Source of the DNA: a virus
Taxonomy: Duplodnaviria > Caudoviricetes
Strand: one strand, 5' to 3'
Length of the DNA stretch: 43,563 nt
Virus record (IMG/VR): IMGVR_UViG_3300032162_000171
Span: 1-43,563 of that record
Shown piece by piece: positions 1 through 43,563 of this stretch (position 1 is its first letter; each line of letters starts with the position of its first letter). The notes below the pieces were generated by a model. It was not told where the DNA came from. It saw only the letters and a list, made by a program, of their open reading frames with translations, and did not search any database. The position numbers were made by a program, and so were the translations under genes.

Positions 1-246
1 TTCATGTCGCCTATTATAGAGCAATAACGTCAATAGGGCAACATGAATCGTTCCAATCATGGGCGCTCCTCCCTGCCATAAATGGACAGGGACTCCGCGC
101 CCGCTACCGCGAGGTTTTCTGTTGAACCGAGAAAGCGTGTTACGCGGCCAGAGAGCGCGAGCAATGCGGGTCAGGCTCTAAGGTCGTCTTGGTTCTGCGT
201 TTCTTCATATTCCTCATCTTCTTCGCTCATTTCTTTCTGCCTTTCT

Positions 247-978
247 TTACTGATTCGCCAATTGCGCTGCTTTATCTAAATGCTCTTTAGCGGCTTGCCA
301 AATAGCGCTTAGGATGTTGGCGCGAAATATAATTGAAGTTTTAGAAATGGGAAGAATATGAGGTTCAATCTTATATTTTTTCATCAAACTTTCCGCGAGT
401 TCTGTTGATGTATATAAATATCCGGTATTGTATTTATCTCTAAACTCCTCTCGATTAACAATTTGCCAAACTTGTGACGCATAAGAATACTCGTCCATTG
501 ATAGTCCAATTTCCGTTTTCAATTTGCCATCGGACATACGCGATAGGGATTCATCAACGTCAGCTTTGGCATCAATCAATCGCGTGCCGTATTCAGCAAA
601 GCTAACACCAACTGACGTTGCGCTTTCGAGCTTCCGTATGGCTTTGACGGCTTCCTTCGCTGCTGCTTTTATGCTGCTCTCGGCGTTAGAAGCTGACGAC
701 CCACTTTCAGAAAAAATTAGACTCGCCACTTCGGACATATCAATCTGCTGGACGGAAGACCCAACCATGATTGATAGCTTTCGAGAGTTCGCGCCAACGA
801 ATTTGCCTTTCAATGTTTGACCGTCTTTGAGGACGGCAGACACTGGAAGCGTTTGTGGGGGCGCGGCAGTATTTACGGGAGCAGTTGTGCGACGCCGATT
901 TGTCTGAGCATGGCCGCTCTCTGTTATGGTGCATAGCATTACCACCAAAAGAATCAACGACAAAGAAAAGTCTTTCAT
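247..978 (-). CDS. Secreted/exported hypothetical protein (moron-like)
   Basis: 243 aa ORF with hydrophobic signal peptide ending ...ESGHA|Q, AAGG/GGAA-type RBS upstream, AT-richer than the structural genes. Confidence 0.75.
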   Translation of the reverse strand: MKDFSLSLILLVVMLCTITESGHAQTNRRRTTAPVNTAAPPQTLPVSAVLKDGQTLKGKFVGANSRKLSIMVGSSVQQIDMSEVASLIFSESGSSASNAESSIKAAAKEAVKAIRKLESATSVGVSFAEYGTRLIDAKADVDESLSRMSDGKLKTEIGLSMDEYSYASQVWQIVNREEFRDKYNTGYLYTSTELAESLMKKYKIEPHILPISKTSIIFRANILSAIWQAAKEHLDKAAQLANQ

Positions 979-1038
979 GGGAGTTCCTTCTGAATTTTTA
1001 GTTCTCGATCATTGGTTCTGATTATGCCATATAAATAA

Positions 1039-1063
1039 AAAAGGCCGCTACTAGCGGCCTTTT
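1039..1063. terminator. Bidirectional intrinsic terminator-like palindrome
   Basis: AAAAGGCCGCTA-C-TAGCGGCCTTTT perfect inverted repeat with A/T tracts on both sides. Confidence 0.6.
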
Positions 1064-1110
1064 ACCTCTAGATGTTGGTCGCTGATGGTACTCACTTCTT
1101 CACGCCTTTC

Positions 1111-1273
1111 TTATCCGGGAAGCGTACCATTATCAGAAAGAGTTACGCGAACGCTACGGTAAGCAGGTCAAGTTACCGTTTGACGCGCCCGCTGAGGAGG
1201 CAGTGGCGTAAGCGTCAATCTCAAGCAGCGAAAAGGAAGGCTCGACGAGCTTTCCTTTTTTATGCGCTCAACC
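1111..1273 (+). repeat. Diverged direct repeat copy 1: orphan 3' end plus terminator of the gene at 7971..8408
   Basis: Aligns by eye to 8308..8471; encodes the same tail IREAYHYQKELRERYGKQVKLPFDAPAEEAVA* but lacks the 5' part of the gene. Confidence 0.9.
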
Positions 1274-1317
1274 TATAAGTGTGGAGAGAGAAGTGCGAGA
1301 AAAAAGCAGGCTGCGGC

Positions 1318-4300
1318 TTAACGAATTTCGGTGGCGAGCGCGCCGCGCATCGCGCGGGCGTTCTGGCGGGCAGAGCGTTGGAAGGAAGCGGCGTCCGGCG
1401 TGTGGATTTCCTGCTTGAAGTGAATCGTGACGTTTTTTTGCGGCGCGCGATTCGACGACAGGCCGGAAGAATTAACGGGCGGAACGTAATTATCGTTAGC
1501 GAACCCTCCGGCGGCGAAGGCCGGAAAGATATTCGTGCGCTGCATAAACGAACTGAGAAGCGCGGCGGTGCGCGCGCGGTGTTTCGGGTCGGTTGAAAGA
1601 ACGAGTTCGTCAAAGCCCCCTTCGGCAACTTGAATGAGCTTGCCGCCCGTAGCTGCTGTGATCATGCCGCCGAGCGCGTGCGGCCCGGCGAAGCGTGGGC
1701 GCACGTCGCCCGTTCCTCCCGGCGTATAGGAACTGCCGCCGCCGAGATCGGTTGAGCCACCACCCGATGCCCATTTGCCTATGCCGCCCGATATCGCGCC
1801 GGAGAGTGCGGCACCGAACAATCCCTTCCAGAAGCCGCCACCTGAATTACCGGCCATGATCATGCTCGCAATCGAAGCAATTTGCCCGACGATGCCCTGC
1901 CCGACTGTGGCGAGCGTTCCGGCCTGAGCTTTGCCCGAAGAATTAACGGCGTCGGTCGATTTATTGCCCGCGCCTTCAATCGCGCCCTTCATCTTTTCGC
2001 CCGCTTGATCGAGCGCGCCGACGGCTGTGCCGTTTGATTGATTCTTGAGAACGGAATTTTCGATGCTATTCACGGTGCTGTTTACAACGGCTCCAACAGC
2101 TTCGTTAGTTTTGTCGCTCTTTTTGCTTTTGCCGCCGCTGAATTTACCGGCTAACTTTCCGAAGAATCCTCCGGTGTTGTTATCGTCGCTTACGTCACCG
2201 AATAAATAACCTGAGAGCTTCGCTGCGGCGGCTTTGAGAATCATTTGCCTGACCATGTCGGCAAAGCCAAGCCCCATCCGGGAGAACATTCCTTTGACGC
2301 CGCCCTCGGTGCTGCTGAGAGCACTGGTGAAAGTAGACTGGAAGCCGTCGCTCATCTCCTTCCATGCTTTGTTGCTCTTCTGGATGACACGGTCAGCCCA
2401 TGCGCCAACAGCCTGATCTGCTTTGTTGAATGAATCAACAGCAGCATTGCCCGCATCGCCAGTTTTCTCTACATCGTCAAGGATGTATGACGTAGCAAGA
2501 TGCGTCTTTTCGGCGGCGCGCGCGGACTCCTCAAATACGCGCGGAATCTGCGGTAATAAATCGGCGGTGCGTTGAATACTGGTTAAAAGGCCACCAACGG
2601 GCAGCGTGAGCGCGGAAAAGCCTGTTTCCTTATCGAAGCGGTCTTGAAATCCACCACTTGCACGGTTCGCTTGCGTCCATGCAGGCTTCACGAATGGATC
2701 GCGCCCGCTTGTGTAGTCTTCGCGTTGCTTTGCACGGGTAAAGCCGCCGCCGATCAAACTTTCTGCGGCGTTGACGATGCGAACAGGCACGCCGCCATTG
2801 ACGCTAAAGTTCACTCCCGCGCCTAACTTGGCGACGGCAGCGAGCGCCATCTCGCCTTGCTTAATAAGGCCATCGCCGTTGCGATCCCATGTCGGGGCAT
2901 TGCCCGCGTAACCACGATCACCGCGTCGCATGACAACAGATTCATCGCCGCGTCCAACCTTGCCTGTGCCGACGGCAGAATAAAGCGCGCCCTGTGAACT
3001 TAAATCTTTGCCTTTGAAGTAGTGATCGAAATACTTAAAGACGTAATCGAGTTGTTTCGTTGCAGACATTGAGCGAAGCGCAGCCGTCGTCGTGCCGAGT
3101 TCTTTGGCGGTTGATGCCATAAACTGAATAAGGCCGCTTGCGGAACTCGTCGGATTCTTCGCCGCCGGATTAAATGTTCCGCTGGTTTCAACCGCCATCA
3201 CGTTGAGCATGTGGTCTGGGTTAATGCCGCGCTTCTGTGATCCACTCTTTAGCTTGTCAAGGAAATCAGGTTCGCGGGAGACGAGCTTATCAAGGGACAG
3301 TTTAGACTTCGCCTGTGCCGTCACATTACCAATCATGCGCATCGTTGCGCTGCTGGCAATCCCCAACCCGCTCTCAATACCGATAGCGAAACCTTCGGCG
3401 GCATTGATGCCTAATCCGATGAAGACGGTGCTTGGGCTGTTAATGCCGAGCGCGCTCTTGACGGTCTTAACAATTCCGCCATCACCTAAAGCCAAATCAA
3501 CCAGAGAGCCTGCGACGACGCTTTTGCCAGCCGCGATACCTTCGGTCAACCCGCTTGTGATGCTGCCGCCGAGTAATCCCACCGCCGCCGTCTTTATCAA
3601 ACCGGAAACGGGCGAAATAGCCATGTTGATTGTTGCCGCCAAACTGCTCGCAACGTCGCCGCGCTGGAGCGCCGCGCCAACCGTGTCCGAAATATCACGC
3701 GTTAAGTTCTCTGTGGCCTTGCCCTGCGCCTGCTGGCGTATGTCTTCGAGGTTGCTCATGCGCCCCGTGAAGGTATTCGAGACGCGCGTCATCTGCCCGC
3801 CGTAGCGTGCTTCGCCTTGCGCGAGAATAGCTTTGACCGCCATGCCGCCGTTCAACTGTCCCGCTGCGGCGAGCTTCTGCGTCTGCGCGACGGTCTTGCC
3901 GATGGCCTTTGCGAGCAAGTCCCACGCTGGAATTCCGCGCTCGGCAAGCTGGTTCATCTCCTCCGCAGAGACTTTGCCTTTGGTCTTCATCTGGCCGAGA
4001 GCGAGCAGCACACCGTCGAGCGATTCTTTGCTGATAGAGCCAGTGGATGAAACGGCGTTACCAACGGCCGTCAACGTAGGTATCACATCACCGGCAGCGA
4101 AGCCGAAAGCCTGCATACGCTGTGACGCGCCGACTAAATCTTCAAATTGAAAAGGCGTCTTATCTGCGAACTTCGACAATTCTGAAATGTGTGCAAGGGC
4201 TTTATCGGATGAGCCGAGCAGCGTCTCAAAACCTATCTTGGAAGTCTCCATGAAGGCATTGAATTTAATACCGGCTTCGGCGGCGCTTGTGAGCGGGCGC

Positions 4301-4815
4301 ACGAGCGCGCCCGCGAGTTGTCCGATCTGCGGAATGCCTTGAATGATTTCGGAGATGTTAGCAAGGCCGGGAAGAAAGCTGCTCATTCCGCCGCCGCTGC
4401 TCATCTCTCTTGAAGCGCGATTGAAGCCGGTTATCTTGCTGATAAGTGCGCCGATGCGTGACCCTGCGCTTTCACTTGCCGAATCAACGGATTTAACTTT
4501 CCCGGTGAATTCTGAAGCGCCCTGTCCGGCAGTGGCGAATTTCCCGCGCGAGTCGCGTAGCCTGTCGCTGAGATTTCCGACTTGCTTTCCCGCGCGCTCC
4601 ATTTTGTTGCCGGTGGAGTTTACGGTCTTGCCAGCTTGGTCAATTTTCCCTGTTGATTGGTTTGATTCATTACCGGCTTGGTTGATTTTCTGTCCGAATT
4701 GTTGCGCCGCTTTTTCGGTTCTAACGAACTTGGCATCGAGGCGATCAAGCCCATGCTCCGCCGAGTCGCCGTTCCAGTTAGCACTGACGAGCAAATTTGC
4801 GATGTCTGTTGACAT
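1318..4815 (-). CDS. Tail tape measure protein with lytic transglycosylase (SLT-like) domain
   Basis: 1165 aa Ala/Gly-rich; tape-measure motif (FADKTPFQF...LGQMKTKGKVSAEEMNQLAERGIPAW); SLT motif VMAVETSGTFNPAAKNPTSSASGLIQFM; downstream of tail chaperones. Confidence 0.92.
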   Translation of the reverse strand: MSTDIANLLVSANWNGDSAEHGLDRLDAKFVRTEKAAQQFGQKINQAGNESNQSTGKIDQAGKTVNSTGNKMERAGKQVGNLSDRLRDSRGKFATAGQGASEFTGKVKSVDSASESAGSRIGALISKITGFNRASREMSSGGGMSSFLPGLANISEIIQGIPQIGQLAGALVRPLTSAAEAGIKFNAFMETSKIGFETLLGSSDKALAHISELSKFADKTPFQFEDLVGASQRMQAFGFAAGDVIPTLTAVGNAVSSTGSISKESLDGVLLALGQMKTKGKVSAEEMNQLAERGIPAWDLLAKAIGKTVAQTQKLAAAGQLNGGMAVKAILAQGEARYGGQMTRVSNTFTGRMSNLEDIRQQAQGKATENLTRDISDTVGAALQRGDVASSLAATINMAISPVSGLIKTAAVGLLGGSITSGLTEGIAAGKSVVAGSLVDLALGDGGIVKTVKSALGINSPSTVFIGLGINAAEGFAIGIESGLGIASSATMRMIGNVTAQAKSKLSLDKLVSREPDFLDKLKSGSQKRGINPDHMLNVMAVETSGTFNPAAKNPTSSASGLIQFMASTAKELGTTTAALRSMSATKQLDYVFKYFDHYFKGKDLSSQGALYSAVGTGKVGRGDESVVMRRGDRGYAGNAPTWDRNGDGLIKQGEMALAAVAKLGAGVNFSVNGGVPVRIVNAAESLIGGGFTRAKQREDYTSGRDPFVKPAWTQANRASGGFQDRFDKETGFSALTLPVGGLLTSIQRTADLLPQIPRVFEESARAAEKTHLATSYILDDVEKTGDAGNAAVDSFNKADQAVGAWADRVIQKSNKAWKEMSDGFQSTFTSALSSTEGGVKGMFSRMGLGFADMVRQMILKAAAAKLSGYLFGDVSDDNNTGGFFGKLAGKFSGGKSKKSDKTNEAVGAVVNSTVNSIENSVLKNQSNGTAVGALDQAGEKMKGAIEGAGNKSTDAVNSSGKAQAGTLATVGQGIVGQIASIASMIMAGNSGGGFWKGLFGAALSGAISGGIGKWASGGGSTDLGGGSSYTPGGTGDVRPRFAGPHALGGMITAATGGKLIQVAEGGFDELVLSTDPKHRARTAALLSSFMQRTNIFPAFAAGGFANDNYVPPVNSSGLSSNRAPQKNVTIHFKQEIHTPDAASFQRSARQNARAMRGALATEIR

Positions 4816-4854
4816 AATCCGTGCGTGAGGAAATCAAGGAAGGGAAAAACGAGA

Positions 4855-4916
4855 ACGCCCGCGATTAGCTACACGTCTCCAAAGAAATTTGAGACGTATG
4901 CTGATCGCGGGCGTGA
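4855..4916 (-). promoter_or_regulatory. Long hairpin upstream of the tape measure gene (terminator/attenuator-like)
   Basis: ACGCCCGCGATTAGC...GCTGATCGCGGGCGT outer stem with inner ACGTCTC/GAGACGT stem; T-rich tail on the minus strand. Confidence 0.55.
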
Positions 4917-5117
4917 CAGAAGTTTCTGTGAGGCTCGACTATGTGATCGGCTTCCGGTTCGCGTGTGGCCTTACGGCGAGACGCAATTCCGAGGACATTT
5001 AAGCCCTAAATTCAGTTGTCAGGGCGCACATTTGCGCGCTATTGAAGATAACATATTTTCAGTTTTTAGCAACAGTGTTGTGAGGTGTGATAAAAAGTTT
5101 AGGAAAGGGAGGGATTT

Positions 5118-5738
5118 ATGAAGAGAACTTTACAGGTTTATCTAAATAAGCGCGTATTGAAATCCATTCTTTGCGGCATCGTTTTTATTAACGGGTCTTT
5201 TGCCTTTGCCCAAATCGAAACTGTTAAGACACGAAAGTTTAAGACGACCTATAAAATAACAATGTACACAGAGGCGGACTTTCATTCGCCTAAAATAAAA
5301 GAGATTCCCGCTAATGTGATTCTTCAATCATTGGAGGAAACCGAACGCTACGGCGGCTACATTAAAGTCTTTTATAAAAATAAAACTGGCTGGGTTCTTA
5401 AAGCGGAAACAGAGCGGTATATGGATGTACCCGCATCTGAAATAATCTTTGAATCTAAAGGGTATAAGATTATCGGTGACGTTTATCGTTATTTCTTTTT
5501 CATACGCAACGATGGCACGCTTGCCTATTCGGGGACTACTACGCTTCGATTGTTTGATAAAGATGACAAGGTGGTATTTGAGAAGACCGTAGACGCATCA
5601 ACCACGCCGTTGAATCCTGCTACCGGCGGAGTCATTCCTATTGACCTTCGTACTGAAGCACTGCGATTTGAGTTTGAGTTTCAAGGAGGGAAAATCAAAG
5701 GCGTCACAGGACAGCTAATCGAACGTATACCAAATTAA
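5118..5738 (+). CDS. Secreted protein, probable N-terminal SH3-like domain (moron)
   Basis: 206 aa, AT-rich, signal peptide ending AFA|Q, pattern YIKVFYKNKTGWV resembles bacterial SH3; GGAGG RBS. Confidence 0.65.
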   Translation: MKRTLQVYLNKRVLKSILCGIVFINGSFAFAQIETVKTRKFKTTYKITMYTEADFHSPKIKEIPANVILQSLEETERYGGYIKVFYKNKTGWVLKAETERYMDVPASEIIFESKGYKIIGDVYRYFFFIRNDGTLAYSGTTTLRLFDKDDKVVFEKTVDASTTPLNPATGGVIPIDLRTEALRFEFEFQGGKIKGVTGQLIERIPN

Positions 5739-5761
5739 CGTCGCCCCGCCAACCAACACCT

Positions 5762-6004
5762 TTACTTCTTCTCGGCTTTTTTGTCCGGCTGCTTTGCTGG
5801 GCGTCCACGTCCACGCTTCTCGAATCCATCCAAGTCGGTTTCAGGGATAACCCACACAGAGCCGCGCGGCGTCTCTAGGGGTTCGGCGTTTGGAAACTTA
5901 CCTTCAGCACACCACATTCTAACGCTGGATTGTCCGGCGTCTAATCTTTCGGCTGCTTCTCTTACAGTTATCATCCTAGTTTTGCCCTTCTTCATAGGCT
6001 GCAT
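5762..6004 (-). CDS. Excisionase/MerR-like HTH DNA-binding protein with C-terminal GRP (AT-hook-like) tail
   Basis: ITVREAAERLDAGQSSVRMWCAEGKF HTH pattern; KRGRGRPAK tail; exact start (6004 or 5995) uncertain. Confidence 0.75.
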   Translation of the reverse strand: MQPMKKGKTRMITVREAAERLDAGQSSVRMWCAEGKFPNAEPLETPRGSVWVIPETDLDGFEKRGRGRPAKQPDKKAEKK

Positions 6005-6095
6005 AATATATAGCGCAGCCGTCAAAATAAAGCAAGAAAATAATCAGCGCGTGCGATGTTTTATCCTTGCTTTAATTCAGCGCGTGCGCTATATT
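6005..6095. promoter_or_regulatory. Divergent sigma70-type promoters with repeated operator CAGCGCGTGCG
   Basis: Plus: TTGCTT(6067)-17 nt-TATATT(6090). Minus: TTGCTT(6035)-17 nt-TATATA. The 11-mer is at 6045-6055 and 6078-6088, the second copy inside the spacer. Confidence 0.6.
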
Positions 6096-6134
6096 CTCTC
6101 TTGTCAGAAACAATTCACGAAACGGAGAGACACC

Positions 6135-6344
6135 ATGACAACCGCAATCGAACCGAAAATTGAAACGCTCGTCACCGATTCATACGCAATCGAAGTTGAC
6201 ACGACGGGGCGCGGCGCGTTCGCAACGGTCAAAGATGAGCACAGCCCCTTTAACGGCATCTCGGCTTTCGCCAGCACCGCGCACGCGGCGATTGCGATGC
6301 TTCGCGGCAAGGTCGAAGCCGCATGGCGTGAACTCGCCGTCTAA
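6135..6344 (+). CDS. Hypothetical protein (69 aa)
   Basis: ATG preceded by GGAGAG RBS, first gene after the promoter. Confidence 0.7.
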   Translation: MTTAIEPKIETLVTDSYAIEVDTTGRGAFATVKDEHSPFNGISAFASTAHAAIAMLRGKVEAAWRELAV

Positions 6345-6380
6345 AGCGAAAAAGTCTAACCACAAGGAAAGGAGCACACG

Positions 6381-6572
6381 ATGGACGACTACACGATTCT
6401 CGTCGCAGAGGACGCCAGCACATTAAGCAGCCTTGTCAACAACCTCATCAAGCATGATTGGGAGCCACAAGGCGGCGTCTGCCTGTCCCAAGCCCAAGTT
6501 TACGATAAGGAAGAAGACAAGTTCGGAGATGTATGGACGCAGGCGATGGTCAAGCGGGATGCGGCGCGCTAA
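6381..6572 (+). CDS. Small DUF1737-like protein
   Basis: YTIL...LSSLVNNLIKHDWEPQGGV...QAMVK pattern; AAGGAG RBS; paralog at 42195..42371. Confidence 0.75.
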   Translation: MDDYTILVAEDASTLSSLVNNLIKHDWEPQGGVCLSQAQVYDKEEDKFGDVWTQAMVKRDAAR

Positions 6573-6579
6573 ATGAAAC

Positions 6580-6613
6580 GGGCGAGGAAAGCGTTACCGC
6601 GCTTTCCTCGCCC
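6580..6613. terminator. Strong hairpin after the DUF1737-like gene
   Basis: GGGCGAGGAAAGCG-TTACCG-CGCTTTCCTCGCCC, 14-bp perfect stem; weak U-tract. Confidence 0.5.
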
Positions 6614-6651
6614 TCAGCCTTTAACCTTCCCAACGAAGAAAGGAAAAAGCA

Positions 6652-7041
6652 ATGCCCGGTAAGGATACCACGAAACAGATACATAAAGAAGAACCTTGTG
6701 ATGCGCTGCAACGCTCGCTGAACGATCTGGCTAAAGATTTCAATTACAAACCGATCACATGGCAGCGCGCCGAAGAAATCGCCGATTTACTGACCGACTT
6801 TGACGACGACAGAATAGCTTTCGGTCTTATCGAATTGCTGCATGGTATCTGCGCCGAAGCCTTTAGCGGAGGCAGGATTAACGTCGAAAGTTTAGTTATG
6901 CCCGCAGCTTGGAAGGCTTACACGAAAACCTCTCATTTTAGTTCCGCCTTCAAGGAATTCGCTTCGCTCGATCCGAGTAACGAGCGCGACCGGCGCGTGA
7001 TTGATCGTGAATTCGACGATGAAAACGAAACGATAAATTAA
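6652..7041 (+). CDS. Hypothetical protein
   Basis: 129 aa ORF with AAGGA RBS in an operon context. Confidence 0.7.
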   Translation: MPGKDTTKQIHKEEPCDALQRSLNDLAKDFNYKPITWQRAEEIADLLTDFDDDRIAFGLIELLHGICAEAFSGGRINVESLVMPAAWKAYTKTSHFSSAFKEFASLDPSNERDRRVIDREFDDENETIN

Positions 7042-7066
7042 CGCCGAAACAAAGCAGGAAAGAATC

Positions 7067-8005
7067 ATGCCGACATCAAGCAAAACCGAAAGGATACCGC
7101 TCGCGGACGTGCGCGTCACGAACCGCCGCCGCGAAGAGTTCGGCGACATCGAAGGGCTGGCGGAGAGCATTCGCAAGTACGGCCTCTTTCACCCGATTGT
7201 CGTTGACGAAGAAAACAATCTCATCGCGGGCGAGCGCCGCCTGCGCGCGTGCCGCTTCCTTGAGTGGTCGGAGATTCCGGCGAGGATGTACCGCGAGCTT
7301 ACCGATGACGAGAAATCCGAAATCGAACTTGAGGAAAACCTTCGCCGCAAAGATTTAACGCCGTATGAGCAGTCGAGAAATTTGGTGAAGCTGGCGGAGA
7401 CGGCGGCGAAGATTGATGAGAAAGAATTATCGAAAGTCACTTTCGATAATTCCGAAGGTGAATTACGTTTTGCGGAAAAACGTAATTCTGCTGGCCGTCC
7501 TGAAAAACCCGGCTCGCTGCGCCGCGTTGCCGAACGTCTCGGTGTCTCGCCAGCGCCTATTGTTCAGGCGCAAAAACACGTCGCCGCCGTCGAGCGTTAT
7601 CCCGAACTGCAATCCATCCCGACGCAAAAGGACGCGCTCACAATCGCCAAGAACCTCGACGCGCTTCCCGAAGAAACACGCACCGAAGCGCGCGAGAAGC
7701 TGGCGCAGAACGACGCCGACACGCTCACCACGCTTGCGGAGAAGCCGCCGATGCCTGCGCGCGACCCGAACGCCAAGAAGTCGGCGGCGGAACGGTGGAC
7801 GCAGGGCATTTACGAAACGCAAAAGATTTTTACGAGTGTCGGGATGCTGGGCGGTATCCGGCAGTTAGTCCGCTCTTGGAACCCAAAAGAGCGTGCCGCC
7901 TATTACACGCGAGTCTGCGAATTATCACAGCAACTCGCCCAACTGAAAGACCAACTTGAGGAGGTATTAGATGCAGAGCGCGATGGACAAGAAAATGTCG
8001 CGTAG
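7067..8005 (+). CDS. ParB/Spo0J-like protein (ParB N-terminal domain plus HTH)
   Basis: LAESIRKYGLFHPIVV...LIAGERRLRA and ELEENLRRKDLTPYE motifs; HTH SLRRVAERLGVS. Confidence 0.88.
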   Translation: MPTSSKTERIPLADVRVTNRRREEFGDIEGLAESIRKYGLFHPIVVDEENNLIAGERRLRACRFLEWSEIPARMYRELTDDEKSEIELEENLRRKDLTPYEQSRNLVKLAETAAKIDEKELSKVTFDNSEGELRFAEKRNSAGRPEKPGSLRRVAERLGVSPAPIVQAQKHVAAVERYPELQSIPTQKDALTIAKNLDALPEETRTEAREKLAQNDADTLTTLAEKPPMPARDPNAKKSAAERWTQGIYETQKIFTSVGMLGGIRQLVRSWNPKERAAYYTRVCELSQQLAQLKDQLEEVLDAERDGQENVA

Positions 8006-8408
8006 AGTGTTCATTGAAGCGTTGAAGTCGAAAGACTTTATGACGACAGACCAAGCGGTTGCGCGTCTTAACAAGCGCAACTATTGGGACGATGAGCAAA
8101 TCAACGACGCGATTCTCGAATTCAAGAAAACCCACGTTCGCCGGATGATCCGACAGGTCAAAGACGAACGCGGGCGTCCTGTTTTTGCAAACATCGAAAT
8201 CACCGACGGCGAAGGCGAAACGCGAAACGGGTACATGCAAGTCGCCCTTTTCGACGTAGAGCATTACCGTCAAGTGATCGATTACAACATAAAGTGCGCG
8301 CAGCACTTTATCCGGGAAGCTTACCACTACCAGAAAGAGTTACGCGAACGCTACGGTAAGCAGGTCAAATTGCCCTTTGACGCGCCCGCTGAGGAGGCAG
8401 TGGCGTAG
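7971..8408 (+). CDS. Hypothetical protein coupled to the ParB-like gene
   Basis: 145 aa, GAGGAGG RBS, overlaps the ParB stop, followed by a terminator. Confidence 0.8.
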   Translation: MQSAMDKKMSRRVFIEALKSKDFMTTDQAVARLNKRNYWDDEQINDAILEFKKTHVRRMIRQVKDERGRPVFANIEITDGEGETRNGYMQVALFDVEHYRQVIDYNIKCAQHFIREAYHYQKELRERYGKQVKLPFDAPAEEAVA

Positions 8409-8471
8409 GCGTCTATTTCAACCAACAAAAAAAGGAAGGCTTGAAAGTCTTCCTTTTTTATGTACTCAACC
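8308..8471 (+). repeat. Diverged direct repeat copy 2, includes bidirectional terminator AAAAAAGGAAGGCTT...AAGTCTTCCTTTTTT
   Basis: Aligns by eye to 1111..1273. Confidence 0.9.
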
Positions 8472-8706
8472 CGTCTCGCTGTTTCGCAAGCTCGAATGCC
8501 ATACGCTCGCCTTCGCGCTCTGCTTTTTCTGCCATCAAAGCACAGCTTACCCAGAACGTCGGCTGACGGGCTAACTCCCACGGTGGCACATTCATCAAGC
8601 GCGCCGCTCTGATTAAGGGATACCATTCCGGTGTCTCTCCAAGCTCGCCGCCTGTGCCGATATAGCGGGCTAGGTCGTCGGTTGTTTCGGCTGTGCCAGC
8701 TTTCCC
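8458..8706 (-). CDS. -1 frameshift extension of the tail assembly chaperone (gpGT-like)
   Basis: Slippery G GGA AAG at 8700-8706, the lambda G-T heptamer; the -1 frame reads AGTAETTDDLARYIGTGGELGETPEWYPLIRAARLMNVPPWELARQPTFW...GLST* and is absent from the ORF track. Confidence 0.85.
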   Translation of the reverse strand, partial: GKAGTAETTDDLARYIGTGGELGETPEWYPLIRAARLMNVPPWELARQPTFWVSCALMAEKAEREGERMAFELAKQRDGLST

Positions 8707-9005
8707 AAAAAATCACTCACCTGATTCACCATTTGGGCGAGCAACTGATACGGCAACCGAACAAGGCTTTCATAAGTCGGCGGGAAGGCTTCACCGTTCA
8801 AAATAACATCCCAAGATGCAATCAAATCCGAAAGCATTGTTGCGTATTCGTCTTTGCGGTTCTCGGTTTCAGCGGTCAATGCGGCGACAAGATCGGCGCG
8901 ATATTGAGGCGTTAATTTTCCGGTGTAAATTTCCACCTGAATCTTTTCGTCTTGATATTCGATTGTGAAGCTGGCGGTTTTGTTGAGTAAGTCAGAGAGT
9001 TCCAT
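8670..9005 (-). CDS. Tail assembly chaperone (gpG-like)
   Basis: 111 aa, LIASWDV motif, lies between tail tube and tape measure, carries the slippery site. Confidence 0.85.
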   Translation of the reverse strand: MELSDLLNKTASFTIEYQDEKIQVEIYTGKLTPQYRADLVAALTAETENRKDEYATMLSDLIASWDVILNGEAFPPTYESLVRLPYQLLAQMVNQVSDFLGKLAQPKQPTT

Positions 9006-9079
9006 GATTCCGGGTTTGTCCTTGAATGGATTGAGGTGGGGAAGCCGCGCGTGTTTCTCGCGCGCGCGGCTTGTGAGGA

Positions 9080-9107
9080 AGTCAGTGGTCAGTAGTCAGT
9101 AGTCAGC
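9080..9107 (+). repeat. Heptamer tandem repeat (AGTCAGT)x4, imperfect
   Basis: AGTCAGT GGTCAGT AGTCAGT AGTCAGC. Confidence 0.8.
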
Positions 9108-9109
9108 GA

Positions 9110-9139
9110 TTAGGCAAAAGTGCTGCGCGTTGCGTCGCC
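9110..9139 (-). pseudogene. Displaced, probably original, 3' end of the tail tube gene (GDATRSTFA*)
   Basis: Matches the current C-terminus GDALRSTFA* at 9764..9793. Confidence 0.8.
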
Positions 9140-9152
9140 AACATTCACCACC

Positions 9153-9189
9153 TTGTTACATGTAGCAACTATGTTATAGTTGCTACATG
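9153..9189 (+). promoter_or_regulatory. Promoter of the HNH gene overlapped by a 14-bp-arm palindrome; probable leaderless mRNA
   Basis: TTGTTA-16 nt-TATAGT with extended TG; CATGTAGCAACTAT-GTT-ATAGTTGCTACATG ends on the ATG at 9187. Confidence 0.65.
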
Positions 9190-9762
9190 AAATGTGCATG
9201 TGGGTGTGGCGGTGAAATTCCGCCTCGAAAAACAACGTCGCGTAAAGAAGTCTCTTACTTACAGGGACATCATATGCGCGGAATAAAGCGCCCCTATCTT
9301 GCTTATGTCCCAAAGCCTGAAGAAATCCCTTCGGGACGATGCGAGTGTGGTTGCGAAAGAAAGACACCTATCGCAACCTCGACTGCCCGCAAGCATAGGC
9401 ATTTCAAAGGACACCCGATGCCTTGTGTTACCGGTCACAGCAAGGCTACTTGTGCAACAGGCGCTGCACATGCGGGCGGTAGTTGGAAGGGCGGCCGAAT
9501 CTTCAAGGATGGTTATGTCCAAGTAATCGCTTCGCAGGTCGATTCTTCCAAACGGCGATACATTTATGAGCATCGCGTAGTAATGGAAAAGATGCTTGGC
9601 CGTCCTCTTGAGCCGCACGAGCAAGTTCATCACAAGAATGGTAAGCGCGCTGATAACAGACCAGAGAATCTTGAACTGTGGCGTACAAAGTCGCAGCCCG
9701 CTGGAGTGCGCGACGGCGATTACCATTGCCCGGGATGTGTTTGCGCTAAGCCGCATAAGTGA
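9187..9762 (+). CDS. Free-standing HNH homing endonuclease
   Basis: CxCGCG repeats, [13 protein letters not shown]...[22 protein letters not shown] motif; antisense to the tail operon. Confidence 0.9.
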
Positions 9763-9763
9763 T

Positions 9764-10198
9764 TTATGCGAAGGTTGACCTTAGAGCATCACCAGTAACC
9801 TGTAATTCCGCTGTGAACTTCGACACACCGTTGACGGGCGAGGTCTTTCCGTATTTCATCAGAAGCGCCTTGCCCGTGTACTTCGTCGAGCCTGACGCTG
9901 TCCCTTCGGGGCCGTACTCGAAATCGAAGCCTTCGTTCGACGGTTGCCCGGTCGGTTCACTGACGCCCAAAAGAGCATAAAAGTGCGCGTCGATGGCAGC
10001 GTCCCAATTGCCCTGCAAGCTGATCTTGTTATCCTTGAAGCCGACGATGTAAGTCTTCGCCGCTTGCTGAAAAGTGGTGGTGTCGATGATTTCAGCCTCG
10101 CCCGGAAAATCGACGTTGTTGAGTTTGGTTGAGATGTCCGTCAACACGTTGGCAAGCGTGTCGAGTTTGAAGCTGGTTTTGCGACCATGAATAGCCAT
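9764..10198 (-). CDS. Major tail tube protein
   Basis: 144 aa; EIIDTTTF...YIVGFKD and C-terminal FTAELQVTG typical of siphovirus tubes; position before chaperones. Confidence 0.8.
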   Translation of the reverse strand: MAIHGRKTSFKLDTLANVLTDISTKLNNVDFPGEAEIIDTTTFQQAAKTYIVGFKDNKISLQGNWDAAIDAHFYALLGVSEPTGQPSNEGFDFEYGPEGTASGSTKYTGKALLMKYGKTSPVNGVSKFTAELQVTGDALRSTFA

Positions 10199-10276
10199 GA
10201 TTTGAATTTCTCCTGAGGTGTGAGTTGAAGTCGATTAGCGCGCCCGCGCGCTTGAGATGGGAAGCGGCGGATGCTC

Positions 10277-11020
10277 TTATTTCTGGAGAGCGAAGCTGAC
10301 AACAAACGTCGCGCCGTTTGCGCCGGTGAATGTCCAGCTTGCGCGCACGTAGCGCCTGACCGCGCCGTTTGTCTCGATGCGCTCGGCTCCGGCAATGGAT
10401 GCAGCGGTGAATGAGCCGATGGTTGCCCAGCCGGTTGCGCCGTCCGCCGAATCTTCAATGATGATGTTCGCGGAAGTTGTCGCGCCAACGGCAAGCGTAT
10501 TGATTTGCGCGATGAAACCTTTTGTGGTCGCTGCTCCCATGTCGTAAGCAGGAGAGCTGCCCGCCACCGTGCGCGCCTGTTTTGTGAGGAGCAGCGGCCC
10601 CACGCTTATCCCGCGATCAGCCGTTAAATCGCTCATCACCGAAACGACGCCGTTGTAAGGCGAGGTCACGCTGTATTTGCTTTGCTTGGCGAGAAAAAAC
10701 GAAACGCTGTTGCCGAACACGGACAAGCCTTCAATCGCAATCAAAACGTTTTGCGCAATCGTATCGTCGCCGAGAATCGGGCGCAGAACATCATCCGTTT
10801 CCTTCGGATCGCTTGAGACTAACGGGTCTTTAGAGCCGAAGAGTCCCTTGAGGCTCACCTTGCCGTCGCGGTAGCCGACGATGTAGCGCTTCGATTGATT
10901 CGTAAACGTCGTGACGTCGATGATCTCCGCTTCGCCTGAAATGTCGGCTTCATTAAAGAATGCAGACAGGTCGTTTTCGTTGACGACGACGCCGGTGTTT
11001 TTTCCGTGTGTGGCAGCCAT
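10277..11020 (-). CDS. Tail tube-like protein paralog with C-terminal beta-rich extension
   Basis: N-terminal half aligns to 9764..10198 (HGK/HGR, GEAEIIDxTTF, YIVGxxD, TSPxNGV). Confidence 0.7.
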   Translation of the reverse strand: MAATHGKNTGVVVNENDLSAFFNEADISGEAEIIDVTTFTNQSKRYIVGYRDGKVSLKGLFGSKDPLVSSDPKETDDVLRPILGDDTIAQNVLIAIEGLSVFGNSVSFFLAKQSKYSVTSPYNGVVSVMSDLTADRGISVGPLLLTKQARTVAGSSPAYDMGAATTKGFIAQINTLAVGATTSANIIIEDSADGATGWATIGSFTAASIAGAERIETNGAVRRYVRASWTFTGANGATFVVSFALQK

Positions 11021-11059
11021 TGTATTGAGTCCTCGGTGAGTGAAGAAGGGTGTGAGAAA

Positions 11060-11488
11060 TTAAACGGGAGCGATGATTATTTCGACGAGAATGCCCTGCG
11101 AGTATTCATCTTTCCCGGAGTGGCCGGGCGCGATGCTATCGGGAACAATGTGCGTCCATGCACAGCTCAACACTCTGTAACCGGTAACTGTGAGCATTGC
11201 CGCGTTGATAACGCGCTTGAGGTGGCCGCATGTGATTGCTGCGAGCGTGCTGCCCGCATCCTGTTCATTATTTTCGGCGTGCGCGGTGAACTTATAAACA
11301 TAACGCTCGCTCGAAACATTGTTGTTGCCGAAAGTGTATTCGGCGTCGGCGATCACGACTTGAAACTTCGAGAGCGGAAGCGGCGTGCCTTCGTCGGCTT
11401 TCAAATGCCACATCCCGCCCGGCACCGCCGCCATGTAGGGAGCGTCGTGTGTGTAGGCGTAAACGATGGCGGCGTTCAGTGCGTCCAT
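11060..11488 (-). CDS. Putative tail terminator/completion protein
   Basis: 142 aa; call based mainly on synteny. Confidence 0.55.
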   Translation of the reverse strand: MDALNAAIVYAYTHDAPYMAAVPGGMWHLKADEGTPLPLSKFQVVIADAEYTFGNNNVSSERYVYKFTAHAENNEQDAGSTLAAITCGHLKRVINAAMLTVTGYRVLSCAWTHIVPDSIAPGHSGKDEYSQGILVEIIIAPV

Positions 11489-11491
11489 GAA

Positions 11492-11851
11492 TCAATTCAA
11501 CTCGAAAATCTTCGCAAGGTCTTCCATTAACTGGCGCTGTGTCGCCATGTAAGCGGCGAGCAGATAGGGATTGCCCGCGTAGTGCGCCGTGCCGTCGTGG
11601 ACGTAGCGCGAGTGCGGAGCCGTGTAGCGAATCGACTTGGCAACTCCGCGCTGGCGGCCGTCGCCTTTTGTATCTGCATAATCGACAATCTCGCCCGAGG
11701 CTTTGAGTTCTCCCGTATCGACGTTGACGAGAGATTGCGAGATCGCGAATGTATTGCGCGCCCATGAATTGATGGCGCGCCCGGCGCGCGGCCTCAGCGC
11801 TTGCCGCAGTTCCGGGATGCGGTTTCGCGTCTGCACCTTCATCGAGATCAT
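11492..11851 (-). CDS. HK97 gp10-like neck/tail component
   Basis: VDTGELKAS...YVHDGT...PYL motifs. Confidence 0.75.
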   Translation of the reverse strand: MISMKVQTRNRIPELRQALRPRAGRAINSWARNTFAISQSLVNVDTGELKASGEIVDYADTKGDGRQRGVAKSIRYTAPHSRYVHDGTAHYAGNPYLLAAYMATQRQLMEDLAKIFELN

Positions 11852-12252
11852 GACGCGGAAGCCTCTGCGGTAATGATGGCGATAAGCACGCCGGAGAGCG
11901 GTTCGACGCGCAAAATCTCCATGTCGATTTGCGGCACGGTGTCGCGCGCGACGAGTCGGAGCCGGTCTTTTGTTTTCACGTCAACAGTGGCGGCGCAGAC
12001 GAAACGGCGAAACACAACAGGCTTTCGTTGCTGCCCGAATTCTTCTTCAAGCGATTCCGGGTTGCGCGAGACGACGGCGTAAAAGCAGGGAATCGGGTTT
12101 GTAGTGGTTGCGGCAAACGATTTCACAGTCGCGCCGCGATTGTTTGGTGTCGCGGTTTCCCTGAGCACGAAAAAGGAATCCGTGCCGAGTTTGTCGATGG
12201 TCTTCGCCGCAGTCTGCGCGAGCCGCCCGAGTGTGTTGGCGAGTGAACCCAT
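11848..12252 (-). CDS. Putative head closure protein
   Basis: 134 aa, DVKTKDRL motif, synteny. Confidence 0.55.
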   Translation of the reverse strand: MGSLANTLGRLAQTAAKTIDKLGTDSFFVLRETATPNNRGATVKSFAATTTNPIPCFYAVVSRNPESLEEEFGQQRKPVVFRRFVCAATVDVKTKDRLRLVARDTVPQIDMEILRVEPLSGVLIAIITAEASAS

Positions 12253-12255
12253 AGC

Positions 12256-12786
12256 TTAACAGCGCACGAGCCGCGTCATGCCCGGCCCCGACAAAATATA
12301 TTCGTAGAAAATGTTGACGACGCGTTCCGGGATGCGGTCGTCACTCGGCAATTGATCGCGCATTTCCAGTTCAACCGCTCCGGCAATTCGGAGATGGGTA
12401 AACTGTCGCAAACTTTCATCGACAACTGCCGTCGGGTCTTGCTTGAGGTAGTAGAGCGCGAGTTCCGCTGTCGCCATTTTCATCTGCTCGATAATGGAAT
12501 TCGCGGAATAGTAAAAGCCTTCGGGAGTCGTGAGGCCGTAGCGCGGATGCTTCAATCGCTGGCCTGTGTAAGCGGAGCGATGGCCTTTGTATTCGTAGCG
12601 TTCGAGCCTGCGCGTCGCTTTCACGAGCGCCTGTTTTTTTTTCAACAAATCGGCGGCGACTGAATTATTAAGCACAGTCCATTCGTCCGCGTAGAGTTCG
12701 CCCGCGAGATAATCGTCGGCGAACTCTACCGTGCAATATGAATTGGCTGTCGCGCCGCCCAAAGTTGCGTCGAATACAAAGGCCAT
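12256..12786 (-). CDS. Head-tail adaptor (DnaT-like phage family)
   Basis: ANSYCTVEFADDY...ALVKATRRLE...YKG...QRLKHPR...ATAELAL pattern. Confidence 0.75.
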   Translation of the reverse strand: MAFVFDATLGGATANSYCTVEFADDYLAGELYADEWTVLNNSVAADLLKKKQALVKATRRLERYEYKGHRSAYTGQRLKHPRYGLTTPEGFYYSANSIIEQMKMATAELALYYLKQDPTAVVDESLRQFTHLRIAGAVELEMRDQLPSDDRIPERVVNIFYEYILSGPGMTRLVRC

Positions 12787-12811
12787 TGATTGAGTGTTGC
12801 TCCGCGCTTAA

Positions 12812-13087
12812 TTACTTGGCTGTTTCCTTCGCTGTGCCTTTGGTTTTGTCCTCGACAACGACGACGGGCGTCGGGTTGAGGGGAGCGGGCGGCGCGATTG
12901 ATTTTTCGTATTCAGCCTGCGCTTTTTCGGCTTGCTCCGCCGGAACCGCGCTGTAAAAGCGCTCAACGATGGGGCCGACGGCGGTTACTTCGCTGTCTTC
13001 GACGAGAATCTTGCCGTCAACGAAATCGAAGCTGCCGAGGCGAACGCTTTTGCCGTGATTCGGCCCGACGAGTCTGTATTCCTTCAT
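12812..13087 (-). CDS. Hypothetical head-associated protein
   Basis: 91 aa directly after the capsid gene, GGAG RBS. Confidence 0.7.
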   Translation of the reverse strand: MKEYRLVGPNHGKSVRLGSFDFVDGKILVEDSEVTAVGPIVERFYSAVPAEQAEKAQAEYEKSIAPPAPLNPTPVVVVEDKTKGTAKETAK

Positions 13088-13159
13088 GATGTATTAGTCT
13101 CCGGTGATAGGTTTCAAAAGAATAGGTTTCAAAGGTAAGAGTTGAAACCTGAAAGAAGG

Positions 13160-13201
13160 GCGGAGGGACGCGCGCGTAGTTTGCCGTCTGCGTCCCTCCG
13201 C
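13160..13201 (-). terminator. Hairpin downstream of the major capsid gene
   Basis: GCGGAGGGACGC...GCGTCCCTCCGC stem followed by CCTTCTTT on the minus strand. Confidence 0.5.
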
Positions 13202-13274
13202 TGTTCGGTGTAAGTGCGTGTGAGGTTTAAGCGTGAACACAAACACCGAAAGCGAGATGTGGATTCAGATTCTC

Positions 13275-14192
13275 TTAGTTGAGAATGCCCTTCGCGATGG
13301 CGAGGCCGTTGGCGGAGTAGAGCGCGAGGCCGGTATACCACTTGACGCGCGTGATGCGCTCGTCCTTCGTTTCCGACTCGCCAACGTCCACAACTTGAAT
13401 TCCCGCTGCGTCCGCCGCCGTCAGCCCGGCGATGCCGTGCATCATCGAACCATCGTCAACCGTGCCTGCGAGAATCGAGGTGCAGGTCGTGGCTGTACCC
13501 TGCGTCTGGTTCGTCGGAATGTAATCGTTGCGCAGAACCGGGATACCGCGATACTGCGGCACGCGGCGACCCGAAGGCAGCGTCAAGACTTCATTGATCG
13601 ACGCGCCGCCAAGCGCTCGAATCTGCGCATAAAACGCGCGGATCGTGCGCGCGTTCATCGCGAAGAAATCGAGTTCGCCGTCCTTGTCCGTGACGAGATC
13701 GATCAGTTGATCGAGAATCGACAAATCGAAGTTCGCGCCGTTTGTCCCGGCGGCGAACACTTTGCTTGAGCTGGCGAGCGACAGTAGGCCCGGGAACTCG
13801 TCGCCGCTGCCTGTGCCGTTAATCAGCATGTCCTGATATTTGCGACCGCAGGATTTGGCCTTTGAGGAAATCTGCTGTGCCTGTTGATTAGTGCGATTCG
13901 AGCGCGTGGCTTGAATCAAACCGTTCACTTCGGCGTCGCCGAGAATGGTTGTGAGATTGGAATTGACGGAGGTGAAGGTCGCGGGATTCTTCGCCGTAAT
14001 CACGGTTCCGACGCCAGCGACTTGCACATCGCCGAGCACGTTTTCACGGTTGTATTTCAGCGAGTTGCCTTCGATGCCCTCGAAAGGCAGCACATCGAAC
14101 ATTTGATTAACAGTGACGATGTCTTCGATGACGCCCTGAATTAGCATGTCCTGCGCGAGCTTGGCGCTCTCCGCGAGTGTTACAGATGCCAT
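13275..14192 (-). CDS. Major capsid protein (HK97 fold)
   Basis: 305 aa; MASVTLAESAKL, LPFEGIEGNSLKYNRE, RVKWYTGLAL; strong AGGAG RBS; follows the scaffold. Confidence 0.9.
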   Translation of the reverse strand: MASVTLAESAKLAQDMLIQGVIEDIVTVNQMFDVLPFEGIEGNSLKYNRENVLGDVQVAGVGTVITAKNPATFTSVNSNLTTILGDAEVNGLIQATRSNRTNQQAQQISSKAKSCGRKYQDMLINGTGSGDEFPGLLSLASSSKVFAAGTNGANFDLSILDQLIDLVTDKDGELDFFAMNARTIRAFYAQIRALGGASINEVLTLPSGRRVPQYRGIPVLRNDYIPTNQTQGTATTCTSILAGTVDDGSMMHGIAGLTAADAAGIQVVDVGESETKDERITRVKWYTGLALYSANGLAIAKGILN

Positions 14193-14283
14193 GTTTTTCT
14201 AAACTCCTAGTGAGAAATGGTGGGTTGAGGTGAGAGCGACAAACTCCAGCGGGACATGAAGAACAAGTAGAGTGAGACACGCC

Positions 14284-15054
14284 TTAGCGCCCGCGCTGTG
14301 CGAGGCCTTGCGCGATCTTGTCGGTTGAACTCATTTCGCTGGCATTGCGCTGATGAGAGGTAGTGCGGTTCTGCTGATTGCTGGGCGCGCCGGAGCCGCC
14401 CTTGCCCGATGCTTTGAAGAGACCCATAAAGGCAGGCTTCTTTTTGAACTCCTCGACGAGCTGCTCGACGTTCATAAAGTCTGCGCCCGCATAGCGCGGA
14501 GCCTTCGCGCCGTCAACGATGCGCGTTGCGAACTTTCGCTCGTCGCCGTCGCCTTCTTCGACCAAGTCCATCGCCGCCGTGATGTGCGGCAATAGTGCTT
14601 CGACTTCGCCGCCCGCTTTCTCGATGGCGAGCGAGGCAGTCGTGTTAATCATCACGTTGCGAAGATTTTTGGTGAGAAATTCTTCGCGCTGCGCGGCGGT
14701 GGTTTTGAGGTTGTCGATTTCGCGTTGATTGCTCGTTTTGAGAGATTCGATCTGCGATTGGCGGCGCTCGTCTTCGGTCTTTTTACTGTCTTCGGTTTGC
14801 TGATGCTTTTCGACAATCGCTTTGATCTCGTCGGCAGTTTTACCGAGTCCTTCAAACGGTTTCAGCGCATCGGCTTTCGCCTGTTTCTCACGGAGAATTT
14901 CGGCGTTCTTCGTTGTCAGCGACGTGCGCTCGGCAACGACTGCCGGGTGCAGCTTGTATGTCGTGGCATCGCCTTCGCCCGTCTTGATATAGAGCGAGCG
15001 GTTTTGCTCGTCAAGCGTTCCTAGTTCCTGTTCGTTTACTTCGTCTTTTAACAT
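14284..15054 (-). CDS. Capsid scaffolding protein
   Basis: 256 aa charged coiled coil ending FKASGKGGSGA...KIAQGL; AAGGAG RBS before ATG 15054. Confidence 0.8.
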   Translation of the reverse strand: MLKDEVNEQELGTLDEQNRSLYIKTGEGDATTYKLHPAVVAERTSLTTKNAEILREKQAKADALKPFEGLGKTADEIKAIVEKHQQTEDSKKTEDERRQSQIESLKTSNQREIDNLKTTAAQREEFLTKNLRNVMINTTASLAIEKAGGEVEALLPHITAAMDLVEEGDGDERKFATRIVDGAKAPRYAGADFMNVEQLVEEFKKKPAFMGLFKASGKGGSGAPSNQQNRTTSHQRNASEMSSTDKIAQGLAQRGR

Positions 15055-15307
15055 CGGTGGGTTTGTCTCCTTGCGCCACTGGCGCGGCAGGCGTGCGCTC
15101 ACAGAGCGCGGATGAATTGGTGAGTGTGAGAATGTGTTCGAGCACAGCCCGAACGGTGAGAGTGGCTTCCGTTGTTGAAAACACAAAAACGCCCGCCACG
15201 TTCGACGTGGAAGGCGCGTGGCCTTCGAGGTCAAACATGACGGGCGTGATTTTCGACGGGGAAGCGAGCGATCCCTTTCGGGATGGGGCGCTTTCAAAGC
15301 GTGTGAC

Positions 15308-15502
15308 CTAAGAGTTAGGCGAGACGCTGTTGCCGTCTGGCAATGAAGCCCTTTGAATTGTCAGCAGCTTTTGCTCTAGGCGGTGAAGCGCGGCGGCTTC
15401 GGCCAGTTTCGAGCGACGCTGGGCGCGCGTGCAATCGACGAGCGCGGATATGAGAATATCATAATTTCCAGAAAGCGCAAGGGTATCTTTTAATTCGGGC
15501 AT
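15308..15502 (-). CDS. Small hypothetical protein
   Basis: 64 aa from ATG 15502, helical-looking; weak RBS. Confidence 0.45.
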   Translation of the reverse strand: MPELKDTLALSGNYDILISALVDCTRAQRRSKLAEAAALHRLEQKLLTIQRASLPDGNSVSPNS

Positions 15503-15557
15503 AATTCGGGTTGTGAGTAACCGGAAGAAATGAATTAGGCGAGCAAACGAACGGAGA

Positions 15558-15854
15558 CTAGGAGGCGATGACGGAGGATGCGGAGCGTGAGAAATCAACA
15601 AGAGTAACGGGAAAATCGGGCGTGGCAGGATTCTTGCTCAAGATAAGCTGAACCGAATCGCCTGTTTGAAATTCGTTTTTGAGGCGGGTGAGATGTCCGG
15701 GATAACGAATTAACACTGATGCTGCGATAAGTCTAGTGTGACCGCCCGGGCTTGTCGCTTTGACCGTGTACGTTAAGCAAGGAAGCGGAGTGCTTTCAAA
15801 TTTAACGATGTCGCCAAATATGGCAAGCACTGTAATAGTTTTGTTTTCTAGCAT
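15558..15854 (-). CDS. Small protein coupled to the MuF-like gene (possible partner/immunity protein)
   Basis: TAATG overlap, GGAGG RBS, AT-rich like the upstream C-terminal domain. Confidence 0.65.
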   Translation of the reverse strand: MLENKTITVLAIFGDIVKFESTPLPCLTYTVKATSPGGHTRLIAASVLIRYPGHLTRLKNEFQTGDSVQLILSKNPATPDFPVTLVDFSRSASSVIAS

Positions 15855-16924
15855 TATCCACCTCCTTTCTTGGAAAGCCTTTTATTGATTGCAGGCACAT
15901 TCGGCGGCATCGTTCCTGTTCCGCCGGTAGCAATCGCTTCTTTTCGTTTCAAATCAAAAATAGCAATCTGATTATACATACGTCCGAGTTCTTCGGCCAG
16001 TTTCCTATCATTTAACGTGGCGACAACATCAATGTATGTCGCATCGCTTTTTTCTTCATACCATGTACCAACAGAATTACGTGGGTCGCGCAGTAAGTCT
16101 CGATGCTTATCAATGAATTCCCTGATGGTTTTAGCGTCCAAATTGCGACCAAATTCAAAGGTGCTAATCTGTGGCTCCGGGTACAAAGAAACAGAATAAT
16201 AATCTTGCCCGAGAAGATCGCCTTCATACATATTGAAGGTAGAGTCGCCATTCTTATTGTGCGTTTCAGCAATATCCTTAGCCATGCGTGCAATGCTCGA
16301 AACCTTGTATTCAATCGAGCAATGGCAAAACCACTTACATTCCTTTGAACCGATAGGCGCAATCTCGTCGAGCGGCATGAAATCTTTGCTTGCCTCGCTC
16401 GAACAGCCCGAACAATGCTCAGTGCCGACCGCGCCCATCACGCGCCGTGCAAGAACAAAGTTCCCTGTCTCTTTCATGCGCCGGTTGGTGAGTTCCCAAA
16501 ATAAAGTTTGAGAACTGGCGGCATACGCGCGTGCGCTCGTGCGAAGTCGTCCCGATTGCGCGGAGAGATGTCCGTTTGCGATCTTCGTTCCAAGTTCATT
16601 GAGGTAGCTGTATTCGCGCCGGAGCCGCGCGCCGACTTCGCCCCACCGCCTTGCATCCATCTGCGTAAGGCCGCCGTTGGCAGAAATGGCTGTCGCAATG
16701 TTAAGGCTCTTGACCTCCTGCATCATCGCAAGTTTGAAATCAGGAAGCGTAATCTCACCACGCGCAAACGCTTCTGTTATTTTCAACATGCGCTGCTGAC
16801 TGACTTGCACGACCCTTTGCGTCTCCTGAAATACTTTGCGGTGCGCGACAAAGCGCCCCGTCGATGATTCGCGGAAACGCAGGCTTGGGCTATCCCATGT
16901 AAAGGATGACTTGCCTTGAGGCAT
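15854..16924 (-). CDS. Minor head (MuF-like) protein with an extra C-terminal domain
   Basis: EHCSGC...PIGSKECKWFCHCSIEY Cys motif typical of MuF-like head morphogenesis proteins, then about 150 aa of AT-richer domain. Confidence 0.7.
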   Translation of the reverse strand: MPQGKSSFTWDSPSLRFRESSTGRFVAHRKVFQETQRVVQVSQQRMLKITEAFARGEITLPDFKLAMMQEVKSLNIATAISANGGLTQMDARRWGEVGARLRREYSYLNELGTKIANGHLSAQSGRLRTSARAYAASSQTLFWELTNRRMKETGNFVLARRVMGAVGTEHCSGCSSEASKDFMPLDEIAPIGSKECKWFCHCSIEYKVSSIARMAKDIAETHNKNGDSTFNMYEGDLLGQDYYSVSLYPEPQISTFEFGRNLDAKTIREFIDKHRDLLRDPRNSVGTWYEEKSDATYIDVVATLNDRKLAEELGRMYNQIAIFDLKRKEAIATGGTGTMPPNVPAINKRLSKKGGG

Positions 16925-16979
16925 GAAGTGAGAACGCAGACGAAGAGGTTGTAAAGAGGAACTGCGTTGAGAGGTAAAT

Positions 16980-17540
16980 CTATCGGCGGGAAGTGTTAAG
17001 GATGGTGAAGGGAGCGCGGACAGCAGAATCACACTCGGCGGCGGCTTCGAGCGCGAGCGTCAAGCGTTGTACCGGGCGCAGCCGCTTCTTTTGACGATTG
17101 AGAACATACAAAGCGCCGCGCGCGACTTGCGTGCCGCTGCCGACGGCGTAGAAATCGTTGTTCAGGTGGCCGATCTGAAAATCTGGATAGATGCTCCATA
17201 TGCGGTCTCGCCATGCAACGAGAAACGATTCAATACCTTCTTCCTGACCACTTGTAAACGACATATATCCGGCGGCGCGGACGCACTCGCGAAGTTTCTT
17301 GATCCACACAGTGACGATGAAGCGGTCAATGTCCATGCAATCAACCGGCACGGGCGGCGGCTCGAAGTCATACCGTAGAATCTGCATTCCGCGAAACGAA
17401 CCGGAGCAACCGAACAGGTATTTGCCATTAAAGAAGATTTTCGAGTTTGGGCGCGATTCAATATAAGTGCCCATGCTTCCGGCGCTGTCGGCACCAATGA
17501 AGGCTTGCCCGTTTTCAATGAATCCGGCAACCCATGTCAT
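16980..17540 (-). CDS. Ntn-hydrolase, HslV/proteasome beta-subunit-like peptidase
   Basis: Thr at position 2 (MTWVAG...IGADS), KIF, and FYAVGSG...ARGAL motifs. Confidence 0.8.
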   Translation of the reverse strand: MTWVAGFIENGQAFIGADSAGSMGTYIESRPNSKIFFNGKYLFGCSGSFRGMQILRYDFEPPPVPVDCMDIDRFIVTVWIKKLRECVRAAGYMSFTSGQEEGIESFLVAWRDRIWSIYPDFQIGHLNNDFYAVGSGTQVARGALYVLNRQKKRLRPVQRLTLALEAAAECDSAVRAPFTILNTSRR

Positions 17541-17716
17541 ATAGTTTTCGCCTCGCTTCTTTCTTTCTTCGCAGGAGTGGCTTCAGCTTGCACCATGTCG
17601 GCCAACTCCGGGCTTGCTTCCTCAATAAGTGCAAGTGCGCGTGCCACGTCCGAGCGCTGTACGCGGCTTGCGAGTTCTATTTGTTGAGATGACCAACGTG
17701 GATCGGCTTGCTTCAT
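17537..17716 (-). CDS. Small hypothetical protein
   Basis: 59 aa between portal and peptidase, ATGA overlap with the next gene. Confidence 0.5.
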   Translation of the reverse strand: MKQADPRWSSQQIELASRVQRSDVARALALIEEASPELADMVQAEATPAKKERSEAKTI

Positions 17717-17747
17717 AAAAACCACACAAGGAGACTGTCTGATTTAC

Positions 17748-19256
17748 CTATGCCGGAACGTTGTCCGCCGGATTATTGTTTACAGTTGGGTCAGTTCCAG
17801 CATCAGCCGGAAGAACGACGTGGCGCTCATTATCAAGCGCCACGTCTCGCACAATATCTGGCTCGGTGGCGAGATTCTTTCCGAAGATTCGCTCAAGTTC
17901 GGTCTTCACGTCGAAGTCAACGCCAAGCTTGCCCGCGCGCTTCAAGAGTTCGAGCATCGTTTCAAGCGATAATTGTTTGTCCGTGACGAACAGGCCTAAG
18001 GCACGCATTTCATCGACGCTTAAAACAAGACGGTCATATTCGACGTTCGGCTCGAAGGAACCCGTGCCGGCACGCCCGGCCATTTTCTCATGCGCTTCAT
18101 ACGCGTTCTGGGTCGCGCCCTGCAAAGATTTCACCATCAGGGAGATTTCCGAGTTCGATTCCGCTGAGTCGATGATCTCGCCGGTCGCGGTCTTCGGCCC
18201 CGGAGTCTTCTCCGCGAGCATGGAAAGCGCCGCCATCGCCATATCGACTTTGATAGTTTCGATGTCCTTCATCGCCGCTTCAATGGCATGGCCTTGATGC
18301 TCTGCGAAGCCGATCATCGAGTGCTCGCCCGTTAAATCAATGAGCGCCGACGGGCCGATGGCTTCAATAGGAACTTGCGTATTGCGGTCGCGCGCCCACA
18401 TCACCGGCACATTAGCGAAGTGCAAGATATTATCGAGATCGCTTTGCTTCTGGTAAAGCTGGATCGCCATGATAGCGAGTTCGAGAAGCGGCGGCTCGCT
18501 AATTAACGGCGCGCACTCTTCGCCGTAAACAGGAAAGATCGGAATGTAGTCGAGGCCGCTTTTGCCTTCTCGTTCCAGATCGAGTTGGCGTCCGTTCTTG
18601 CGATACAGTTTCCATGATCCGGGACGCAGCACGCGAAAGCGCGTGACCTGCTTTTCGCCGAAGTCGCCTTCGCCTTCCATTGTCATTTCCCGAAACACGA
18701 TCAGCGTCAGCACGGTTTTGCCGTTAATGTTTTCCGTGCGCCAGTTAATCGCCTGTCCTTTTTTGTAGAGAATCCAGTAGGGGCGTAAATCCGCGTCGTG
18801 TTCGTCCTTGAGAGTCGGCGCGGGCGCGAGCGTGTCGCTTTCCTCAAGTGGTGGCGGCATCTCGACATAGATAAAGGCGTGGCCGTCCTTCGCCGCGCTT
18901 TGAAGCACGTTGCGCGCGAAGACTTCGCCCTTTGTTCCGGCGAGGTCGATGTTTTTCCAGTCATTGATAAATCCATCGGAAACCTCTTTCCAATTCGGAT
19001 CGCGGCGAAAGACGAGGCCGACGAGTTTGCCGAGCGCGCGCTTGAACACCGGCGAGAAGACGGAGCGCGTTACACGCGATTGATACTCGTCGTCGCCCTC
19101 CATCGGGTTCTTTGGCAAATATTCTTGCCTGCAATCGCGAATGCGCGGCGATCCTTCGTAAACATCTTCGACGATCTTGATGGTGCGCATTGCTGCTTTG
19201 TATGCGGCGCATTGAAAGTCGGCGCGGTCTTTGGTGAGTGAGAGTGAGATTGCCAT
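17748..19256 (-). CDS. Portal protein (DUF4055-like)
   Basis: 502 aa after terminase; YLPK...Y..R, NIDLAG, RPYW...INWR, PPLLELA...QKQSD, KTAT motifs. Confidence 0.88.
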   Translation of the reverse strand: MAISLSLTKDRADFQCAAYKAAMRTIKIVEDVYEGSPRIRDCRQEYLPKNPMEGDDEYQSRVTRSVFSPVFKRALGKLVGLVFRRDPNWKEVSDGFINDWKNIDLAGTKGEVFARNVLQSAAKDGHAFIYVEMPPPLEESDTLAPAPTLKDEHDADLRPYWILYKKGQAINWRTENINGKTVLTLIVFREMTMEGEGDFGEKQVTRFRVLRPGSWKLYRKNGRQLDLEREGKSGLDYIPIFPVYGEECAPLISEPPLLELAIMAIQLYQKQSDLDNILHFANVPVMWARDRNTQVPIEAIGPSALIDLTGEHSMIGFAEHQGHAIEAAMKDIETIKVDMAMAALSMLAEKTPGPKTATGEIIDSAESNSEISLMVKSLQGATQNAYEAHEKMAGRAGTGSFEPNVEYDRLVLSVDEMRALGLFVTDKQLSLETMLELLKRAGKLGVDFDVKTELERIFGKNLATEPDIVRDVALDNERHVVLPADAGTDPTVNNNPADNVPA

Positions 19257-19339
19257 TGCTGAATCCTGTCCGGTTGGTGAGCGGGAGGTTAAAAGATTGG
19301 ACTCGAAACATTGGTTTGAAACCAACTATTTGCAAGTCG

Positions 19340-22300
19340 TTAGCGGCGGAATTTTGTGACGGTGAAGTTGTCGGCGGCTTTGAGGTCAGTGGTTGCGACG
19401 CGATAACGTAAACCGTCGCAGTTATGCACGAGCACGCCGTTCGCGTAATACTCTGGCGAGTCTTCAACGGTGAGATTGTAAACGGGTTGTGGTTCTGCTT
19501 TTGATGTGAGCGTATGCACACGGCAGAGAGCAGCATTGTTTTGCTTGGTGGGGTTTGGCCTCGAACTGCTTTTGGCAGTTAAGGCAAGATCGTTTGTCAT
19601 TACGAACAAGTCGTTGAGCAGAGCATGTCCGCGAACAGTAAGTCTTTGGAGTGTATTTATTGCAACTGAATTCCTTCTCGCACTGTGGACAGACCTTTGT
19701 GATGTTATCGAGTCCGTTTTCGCGCCTCCAGCGGGACTTGCAGTTGTTAGAACAGAATCGATCAGACTTGCGCCGTCCCATTGATTCAAACTTTTTGCCG
19801 CATTGATCGCAGATGCCCGCAAGCGGCTTGCGATCCTTGTAAATCTCTTTTCCGTGTTCGCTGTGCCATGCGCGACCTTCAGGTGAGCGATGCCACTCAA
19901 CTGCGCCGCGCCGCATCTTTTCGAGAAAACCTTTAGTGCTGCTTTTATAGGCGATTGCTTGTCGCTGCCGGGCTGTCGGAATGTGTTTGTCGTTATGCTC
20001 GCGCGCTGGAATTGCTTCGAGATTTTCGATGTTGTTATTAAGAGCATTACCATCCCGATGATGGACATGATAGCCCTCTGGAATAGTTCCGTGATGAAAT
20101 TTGTAGATGTCTCTATGTAATGCTCCGCAACCCTTTCTTTTATCGCCGATGTCGCACCTGAAATAGTTGCGGTCACCGAACTGCTTTGCTTCGGGATAAC
20201 GCCGATAGACAATCCCATTGAAGCGCACGCGCTCGATACGCGGTGCCCCGGAAGGCAAACTGATGATCTCCATTGCGGGTTCTCCCTTACATCTAATAGA
20301 GCATCATTATACCGCAAAGCATCCATTTGAATAAAATCTTTTCCTTTGACGTAAACCGGATGGTTGCCTGTGCCGATGAGTGTGCGTCCGTCGTTAAGCA
20401 TAAGAGTTTTAACTGGAGCGGAAGGGTTCGTTAAGCCCGCCGCCAGCACGCGCTTATATCCTTTGCGCGTGAGCACAAGATCGCCTGCTTTGATTGTTTC
20501 AATTGGCCGTTCGCCGATGAGGGTTTCAATCATTGTGCCCGCGACAAAGCAACCGTGATCGTTCTTCTTCACAGGCTTGCCGTCCAGCCCGTAAATGTAG
20601 CTCCAGATTTCTTCGAGCGTGCTGCTCGGCAAATGCTTCGCTTCAAGCTCTTTGTCTTTCGTCCACACGGCATCGCGGCGAACATAGATGCGCGCCCGCC
20701 CGTCGGCGCGTTTCTTGAGCCTTGTGCGCACGGCGTCGCAACCGGCTTCGACATCCTTCTTCGCAGCTGTGGTCGAGAGGCGCGCAAAGCGGCGATTCTT
20801 GCGAAGGTGTTTAATGAGCGTAGCGCGATCTTCGGCGTCGTGATCGGTAATGATTTCAGAGAAGTCCGGCTCATCGAAGTGGTCACAGATTTTAATGATT
20901 TCTGCCGCATGGTCTTCGACGATCTTTTGCGACATGTAGATTTCGCGGTAAAGGTAAAGCCTGCCGTCAGAGTCTTCCGCCCAGAATTGACAGACAAAGG
21001 GATTGGAGAAACCGAAGTCGATGGAGAGCGAACGCCGCCAACTTCGCGGCGGCTCCGTCGTGTAATCCGCGCCGTCGCCGAAGCGCCCCTTTTTGTCATC
21101 GTAAACAAGATTCCACTCGTCGTCCCAGCCGTTGAAAACATGTGTCTCTTCTTCAAAGCCGTCGAAGACCATCCCTTCTGTCATGCACCAGATACCGTCA
21201 CGAAAGCGCTTTAAGCGCGCGCCCGTTAAATCGTCGAGCGCGTTCATGTACACTTTGCCTTTGAGTCGCCACTTGCCGGTTTCCTGATTGAAAAAGAGCG
21301 GGTTGTCGGTGTGTTTGGCCGCGATCATGCGCAGCTTTCCGGCGTCACGGCGTTTGATGAGGTAGTGCATCGGAGAATCCGGGTTGCACATAAAGAGAAG
21401 CTGCTGGTAGCCCGCTTTGTAGTTTCTCAGGCGCGTCGTCAATGATTCATGATTATCTTCGCTCGCCTCCGTCCCTTCATCGAAAAGAATAAAGTCCCAT
21501 TCGGTAGACATTACTTTCGCTGACTTATCCATGCCCGCAATGGCAGCAATGGATTTGTTCGGATAACGATATTCCTGATCGCCGCCGTGATAGTAAACAT
21601 GGCGGTTCGAGGCTTTCTCGGAGAAGCGTTCGCCGAGAATTTTTTGCTCGTAGGTGACAAGCGTTGATTGCACAAGTGAGACGCGCGTCTTGCGCAAGAT
21701 CAGGCAGCGGCAGCCCGGGTAGTACCGCGCAAACGTATCGAGCTTCAAAAGTCCCCCGAAACTTTTGCCTGTGTTGTGATGCCAGATACCCTCGGCAAGA
21801 TAATGCTCTGCACCCGGTACATGAAGATCATAGTAATCATCAGTGCGCTCGTAAGTAATACTTGTGACCTGTTCCCATAGTCCCTTATAATGCGAACTCG
21901 AAGGAGTAAACAAAGATGCCGAAAAAGGGTTACAAACTGCTAACACACGAGCAGAAGAAAGAAATTGTGAATAGTTATCTGGGGACGCATTCAGCAAGAG
22001 AGACGGCACGCCGTCTTGGTTACACACCTCAGCGTGTGTACTACGTGTTAAAGCGAAATGGTTTTGAAAAACTAGAGAAAGCTCCACGCGGTGCTTGTTA
22101 TCGAAACTTCGACCTTGTGAAGCAGTTAGCCCGTGAGGGTTGGTCGCTGTCAGAAATTGCGCGTCGCGTTGGTTCAAAAAATCAATTGGTTGCCAAATTC
22201 CTTCGGTGTAATAACATTCCTCACACACGCTTTGACCAGAGCGGCAAAAATAATCCGGCTTGGAAGGGAGGAAGGATGCTTGAGAAAGGAAAATACGTTT

Positions 22301-22921
22301 TGATTCATCAACCAGACCATCCTTTTGCAAACCGACATGGTTATGTACGTGAGCATCGGCTTGTGATGGAAAAAGCGCTTGGCCGCTATCTATCATCGGG
22401 CGAAGTTGTGCATCACAAAAATGACAATGGTTTGGACAATCGTTTATCGAATCTTGAAGTACATCCTTCAAACGGGCATCACTTGAAAGCGACTCTGACG
22501 GGCAAACCTCACGCAGTGTCGGAGAGAGGGCGGGAGAAGCTGCGCGCAATTGGTCGCCGACTGCAATCTCGGAGAGCTTTAGCCAGCCACACTTAGTTTC
22601 AAATAGATGATCTTTGGTTACTAAGACTGACGCGCCTGATGCTGTTATAACTCGATAGAGTGCTGCCCTTCCTTTTAGAAAAGGAACCGTGGCGAGTTGC
22701 ATCCCGCCTTGTGTTAGCACGACGGGTGCTCTCCTTTGCGAGTGTAAGTCGCAAATTGAAGTGTGCGCGCCGGTCAGTGGTTCATATATCCGCGTTTCGC
22801 CTGCGACACATCCCGCCGGGCCGGAATGCACAACTTCGCGGCGCGTTTCATCCATCACTTCGCGCGCCGTGCCGTAAAGAATGAAGTCGGGGGTCTTTTT
22901 AGTCGACGTCAGGGTTGTCAT
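19340..22921 (-). CDS. terL: Terminase large subunit precursor with two inteins (1193 aa; about 470 aa after splicing)
   Basis: Walker A GPAG|TGKS restored by removing intein 1; Walker B ILFDEGTE; motif III CNP; nuclease SIDFGFSNP and NDHG|CDGLRY restored by removing intein 2. Confidence 0.93.
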   Translation of the reverse strand: MTTLTSTKKTPDFILYGTAREVMDETRREVVHSGPAGCVAGETRIYEPLTGAHTSICDLHSQRRAPVVLTQGGMQLATVPFLKGRAALYRVITASGASVLVTKDHLFETKCGWLKLSEIAVGDQLRAASPALSPTLREVCPSESLSSDARLKDVLQDSINDCPNHCHFCDAQLRPMIDSGQALFPSQADAHVHNHVGLQKDGLVDESKRIFLSQASFLPSKPDYFCRSGQSVCEECYYTEGIWQPIDFLNQRDAQFLTATNPHGLTASQGRSFDNKHRVELSLVFQNHFALTRSTHAEVCNQDGVPSLLLNASPDNYSQFLSSARVLAVCNPFSASLFTPSSSHYKGLWEQVTSITYERTDDYYDLHVPGAEHYLAEGIWHHNTGKSFGGLLKLDTFARYYPGCRCLILRKTRVSLVQSTLVTYEQKILGERFSEKASNRHVYYHGGDQEYRYPNKSIAAIAGMDKSAKVMSTEWDFILFDEGTEASEDNHESLTTRLRNYKAGYQQLLFMCNPDSPMHYLIKRRDAGKLRMIAAKHTDNPLFFNQETGKWRLKGKVYMNALDDLTGARLKRFRDGIWCMTEGMVFDGFEEETHVFNGWDDEWNLVYDDKKGRFGDGADYTTEPPRSWRRSLSIDFGFSNPFVCQFWAEDSDGRLYLYREIYMSQKIVEDHAAEIIKICDHFDEPDFSEIITDHDAEDRATLIKHLRKNRRFARLSTTAAKKDVEAGCDAVRTRLKKRADGRARIYVRRDAVWTKDKELEAKHLPSSTLEEIWSYIYGLDGKPVKKNDHGCFVAGTMIETLIGERPIETIKAGDLVLTRKGYKRVLAAGLTNPSAPVKTLMLNDGRTLIGTGNHPVYVKGKDFIQMDALRYNDALLDVRENPQWRSSVCLPGHRVSSACASMGLSIGVIPKQSSSVTATISGATSAIKERVAEHYIETSTNFITELFQRAIMSIIGMVMLLITTSKISKQFQRASITTNTFRQPGSDKQSPIKAALKVFSKRCGAAQLSGIAHLKVAHGTANTEKRFTRIASRLRASAINAAKSLNQWDGASLIDSVLTTASPAGGAKTDSITSQRSVHSARRNSVAINTLQRLTVRGHALLNDLFVMTNDLALTAKSSSRPNPTKQNNAALCRVHTLTSKAEPQPVYNLTVEDSPEYYANGVLVHNCDGLRYRVATTDLKAADNFTVTKFRR
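19421..20551 (-). mobile_element. Intein 2 (377 aa) in the terminase nuclease domain
   Basis: Starts CFVAGTMIET, block B GTGNHPVY, ends VYNLTVEDSPEYYANGVLVHN, +1 Cys. Confidence 0.93.
19464..20273 (-). CDS. HNH endonuclease with three zinc-ribbon repeats, nested in the -1 frame of intein 2
   Basis: LHRDIY...VHHRDGNALNNNIENLEAI...H; three CxxC...CSxxC units; own TATAAT (20306-20311) and AGGGAG RBS. Confidence 0.9.
   Translation of the reverse strand: MEIISLPSGAPRIERVRFNGIVYRRYPEAKQFGDRNYFRCDIGDKRKGCGALHRDIYKFHHGTIPEGYHVHHRDGNALNNNIENLEAIPAREHNDKHIPTARQRQAIAYKSSTKGFLEKMRRGAVEWHRSPEGRAWHSEHGKEIYKDRKPLAGICDQCGKKFESMGRRKSDRFCSNNCKSRWRRENGLDNITKVCPQCEKEFSCNKYTPKTYCSRTCSAQRLVRNDKRSCLNCQKQFEAKPHQAKQCCSLPCAYAHIKSRTTTRLQSHR
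21773..22810 (-). mobile_element. Intein 1 (346 aa) in the terminase Walker A motif
   Basis: Starts CVAGETRI, block B VTKDHLF, ends YYDLHVPGAEHYLAEGIWHHN, +1 Thr. Confidence 0.93.
21916..22596 (+). CDS. HTH-HTH-HNH endonuclease nested antisense in intein 1
   Basis: Two HTH-like segments, NNPAWKGGR, EHRLVME...VHHKNDNGLDNRLSNLEV; own TTGTGA-18 nt-TATAAT (21862-21891) and AAGGAG RBS (21901). Confidence 0.9.
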   Translation: MPKKGYKLLTHEQKKEIVNSYLGTHSARETARRLGYTPQRVYYVLKRNGFEKLEKAPRGACYRNFDLVKQLAREGWSLSEIARRVGSKNQLVAKFLRCNNIPHTRFDQSGKNNPAWKGGRMLEKGKYVLIHQPDHPFANRHGYVREHRLVMEKALGRYLSSGEVVHHKNDNGLDNRLSNLEVHPSNGHHLKATLTGKPHAVSERGREKLRAIGRRLQSRRALASHT

Positions 22922-23657
22922 TGACTTCTCCCTTCTCATTAACAGCGTCAGGCTTGGCCGCGTCCCATTTTTCAGGATTGAAGCCCTGTACGAGCACAAT
23001 GTTAGCTGCGCCCGGCGTGTTGACGTTGATCTCCTGCGGCTCGTGCAATCCGAGCAGCTTATCAACACGTTCTTGCGCGCGGTCGGCGACAAGGAGAAAG
23101 CGCGGATCACCGAGCAGTTGAGATTTCTTGCGCCTAATCACATGCCGCGTTGCGCCCGGCAGTTTTATCTTTCTCTTGAGATCGTTTACTGAGAGTAGAG
23201 CTTCGGCGCTTCCATCGACTTGCTCCATCAACGCGCCGACGGTTGTATTCAGTTCGACGGTCTGTCTGTCCTCGTGAATCTGGTTGACTTCGCCGATAGA
23301 GCGTTCGTAGCCTTCGTAAGCCGTCGAGTGCAGCTCGTAAGCGCGGGCAAGCTGCATGCTCAAATGTTCTTCGTATTTCTGACGCGACTCTTTGCGCCAA
23401 TCCGCGCGGATTTTCTTGAAGTCGTAATCGATCATCTGCCGCGTGAGTTTGTAAGGCGCAGGCGGAGCATTTGGAATTACCGAATCAGCATCGAGGGCAT
23501 CGAGTTCTTTGAGAGCTTCTTTGTATTCAGTTGTGCGACGCTGGAAAAGAATGTCGGCGATGCGCTGGTGGGTAATGTTGGGAAAGCGCGTGCGAAGTTG
23601 TGCGAGTTCGACACGATCACGTTCGGTTTGCCATTCTTCGCGCTTGTTTTCGGCCAT
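22899..23657 (-). CDS. Putative terminase small subunit
   Basis: Directly upstream of and overlapping terL; HTH-like THQRIADIL; GDPRFL...ERVDKLLGL motif. Confidence 0.7.
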   Translation of the reverse strand: MAENKREEWQTERDRVELAQLRTRFPNITHQRIADILFQRRTTEYKEALKELDALDADSVIPNAPPAPYKLTRQMIDYDFKKIRADWRKESRQKYEEHLSMQLARAYELHSTAYEGYERSIGEVNQIHEDRQTVELNTTVGALMEQVDGSAEALLSVNDLKRKIKLPGATRHVIRRKKSQLLGDPRFLLVADRAQERVDKLLGLHEPQEINVNTPGAANIVLVQGFNPEKWDAAKPDAVNEKGEVNDNPDVD

Positions 23658-23790
23658 GAGGTAAACGAGCGGAGCGCGCGGCAGTGAGAAAGGCGCGCGC
23701 GCTCATTCGGGTGAGGATCGGAGAAGCTCACGTTGGTTCTCAGTTTGAAGGTGTGAGGCCTTCGTCGTGGCTGCCCTTCTCCGATGAGAG

Positions 23791-24414
23791 TTAAATCCCG
23801 AGCGGTGAAAGAGCAGGCTGATGCCTCGCGCTCAAAACGCCGCCGCGCGAGTGCGTGACGCGTGCCGGACGCAAATCGTTAGCGACGGGCTTAATGTATG
23901 GAATACGCTTAGTCTCGCGCGCCATTTCCGTTTTGTACCGAATCTTAGCGATGAGTTGCTTCGGCGTGAGCACGCGCCAGAGTGGAATGACGCGCCGCAT
24001 GAATTTGCGAGAGCCTGAGCCTTTGAGAAGTCCCGCCTGTGGAGAGAGGAATTGCAAGCCTTGTTTGCGCGCGTCGTTGCATCGCTTCAAATCGTCGAAG
24101 AATTGTTCGGCGGCCTGCAACTCGATTTCCGTTGCCCGCTCGCGCGCCTTCATAGAGCGGCGCAGAAGTCTGGCGCGGCGCGAGTCATGCACGCTGTAGC
24201 CGAGCGGCAGCCCGCGCGTGTTCTTACGAGCGACGCGCTTTGAGCCGTGCGTGATTGCTTTGGTGAACTGCGCAGCCATCGCCGCATCGAACGTACCCGG
24301 ACGACTAACAAGGGATTCTTCAAGACGTGCTTTGCTCGCTATTGTCGAGCGCACCGTGCCGTAAAGCTGCTGCACGGCTCCGGCGAATCTATTCATCAAT
24401 ACTTTTAATTTCAT
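23791..24414 (-). CDS. Basic hypothetical protein
   Basis: 207 aa Arg/Lys-rich ORF immediately after folE. Confidence 0.6.
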   Translation of the reverse strand: MKLKVLMNRFAGAVQQLYGTVRSTIASKARLEESLVSRPGTFDAAMAAQFTKAITHGSKRVARKNTRGLPLGYSVHDSRRARLLRRSMKARERATEIELQAAEQFFDDLKRCNDARKQGLQFLSPQAGLLKGSGSRKFMRRVIPLWRVLTPKQLIAKIRYKTEMARETKRIPYIKPVANDLRPARVTHSRGGVLSARHQPALSPLGI

Positions 24415-24417
24415 GTG

Positions 24418-25221
24418 TTACCGATTCCTTTGAATGAGGTTGTAGAACTCGTCGCGCGCGGTTGGACGGAGGCGGAAGACGCCGCGCATCACGGCGTTCG
24501 ACATCGAGCCTTGAGTCTTAATGCCGCGCATGGTCATGCAGGTGTGCATTCCGTTGGCACACAAAACGGCGACATTGCGCGATTCGGTGATGCGCTCGAT
24601 TTCGTCGGCGATTTGCACGGCCATGTTTTCTTGAGTTTGCAGGCGGTGACTGCACTGGTGGGCGATGCGGGCGAATTTGGAGAGGCCGAGCACGCGACCA
24701 TTGGCGATGTAGCCGCAGGAAACGTCGGTGTAGAAGGGAAGCAAATGGTGTTCGCAGAGCGACCAGACCCGCATCCCGGAGACGGCGACCATTTGATCGG
24801 AAACAAGTTCCTGATCGAACGTCGTGTCGGTTGTGCCGGGCGCGTATTCCATAAAGTCGCGCCAGAAGCGGGCGACGCGCGCCGGAGTATCGGAGAGGCC
24901 GGAGCGTGAAGGATTTTCGCCGACAGCTTCGAGAATCATGCGGACGGCGAGTTCGATTGTTTCCGTATCGACGGTCTTCTTTTCATGGGCGAGGGCGATG
25001 ACAGCTTCGCCTAATTCATCGCGTTCGGGCGTCTGCGTCGCGGCGGTTGATTCGATTATTGCGCCGACGAAGTCCGGGATGATTTCGGTTACTTCCTGAA
25101 GTGTGGAAGCCGCCAGACCGTTGGCGCGCGCCGTGATGTCGGCCTGTGCGCCTTCAAGAATGTCGAGGCCTGTGGTGAGTGATTCGGGGGTGAGTGATCC
25201 GGGGTTGTCGAGTTTGCTCAT
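24418..25221 (-). CDS. folE: GTP cyclohydrolase I with N-terminal extension
   Basis: GLSDTPARVAR, SLCEHHLLPF, GLSKFARI, RLQTQE, HTCMTMRG motifs. Confidence 0.95.
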   Translation of the reverse strand: MSKLDNPGSLTPESLTTGLDILEGAQADITARANGLAASTLQEVTEIIPDFVGAIIESTAATQTPERDELGEAVIALAHEKKTVDTETIELAVRMILEAVGENPSRSGLSDTPARVARFWRDFMEYAPGTTDTTFDQELVSDQMVAVSGMRVWSLCEHHLLPFYTDVSCGYIANGRVLGLSKFARIAHQCSHRLQTQENMAVQIADEIERITESRNVAVLCANGMHTCMTMRGIKTQGSMSNAVMRGVFRLRPTARDEFYNLIQRNR

Positions 25222-25227
25222 AAAGTT

Positions 25228-25521
25228 TTAAGGAAGCTCGGATTGCTCGATGTGCTTGTCCGGCTTCACAGGAGGCGCGGGCGCGGGGTGAGGTGCGCCC
25301 GCGTCTTCCGGTCGCGGGGTGAGAGTTGATAGGTTTGCTCTGTGTAGCGCTGTCTTGTGCTCGTAAGCGTGACTGTTTCTATTGAGCAATCGTTCTCGAT
25401 AAGAAGCAGTTAAATTCGATTTTGCGAGCAGTTTGTTGTCGCGTTTGATGGTGCGTTCATAGGAAAGCTGGAGATGCCTTACAAGGAAGCAAGCGATGAA
25501 ACAAAGTAAGTCTCTAAACAC
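25228..25521 (-). CDS. Hypothetical protein
   Basis: 97 aa, fills the queE-folE gap and overlaps the queE stop. Confidence 0.45.
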   Translation of the reverse strand: MFRDLLCFIACFLVRHLQLSYERTIKRDNKLLAKSNLTASYRERLLNRNSHAYEHKTALHRANLSTLTPRPEDAGAPHPAPAPPVKPDKHIEQSELP

Positions 25522-26296
25522 CTTGTTTGTTCCCCCATATCAACGTATGAATTTGCGGGATAATCGACACGTCAAACCACTTGTCGCGGCTCACGCGTTC
25601 GACGAGCCAGCGCGTGCGCGCCATCACGCCTTCCGTGTCGAACTCATCGTTTTGCGAGTTGTACTTTGCGCCTTCGGGCGGCGTGTGATTACCGGGCGTG
25701 AGGAAAAAGGGAAATCTTTGCGGAAAAAACATTCGGTCTAACTTGCCTGAAAGAGAGCGCGCGAAGTTGTAATCCTCTTCTGTCATTACAACGACTTTTA
25801 TTGAGAGTCCCGATACATTGCTTTTGTTCAGTACACTGCGCGCTCCGGGACTGTAAGCATCAATGCACTCTTCCAATCGAGGTTCGCGGAAAGACATCCC
25901 GGACGACGGCGGCTTTGGAGAAAGAATCAAATAATCGAGTTTGTGGAACCAAGTCTTTGCAATCGACCCTTGCGTTTCCAGCGCGAACTTATAACCGCGT
26001 TCATGACCGAGATCGATTAAAGACGCGAGCGGTTGCAGCGCAGGGTTGCCGCCGGAGAGCGTGATAAGAATCGGTTTGCCTTCAGTGAGCGCAGCCACTT
26101 CTGCTAGCACTTGTGTTGCGTCGAGCTTGCGCCAGTTGGCTTTGTTCGCCGGGTCAACGGCGTGCATCGAATCACACCATGCGCAACGAAAGTCGCAGCC
26201 GCCTGTACGCACAAAGACGGTGGGACGCCCGACGAGTGCGCCTTCGCCTTGAATCGTGAGAAAGGCCGGTTCAGCAATGGAAATGAGTTCGCGCAT
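25514..26296 (-). CDS. queE: 7-carboxy-7-deazaguanine synthase (radical SAM)
   Basis: TIQGEG...VFVRTGGCDFRCAWCDS, TLSGGNPALQ, LETQG, SPKPPSS, PQIH. Confidence 0.95.
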   Translation of the reverse strand: MRELISIAEPAFLTIQGEGALVGRPTVFVRTGGCDFRCAWCDSMHAVDPANKANWRKLDATQVLAEVAALTEGKPILITLSGGNPALQPLASLIDLGHERGYKFALETQGSIAKTWFHKLDYLILSPKPPSSGMSFREPRLEECIDAYSPGARSVLNKSNVSGLSIKVVVMTEEDYNFARSLSGKLDRMFFPQRFPFFLTPGNHTPPEGAKYNSQNDEFDTEGVMARTRWLVERVSRDKWFDVSIIPQIHTLIWGNKQGV

Positions 26297-26302
26297 TGAC
26301 CT

Positions 26303-27304
26303 TTAAGCTTCCAGAAGAAATGAGCGCCACGCTTTGAGAGCGCGCCGGTTGGAGGAAGCGAGCGCGCGGCGATTGAGCCAGCAGCCGAAGCGTCCCGCCA
26401 TCTCTGCCATCTGCATTGAGAGAACAATGTCTTCGGCAGAGTTCGGATCGGCGCAGAAGATGCCCGGTAGCCATTCGATTTCATGTGAGCCGACAACCGG
26501 CACACCGCCCGCAACCGCGTCCGCCGTGACGATATTGAAGGTTTCCGTGTAGGAGACTTGGAGCGACAAATCCATTCCGGTGATCACGCGCTTGAATTCG
26601 TCGTGCGTGTACCACTCATGTTCGACGAGCGCGTGCTGCGAAGCGGCGAAAAGAGAGCGCAGATTCTTGAGCGTTTCTTCGCCGCGCTGTTCGCAGCGCG
26701 CCGCGTTGACGTGAAAACAAAGCGTGCGATTGGTTCGCTCCGCATAGATGAGCGCGGCGACGGCCTGCATGAGTTGATTCTTGAGCGGGCGAATTGCGCC
26801 GAAGCAGCCGACATCGAGGAATTCACGACCTTGAGCCTTTGCGCGCTGGCGCGGAGGGGCATCCGTGAGCGGATAAATGTTCGGCAAATAATGAACCTCG
26901 CCGTCGAAGAGTTCGGAGAGTTCGGCGGCCGTGCGCGCGCTGTTGGCGGCAAGCTCTGTCATGAGGAAGCCAGTTGCTATGCGGCGCGTCCATTCCATCG
27001 CGATGCCTTCGGAAGCGAGAAACGGAGTCTTTGAATGAACGCGCACGAAAAAGCGGACTGACGGATGCAAGCGCGCTAACTCGGTGAATTTTTCAGGCAC
27101 GACCCACAGCGCTTCGATAACAACGTGCGTCGGGCGATGCTCGGCGATGGCTCGGTCAATGCAATTGTTGTCAATGACTTCAACGGCTGCGCAGGGAATG
27201 CCGAAGGCTTTGAGCGCAGCGGCGAGCAGGCGCGCGGAATTGAGCAGCCCTGAGCTTGCGCCGTAAAGTGTATTGAAGCGTTTGGTCAGGAAGAGAATTT
27301 TCAT
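26303..27304 (-). CDS. GT-B fold (GT4-like) glycosyltransferase
   Basis: MKILFL start, FGAIRPLKN, DLSLQVSYTETFNIVTADAVAGGVPVV donor-binding motif. Confidence 0.8.
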   Translation of the reverse strand: MKILFLTKRFNTLYGASSGLLNSARLLAAALKAFGIPCAAVEVIDNNCIDRAIAEHRPTHVVIEALWVVPEKFTELARLHPSVRFFVRVHSKTPFLASEGIAMEWTRRIATGFLMTELAANSARTAAELSELFDGEVHYLPNIYPLTDAPPRQRAKAQGREFLDVGCFGAIRPLKNQLMQAVAALIYAERTNRTLCFHVNAARCEQRGEETLKNLRSLFAASQHALVEHEWYTHDEFKRVITGMDLSLQVSYTETFNIVTADAVAGGVPVVGSHEIEWLPGIFCADPNSAEDIVLSMQMAEMAGRFGCWLNRRALASSNRRALKAWRSFLLEA

Positions 27305-27356
27305 GTGGTAAAGCGGCGGGCGCGGGAGCAAGTACAAATGAGGAACGAGGAAAAGT

Positions 27357-27839
27357 TCAGTATCTAAATGGCTGACAGTCATCCCTGAACAATTTGCGAA
27401 TCTCGTCGAAGGTTGGCTGTGAGCAGCCAACCTGAATTTCTGTTTCGAGCTGGACGTGCAAATTAACCGCTTTTACTTTTTCGGGTAGCCGATATTCAGC
27501 CCATGTTTTACCTGTTTCACTAACGCGCACAGCGAGAAGCGGCCAGCTTTGTGTTCCCGAAATCCATTCGTAAAAATGGCGCGCGAGATTCTCTGCTGTC
27601 GGCTGAAACGTGAAGACATCGTTTAAGTGGCGATGATCGCAACGCGATTGAACGTACTCGTCGAAAACCTTTAATTCGTTGTAATCGACAACGAAGCCGT
27701 ACTCGTTTGTTTCCTCGGCTGCGAGTGAAACTTCTACGACATATCCATGACCGTGAAGACGCATACATTGATGGCCTTCCGGCAGCCCTTTTAATTGGTG
27801 AGACGCTTCAAATCGAAACTGTTTCGTTATCGTGAACAT
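27357..27839 (-). CDS. queD: 6-carboxy-5,6,7,8-tetrahydropterin synthase
   Basis: FEASHQL...CMRLHGHGY, DHRHLND, PTAENLA, VSET. Confidence 0.95.
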   Translation of the reverse strand: MFTITKQFRFEASHQLKGLPEGHQCMRLHGHGYVVEVSLAAEETNEYGFVVDYNELKVFDEYVQSRCDHRHLNDVFTFQPTAENLARHFYEWISGTQSWPLLAVRVSETGKTWAEYRLPEKVKAVNLHVQLETEIQVGCSQPTFDEIRKLFRDDCQPFRY

Positions 27840-28019
27840 GGGAAGTAATCTGGTAAGTAATCTGTGGAGTTACTGGTAAGCTAAACAGTGGGGTTCAGTG
27901 ATTGTCTATACAGATAAGGGATTGAGGAGTGCATCATCTTCGCGAGTGCTCGACTAGATGCGTCACGAGTCTTACGGCTTAATTTCAGGATGACCTGCCG
28001 CCTGCGAGTGAGGTGAAAA

Positions 28020-28754
28020 TCACACGAGGTGAATCGCCGGGGAACTTCCTGCGGGTGTAACGCCGTCCGGCGCGACAATCACATAATCCGAAGCGTAATC
28101 CGTTAAGTCTTCGACGCCTGCGAGTTGGAACGCCTCACGCCTTTCCGTGCAAGTGCCACAGCGTCCGCAGTGAACATCCCCGCCTTCGTAGCAGCTCCAC
28201 GTCAAATGCAGCGGCACGCCCAAAGAATCGCCGAGCACGACGATGTCGGCCTTCGACGCGGAAATGAACGGGCGCAGAAAACGCACTTGCTGCCAGTCGC
28301 ACAGCATCGCTGCCGCGTCCATCACCGCCGCGAATTCCGGCCTGCAATCCGGGTAGATCGCGTGATCGCCGCCGTGCGCGCCATACGCGACGAAGCCGAA
28401 GCCTTGCGAGATGGCGTAGCCGATAGCGATTGACAACATAATCATGTTGCGGTTCGGCACGACCGTCGCCTTCATGCTTTCTTCTTCGTAGTGGCCGTGC
28501 GGCACCGCGACATCCGGGGAAGTCTGCGAACTGCCCGTGAGCAAATGCTTGATGCCGGAGAGGTCTGCGATTTCGAGATCGAGGCCTAAACGCTCGCAGA
28601 ATTCCTGCGCGCTTTCCAGTTCTTTGACGTGGCGCTGGCCGTAGTTGATCGAAAGCGGCTTGAGTGTCGCGCCCTTTGAGGTGAGCAAATAAAGCAGCAC
28701 CGTCGAGTCAAGTCCGCCCGAATAAATAGGGACAACGTTATTTTCCGTTCGCAT
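28020..28754 (-). CDS. queC: 7-cyano-7-deazaguanine synthase
   Basis: [29 protein letters not shown]...CGRCGTC. Confidence 0.96.
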
Positions 28755-29805
28755 TCTTTTTCTTGTCCTTCACGGCCTTCTTGCCGAAAGCCTGTTCCAT
28801 GTTGCGGCCGCCCATCGAACCGCCTTCGCCTTCGGTTGCACAGATCGCTAGCCGAACGCTTGGCTCGCTCTCCGGCGCAGAGAAAGCAGAGTTGTTGCGG
28901 ATGTTATTTGCAGGACTTCCGACGGCGAGGCGCACGACCGGATTAGGTTCTGTGAGTTTTCCGAGTTCACTCATTTGCTTACGCCAGCGGAACTGCGCTT
29001 TGCGCTCCACTTCCAGATACCACTCGACTTCTGCGCGCAGGTTCTGGTTCGAGCCGCGCACGCTCATTTGACCGAACGTATTCCATCGTCCGAAGCGACA
29101 CGGCCCCATCTCCCAATTCGTCGCGTCTACTGAATGCCACGGCAACGCCAAGATATGTTTCTCGCTGCCGTAACCGAAGCCGTGCAATTTCTTCGGCCAC
29201 ACGCGCGCGAAACATTGCTCGGCGAACTTCAACTTGCCGTCGCCGCGCATCAATGCGACGCCGCCGAGCGCGACTTTCGGATAATCGGCGGCTATGTTAA
29301 TGAGCGCCTCCCACGGCTCGCCGTAGTGAAAGCAGGGAATCGCAGGCACGCCTTGACGCCACATCTCTTCGCAGTTTTTGAGAGACGCGCGCCAATCGCC
29401 GATTACGTCGAGCGCAAACACTTCCGTAAGCTGCGGGTCGGTTTCGAGCAGGTGCTTGGCGGTGTCGATGTAGTCCTGAAGTTTGATTACAGTGCCGGAG
29501 TTGTGAGCGGAGAATGCGCCGGAATCGAGCACCCAATCCCGAAAGTGATAGCGATGGCGATTCTTGAGAAAGCCTTTGATGTACACGAAAGAAACGAGCA
29601 GCGCCGGGGCGAGAATTGTTCCTTTATCTGAGCAATCGTAGTGCATGGGATAGCGGTTTTTACCGGATGCGTTCGAGCATGAGATCATCGCGTGCGTCGC
29701 AGCTAAACGAACGGTAGGCGCGTCGAGTGCTTTGTAGGCATTAACGGGGCCGGGATTGTAAGCGAGGCGCACGCTCGGAGATGATGTTTCTATTTTCGCA
29801 GCCAT
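28738..29805 (-). CDS. DpdA/TGT-like 7-deazaguanine DNA transglycosylase (putative)
   Basis: [38 protein letters not shown]-barrel motifs; adjacent to queC. Confidence 0.75.
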
Positions 29806-29996
29806 TCGACTTGTGAGTGAGTGATAAAGAAAACGGCACCGCAATCCCATGAGCAATCAATCGACGGATCGCAACTCCACGTTTCATCTTCGTGCGTGGT
29901 GATAGCGAAACCTTCGAGGCTTAATCGTTGATGGCACTTCGGGCAATTGATTGCTTTTACTTCCGCGTTGCCCGTCGGTTCGTCTACGGCGTCCAT
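29790..29996 (-). CDS. Small Cys-rich protein (DUF6527-like)
   Basis: CPKC...PSIDC..DC...[10 protein letters not shown]; GGAGGAG RBS and TAATG overlap. Confidence 0.6.
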   Translation of the reverse strand: MDAVDEPTGNAEVKAINCPKCHQRLSLEGFAITTHEDETWSCDPSIDCSWDCGAVFFITHSQVEWLRK

Positions 29997-30058
29997 TACT
30001 CCTCCGGCGAAGCTGAATCGGGAAGCGGCGCGCCCGCGAGATAGTCGGCGGCCATAAG
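29996..30058 (-). pseudogene. Displaced, probably original, 3' end of the ParB-like gene (LMAADYLAGAPLPDSASPEE*)
   Basis: Matches current LIAADFIA at 30679..30702; GC-rich codons; stop coupled to the next gene. Confidence 0.75.
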
Positions 30059-30062
30059 TTGT

Positions 30063-30644
30063 TTAGAATCGCTTCGCGTTGACTCCCCATGTTGGAGTTG
30101 CTTTATGGCAGGAAACGCAGAGTGTGCGCCCGTTTGAAAGATCGAAGCGAAGTTCAGGGTAGTTGCATTGTGGTTTGATATGATCGGCATGAAGTCTGCC
30201 GCCGTGTTTACCGCAATGTTGGCAAGTGTAGTAATCACGCATAAAAACCGCTTTACGCCATGCGCGATATTCTGAGGTGAAGCGGATATATTCGTCGGTC
30301 TTTGTCTTGCCGCCTTTCCAGAAGTGATGTCGCTCACCGGATGGACGACCTTTACGATGTGAGGCGTTGAAACACTCTCGACATTTACCGCCACGATGGT
30401 TTGGTTTGCGCTCTCCGCAGCTAGAGCAGTCAGGGCCACGAGAAGCAGAGCGCACAAGACGTATGCGCCATTTTGTATGATTCCGCGTGTAAATTGCTGC
30501 GGGCGTGAGACCTTCCGAAGCAAACATGGCAGCAATATCCATAGCGCGATGCCCCTCTGTAAGAAGTTGGCGGACACGCTTCCACGTCTCATCTGATACT
30601 GGTGAGATGAAACGTCCCGGATTGAAACCAATGTTTCTTGCCAC
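30063..30644 (-). CDS. HNH endonuclease
   Basis: HHFWKGG, WRKAVFMRDYYTCQHCG...LHADHIKP...SNGRTLCVSCH. Confidence 0.9.
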   Translation of the reverse strand: MARNIGFNPGRFISPVSDETWKRVRQLLTEGHRAMDIAAMFASEGLTPAAIYTRNHTKWRIRLVRSASRGPDCSSCGERKPNHRGGKCRECFNASHRKGRPSGERHHFWKGGKTKTDEYIRFTSEYRAWRKAVFMRDYYTCQHCGKHGGRLHADHIKPQCNYPELRFDLSNGRTLCVSCHKATPTWGVNAKRF

Positions 30645-30648
30645 ATAG

Positions 30649-31449
30649 CTATTTTAACCCTTCTTCCAAGTGAGGGTTAGCTATAAAATCCGCTGCGATG
30701 AGTTCCATACAGCGGCCTTCGGTCAGCGAGGATTCGCCGCAGATCAAGCGAATGCGTTCGATGGCTTGGTTAATAATGAGGCGCTGGTTCGGCGTGCAGA
30801 TGATCGAGCAGTCATCGCTCGCTTTATCGCCCGCTTCTAAATTTTCGTGAGGGTCAGAACCGGCGCGCTCTTTATTGTTTCCGGCAGCATCCGTCTCGCT
30901 GCTTGAGCCGTTGCCCGATTCTTGAGCGGAGGGCGGCGTCCAGTCGGCGGCGAGAAAGGGCGAGATGTCATGTTCCTCGAAGCCGAGATCATCGTTCGAG
31001 AATTCCAACTCCGTGCCGTCGAATTCTTCTTTGAGGCTCCCGACGTTCGACGCGAGTTGCTCGAAGTCCCACGCCGATGAAAGCCCCGACGCGTTATCGG
31101 AAATCGCATAACCCGTCGCCTCGCCGCCTTCGAGTGCCGACACGACAATCCAGACGTGCGTCCAGCCTTCTTCTTCGGCGGCTTCGTGCGTGCCATTGCC
31201 CTTAAGAATCTTGCCCGCGCGGTCAACGACAATCGGCGTTTGCTGGCCGCGCCGTCTGAGGGACGCTCGTATGTGGCGAACGTTCTTTTCAGGATGAAGG
31301 CGCGCGTTTTCAGGATCGCGCGTGAGCGAATGAAGCGGCACGATCAGGCGCGACGCGTCCGGGTGCGTCGGCTCGCCGTGATAGAGCGGCCATACATACG
31401 CCTCAAAATCGAGAGGCTTAGTGGGTTGGATTTTCTCTTCCCTTGCCAT
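30649..31449 (-). CDS. ParB/Srx-like protein at the head of the DNA-modification cluster
   Basis: DPENARLH...SLRRRGQQTPIVVD...ILKGNGTHEAA...DNAS...WD. Confidence 0.85.
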   Translation of the reverse strand: MAREEKIQPTKPLDFEAYVWPLYHGEPTHPDASRLIVPLHSLTRDPENARLHPEKNVRHIRASLRRRGQQTPIVVDRAGKILKGNGTHEAAEEEGWTHVWIVVSALEGGEATGYAISDNASGLSSAWDFEQLASNVGSLKEEFDGTELEFSNDDLGFEEHDISPFLAADWTPPSAQESGNGSSSETDAAGNNKERAGSDPHENLEAGDKASDDCSIICTPNQRLIINQAIERIRLICGESSLTEGRCMELIAADFIANPHLEEGLK

Positions 31450-31456
31450 AAAAATC

Positions 31457-32041
31457 TTAACGGCCTCGAAGCGAAGTGAGTAGCCCGCGCGGTGTAAGCG
31501 CGTCGCGCAAGGTGTTCACACCGCGCTCGATCAATCTTGGTGCGGCGGGTGTTGCGCGCGCCAGTATCTGCGATGGAATTTCGATTCTGGCATTGGCGCG
31601 CGGCAAATATTTCGGCGCGAGTGGAAGACCTCCGCCGCGACGCGAGGCATTGACGCTCCGGCCTTCGATTAAATTCTCCAGCGCGTTAGTCAATTCTTCG
31701 GCGTCCATGCCTTTCGAGAGATATTGCGCGCCCGCATTGATAACTTCGATTTCGACGTCATCGCGGCTGTAGCTGGTTAGCACTCCGATGGGCACACGCG
31801 CTTTGTATTGTCGAATTAAAGTCACGAACGCGGTGCCCGTCATGTCGTTATTTTCCAGCTCGTAGTCCGTCACGATGGCGGAGTATTTTGGCGGGTCTTG
31901 GTTGATAAGCGCGACGGCTTCCGCCGCTGTGCCCGCGCTATCGACGAGGAATGTGCCGCGATTACGGGCGAGCCACTCGACGATCAGCAGCATATCGGGA
32001 CTATCATCAATGTGAAGTAAATATGGAAGCGTTTCAGCCAT
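31457..32041 (-). CDS. Response regulator receiver-domain protein without a recognisable output domain
   Basis: IDDS, phospho-acceptor IVTDY, LTSY and YLSK conserved positions. Confidence 0.8.
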   Translation of the reverse strand: MAETLPYLLHIDDSPDMLLIVEWLARNRGTFLVDSAGTAAEAVALINQDPPKYSAIVTDYELENNDMTGTAFVTLIRQYKARVPIGVLTSYSRDDVEIEVINAGAQYLSKGMDAEELTNALENLIEGRSVNASRRGGGLPLAPKYLPRANARIEIPSQILARATPAAPRLIERGVNTLRDALTPRGLLTSLRGR

Positions 32042-32399
32042 CGCTTTTTTCCTGCAACCTTCGACGGAGCTTTTCGATTTCATCATCCTTGTCATCGATC
32101 TCGCGCCGCATCTCCGTTTTTTCCTTGGCGTGTTGTGTTCCGACGCGCTGGCGTGAATCCCGTTCCACCATCAATATGTCGAGCGCGAGTTGTGTTTTGA
32201 TGAGTTCGCGCTGCACTTCATCTCGATCTTTGGCGAGCGCGCCGTAGGCGTTCTGGCTGGCGCTGGCCGTTGATTGCAACGTCTTCGAGCGTAACAGCAG
32301 CCATACGACGTAGAGGCCGCCGAAGAACAGCACTACGCCGCCGATTGTTGCCAGCGTATGGAGCGCATCGATTGAGGTTTGTATTGTTTGCGCGTCCAC
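32034..32399 (-). CDS. Single-TM coiled-coil protein (holin-like position)
   Basis: N-terminal TM IGGVVLFFGGLYVVWLLL, charged coiled-coil tail, lysis block. Confidence 0.6.
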   Translation of the reverse strand: MDAQTIQTSIDALHTLATIGGVVLFFGGLYVVWLLLRSKTLQSTASASQNAYGALAKDRDEVQRELIKTQLALDILMVERDSRQRVGTQHAKEKTEMRREIDDKDDEIEKLRRRLQEKSDG

Positions 32400-32436
32400 T
32401 CATTCCGCTCCATTACGAGGTTTGGTCAAAATGTTT

Positions 32437-32955
32437 TTATCTAGCGGGAGAGGGCAGAGCAAATGTCAAACTCGGCGCACGATTGCCAAGGTAATAGCCA
32501 GCCGATAAACCAACAGCGCTCGCGCCGAGCGCGATCCATTTCTCGCGCGAGCGCAAAGAGTGAATTTTGTTGCGCGCACCGACGAGTTCGGAGGTGTAAT
32601 CAACGATTTGCGAGCGGAGCAAGGCAATGGCCTGTTCGTTGTTCAGGATGGCTAACCGGAGCTGCGCGCCAGAAGCGTTTAAGCCGCCGATCTGTTCTTT
32701 GAGTGACACGACGAGCCTATCGTAATCGGCAATCTGCGCGCGCGCCGAATCGAGCAGCGCATTCAAAGACTTGTTTTGCGATTCCGCAAGCGTAAGCTTG
32801 TTTTGCACGCGCTCGAAGTCGATCAAGTCTTTTTCGGTGACGGTGATCGTTTGCGCAGATGGTGTTTCAGCGGGCGAGGAGACGGCGGTTGTTTGCGCGA
32901 ATGCGGGCAAGGCGCTCATCAAGAGGAACAGGGCGATGGGTAGCAGCTTCTTCAC
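32437..32955 (-). CDS. Signal-peptide coiled-coil protein with C-terminal TM (spanin-like position)
   Basis: GTG start with GGAGGAG RBS; KKLLPIALFLLMSALPAFA|Q; heptad region; C-terminal hydrophobic helix. Confidence 0.65.
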   Translation of the reverse strand: MKKLLPIALFLLMSALPAFAQTTAVSSPAETPSAQTITVTEKDLIDFERVQNKLTLAESQNKSLNALLDSARAQIADYDRLVVSLKEQIGGLNASGAQLRLAILNNEQAIALLRSQIVDYTSELVGARNKIHSLRSREKWIALGASAVGLSAGYYLGNRAPSLTFALPSPAR

Positions 32956-33334
32956 GATTAAACTCCTCCATGGATTTGGAAAGATTTTGGCGTTCTGCCG
33001 GGTCGAGTTTCTTTTGCGCAACGATCAAGGCTTCGAGCGTCTCGGAATTGCGGCGCTGCACGTCTACATCGTGTTGCAACTCCGAAGCGCGAAGCATGGC
33101 CTGCGAAGCGGCGAGTTGTAAATGCGCCGCTTCGTCGGATTTTAAGAGTTCATGGTGATCGAACTTCGATTCATGATGATCCTCGCGCCAGTTGTTGAAA
33201 CTGTGGAGCGTGATAACAGACAGGGTGACGAGCAGCAGGAGAGCGGCGGCGTAAACGACGATCCGGTGCGTAAGTGTAAAATTTCGGAGGAAGCGCAAGG
33301 CGCGCGCGCTCCGGCGGCGAACTTCAAGAGACAT
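32867..33334 (-). CDS. Membrane-anchored coiled-coil protein (Rz/i-spanin-like)
   Basis: N-terminal TM then coiled coil, directly after the endolysin. Confidence 0.55.
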   Translation of the reverse strand: MSLEVRRRSARALRFLRNFTLTHRIVVYAAALLLLVTLSVITLHSFNNWREDHHESKFDHHELLKSDEAAHLQLAASQAMLRASELQHDVDVQRRNSETLEALIVAQKKLDPAERQNLSKSMEEFNREEAATHRPVPLDERLARIRANNRRLLAR

Positions 33335-34442
33335 TCGGTAAAATTCCTTCCTTTAATTTCGAGAAAAGAATTGTCTTCCAGCGCTTCAAATCGTGCCGGT
33401 TGTAATAAACAACAACAGCGAGGCAGGCGAGAACAACGACGAGGCCGAGCCAGACTGCAAACTCTCCGGCTTTGAAGGCCGCGCCGACAAATGCGAACCC
33501 TTGCGCGATGCGCCCGCCGTACAATTCCCAAAACGAAACACAATCGGCGCGCGCCGCCGATGCGGGCATCTGCTCTGCAAGGTCAATAAAGCGCGCGGCC
33601 TTAAGCTGTTCGGCGACGACGGCAGTTTCAACCTCAGCAACTTTTTCCGGCTGCTCGTTTATCGCCGCAATCTGTTCCGGCGTGTGCGTTTCAGGCGTGG
33701 GAATGAGCGGAGAGTCGGCGATTGACTTTACGAGCAGCGCGGAAGCACGGGCGGCGGATTGCTCGCGATTGAGGACGGCGAGCGTGCGCCAGTAAAGATC
33801 GACTCGCGCTCCCAAACCGTTGTGTCCGCCGTTGACGCGCTCGCAAATGGCGGTGAGCGTCTTCTTCTCGTTGGCGTCGCGGCGACCCGTCAGGCAGTCC
33901 GCGAGTGCGTTCAAGTCGTTGTCAGACCAGAAAAGAGCGTCGGAGGTAAATGAATTTTCAGGCTGTGCGACCACGTCGGGCTTGGTTAGGCACGGAAGGT
34001 TAGTTGCGCGCATGAGGCGCGTGTAGTTTTTGCGTCCCGTGCGCATGATCCCGCCGCGCCCGCGAAAGCGCCAACCGTCGCCGCTTCGTTCGTCGGCATT
34101 GCCATTGCGGCAAGCGTAAACACGATTGGCGATCTTCTCCGGGTCGTGCGCGTAATCGAGCGCGTCAACGGCGTTGAAATGCGTTTTGAAAACCTGCATC
34201 AACCGTGATGCTGAATAATTCAAATTCTCGAAAAAGCGCGTCAATCCCTCCGACTCATGCAAAAGATTTGAGACGAAGGCCGCGACGCGCGTCTTCGTGT
34301 TGATCTCGAAGCGCACCATCGCGGCGTTGAGATAGGGCAGCAGTTCGGCGCGGCGCGCGGGCGAAAGCGCCGGAGCGATTAACCTGAATTGTTCGTCTGT
34401 GAGTGGCAAGGAGAATTGCTTGTTCATAATGAGACCGGTCAC
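33324..34442 (-). CDS. Endolysin, glycoside hydrolase family 19, with C-terminal TM segment
   Basis: HES, ENLNYS, IANRVY...GN...GDGWRFRGRG...TG..NY, VNGGHNGL..R motifs; hydrophobic C-terminus. Confidence 0.9.
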   Translation of the reverse strand: MTGLIMNKQFSLPLTDEQFRLIAPALSPARRAELLPYLNAAMVRFEINTKTRVAAFVSNLLHESEGLTRFFENLNYSASRLMQVFKTHFNAVDALDYAHDPEKIANRVYACRNGNADERSGDGWRFRGRGGIMRTGRKNYTRLMRATNLPCLTKPDVVAQPENSFTSDALFWSDNDLNALADCLTGRRDANEKKTLTAICERVNGGHNGLGARVDLYWRTLAVLNREQSAARASALLVKSIADSPLIPTPETHTPEQIAAINEQPEKVAEVETAVVAEQLKAARFIDLAEQMPASAARADCVSFWELYGGRIAQGFAFVGAAFKAGEFAVWLGLVVVLACLAVVVYYNRHDLKRWKTILFSKLKEGILPNVS

Positions 34443-34758
34443 GCGCGCCTACGCGTTCGACGAGTGGAAGGCAGAGTCCACAAGGTGGGCGTCGTTTTGA
34501 GGTGAGAGTGTCGGCTGTAGCTGGCAGCCTTTTGAAGACACTTTTAACGCGAGAGGCGCGCGCGAAATCGAAAGTAGGAAATTAGCTTTTCATTTTGGAT
34601 AATTGAGCCGGAAGAATTGGCTCGGATGGGGTGTGCGATGTGGAGTTTAAGGGAGAGCGGCAGCGTTGCCCGTCGCTCTCCCTGTTGAGACGCCAATGCA
34701 GAAGTCGTCTCACGTTGTCTATACTCGACGCTGAACGCTTTTGTTCAACGTGTTAAAT

Positions 34759-34788
34759 ACAGTAGCAGAAACGATACAGAGTTATCAA
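34759..34788 (-). promoter_or_regulatory. Candidate promoter for the lysis/modification/structural operon
   Basis: TTGATA-18 nt-TACTGT with extended TG, followed by a roughly 310-nt hairpin-rich leader. Confidence 0.45.
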
Positions 34789-34803
34789 GGTAAAGTTGTG
34801 CGC

Positions 34804-34986
34804 TTACTTCTTACGAGGTGCGCCATTCCAAATTGCCTTTGCGCGGTGCTCATTCGTAGCGAATGAACCACAAGCTAAACAGTCCTTGCATTCCACCGTG
34901 AAAGGACGTATCCCGTTTTCAATTGAAGTTAATTGCACGTTCCTTGAGTCACAAAACGGACACGGCGAAAGTTCTTGGTTGCTCAT
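34804..34986 (-). CDS. Lar-family restriction alleviation-like zinc finger protein
   Basis: ELSPCPFC...VECKDC...AKAIWN pattern. Confidence 0.75.
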   Translation of the reverse strand: MSNQELSPCPFCDSRNVQLTSIENGIRPFTVECKDCLACGSFATNEHRAKAIWNGAPRKK

Positions 34987-35365
34987 CTTTAACCTCGTTC
35001 GCTAACACCGCCTCGAAAACTTGAGTGAGATAACCTGCGCCGTCGCACGCCGGACAGTCGCGCCACTTGCCGATCCGCGCGATGTAAGTTTTGCCGCGCG
35101 TGTTGTCGCGCTTCCACTCGCCGCCGATGAGTCCAACGCCCTCGCATTTCCGGCACTCGCGGATCGGCGATTGTTTTTCAGGCGTGTTGAAGTTCGCACG
35201 TTGCGACACGCCGAGGCGTTCCGCCGCTGCATCGTAGGCAAGAGCCGCCGTCTGCTCGTTCTGGTATCTGCCGAGCCGGTAGCGTCTGCGCTCAACCTCA
35301 ATGTCCACGCGCCAGAGTTCCTTTTCACGATCCCAATAAACTCCGCGATAGTTTGACGATGGCAT
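34949..35365 (-). CDS. AP2-domain DNA-binding protein with C-terminal CxxCxGxG zinc finger
   Basis: SNYRGVYW...WRVDI...LGRY...AALAYDAAA...NF; CRKCEGVG...CPACDGAG. Confidence 0.85.
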   Translation of the reverse strand: MPSSNYRGVYWDREKELWRVDIEVERRRYRLGRYQNEQTAALAYDAAAERLGVSQRANFNTPEKQSPIRECRKCEGVGLIGGEWKRDNTRGKTYIARIGKWRDCPACDGAGYLTQVFEAVLANEVKDEQPRTFAVSVL

Positions 35366-35468
35366 GTTTAATTTACCCCGCGCAGAACGCCCGCCATGCA
35401 CCCGACGCCCACCAGCGTTAATCTTAACTCACGGCAGCAGGGCGCTGGTGATGGCGGGCGTTATAAGT

Positions 35469-35789
35469 TTATGGAAGCTGGCCGGGGAACTCTTCATCAT
35501 CTGCGCTTGGCAGCAGCTTCCTTCGTTCTGCAAACTCCGCATCGACGGCTTTGATGGCTTTCTCTGTGACGGCCAGAGCAAGATCGGCGGCTTCATTGTA
35601 ATAACGGCGAATCTCGGAAACGGGAGAGTTATAAAGGACGGCAACTAAGGCAGCCTGATCGTCGCACTGCGCAATGCGCGAGATAATGAATTCGATGGCG
35701 GAAAGAATGGCGCTGCCCTGCGAGCACTGTTCGATCAAATAGATTTCGCGCGCCGTCATTTCGCGGTCGGAGAATTCAAGGGTGAGCAT
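35469..35789 (-). CDS. Hypothetical protein
   Basis: ORF overlapping the upstream gene end, GGAG RBS. Confidence 0.6.
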   Translation of the reverse strand: MLTLEFSDREMTAREIYLIEQCSQGSAILSAIEFIISRIAQCDDQAALVAVLYNSPVSEIRRYYNEAADLALAVTEKAIKAVDAEFAERRKLLPSADDEEFPGQLP

Positions 35790-36399
35790 TCTCGCTCCAT
35801 TCTTGCCTTGCCCAATAGATTTTGTAGTGCTCGATCTGCTCTTCAATGCGCAACGGCTCTTTGTGCAGATACCGCCAGAACGAAGTTAAGATTAGGCCGC
35901 TCATGTCGTCGGCGTGCCATAACCCGCATTGAACGAAATAATCGTGCAGCCGGTAGTCTTTGTTTTCGTAACCTTCAACCTTCCACAAATTCCAGTTGTT
36001 ACGAATCCAACGCCCGAGCGAGTGATGAAGCACATCTATAACTGTTTCTCTTGAGTCGCGTAAGTAATCCAAATCCTTCTTATTGAGCATATCTTCGAGA
36101 GCAAACAAGCAGCTCCCCAAATCGTTTGGCACGATAACTTCTTTCGATAAAGGCTTGGCTATTTCAGGAGGATCGAGAGAAAGCATCACCGGCTGCAAAG
36201 CATTTGCGCCGCGTTCGATGGACAGATAAATCTCGCCTGTTTCAGCAATCCGTTTTCGCTCATCTTCGTCGAGTAGCCAGCGCGTGATCGTGACGCCGTT
36301 GATATGAAGCGCGGGCAGAGTTTGAAATTCTGGTTGATGTTCGGCGATTTTGATTTCGGGCAAATCAGAGTTGCGAATAACTGGTGAGACAGGCTTCAT
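35776..36399 (-). CDS. Hypothetical protein with DUF6794-like C-terminal domain
   Basis: HHSLGRWIRNNWNLW...HADDMSGLIL pattern. Confidence 0.65.
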   Translation of the reverse strand: MKPVSPVIRNSDLPEIKIAEHQPEFQTLPALHINGVTITRWLLDEDERKRIAETGEIYLSIERGANALQPVMLSLDPPEIAKPLSKEVIVPNDLGSCLFALEDMLNKKDLDYLRDSRETVIDVLHHSLGRWIRNNWNLWKVEGYENKDYRLHDYFVQCGLWHADDMSGLILTSFWRYLHKEPLRIEEQIEHYKIYWARQEWSENAHP

Positions 36400-36644
36400 T
36401 AGTAATTACCCTCCAACACATCCATCAAATAGAGCCGCGCATGGTGCACAATGCGGAAAGACTTGGCTACGAAAGGAATCACATTGAATAGTTCCTTTTC
36501 TTTGGCTTTGAGCAACCAAATCGCATCAATTAAAGGCGTGCCGTGATACTGCGGGAACATCGCAAAGTAATCGTCGAGAAATGTATCGCCGCCGTTTAGC
36601 TCAAGATTGAGCAAAGCACCGACAATAGAATTACTTCGCTTCAT
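36399..36644 (-). CDS. Hypothetical protein
   Basis: Tightly packed ORF with TAATG coupling. Confidence 0.6.
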   Translation of the reverse strand: MKRSNSIVGALLNLELNGGDTFLDDYFAMFPQYHGTPLIDAIWLLKAKEKELFNVIPFVAKSFRIVHHARLYLMDVLEGNY

Positions 36645-36834
36645 TGATAGTCTCCGCCTTCGGTTCTTCGATGAGGAAACGGTTAATCAATATCTCGAAA
36701 ACTTGAGTATGCGTCAGCCTTGCGCCGATGCGCGCGGCTTCCGCTTGTCGAATAGCAATAAACTTAGCGAGCGTCGCATCATCGAGATACGCGCCGATAA
36801 AGTTTCCCTTTGTGCGTCCGGGACGTTTTGCCAT
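36631..36834 (-). CDS. Small possible ribbon-helix-helix-like protein
   Basis: 67 aa, short beta strand (FIGAYLD) followed by two helices. Confidence 0.5.
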   Translation of the reverse strand: MAKRPGRTKGNFIGAYLDDATLAKFIAIRQAEAARIGARLTHTQVFEILINRFLIEEPKAETINEAK

Positions 36835-36837
36835 TAC

Positions 36838-37134
36838 TTACTCTCCGGCGTCAGACCGCTCCTCGACTTGCTCGTGATGCTCACCTACATCAGCTGCATC
36901 CTTCTCTTTAGTCACAGCAGCAATTTCGGCTGAAGCGTGGGGATACAAACGTGCAACGGACACCATCTCGTCACGCGGCCCGTAAGACACATGCGACGAC
37001 GTGCCGACGACGACCCACGAACCGTCGCTAAACATCACGACATCACCGGCTTCGGGCGAGTTTGCGCCGAGCGGTTGAAAGTCGAGACCGGCGAGAAATA
37101 ATTCTGCGTTTGCGAAAGGGAATTTTTCGTTCAT
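36838..37134 (-). CDS. Hypothetical protein
   Basis: 98 aa, GAGGAG RBS. Confidence 0.65.
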   Translation of the reverse strand: MNEKFPFANAELFLAGLDFQPLGANSPEAGDVVMFSDGSWVVVGTSSHVSYGPRDEMVSVARLYPHASAEIAAVTKEKDAADVGEHHEQVEERSDAGE

Positions 37135-37141
37135 GGTTGTG

Positions 37142-37624
37142 TTACTCCTCAGTTATGCTGCGCATTTCATTGCGTGTTGTATGTTCATTATTGTGTTGCA
37201 TGCCATATTGATTGTTAGTTGGCACGCTCTTTGACTCGTTCGTCATTAAAGATTCACGCAGCACGCGGTTTTGAAATGGGATGCGATAAAGCTCTTTCGC
37301 AAGTTCAAGCTTCTCGTTCGTGAGTCGCAATTCAAGTTCAATCAATTCCAGCTTCTGCTCACGAGCCGCAATGGTTTGTGCTCTGGCTGTCAGATCGCGT
37401 TCCCGTTGCTCGCATGTGGATTCGCGCTCGCCGATGGTTACCAAGCGCACTTCAAGTTCTTTGATCTTCTTTTTACCTTCGCTAAGTTCGATAGCCTGCT
37501 GCTCATTTTGCCCGACCGCTTTATCCGCTTCAGCAAGGTATGTTTGAAGCTCCTCCGAGACCATAGAGGGCAGATGCTTTTTAATCTGCTCGCGCATGTC
37601 GTCTGTTAAATGTTCAATGCTCAA
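37142..37624 (-). CDS. Coiled-coil hypothetical protein
   Basis: 160 aa Glu-rich heptads, AAGGAG RBS. Confidence 0.7.
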   Translation of the reverse strand: MSIEHLTDDMREQIKKHLPSMVSEELQTYLAEADKAVGQNEQQAIELSEGKKKIKELEVRLVTIGERESTCEQRERDLTARAQTIAAREQKLELIELELRLTNEKLELAKELYRIPFQNRVLRESLMTNESKSVPTNNQYGMQHNNEHTTRNEMRSITEE

Positions 37625-37639
37625 GATTCACGCTCCTTT

Positions 37640-37873
37640 TCAGCGTCGAGAAAATGATCTGCCACCATGAGCAATCGCTTTATTTGCTCGCATCCGCGCG
37701 TCCACCAAATGCTGTAACGCAAGCGTTTGATCTGCGCTCGCAGGCGTGCAGTTGCGAATTGTTTGTGCAGCTTCCATCAACGCCGCAGCGACACGCGCAA
37801 AGTTTTTGCGTCCTTCATCGGGAATGTCGTTGACGTAACTAAACTGCTCGCGAATGTCGTCGTCTATTTCCAA
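37640..37873 (-). CDS. Acb2/Tad1-like helical hairpin protein (putative nucleotide-signal sponge)
   Basis: TTG start after AAGGAG; FSY...P.SADQTLALQHLVDARMRANKAIA resembles the family pattern from memory. Confidence 0.55.
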   Translation of the reverse strand: MEIDDDIREQFSYVNDIPDEGRKNFARVAAALMEAAQTIRNCTPASADQTLALQHLVDARMRANKAIAHGGRSFSRR

Positions 37874-37951
37874 GATGGTTCTCCTTACGAAGATAATTGG
37901 AAGGAGGGCAGCCTCCGCGTACAATGGCGGCTGCCCTCGTTAAAGCGCCGA

Positions 37952-38434
37952 TTACCGATGCGTTTCAGTAACGGGCGTAGGCGAATCGTTCTGCGTGCCT
38001 GCCGACGTGTTCGGCACAGGCGACGCGTGCGATTGCGTTTGCGCGGGAACAGGCTGCGCGAGTGTTCCCGTTGTCGCCGGTTGCTGTCCGGGTTGCGTCG
38101 CAGGCGTCGCAACCGTGCCGTGCGTGCGTTCTTCTATTTCCGCTTGCTCCTGCTGGAACTTGCGCGCGTGCTCGGCTTCGAGGCTCGACTTCGTTGCTTC
38201 ACCATGCGCGCCGAGTTCCTGCGCCAATCTCTCTTCATGCTCCGCCGGATACGCCGCTTGATCTTCCTTGCTCGTCGGCGTTTGGTTCGGATCGTTGGCG
38301 CGCGGATCGTTCAATTCTTGAACGCTGTGATCGACGGGCGTTTCGCCGGGCATCTCTTTGCGCGGCTCCGCAGGCTGACCGTTTTGATTGTTATATTGCC
38401 CGTCAATGTTCTGTTCTTTTTTGTCGTCCATCAT
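37952..38434 (-). CDS. Low-complexity Gln/Pro/Thr-rich protein
   Basis: 160 aa, AAGGAG RBS, likely disordered. Confidence 0.7.
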   Translation of the reverse strand: MMDDKKEQNIDGQYNNQNGQPAEPRKEMPGETPVDHSVQELNDPRANDPNQTPTSKEDQAAYPAEHEERLAQELGAHGEATKSSLEAEHARKFQQEQAEIEERTHGTVATPATQPGQQPATTGTLAQPVPAQTQSHASPVPNTSAGTQNDSPTPVTETHR

Positions 38435-38442
38435 TTCTCCTT

Positions 38443-39183
38443 CTAAGATTGTTTAAGAAACTCGTGTAAGTTCACATCACAGCCACAACGCGCGTCATGG
38501 CCGCCCAATTCGGGAATGAGCCACATGTCGAGTCGCCCGATTGAACGAAGCAACTCGCTCTGCGTTATCCCGAAATACCAAGCGTGCAGGGCAGCAGCTT
38601 CCGCCCAGCTCCAACAGACGTGATCGGCAAAGCCTTGACTGTGCAGCCACACGCGCTCACGGACTTGATCCCACTCCTTATCGGGAGCGGAAATTAACTC
38701 GCCGTCGCGCACCTTCAGATCGAACACGAGACCCGAAAAGCCGCGCTGCCGGGCGAGATTGAAATAATCGAAGATGCCGGGGCGCACGCCCTCTGCTTTG
38801 CGACGCATCGCGCTGGAAGAGTAGACGCCGCGCTTTCCGTCGGCGCGGGTGTATTCCTTTTTGTCGTTCCCGTTATGCTCGTTGGCAACATGAAACGTGC
38901 GCGCGAAGGCAGGGCATAACCGCTCCCAGCTTTTAAGCCAGACGATGAGCGATTGACCATGCGAGCTTTCGGACTTGGCTTGCGCCGGTGATAGCGCGGA
39001 CTTTCTCAAGCGCAACGGACGCGCCGGTTGTTTGCGGCCTTCCGGTGTCGGGAAGGGCAGCCCTCCGGCAAGATTTCTGTGGAGTCGATCAACTTCTTTT
39101 TGTGACATACGAAGAGGCATAGAGGTAGGAAGATTGGCGTAGCAGGGAATTGAGGAGTGCGGCGATGTATGATTGATAATCAT
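38443..39183 (-). CDS. VRR-NUC-like nuclease domain protein
   Basis: FHVANE...EGVRPGIFD...VFDLKV...Q...L...GF...VCWS; true start may be 39120. Confidence 0.7.
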   Translation of the reverse strand: MIINHTSPHSSIPCYANLPTSMPLRMSQKEVDRLHRNLAGGLPFPTPEGRKQPARPLRLRKSALSPAQAKSESSHGQSLIVWLKSWERLCPAFARTFHVANEHNGNDKKEYTRADGKRGVYSSSAMRRKAEGVRPGIFDYFNLARQRGFSGLVFDLKVRDGELISAPDKEWDQVRERVWLHSQGFADHVCWSWAEAAALHAWYFGITQSELLRSIGRLDMWLIPELGGHDARCGCDVNLHEFLKQS

Positions 39184-39465
39184 ATGCTCAAACTCACATA
39201 TCGCAGAAATAAATCAGGGCTTGCAAACAACTCAAATCGGCCTTTCAAGTCGTCCACTGTGACGCATGGGATGTGCATCGGAGAGTGGCTAATTCAAGCG
39301 CTTGAACCCGCGTTCTCTCCATCCCGTGCGCTGACCTGCGAGCCGTCGTTCTCGGGATGCAACGAGCGCCGCACGTCTATGTCACCTGCACCGCCCTGAA
39401 GTGCTACGTCTCGCCACAGTGACCAACCGCAACAAGCTAACCGGCGACAACTTCAAAAGATCAAA

Positions 39466-39825
39466 TCACTTCCTCGCGGCACGCCCGCGATAATCGAGCC
39501 GGTGCGCCATCGCAATTTCAACAAGCGCCTCGACATCGAAATGAGGCCCATACACAAGTGCATCTCTATAAGTGAAATGCTCACGCACACGATGCTCGAA
39601 CGAAGTCATCACACACTTAAAGGCCGTCTGCACCAGCTCACTTTTCACCATGTGAGAAGACAAAGGCCACTTGCGCGTGTGCTGCGTTTCCTCTGCGCCG
39701 GTGATGATGTCAGCTTCGAGATAACGAGCCTGAAGATACGGCGTTCCTTCACCCTCGAAGACTTCAAAGGTGTATTCGGGAAAGTTTACGAGCGCGATAA
39801 TCGCGCGCATTTCTTCAATGTTCAT
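39466..39825 (-). CDS. Hypothetical phage protein
   Basis: 119 aa, RKWPLS...SELVQTAFK...EHRVREHFTY...PH. Confidence 0.7.
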   Translation of the reverse strand: MNIEEMRAIIALVNFPEYTFEVFEGEGTPYLQARYLEADIITGAEETQHTRKWPLSSHMVKSELVQTAFKCVMTSFEHRVREHFTYRDALVYGPHFDVEALVEIAMAHRLDYRGRAARK

Positions 39826-39844
39826 AAGCTCCGCGTACCTTCAC

Positions 39845-40090
39845 TTATTCATCAACGACTTCGTATGTGACTGAAAAAACATCCGGGTTGCAGGGATAGA
39901 AATGCGTGCCATCCGGTTCGGGGATAATCCAATCACCAACTTCGACTTTAACGGGCTGATTGTTGTGGATAGTATGAACATGCGGCACGTCGCACAGAAA
40001 GCAATTCGCGTTATGACACAGGCCGTTCAATTCACGATCACCTGTGTACTGTTCAGCTTCGATAACAAGGGGCTTTTTTCTGAATTTCAT
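39845..40090 (-). CDS. Conserved-looking phage protein (KFRKKP...GDWII...YPC.PDVF..TYE type)
   Basis: Recognisable motif pattern, GAGG RBS. Confidence 0.75.
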   Translation of the reverse strand: MKFRKKPLVIEAEQYTGDRELNGLCHNANCFLCDVPHVHTIHNNQPVKVEVGDWIIPEPDGTHFYPCNPDVFSVTYEVVDE

Positions 40091-40097
40091 GTTCACC

Positions 40098-40805
40098 TCA
40101 CTGGCTGTAACCCGCAGCCGGAGCAACGGCGCGCGCCGCGCTCGTCAACTGCTCTGCAAAAGAAACATTTACTGGCAAGCATTTGATTTTCGATTCAAGC
40201 ACCGGCAAACAATGTAAGAACCGCTCGATCAAAACAGGATCGAACCGCGTCCCGCTGTCGTCGCGCAAAATCTTGACAGCCTCGCCGCGTGACAACGGTG
40301 TGCGATACGGGCGCACTTCCCGCAACGCATCGAAGCAATCTGCGACGCCAATAATTTGAGCAAGGAGCGGAATGTCCTCGCCGCAGAGTCCGTCCGGGTA
40401 ACCTGAGCCGTCCCAACGTTCGTGATGCGAACGAATCGCCGCCGCAACTTCAACAGGCAAGCCGCGCCTGATCGCGATCTGCGCGCCGACAATCGTATGC
40501 CGCTTCATCTCGTCGAATTCCGCTTCGGTGAGCTTCGCAGGCTTCAATAGAATCGCGTCGGGGATATGTACTTTGCCGATGTCGTGGAGAAGCGCACTCG
40601 CAGAAAGCAGGCGCTTGGTGGCAGGCGTGAGATTAAGTGATTTGCCGAGTCCGAGGGCATACACGCGCACGCGCAGCGCATGAGAATGAGTCGTCGAATC
40701 GCGCGCATCAAGTGCCAGTGCCAGCGCTTCGATTGTTTCGCCCTGCCGCGCGTTTTTGCCAAACAGCCAATCGCGCCTTGAGCGCAAGTATTCGGCCACA
40801 CTCAT
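40098..40805 (-). CDS. Stand-alone HD-GYP phosphodiesterase
   Basis: HALRV, LHDIGK, HHERWDGSGYPDGL, IIGVADCFDAL...RPYR, FDP. Confidence 0.92.
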   Translation of the reverse strand: MSVAEYLRSRRDWLFGKNARQGETIEALALALDARDSTTHSHALRVRVYALGLGKSLNLTPATKRLLSASALLHDIGKVHIPDAILLKPAKLTEAEFDEMKRHTIVGAQIAIRRGLPVEVAAAIRSHHERWDGSGYPDGLCGEDIPLLAQIIGVADCFDALREVRPYRTPLSRGEAVKILRDDSGTRFDPVLIERFLHCLPVLESKIKCLPVNVSFAEQLTSAARAVAPAAGYSQ

Positions 40806-41090
40806 AAAAGGAAACTCCGAAGTTTACGGAACGGGAAAGAAAATGCGGCGGAAGCATGTCGGGAGATAGCGATTGCGCCGCGTACTCACTGTGCAGAATG
40901 AAGCAAAACCATTCGCTCTGTCAAATTGATTGAACAGATTTATTCAAAAGGTAAAATACACCTTTGCGCACGAGGTAAATGCAAACCCTTGAAGCAAACC
41001 GAGAAAGTCGTATTGTAAAGTTTATTGCAAGGCAAAATCGGTTAGATAGGATGCGCTTATTGAAATCCTAAGCCACCAACCGAATTGCTA

Positions 41091-41330
41091 TTATTTTGGT
41101 GAGTTTTTCTTCACTGCTCTGGTAGGCGGACGTCCCGGCGTGCCTCGATAGTCGAGCACCTCTTGTTTCTTCACAAACCGGTTCCCTGCGATCTCAAACG
41201 CATGGAGCTTTCCTCTTTCAACTAAATTCCAGATCGCCTGTCGCGTATTACTCTTCAATCCGGCCTCTCGCCTCAAACGAGCGGCTTGCGAAAAGGTAAC
41301 GTATTCCCCGGGGTCAATATCAGGAGCCAT
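41091..41330 (-). CDS. Excisionase-like HTH protein with GRP tail
   Basis: VTFSQAARLR...RQAIWNLVERGKL...TPGRPP. Confidence 0.7.
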   Translation of the reverse strand: MAPDIDPGEYVTFSQAARLRREAGLKSNTRQAIWNLVERGKLHAFEIAGNRFVKKQEVLDYRGTPGRPPTRAVKKNSPK

Positions 41331-41444
41331 TCCCGCATTATAGAAATCTTGAAACTATTTACAAATGTTTATCTTTCGTCCGTGCCGATGGCGAGTTTCT
41401 CGGACGCTATTTAGACGGGCAAATTGCTCGATAAATCTTTGCGA

Positions 41445-41479
41445 AAACTGTTGACAGCGTACACAGTTTGGTTGACAAT
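41445..41479 (+). promoter_or_regulatory. Sigma70-type promoter with flanking inverted repeat
   Basis: TTGACA(41451)-17 nt-GACAAT; AAACTG...CAGTTT inverted repeat around the -35. Confidence 0.55.
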
Positions 41480-41522
41480 CTTTTCAAGTTCGACACTACA
41501 ACGAAGGAGAAAACAGAAAGTC

Positions 41523-42179
41523 ATGTCTACCAAGAAAATCAACAAAACCACCGCCGCACAGGAAAAAGCCGCCCGCGAAGCACGCGTCGCCAAGCCCGTT
41601 GCTCCGCGCAAATCGAAAGCTGCGCTCGAAGCTGTTCAAGCAGTTGACGCGATTACGCGACACGCCAACGCAGCAGAAGGAACGACACCCGCGCCGAGCG
41701 ATCCGCGCGCCGCTGAAATCCTCAAAGCCAAAAACGCAGGCATCACGCTCGCCGACAATGAATTTTTATCGAAGCCTGTGAATGTGCCGGAAGGCGCGAA
41801 GTTGAAACGAATCGTCAGGCGCAACGGAATCAAACTGCCGTTTCCGGTCTACGCCGTTTCAGAGCCGAAACCGGAGCCGAAGAAGTTGAGCGAAGTGGAT
41901 GCTCCGAAAGCACGCAAATCATCTTCGCCCAAACCGCGCGCGGCAACGGCCAACGGAGAAGAGAAATTTTACTGCGGCAATCTTGAGTCTCCGCGCGTGC
42001 AGGAAGTGCTTTCGCAAATCACAAAGCACACGACGGAGCGCCCGCTCGTCGCCGTTAAGGTTTTCGGAAAGAGCCAGTATCCGAATCGCATTGCAAGGAT
42101 GCTGGCAACAAAGGGACTCGTCGTTACGGAGCGCCGCGACGATGTCGGAGTAGTTTTCTTCGGCGCTGCCGCAAAATAG
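41523..42179 (+). CDS. Lys/Ala/Pro-rich basic protein, possible C-terminal winged helix
   Basis: 218 aa from ATG 41523; histone-like composition; RIARMLATKGLVV. Confidence 0.7.
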   Translation: MSTKKINKTTAAQEKAAREARVAKPVAPRKSKAALEAVQAVDAITRHANAAEGTTPAPSDPRAAEILKAKNAGITLADNEFLSKPVNVPEGAKLKRIVRRNGIKLPFPVYAVSEPKPEPKKLSEVDAPKARKSSSPKPRAATANGEEKFYCGNLESPRVQEVLSQITKHTTERPLVAVKVFGKSQYPNRIARMLATKGLVVTERRDDVGVVFFGAAAK

Positions 42180-42194
42180 AAAGGTAAGGTTCAA

Positions 42195-42371
42195 ATGGAC
42201 GAGTACACGATTCTGGTGGCGAGCGATGCCAGCACGTTGAGCAGTCAGGTAAACAATCTGTTGAAGAACGACTGGAAGCCGCAGGGAGGAATCGCAATCT
42301 CTGAAATACTCGATCCCGAAAGCGGAGAGATTTCAGAGCAGTGGGCGCAGGCAATGATTAAAGAGAACTAG
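42195..42371 (+). CDS. Small DUF1737-like protein, paralog of 6381..6572 (not in the ORF track)
   Basis: MDEYTILVASDASTLSSQVNNLLKNDWKPQGGIAISEILDPESGEISEQWAQAMIKEN*. Confidence 0.8.
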   Translation: MDEYTILVASDASTLSSQVNNLLKNDWKPQGGIAISEILDPESGEISEQWAQAMIKEN

Positions 42372-42397
42372 GCCGTAGCGTCTAAATCCAAAATAAG

Positions 42398-42430
42398 AAT
42401 GGCTCCTGAGGTGCGAACTCAGGAGCCATT
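42398..42430. terminator. Strong hairpin after the second DUF1737-like gene
   Basis: AATGGCTCCTGAG-GTGCGAA-CTCAGGAGCCATT, 13-bp perfect stem. Confidence 0.5.
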
Positions 42431-42472
42431 GCTTCATCCGGCCTGTTACAAGCAGGCAGAAAGTGTCTACCA

Positions 42473-43312
42473 ATGAAAAAATATCAGAACTCTGCAAAAC
42501 GTACAACTGTCGCCGCTCCGACGTGGGCGGAACTTCTTCGGGAAGCGATCACCAAACCCGGACGAATCTTAGAAGCCTACACCTACTTCCACAACTACAG
42601 CGTCGGCAATCAAATGCTCGCCTTGTCACAGTGCTACGAGCGCGGTATTACGCCCGGCCCTATCTCGACGTTTCCCGGCTGGCAGCAGCTCCGCCGCCAT
42701 GTCCGCAAAGGAGAACGAGCGATTGTTCTTTGTATGCCGATCACGATCAAAGGTAATCGCAGCGATGAAGCGGCAAAGGAAGAATCGAGCGAAAAGGGAA
42801 GCTGCTTTACAAGTTTCGTCTACAAGCCGAATTGGTTCGTACTATGCCAGACCGAAGGCGAGGAGCTGCCGAAAGCGAGCTTACCAGAGTGGGACAGGAC
42901 GCACGCGTTATCCGCTCTCAACATCGAAGAGATTCCCTTCGATCTAACCGACGGCAATACGCAGGGCTTTGCGCGCAAGCGACAGATTAGCGTCTCGCCC
43001 ATCGCCGCGCTTCCGCACAAAACAACTTTTCATGAACTCGCGCACGTCGTCCTCGAACACACGCAGGAGAGCGAGTTCGCCGACTCGGAATACACGCCGC
43101 GCAATCTCAAGGAAGTTGAAGCCGAAGCGGTCGCGCTCATTCTCTGCGAAAGCTTGCAACTTCCCGGCACTGAGTATGCGCGCGGCTATATTCAGCACTG
43201 GCTCAAGGGCGCAGCCAATATTCCCGACAAAAGCGCGCAGAAGATTTTCAAAGCGGCCGATGTAATTCTCAAAGCAGGCACGGCTTCAAAGCAGGAGGGC
43301 GCCGCGAGATGA
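42473..43312 (+). CDS. ArdC-like ssDNA-binding/antirestriction protein with zincin-like domain
   Basis: FHNYSVGNQML...TFPGWQQLRRHVRKGERA; HELAH and EVEAEAVA; YIQHW. Confidence 0.85.
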   Translation: MKKYQNSAKRTTVAAPTWAELLREAITKPGRILEAYTYFHNYSVGNQMLALSQCYERGITPGPISTFPGWQQLRRHVRKGERAIVLCMPITIKGNRSDEAAKEESSEKGSCFTSFVYKPNWFVLCQTEGEELPKASLPEWDRTHALSALNIEEIPFDLTDGNTQGFARKRQISVSPIAALPHKTTFHELAHVVLEHTQESEFADSEYTPRNLKEVEAEAVALILCESLQLPGTEYARGYIQHWLKGAANIPDKSAQKIFKAADVILKAGTASKQEGAAR

Positions 43313-43563
43313 ATGACGCTCTTATTATTCAGACACCAAGCGGTTCGATAATGTTGCCGGACAACGATGCCTGGACAAACCGCTTCGATATTCGCTCCGA
43401 GACAAGTGATCGCGTGTATGTCATAGCCCAGCACAAGCGTAAGCGGCACTGGGGTTGTTCCTGTCCGGGCTACCGCACGCGCCGCCATTGCAAGCATTTG
43501 AAGGAGATCGGGCTGCCGTGCTACGAACGGCCGCACGAAGCTAAATTGGAGGCAGGGCGATGA
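43309..43563 (+). CDS. SWIM zinc-finger protein
   Basis: WGCSCPGY...CKHL motif; ATGA overlap with the ArdC-like gene. Confidence 0.8.
   Translation: MNDALIIQTPSGSIMLPDNDAWTNRFDIRSETSDRVYVIAQHKRKRHWGCSCPGYRTRRHCKHLKEIGLPCYERPHEAKLEAGR

Follow-up and report, generated by a model that had tools for sequence, protein, structure and literature searches.

Inteins whose nuclease is encoded outside the intein reading frame, or antisense to it, have already been described. Gosselin et al. (10.1101/2025.01.02.630785) report in their main text frame-3 endonuclease VII-like, antisense LAGLIDADG/VSR-like and in-frame HNH inteins, name the terminase large subunit among the host genes of the non-canonical ones, and propose that a free-standing nuclease gene invades an intein. 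The available text of Phillips, DeSimone and Gogarten (10.64898/2026.09.14.751524) describes a cyanobacterial DnaX intein with an out-of-frame LAGLIDADG gene, and that of Arsenault et al. 2025 (PMC11855218) describes ShiLan, a hidden out-of-frame HNH gene in phage DNA methylases. Related arrangements, again as given in the accessible parts of the papers, are the fractured genes with split inteins of Dassa et al. 2009 (PMC2677866), which include one terminase example and have a separate nuclease gene between the intein halves with its 3' end overlapping the C-terminal half, and the mycobacteriophage TerL inteins of Kelley et al. 2016 (PMC5050341), which splice in a reporter. Collaborative homing has been described too, as far as the available text of that source goes (PMC10448857).

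Here we analysed a single 43.6-kb phage contig (depth about 14), called the window throughout at its full length, in which the second of two inteins in the large terminase gene (terL) holds a complete HNH gene in another reading frame. As in the main text of Gosselin et al., the intein is contiguous, the nuclease ORF lies on the same strand in frame 3 (= +2 = -1), and the host gene encodes a terminase large subunit; unlike their endonuclease VII-like type, the nuclease is HNH_3/I-HmuI-like with zinc ribbons, and whereas that text calls such layouts rare, we found at least 131 clusters. The words 'promoter' and 'leaderless' are absent from the same main text, on which the comparison is based, and the present family may overlap their set (for example in actinophage TJE1). 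With the DnaX intein, going by its available text, the locus and its relatives share a +2 ORF under purifying selection, a raised dN/dS in the intein frame, a disordered filler, an upstream SD motif and coexisting mini, full and apparently empty alleles, although the DnaX case is a LAGLIDADG gene in a bacterial replication gene and ours an HNH gene in a phage terminase. ShiLan, in the portion of the paper accessible, is alike in having an out-of-frame HNH gene inside an open host frame, with leaderless initiation suggested there, but differs in its host gene and in having no splicing domain. The split layout of Dassa et al. is matched by about 11 loci of the present HNH family and by phage CL2, while the nucleases in their accessible text are GIY-YIG and Vsr-like and the window's intein is contiguous. 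Finally, the P-loop sites in the available text of Kelley et al. resemble the site of intein 1, whereas all TerL sites given there fall in the ATPase domain and intein 2 lies in the nuclease domain.

Our literature search, run outside most subscription journals, found no out-of-frame HNH/zinc-ribbon gene in a terminase intein at a nuclease-domain site. The layout as such is already described, and what is new here is the nuclease type, the site, the promoter signature and the scale. The initial annotation of this DNA had presented a nuclease outside the intein frame as an exception to the rule; the exception is real at this locus, but its surprise was overrated, since the layout is already in preprints, as far as their available text goes, and belongs to a large family.

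Two inteins in one terminase gene

The window carries portal, scaffold, major head, tape-measure and endolysin genes, and its large terminase (TerL) gene occupies 19340..22921 on the minus strand, as recognised from open reading frames, a Terminase_6N match and, for the middle extein, PHROGs terminase large subunit. Translation from the ATG at 22921, which is the likely start judging from the GGGAG upstream, gives a precursor of 1193 aa and a predicted mature protein of 470 aa. Intein 1 (21773..22810, minus strand; 346 aa), recognised by its motifs and missing in the relative X3 described below, interrupts the P-loop (GPAG|TGKS). Intein 2 (19421..20551, minus strand; 377 aa) lies at the site DHG|CD, near the C-terminus of the terminase nuclease domain and 26 residues before the end of terL. 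The 26-aa C-extein (19343..19420, minus strand), read from the sequence, begins with C-D, and we take this +2 Asp to be a likely catalytic carboxylate of the terminase nuclease (H-x-x-D motif). Comparison of the terminase nuclease extein with PDB sequences gave no useful match, and the middle extein as query found no viral contig.

Elsewhere in the window, folE, queE, queC and tgt-like genes lie at 24418-29856 (minus strand); this set is typical of 7-deazaguanine DNA modification, which could influence which DNA the nucleases cut. Two ParB-like genes and one anti-restriction-like gene are found at 7067-8005 (plus), 30649-31449 (minus) and 42473-43312 (plus).

The initial annotation had claimed that intein 2 splits DHG|CD and retains intact splicing blocks, and both the coordinates and the C1...H-N|C residues confirmed this. 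Specifically, intein 2 has C1, T61-x-x-H64, block F, H376-N377 and a +1 Cys in a frame that is open with both exteins, the features of a class 1 intein. AlphaFold (AF2) modelled residues 1-90 and 341-377 with pLDDT of at least 90, and these N- and C-terminal parts together build a Hint fold in the model, while the filler between them (residues 103-335) was unstructured and mostly below a pLDDT of 50. Solved inteins topped the Foldseek list for this model, with the gp41-1 intein at E 5.7e-6 (rmsd 1.6, 87 columns). The GC content was 0.50 in the intein vs 0.54 in the extein.

A complete HNH gene nested in intein 2

Intein 2 contains a second ORF of 269 aa (19464..20273, minus strand) in frame -1 (= +2), supported by Pfam, a structural model and homologues, whose ATG lies 278 nt into the intein and whose stop, 43 nt short of the intein's end, falls within the block-F codons. 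The initial description of a 269-aa HNH ORF in the -1 frame, with both frames open, was borne out by the ORF coordinates and translations, as was that of its motifs: three CxxC...CSxxC pairs start at residues 155/174, 195/213 and 230/248, and residues 52-94 match Pfam HNH_3 at E 2.3e-14. HNH_3 was found in all 18 family members examined, and H71, H72, N84 and H93 are invariant in the family. The search returned 93 homologues of the nested nuclease, the closest of which is 58% identical to the window's own gene.

The model of the nested protein (mean pLDDT 89) consists of an N-terminal I-HmuI-like HNH domain, a long helix and three zinc-ribbon-like repeats. I-HmuI (PDB 1u3e), a phage intron-encoded HNH homing endonuclease, was the top VIA match over residues 1-99, with a Z of 6.5, below 8 (rmsd 3.5, 77 aligned); Foldseek with the model as a whole returned nothing at E <= 0.001, with I-HmuI at E 0.44, and the sequence match to I-HmuI had an E of 0.059. 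The two share the N-terminal HNH domain; unlike I-HmuI, the nested protein has a C-terminal part made of three Cys4 zinc-ribbon-like repeats, with weak FCS/YacG-type matches only, and its gene sits in an intein.

Several other assignments were tried and rejected. The frame-3 endonuclease VII-like subtype of Gosselin et al. would not apply, since that Pfam family was absent from the 18 members at E <= 0.01. A group I or II intron carrying the nuclease was discarded for want of a ribozyme (no Rfam match at E <= 1 within 18500-24000), as was a fractured gene with a split intein at the window locus, where intein 2 is contiguous, and a canonical intein with an in-frame HNH domain, given that 0 of the 203 listed homologue clusters were open and in frame.

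Intein 1 holds an antisense HTH+HNH gene (21916..22596, plus strand; 226 aa), identified from its ORF, Pfam and homologues and absent from the initial annotation's account of intein 2, so that one terL gene carries two hidden nucleases in two different layouts. Upstream of this gene are TTGTGA-18-TATAAT (21862-21891), a 10/12 match to a sigma-70 promoter, and AAGGAG at 21901-21906. The antisense arrangement in an open P-loop intein was seen in 24 of 26 homologue loci, which were not deduplicated and come mostly from one clade; these loci were read from open frames, and the intein profile did not detect the intein-1 family.

The nested layout across the family

To place the locus in its family we used a profile of the nuclease alone, built from a second alignment (A2) because the first (A1) was too diverse for the locus search, and took the 80 highest-ranking loci in each of three collections (240 loci). 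The nuclease was nested in an open intein in 164 of these 240 best-scoring loci, always in frame +2, while the others had no intein (41), one intein half (18), halves in different frames (10) or stops (7); the class without an intein is an upper bound, since truncated contigs and undetected inteins, whether split or decayed, may be counted in it (e.g. L155). After clustering at 90% identity, 131 of the 203 listed clusters were nested, and none was open in frame 0 or +1. The C-extein measured at most 90 aa in 151 of the 159 nested relatives listed, which points to the same region at the end of terL, and C1 and a terminal N with +1 C/S/T were present in all 159, TxxH in 152.

The nuclease is nested in four cultured phages, TJE1, Highwayman, phiCDHM19 and LS06-2018-MD07, in all of which the annotation over the nested ORF is terL only. 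In PAE1, SN1, EauM-23, Poludnitsa, BP10 and Shemara it lies outside an intein and adjoins the terminase genes.

Some further features of these loci were observed. The nested ORF often stops 55 nt (47/159) or 43 nt (34/159) before the intein end, at stops that conserved block-F codons create, which is likely passive run-on. Phage phiCD119 (L068) has three stops in the intein frame and a fragmented annotation, from sequencing error or decay, and phiCDHM19 is open; several family loci have stops in the HNH frame. In L024, L030, L031, L033-L035 and L056 the host genes of the inteins are different ones, apparently helicase-like, and the inteins have ORFs in the +1 frame, which by eye we take to be Vsr/DUF559-like.

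Selection on the two reading frames

The initial annotation had suggested dN/dS in both frames across homologues as a check. A disjoint set of 21 was drawn from 247 pairs of relatives, and the 12 of these with at least 65% identity were pooled. Over the same bases dN/dS was 0.17 in the nuclease frame vs 1.36 in the intein frame, with 0.19 in the N-terminal splicing part and 0.19 in the extein, figures that describe relatives, since the window's gene has no relative above 58%. Judged from these alignments, selection in the relatives is on the nuclease frame and the intein frame is not selected, and the asymmetry argues that the filler is a by-product which needs only to be free of stops. The locus shows what sets a non-canonical intein apart, namely an intact nuclease ORF in a separate frame, with selection on that frame seen in relatives.

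When the window locus was recoded synonymously 5000 times, the intein frame had 0 stops in 9.5% of draws; chance openness is thus not rare there, and it is the family that lifts the evidence above chance. In free-standing homologues the frame equivalent to that of the intein had 3.2 stops per 100 codons vs 10.4 in the other frame, and it was open in 1 of 34 of them, which shows openness to be maintained in the nested copies. The -1 offset was likely favoured because the family has few stop codons in that frame.

Start signals of the nested gene

An AGGGAG motif resembling a ribosome-binding site (20282..20287, minus strand) lies 8 nt before the nested ATG, and a TATAAT box resembling a -10 element (20306..20311, minus strand), read as Y-N in the intein, lies 32 nt before it. 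Both parts of the start region first proposed for this gene are therefore present, but a full sigma-70 promoter is not, as the sigma-70 scan of the nested ORF found the -10 box and no -35 element; the upstream sequence also has no TG extension of the box. A hairpin over the nested start was rejected, since folds there did not outdo those of shuffled sequence (z -0.5 and -0.1).

The signals recur in the family. A -10-like box, overlapping a conserved intein motif, was found at intein nt 210-270 in 78 of the 145 listed clusters with an intact nuclease, a count uncorrected for shared ancestry; by comparison, shuffled sequence gave 36, the reverse strand gave 38, and 200 synonymous recodings preserving the intein protein averaged 31 and never exceeded 41. 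An ATG was present within the searched range in 120 of these 145 clusters and in none of the other 25, and the box ended exactly 6 nt before the ATG in 34 of the 120, vs 0.2% of 1466 control ATGs. The SD motif was missing in 33 of the 36 clusters with the box 5-7 nt from the ATG and present in 32 of the 49 with a longer leader, and short leaders without an SD motif beside long leaders with one are the pattern expected of leaderless and leadered mRNAs; the window's nested gene is of the leadered type. On this comparative evidence, the need to encode the intein protein does not by itself account for the conservation of the -10 box and start signals.

Apparently empty sites and other forms of the element

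A related terL gene, in X3, differs from that of the window at 60 of 1206 bases (about 95% identical) and runs continuously across the site of intein 1, which is missing there. The X3 contig ends in G-D-D-G-C-D where intein 2 would begin C-F, and from these 18 terminal bases of one contig the relative appears to be without intein 2; in X3 no contig bridges site 2 and none covers the nuclease. The terL genes that neighbour free-standing homologues, which are more distantly related, carry no interruption at the DHG|CD motif. A 298-nt X3 record (depth 2.6) comes from a second, divergent terL, matches the window at 51 of 57 bases across the extein/intein-2 junction (20521-20577) and goes on into intein-like sequence. 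Lower GC in the intein than in the extein, together with a relative whose site seems empty, points to a recent arrival.

Among 16 clusters of near-identical elements, 4 had inteins 99.5-100% identical within upstream exteins 78-91% identical, and the other 12, several of which are near-duplicate records, showed little or no discordance between intein and extein. A distribution of the homing type, with the element more alike than its host gene, is thus seen among the relatives, and identical inteins in divergent exteins can also be explained by ordinary phage recombination. For 30 of 40 free-standing homologues, the end of a terL nuclease lies no more than 600 nt upstream. By analogy with collaborative homing, this suggests that the nuclease family targets this terL region with or without an intein.

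The same HNH gene lies between the halves of a split intein in about 11 loci (L128, L197, L221, L256, L260, L263-L266, L272 and L282), and a split intein also surrounds it in Lactobacillus phage CL2 (L070), where no C-terminal terminase piece is annotated. A FastTree tree with 177 rows requires 25 changes among the labels nested, free and split, 6-7 of them forced by well-supported branches, whereas shuffled labels average 41. The tree gives no direction of change; transitions between the forms have probably been repeated. A mini-intein of 135 aa at the same site (L003:391-795) has kept TATAAT-6 nt-ATG with a truncated ORF and is likely a deletion derivative. The nested element was also observed at other terminase positions in L015, L058/L059, L274 and L306, some near Walker-B-like motifs, from which we conclude that site switching probably occurred.

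Discussion

We consider it very probable that the locus combines intein 2 with a separately expressed nested HNH gene, likely acting as its homing endonuclease, and that the filler is removed by predicted splicing. The terL mRNA would yield the 1193-aa precursor, from which the Hint domain, evident in the anatomy of the intein, and the disordered filler would be excised, rejoining DHG to CD. The 269-aa nuclease would come either from a short transcript begun at the internal -10 box or from ribosomes initiating within the terL mRNA at AGGGAG. In a mixed infection the nuclease would then attack terL copies that lack the intein, nicking or cutting them close to the 3' end, and the intein would be copied in during repair, a step that we infer from the likeness to I-HmuI and from the distribution of the element. 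The initial annotation had already proposed that the nuclease is expressed separately and that the filler is spliced out, and this inferred scheme is compatible with every test run, including frame selection, start signals and the Hint fold.

An intein-N/HNH fusion made by programmed -1 ribosomal frameshifting on the terL mRNA would fit a nuclease frame that is always -1, the commonest programmed frameshift, and the 25 of 145 relatives without an ATG in the searched range. We regard it as improbable, given that two -1-frame stops stand 10 codons before the nested ATG, that we saw no slippery heptamer by eye in those 30 nt, that a -10 box exactly 6 nt before the ATG, or else an SD motif, is conserved, that stop-codon content accounts for the bias in frame, and that the antisense gene of intein 1 cannot arise in this way. 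Just as improbable is that the nested gene here is a recently silenced remnant, passive in a functional intein: the selection figures stem from relatives while the window copy has no close one, there is no -35 element, and degenerate family copies exist (the loci with HNH-frame stops, and L003), but the ORF is full length with the invariant His, Asn and Cys residues of the family, its TATAAT is perfect and accompanied by an SD motif, and the lower intein GC and an apparently empty relative are signs of recent arrival. Slightly less probable again is a domesticated packaging helper of the terminase, like HK97 gp74, in place of a homing enzyme. HNH proteins that assist terminase are known from the available text of two papers (PMC10448857; PMC12724721), and nearly all family members lie within terL or next to it; against this, site 2 is apparently empty in X3, which has no contig covering the nuclease, the architecture is I-HmuI-like, a type that the accessible part of PMC12724721 sets apart from the GVE2-like packaging type, and L003 has lost the nuclease while keeping the -10 box and ATG.

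The initial annotation had also named read-level frameshift errors that displaced an in-frame HNH domain as what would overturn its reading, and two compensating errors of assembly or sequencing might be suspected in one metagenomic contig of depth about 14, whose accuracy we judged from contigs. Run X1, possibly the window's source, is identical over 18900-23300, and a 151-nt contig of another study (X2) is identical over 20174-20324, spanning the -10 box, the SD motif and the ATG, so that an independent contig agrees across the nested start. The argument from the nuclease family is stronger than that from contig identity: at least 131 independent clusters, including four cultured phage genomes, share the offset and none is in frame. 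In addition, the HNH frame is closed by stops just upstream of the ATG and terminates before the intein does, and an artefact is scarcely credible.

We put forward more tentatively, as a possibility somewhat short of an even call, a wider view in which the out-of-frame layout would be a stable regulated design and not a passing intermediate. A host-type promoter within conserved intein codons, often giving a leaderless mRNA, would time the nuclease independently of the late terminase, and one terL-targeting HNH/zinc-ribbon family would move repeatedly between free-standing, nested and split forms. It would then be a major class of homing enzymes of phage inteins that has gone unannotated.

A phage terminase intein that looks degenerate, with a 'junk' middle, can conceal a nuclease gene that is intact, under selection and overlooked by annotation. 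The window shows this compactly, since one of its genes hides two HNH genes, and a close relative apparently has neither. Long dual-coding regions of natural origin, in which selection is clearly asymmetric, are available in the family, whose free-standing, nested, split and mini forms make up a testable series for the gain and loss of nucleases by inteins.

Follow-up and report, generated by a model that had tools for sequence, protein, structure and literature searches.

The first intein of the terminase large subunit (TerL) in a tailed-phage genome, which carries an HNH endonuclease gene on its opposite strand, is a member of a large family of such inteins in uncultured phages. The window, that is, the whole stretch of 43,563 nucleotides analysed here (IMG/VR record IMGVR_UViG_3300032162_000171), holds the complete element together with its terminase neighbours (Table 1). 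The explanation that we favour, and consider probable, is a two-strand intein: an insert predicted to splice itself out of TerL, paired with an opposite-strand HNH. This nuclease is likely expressed from a dedicated promoter and, by nicking Walker A sites that lack the intein, likely causes the cassette to be copied into them.

Table 1. Features of the terL region in window coordinates; a slash marks a splice junction.
Feature	Position	Strand	Remark
Portal protein gene	17748..19325	-	Downstream of terL
terL, terminase large subunit gene	19340..22921	-	Precursor of 1193 aa with two inteins; 470 aa after removal of both
Intein 2 of TerL, 377 aa, C...VHN/C	19421..20551	-	Near the nuclease domain end (DHG/C)
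Second HNH gene (269 aa with a Cys-rich tail)	19464..20273	-	Within intein 2, same strand, out of frame
Intein 1, class 1, 346 aa	21773..22810	-	Splits the TerL Walker A motif, GPAG/TGKS
Hint splicing domain, C-terminal part	21773..21889	-	Residues 308-346; pLDDT 96-99 over 311-346
Sigma-70-type promoter-like site, TTGTGA-18-TATAAT	21862..21891	+	Offset from intein end as in relatives
Shine-Dalgarno-like AAGGAG	21901..21906	+	9 nt before the HNH ATG
Antisense HTH-HTH-HNH endonuclease gene, 226 aa	21916..22596	+	Pfam HTH_28 and HNH_3
Two-strand folded-protein stretch (predicted)	22532..22596	both	HNH C-terminal helix against Hint strands, intein residues 72-93
Hint splicing domain, N-terminal part	22532..22810	-	Residues 1-93; pLDDT 95-98 over 1-90
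Terminase small subunit, likely	22899..23657	-	By position

The start of terL is probably the ATG at 22921, judging from the alignment and an upstream GGGAG. Intein 1 begins with Cys, ends with His-Asn, is followed by a +1 Thr and has all the class 1 residues (C1, T65-K-D-H68, D328, H345-N346 and T+1), among which C1, H68, D328 and N346 are invariant across 87 inteins. These 346-codon boundaries, together with the uninterrupted GPAGTGKS of two annotated intein-free TerLs, confirm the proposal of the initial annotation that the intein interrupts the Walker A motif. The structure model predicts a Hint fold with confidence from two segments, residues 1-90 and 311-346, and has 26 PDB matches at E<=0.001; all the matches listed are inteins, those of RecA and DnaB among them, and the best E is 1.7e-7. 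The centre had been described as unrecognisable in frame, and this is borne out: Intein_splicing is the sole Pfam match in the intein frame, with no nuclease match in that search, and residues about 94-305 are without predicted structure. From its residues, and from TerL being essential, we infer that intein 1 splices. A canonical bifunctional intein was rejected given this unstructured middle and the lack of an in-frame endonuclease domain, as was a split intein or fractured gene, since the host gene is one uninterrupted frame of 1265 codons from stop to stop and not two ORFs.

The opposite strand was said to encode a 226-aa HTH-HTH-HNH protein, and both the ORF and its Pfam matches agree (HTH_28, E 6.7e-11; HNH_3, E 1.6e-9). 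The search gave HNH_3 and HTH matches only, neither LAGLIDADG nor VSR-like. Two HTH modules at about residues 10-100 are followed by the HNH core at about 115-195 and a C-terminal helix. The key residues of the core are H166, H167, N175, N179 and H189, whose catalytic and metal-binding roles we take to be those given by I-HmuI numbering. Loss of HNH residues in homologues would have spoken against the gene, but H167, N175 and H189 are invariant among 52 protein homologues; in one locus set the stretch EVVHHKND was itself the search seed, and its invariance there is partly circular. I-HmuI (PDB 1u3e) is the top VIA-align match of the HNH model (Z 6.5, rmsd 3.1, 71 residues), tied with HTH matches, and in a sequence comparison with 14 matches it is the sole nuclease, at E 0.014, while a Foldseek search with the model had no match at E<=0.001. 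Among cultured-phage records, 115 have a match to the HNH, in no case across >80% of its length.

The antisense registers of the HNH gene contain 12, 0 and 16 stops, and the zero is the intein frame. The open 681 nt noted at the outset therefore stand, and shuffling the codon order (mean 8.3 antisense stops) reaches zero in about 1/10,000 cases. Within the HNH frame, variation is greatest at the third codon position (0.186 vs 0.054 and 0.048), and identity is higher for the HNH than for the intein frame in 144/144 pairs and in 19/19 independent pairs. These patterns mark the HNH ORF as a genuine gene on which selection acts. The other strand can be assessed through phenylalanine, which forces a stop in the intein-frame register when followed by I, M, T, N or K: the top 52 protein homologues, chosen without DNA context, contain 174 Phe and not one such pair, vs 36.5 +/- 5.2 in shuffles. 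The absence of antisense stops in nested loci follows from how the loci were chosen and is excluded as evidence; the independent tests are the Phe-neighbour test, the window codon shuffle and the layout survey with a single HNH query (see below). By these sequence-based measures, the family maintains an intein frame without stops. A stop in the intein frame of one locus (L231) counts against the favoured explanation. The HNH gene also extends past the intein centre, its last ~20 codons overlapping predicted Hint beta-strands.

The promoter and ribosome-binding site described in the initial annotation were both found upstream of the HNH gene. Alone, the promoter match is weak (4 sites vs 2.6 +/- 1.7 in shuffles of a 5-kb region), and it is one of just 3 plus-strand sites scoring >=10/12 across the 43.6-kb window. 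Its conservation is more telling: a match >=10/12 lies at the same position in 24/92 representatives vs 4.8 +/- 1.9 expected under synonymous recoding of the intein frame, although the 68/92 without such a match count against the favoured explanation. The -35 box sits in the C-terminal splicing segment of the intein. From the geometry, transcription from this site could have an antisense effect on terL mRNA. A 9-nt spacer stretch (21868-21876) that matches the empty insertion junction was considered as an autorepression operator and rejected as probable chance, as it is not conserved (2/90 loci reach 9 nt; mean 3.86 vs 3.75 in control zones).

Around this element, the likely terminase small subunit gene has no match in a Pfam search, and a long antisense transcript from intein 1 would cover it. 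The second HNH gene is preceded by a TATAAT at 20306-20311 and by AGGGAG. The two other HNH genes of the window are only distantly related to the antisense HNH (36% over 39 aa and 40% over 95 aa), so neither is its donor.

The same layout recurs in 24/26 loci found with a single HNH query and in 146/249 loci fetched with the HNH, the 146 including the window's own contig and forming 99 clusters at 70% identity. The 145 other loci rule out an assembly or indel artefact, in agreement with the earlier argument that no simple indel error could produce an antisense arrangement. At HNH scores >=150 bits, 141/156 loci are full antisense inteins, and from the opposite direction, 27/30 loci found with the Hint N-terminal part have the antisense HNH. 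For the whole intein and the middle extein, relatives came from alignment-based searches, and single-sequence locus searches returned none. Besides TerL, the cassette is hosted by RecD-like, SNF2, clamp-loader, SMC-like and AAA_33 proteins, and all parsed insertion sites lie within or beside a Walker A-like motif, the exact points differing by one or two residues across very different exteins. For example, one TerL and one helicase locus (L114 and L203) have identities of 65% for the splicing domain and 59% for the HNH core vs 20% for the extein. A near-identical cassette in divergent exteins was not found among the loci compared, a point against the favoured explanation in that there is no sign of recent homing. 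A related HNH subfamily lies antisense in methyltransferases without an intein.

Among close TerL relatives, 77/80 are intein-free, 1/80 is occupied and 2/80 were not parsed, and the sister of the window's TerL (L276; 55% identity, support 99) is empty. On the TerL trees, which are quick trees, monophyly of the TerLs that have the intein is rejected (p-AU 4.8e-5), and intein presence requires 9 changes, 6 of them forced by starred branches. This patchy spread, with the cassette in several ATPase families, fits homing. On a tree rooted with an outgroup, midpoint rooting being unstable, the HNHs carried by inteins group as one clade with a single register; three non-nested HNHs (L130, L178, L192) fall within that clade and count against the favoured explanation. 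Agreement between the tree of the HNHs and that of the splicing domains is weak (rho 0.25; 45 and 39 supported splits, 10 of them in common); poor resolution or module exchange could be the cause. The initial annotation had proposed that a free-standing HNH invaded a mini-intein and now mobilises it, and the mobilising part is in keeping with the patchy spread. Its picture of a local capture is at odds with the single clade and register, and HNH capture looks like one old, family-wide event, neither local nor recent. The corresponding mini-intein allele was to be sought in relatives; the single related one placed on the tree nests inside the antisense-HNH family with moderate support, a position that fits loss better than an ancestral state.

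On the two-strand explanation, terL would be translated through about 210 residues, predicted to be disordered, that are the reverse complement of the HNH gene. The Hint domain, given its residues and predicted fold, would then splice by the class 1 route and restore GPAGTGKS. A host sigma-70-type RNA polymerase would transcribe the HNH gene from the conserved promoter within the intein C-terminal coding sequence. As family knowledge and the distribution suggest, the HTH modules would bind and the I-HmuI-like core would nick an intein-free allele carried by a co-infecting phage or prophage; repair would then copy the intein into this allele. The single clade and register would mean that the HNH gene was captured once into a Hint gene, and the resulting unit presumably then spread among P-loop ATPase genes.

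A more far-reaching version is possible but doubtful. Here, the antisense HNH of an old and large intein lineage would recognise Walker A codons and jump between unrelated ATPase genes, serving also as a prophage or early anti-competitor nuclease and an antisense brake on the terminase; early or prophage action would follow because a host-type promoter fires independently of late transcription. The intein could also be merely a safe landing site for an active selfish nuclease that cuts elsewhere, in flanking DNA or another gene, with the intein co-converted or hitch-hiking. The shifting insertion points, the weak tree agreement, the intein-less methyltransferase subfamily and the ability of free-standing HNH genes to mobilise neighbours in trans (PMC2988022) would suit such a nuclease, but we regard it as unlikely in view of the pairing of nuclease and intein in both locus counts and the Walker A-like motif at or beside each parsed insertion.

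It is more improbable still that the nuclease, or else its antisense RNA, persists as a service to the phage, expressed in the lysogen or early from a host-type promoter and acting on intein-free competitors or damping terS/terL, with homing secondary. In favour are the provirus classification of the record, a promoter that ranks with the window's best sigma-70-type matches and is directed against the late operon, and a published case of an intron endonuclease acting in interference competition (PMC11620839). Against these points, few close TerL relatives have the intein and it is not fixed, a conserved operator was not found at the promoter in 90 loci, terminator-like sites are no commoner than chance (5 vs 7.1), and the need to transcribe the opposite strand is a simple reason for a promoter. 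Least credible, and very improbable in our judgement, is that the HNH copy in the window has been passed on vertically as a relic, silent or decaying, while the family is otherwise active. The nearest HNH homologues of this copy, at 45-59% identity, are not close enough for gauging own-branch selection, and two positions of its -35 box are off consensus, TTGACA or TTGATA being common there among relatives; yet the ORF is full-length with every invariant residue, the RBS and -10 are intact, the sister TerL is empty, and an unexpressed antisense ORF should gain stops fast (Gosselin et al., 10.1101/2025.01.02.630785).

An arrangement called extremely rare in print is thus the normal state of a widespread uncultured-phage family, whose members gene callers and intein surveys would call decayed. 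The family is a natural test set for the model of intein origin in which splicing came first and the nuclease was captured later, and allows the study of how about 700 nt stay readable on two strands. It also bears on how inteins switch host genes via the common P-loop, and an own promoter would uncouple homing from host-gene expression. This TerL, with a different out-of-frame HNH gene in each of its two inteins, is a convenient example.

In I-HmuI the HTH is C-terminal, whereas here two HTHs lie ahead of the core; the two proteins share the HNH_3 core, but the carrier of I-HmuI is a group I intron rather than an intein. I-HmuI is an intron-encoded nicking HNH endonuclease (PMC2988022). Mycobacteriophage inteins TerL1-a and TerL1-b also occupy the terminase Walker A P-loop (Kelley et al. 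2016, PMC5050341), the former between the P-loop Lys and Thr and the latter one residue off, whereas intein 1 lies three residues before the motif end (G/TGK); an antisense HNH is absent from their description there, in the part drawn on. The ShiLan domain, an HNH concealed out of frame within a phage methylase (Arsenault et al. 2025, PMC11855218), is likewise a nested, separately translated nuclease ORF, but on the same strand and without a splicing domain. Fractured genes contain split inteins, and separately translated GIY-YIG or Vsr-like genes lie between their two ORFs (Dassa et al. 2009, PMC2677866), in contrast to the one continuous frame here.

Antisense-nuclease inteins of LAGLIDADG and VSR types are already published; for the HNH type, a search of mostly freely readable literature found no paper. 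The Synechocystis DnaX and Chloroflexus SpoVR-like inteins (Gorbalenya 1998, via 10.1101/2025.01.02.630785) have an endonuclease opposite a full intein, as here, but it is LAGLIDADG and the cases are isolated and cellular. The closest parallel is in actinobacteriophages, where Gosselin, Arsenault and Gogarten (bioRxiv 10.1101/2025.01.02.630785) count 63/784 inteins as non-canonical and describe non-canonical inteins with antisense LAGLIDADG or VSR-like endonucleases; in the portions of that preprint used here, HNH is listed solely in frame. Those inteins resemble intein 1 in being contiguous, with an unstructured in-frame middle, an intact opposite-strand nuclease ORF and terminase hosts, and their patchy distribution on extein trees is read there as continued homing. 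An origin by a free-standing endonuclease invading an intein is proposed there, a view similar to ours. The nuclease here, unlike theirs, is an I-HmuI-type HNH with HTH modules, probably with a dedicated promoter, of which sections 8 and 15 of that preprint describe none, and beside their 63 non-canonical inteins the present family comprises at least 99 clusters in several ATPase families.

The minus strand of the window, which is classed as a provirus record, carries portal, head and tail genes, and the reading frame of its terminase large subunit (TerL) spans 1265 open codons, with the likely start at ATG 22921 giving 1193 aa. As the initial annotation had claimed, an intein splits the Walker A motif of this protein, a gene for an HTH/HNH protein lies on the opposite strand within the intein DNA behind a promoter-like match and AAGGAG, and the intein frame opposite it contains no stop. 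The motif is uninterrupted in two annotated intein-free terminases with 41-42% identity to that of the window. Adjoining the terminase is a 7-deazaguanine cluster, which likely serves DNA modification and could alter nuclease sensitivity.

Features of the terminase region and other loci in the window
Feature	Position	Strand	Description
Intein 1	21773-22810	minus	346 aa, C...HN/T, flanked by GPAG and TGKS
Antisense HNH ORF	21916-22596	plus	226 aa; Pfam HTH_28 and HNH_3 matches
TTGTGA-18-TATAAT	upstream of HNH ORF	plus	promoter-like; sequence match
AAGGAG	upstream of HNH ORF	plus	sequence match
Intein 2	19421-20551	minus	second intein of same terminase
Intein 2 HNH gene	19464-20273	minus	same strand as intein 2, out of frame; TATAAT and AGGGAG upstream
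7-deazaguanine cluster	24418-29856	minus	FolE, QueE, QueD, QueC, TGT-like genes
Third HNH_3 gene	9187-9762	plus	free-standing, opposite to tail genes
Two neighbouring ORFs	9764-11020	minus	each matches major tail protein families
Divergent promoter-like pair	41337-41479		sigma-70-type matches, minus at 41364, plus at 41451

Among 144 pairs at 2-30% divergence (122 distinct sequences), the most variable codon position was the third of the HNH frame, and HNH identity exceeded intein-frame identity in 144/144 pairs and in 19/19 independent pairs (92% vs 79%). It is therefore the HNH protein for which the central DNA is maintained; the intein-frame peptide is a by-product, and its frame is nonetheless held open. 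In the shared register, a Phe codon followed by a codon starting with A always creates a stop on the other strand. Of 570 protein homologues, 120 were listed, and the best 52 of these, picked without DNA context, have no Phe-[IMTNK] among 174 Phe, where shuffles average 36.5 +/- 5.2; Ile-[IMTNK] occurs 12 times against 94 expected. In non-nested HNH genes the same register holds 4.0 stops per 100 codons, and about 1 in 10,000 shuffles of the window HNH codons is free of stops.

The AlphaFold model of intein 1, built from an 87-sequence alignment, is confident over both end segments (residues 1-90 and 311-346), with an unstructured stretch at about 94 to 305 between them; solved inteins match the model (best E 1.7e-7), and all 87 sequences keep C1, H68, D328 and N346. 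Because the HNH gene covers residues 72-299 of the intein, the end of the gene runs into predicted strands of the splicing domain (Hint); in 92/92 family representatives the HNH stop lies no later than residue 83 of the intein. The HNH model (mean pLDDT 89) comprises two HTH modules, a beta-beta-alpha core and a C-terminal helix. A Foldseek search with it returned nothing at E<=0.001, and VIA-align ranked I-HmuI at the top (Z 6.5, rmsd 3.1, 71 residues), tied with HTH proteins.

The promoter match of the window is weak alone (4 sites vs 2.6 expected). Among 92 representatives of 99 clusters, those with clean ends and including the window, a match of at least 10/12 lies near the intein 3' end in 24, against 4.8 +/- 1.9 expected from synonymous resampling of intein codons (200 runs, maximum 10), and is absent from the other 68; because the representatives are related, this reflects inheritance under selection and not 24 independent events. 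At 9/12 or better there are 35 sites, of which 22 place the -10 box at offset 110-114. A perfect TTGACA-18-TATAAT occupies the window's offset in five relatives, and GGAG precedes the start codon in most close relatives. Elsewhere, the divergent pair of promoter matches sits upstream of a region holding an anti-restriction gene.

The arrangement is widespread. An HNH-only query recovered 26 viral loci, 24 with the HNH antisense inside an intein-bearing terminase frame, and broader searches raised the set to at least 249. Among the 249 loci listed, 146 are full antisense inteins (L099 being the window's own contig), 7 are partial, 78 are non-nested, 15 have a long antisense frame with no intein match, and 3 have intein matches without a spanning frame of 300 codons; one register is common to all 156 with intein matches. 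Two of those three end at contig ends, and in the third, L231, the intein frame is broken by a stop: at L231:480-773 (-), also at a contig end, the intein N-terminal part is followed by a stop ahead of the antisense HNH, possibly marking a split, broken or mis-assembled member. Clustering the 146 inteins gives 116 clusters at 95% identity, 99 at 70% and 83 at 50%. A reverse search with the Hint N-terminal part found an antisense HNH in 27/30 loci and a mini-intein in 2, with 1 cut off.

Occupancy is patchy. Among the best 80 terminase relatives, the intein 1 site is empty in 77, holds the same kind of intein in 1 and could not be parsed in 2. On a quick tree of exteins (host proteins without the intein) from 20 occupied and 70 empty terminases, the latter sampled near the window only, occupancy requires 9 changes, the sister of the window terminase (L276) is empty, and, within that sampling, grouping all occupied exteins in one clade is rejected (p-AU 4.8e-5). 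The cassette also occurs in P-loops of RecD-like, SNF2, clamp-loader, SMC-like and AAA_33 proteins, and two loci (L114 and L203) share 65% across their splicing domains and 59% across their HNH cores vs 20% across their exteins. Counting against mobility, no near-identical cassette in divergent hosts was found among the compared loci, and the trees of HNH and Hint show weak agreement (rho 0.25; of 45 and 39 splits, 10 are shared).

We consider it probable that the element works through both strands: the intein-strand protein would splice itself out of the terminase, the opposite-strand HNH would be transcribed independently and nick DNA, and homing would copy the element into empty Walker A alleles. 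The frames, residues, selection, promoter conservation and patchy occupancy are observed, and transcription, splicing, the target and homing are inferred. An HNH that cuts at another place, with the intein hitch-hiking, is unlikely. Retention for competition or antisense control is less likely still, and that the HNH of this copy is a silent relic is very improbable.

In the HNH tree, all 82 sequences borne by inteins fall into one clade (support 92), which also contains 3/59 non-nested HNHs. These (L130/L206, L192 and L178) are possible escapes from inteins; across the match, L192 (GC 60%) has no stop in the intein register and L130 has 12. The single clade and shared register suggest that the capture happened once, long ago, and was followed by spread, with occasional loss or escape. 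Related mini-inteins of about 136 aa without an HNH occur at a terminase Walker A site (L360 and L363); the splicing-domain tree puts L360 within the family, at a position that lacks starred support. The proposal that a free-standing HNH invaded a mini-intein is plausible at the level of the family. At the window locus, the phage most likely acquired the composite in finished form.

With intein 2, whose HNH gene is a different one, a single terminase gene holds two kinds of non-canonical HNH intein. In L364/L365 a relative is nested, with the same relative frame, within a terminase intein located at another site; L366 did not show this arrangement. An imperfect palindrome lies just 5' of the start of the third HNH_3 gene. 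N6/N4 DNA methyltransferase genes harbour, antisense and in the same register, members of a shorter HNH subfamily of zinc-finger type (L139, L144, L147, L148, L149 (=L181), L150, L152, L154, L156, L158 and L159), with no intein motifs, no host-frame stop, and Cys clusters on either side of the insert. At L084:1829-5410 (-), a more distant HNH lies antisense and in the same register in an intein with a divergent splicing domain, which may be an independent capture; the host gene additionally holds an in-frame LAGLIDADG intein.

No publication describing an antisense HNH intein turned up in the literature searches, and the main text of Gosselin et al. (bioRxiv 10.1101/2025.01.02.630785), on actinobacteriophage inteins with antisense LAGLIDADG or VSR-like endonucleases, lists none, although its supplements may hold unlabelled cases. 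As far as that main text describes them, the window intein works like these published systems and differs in its type of nuclease.
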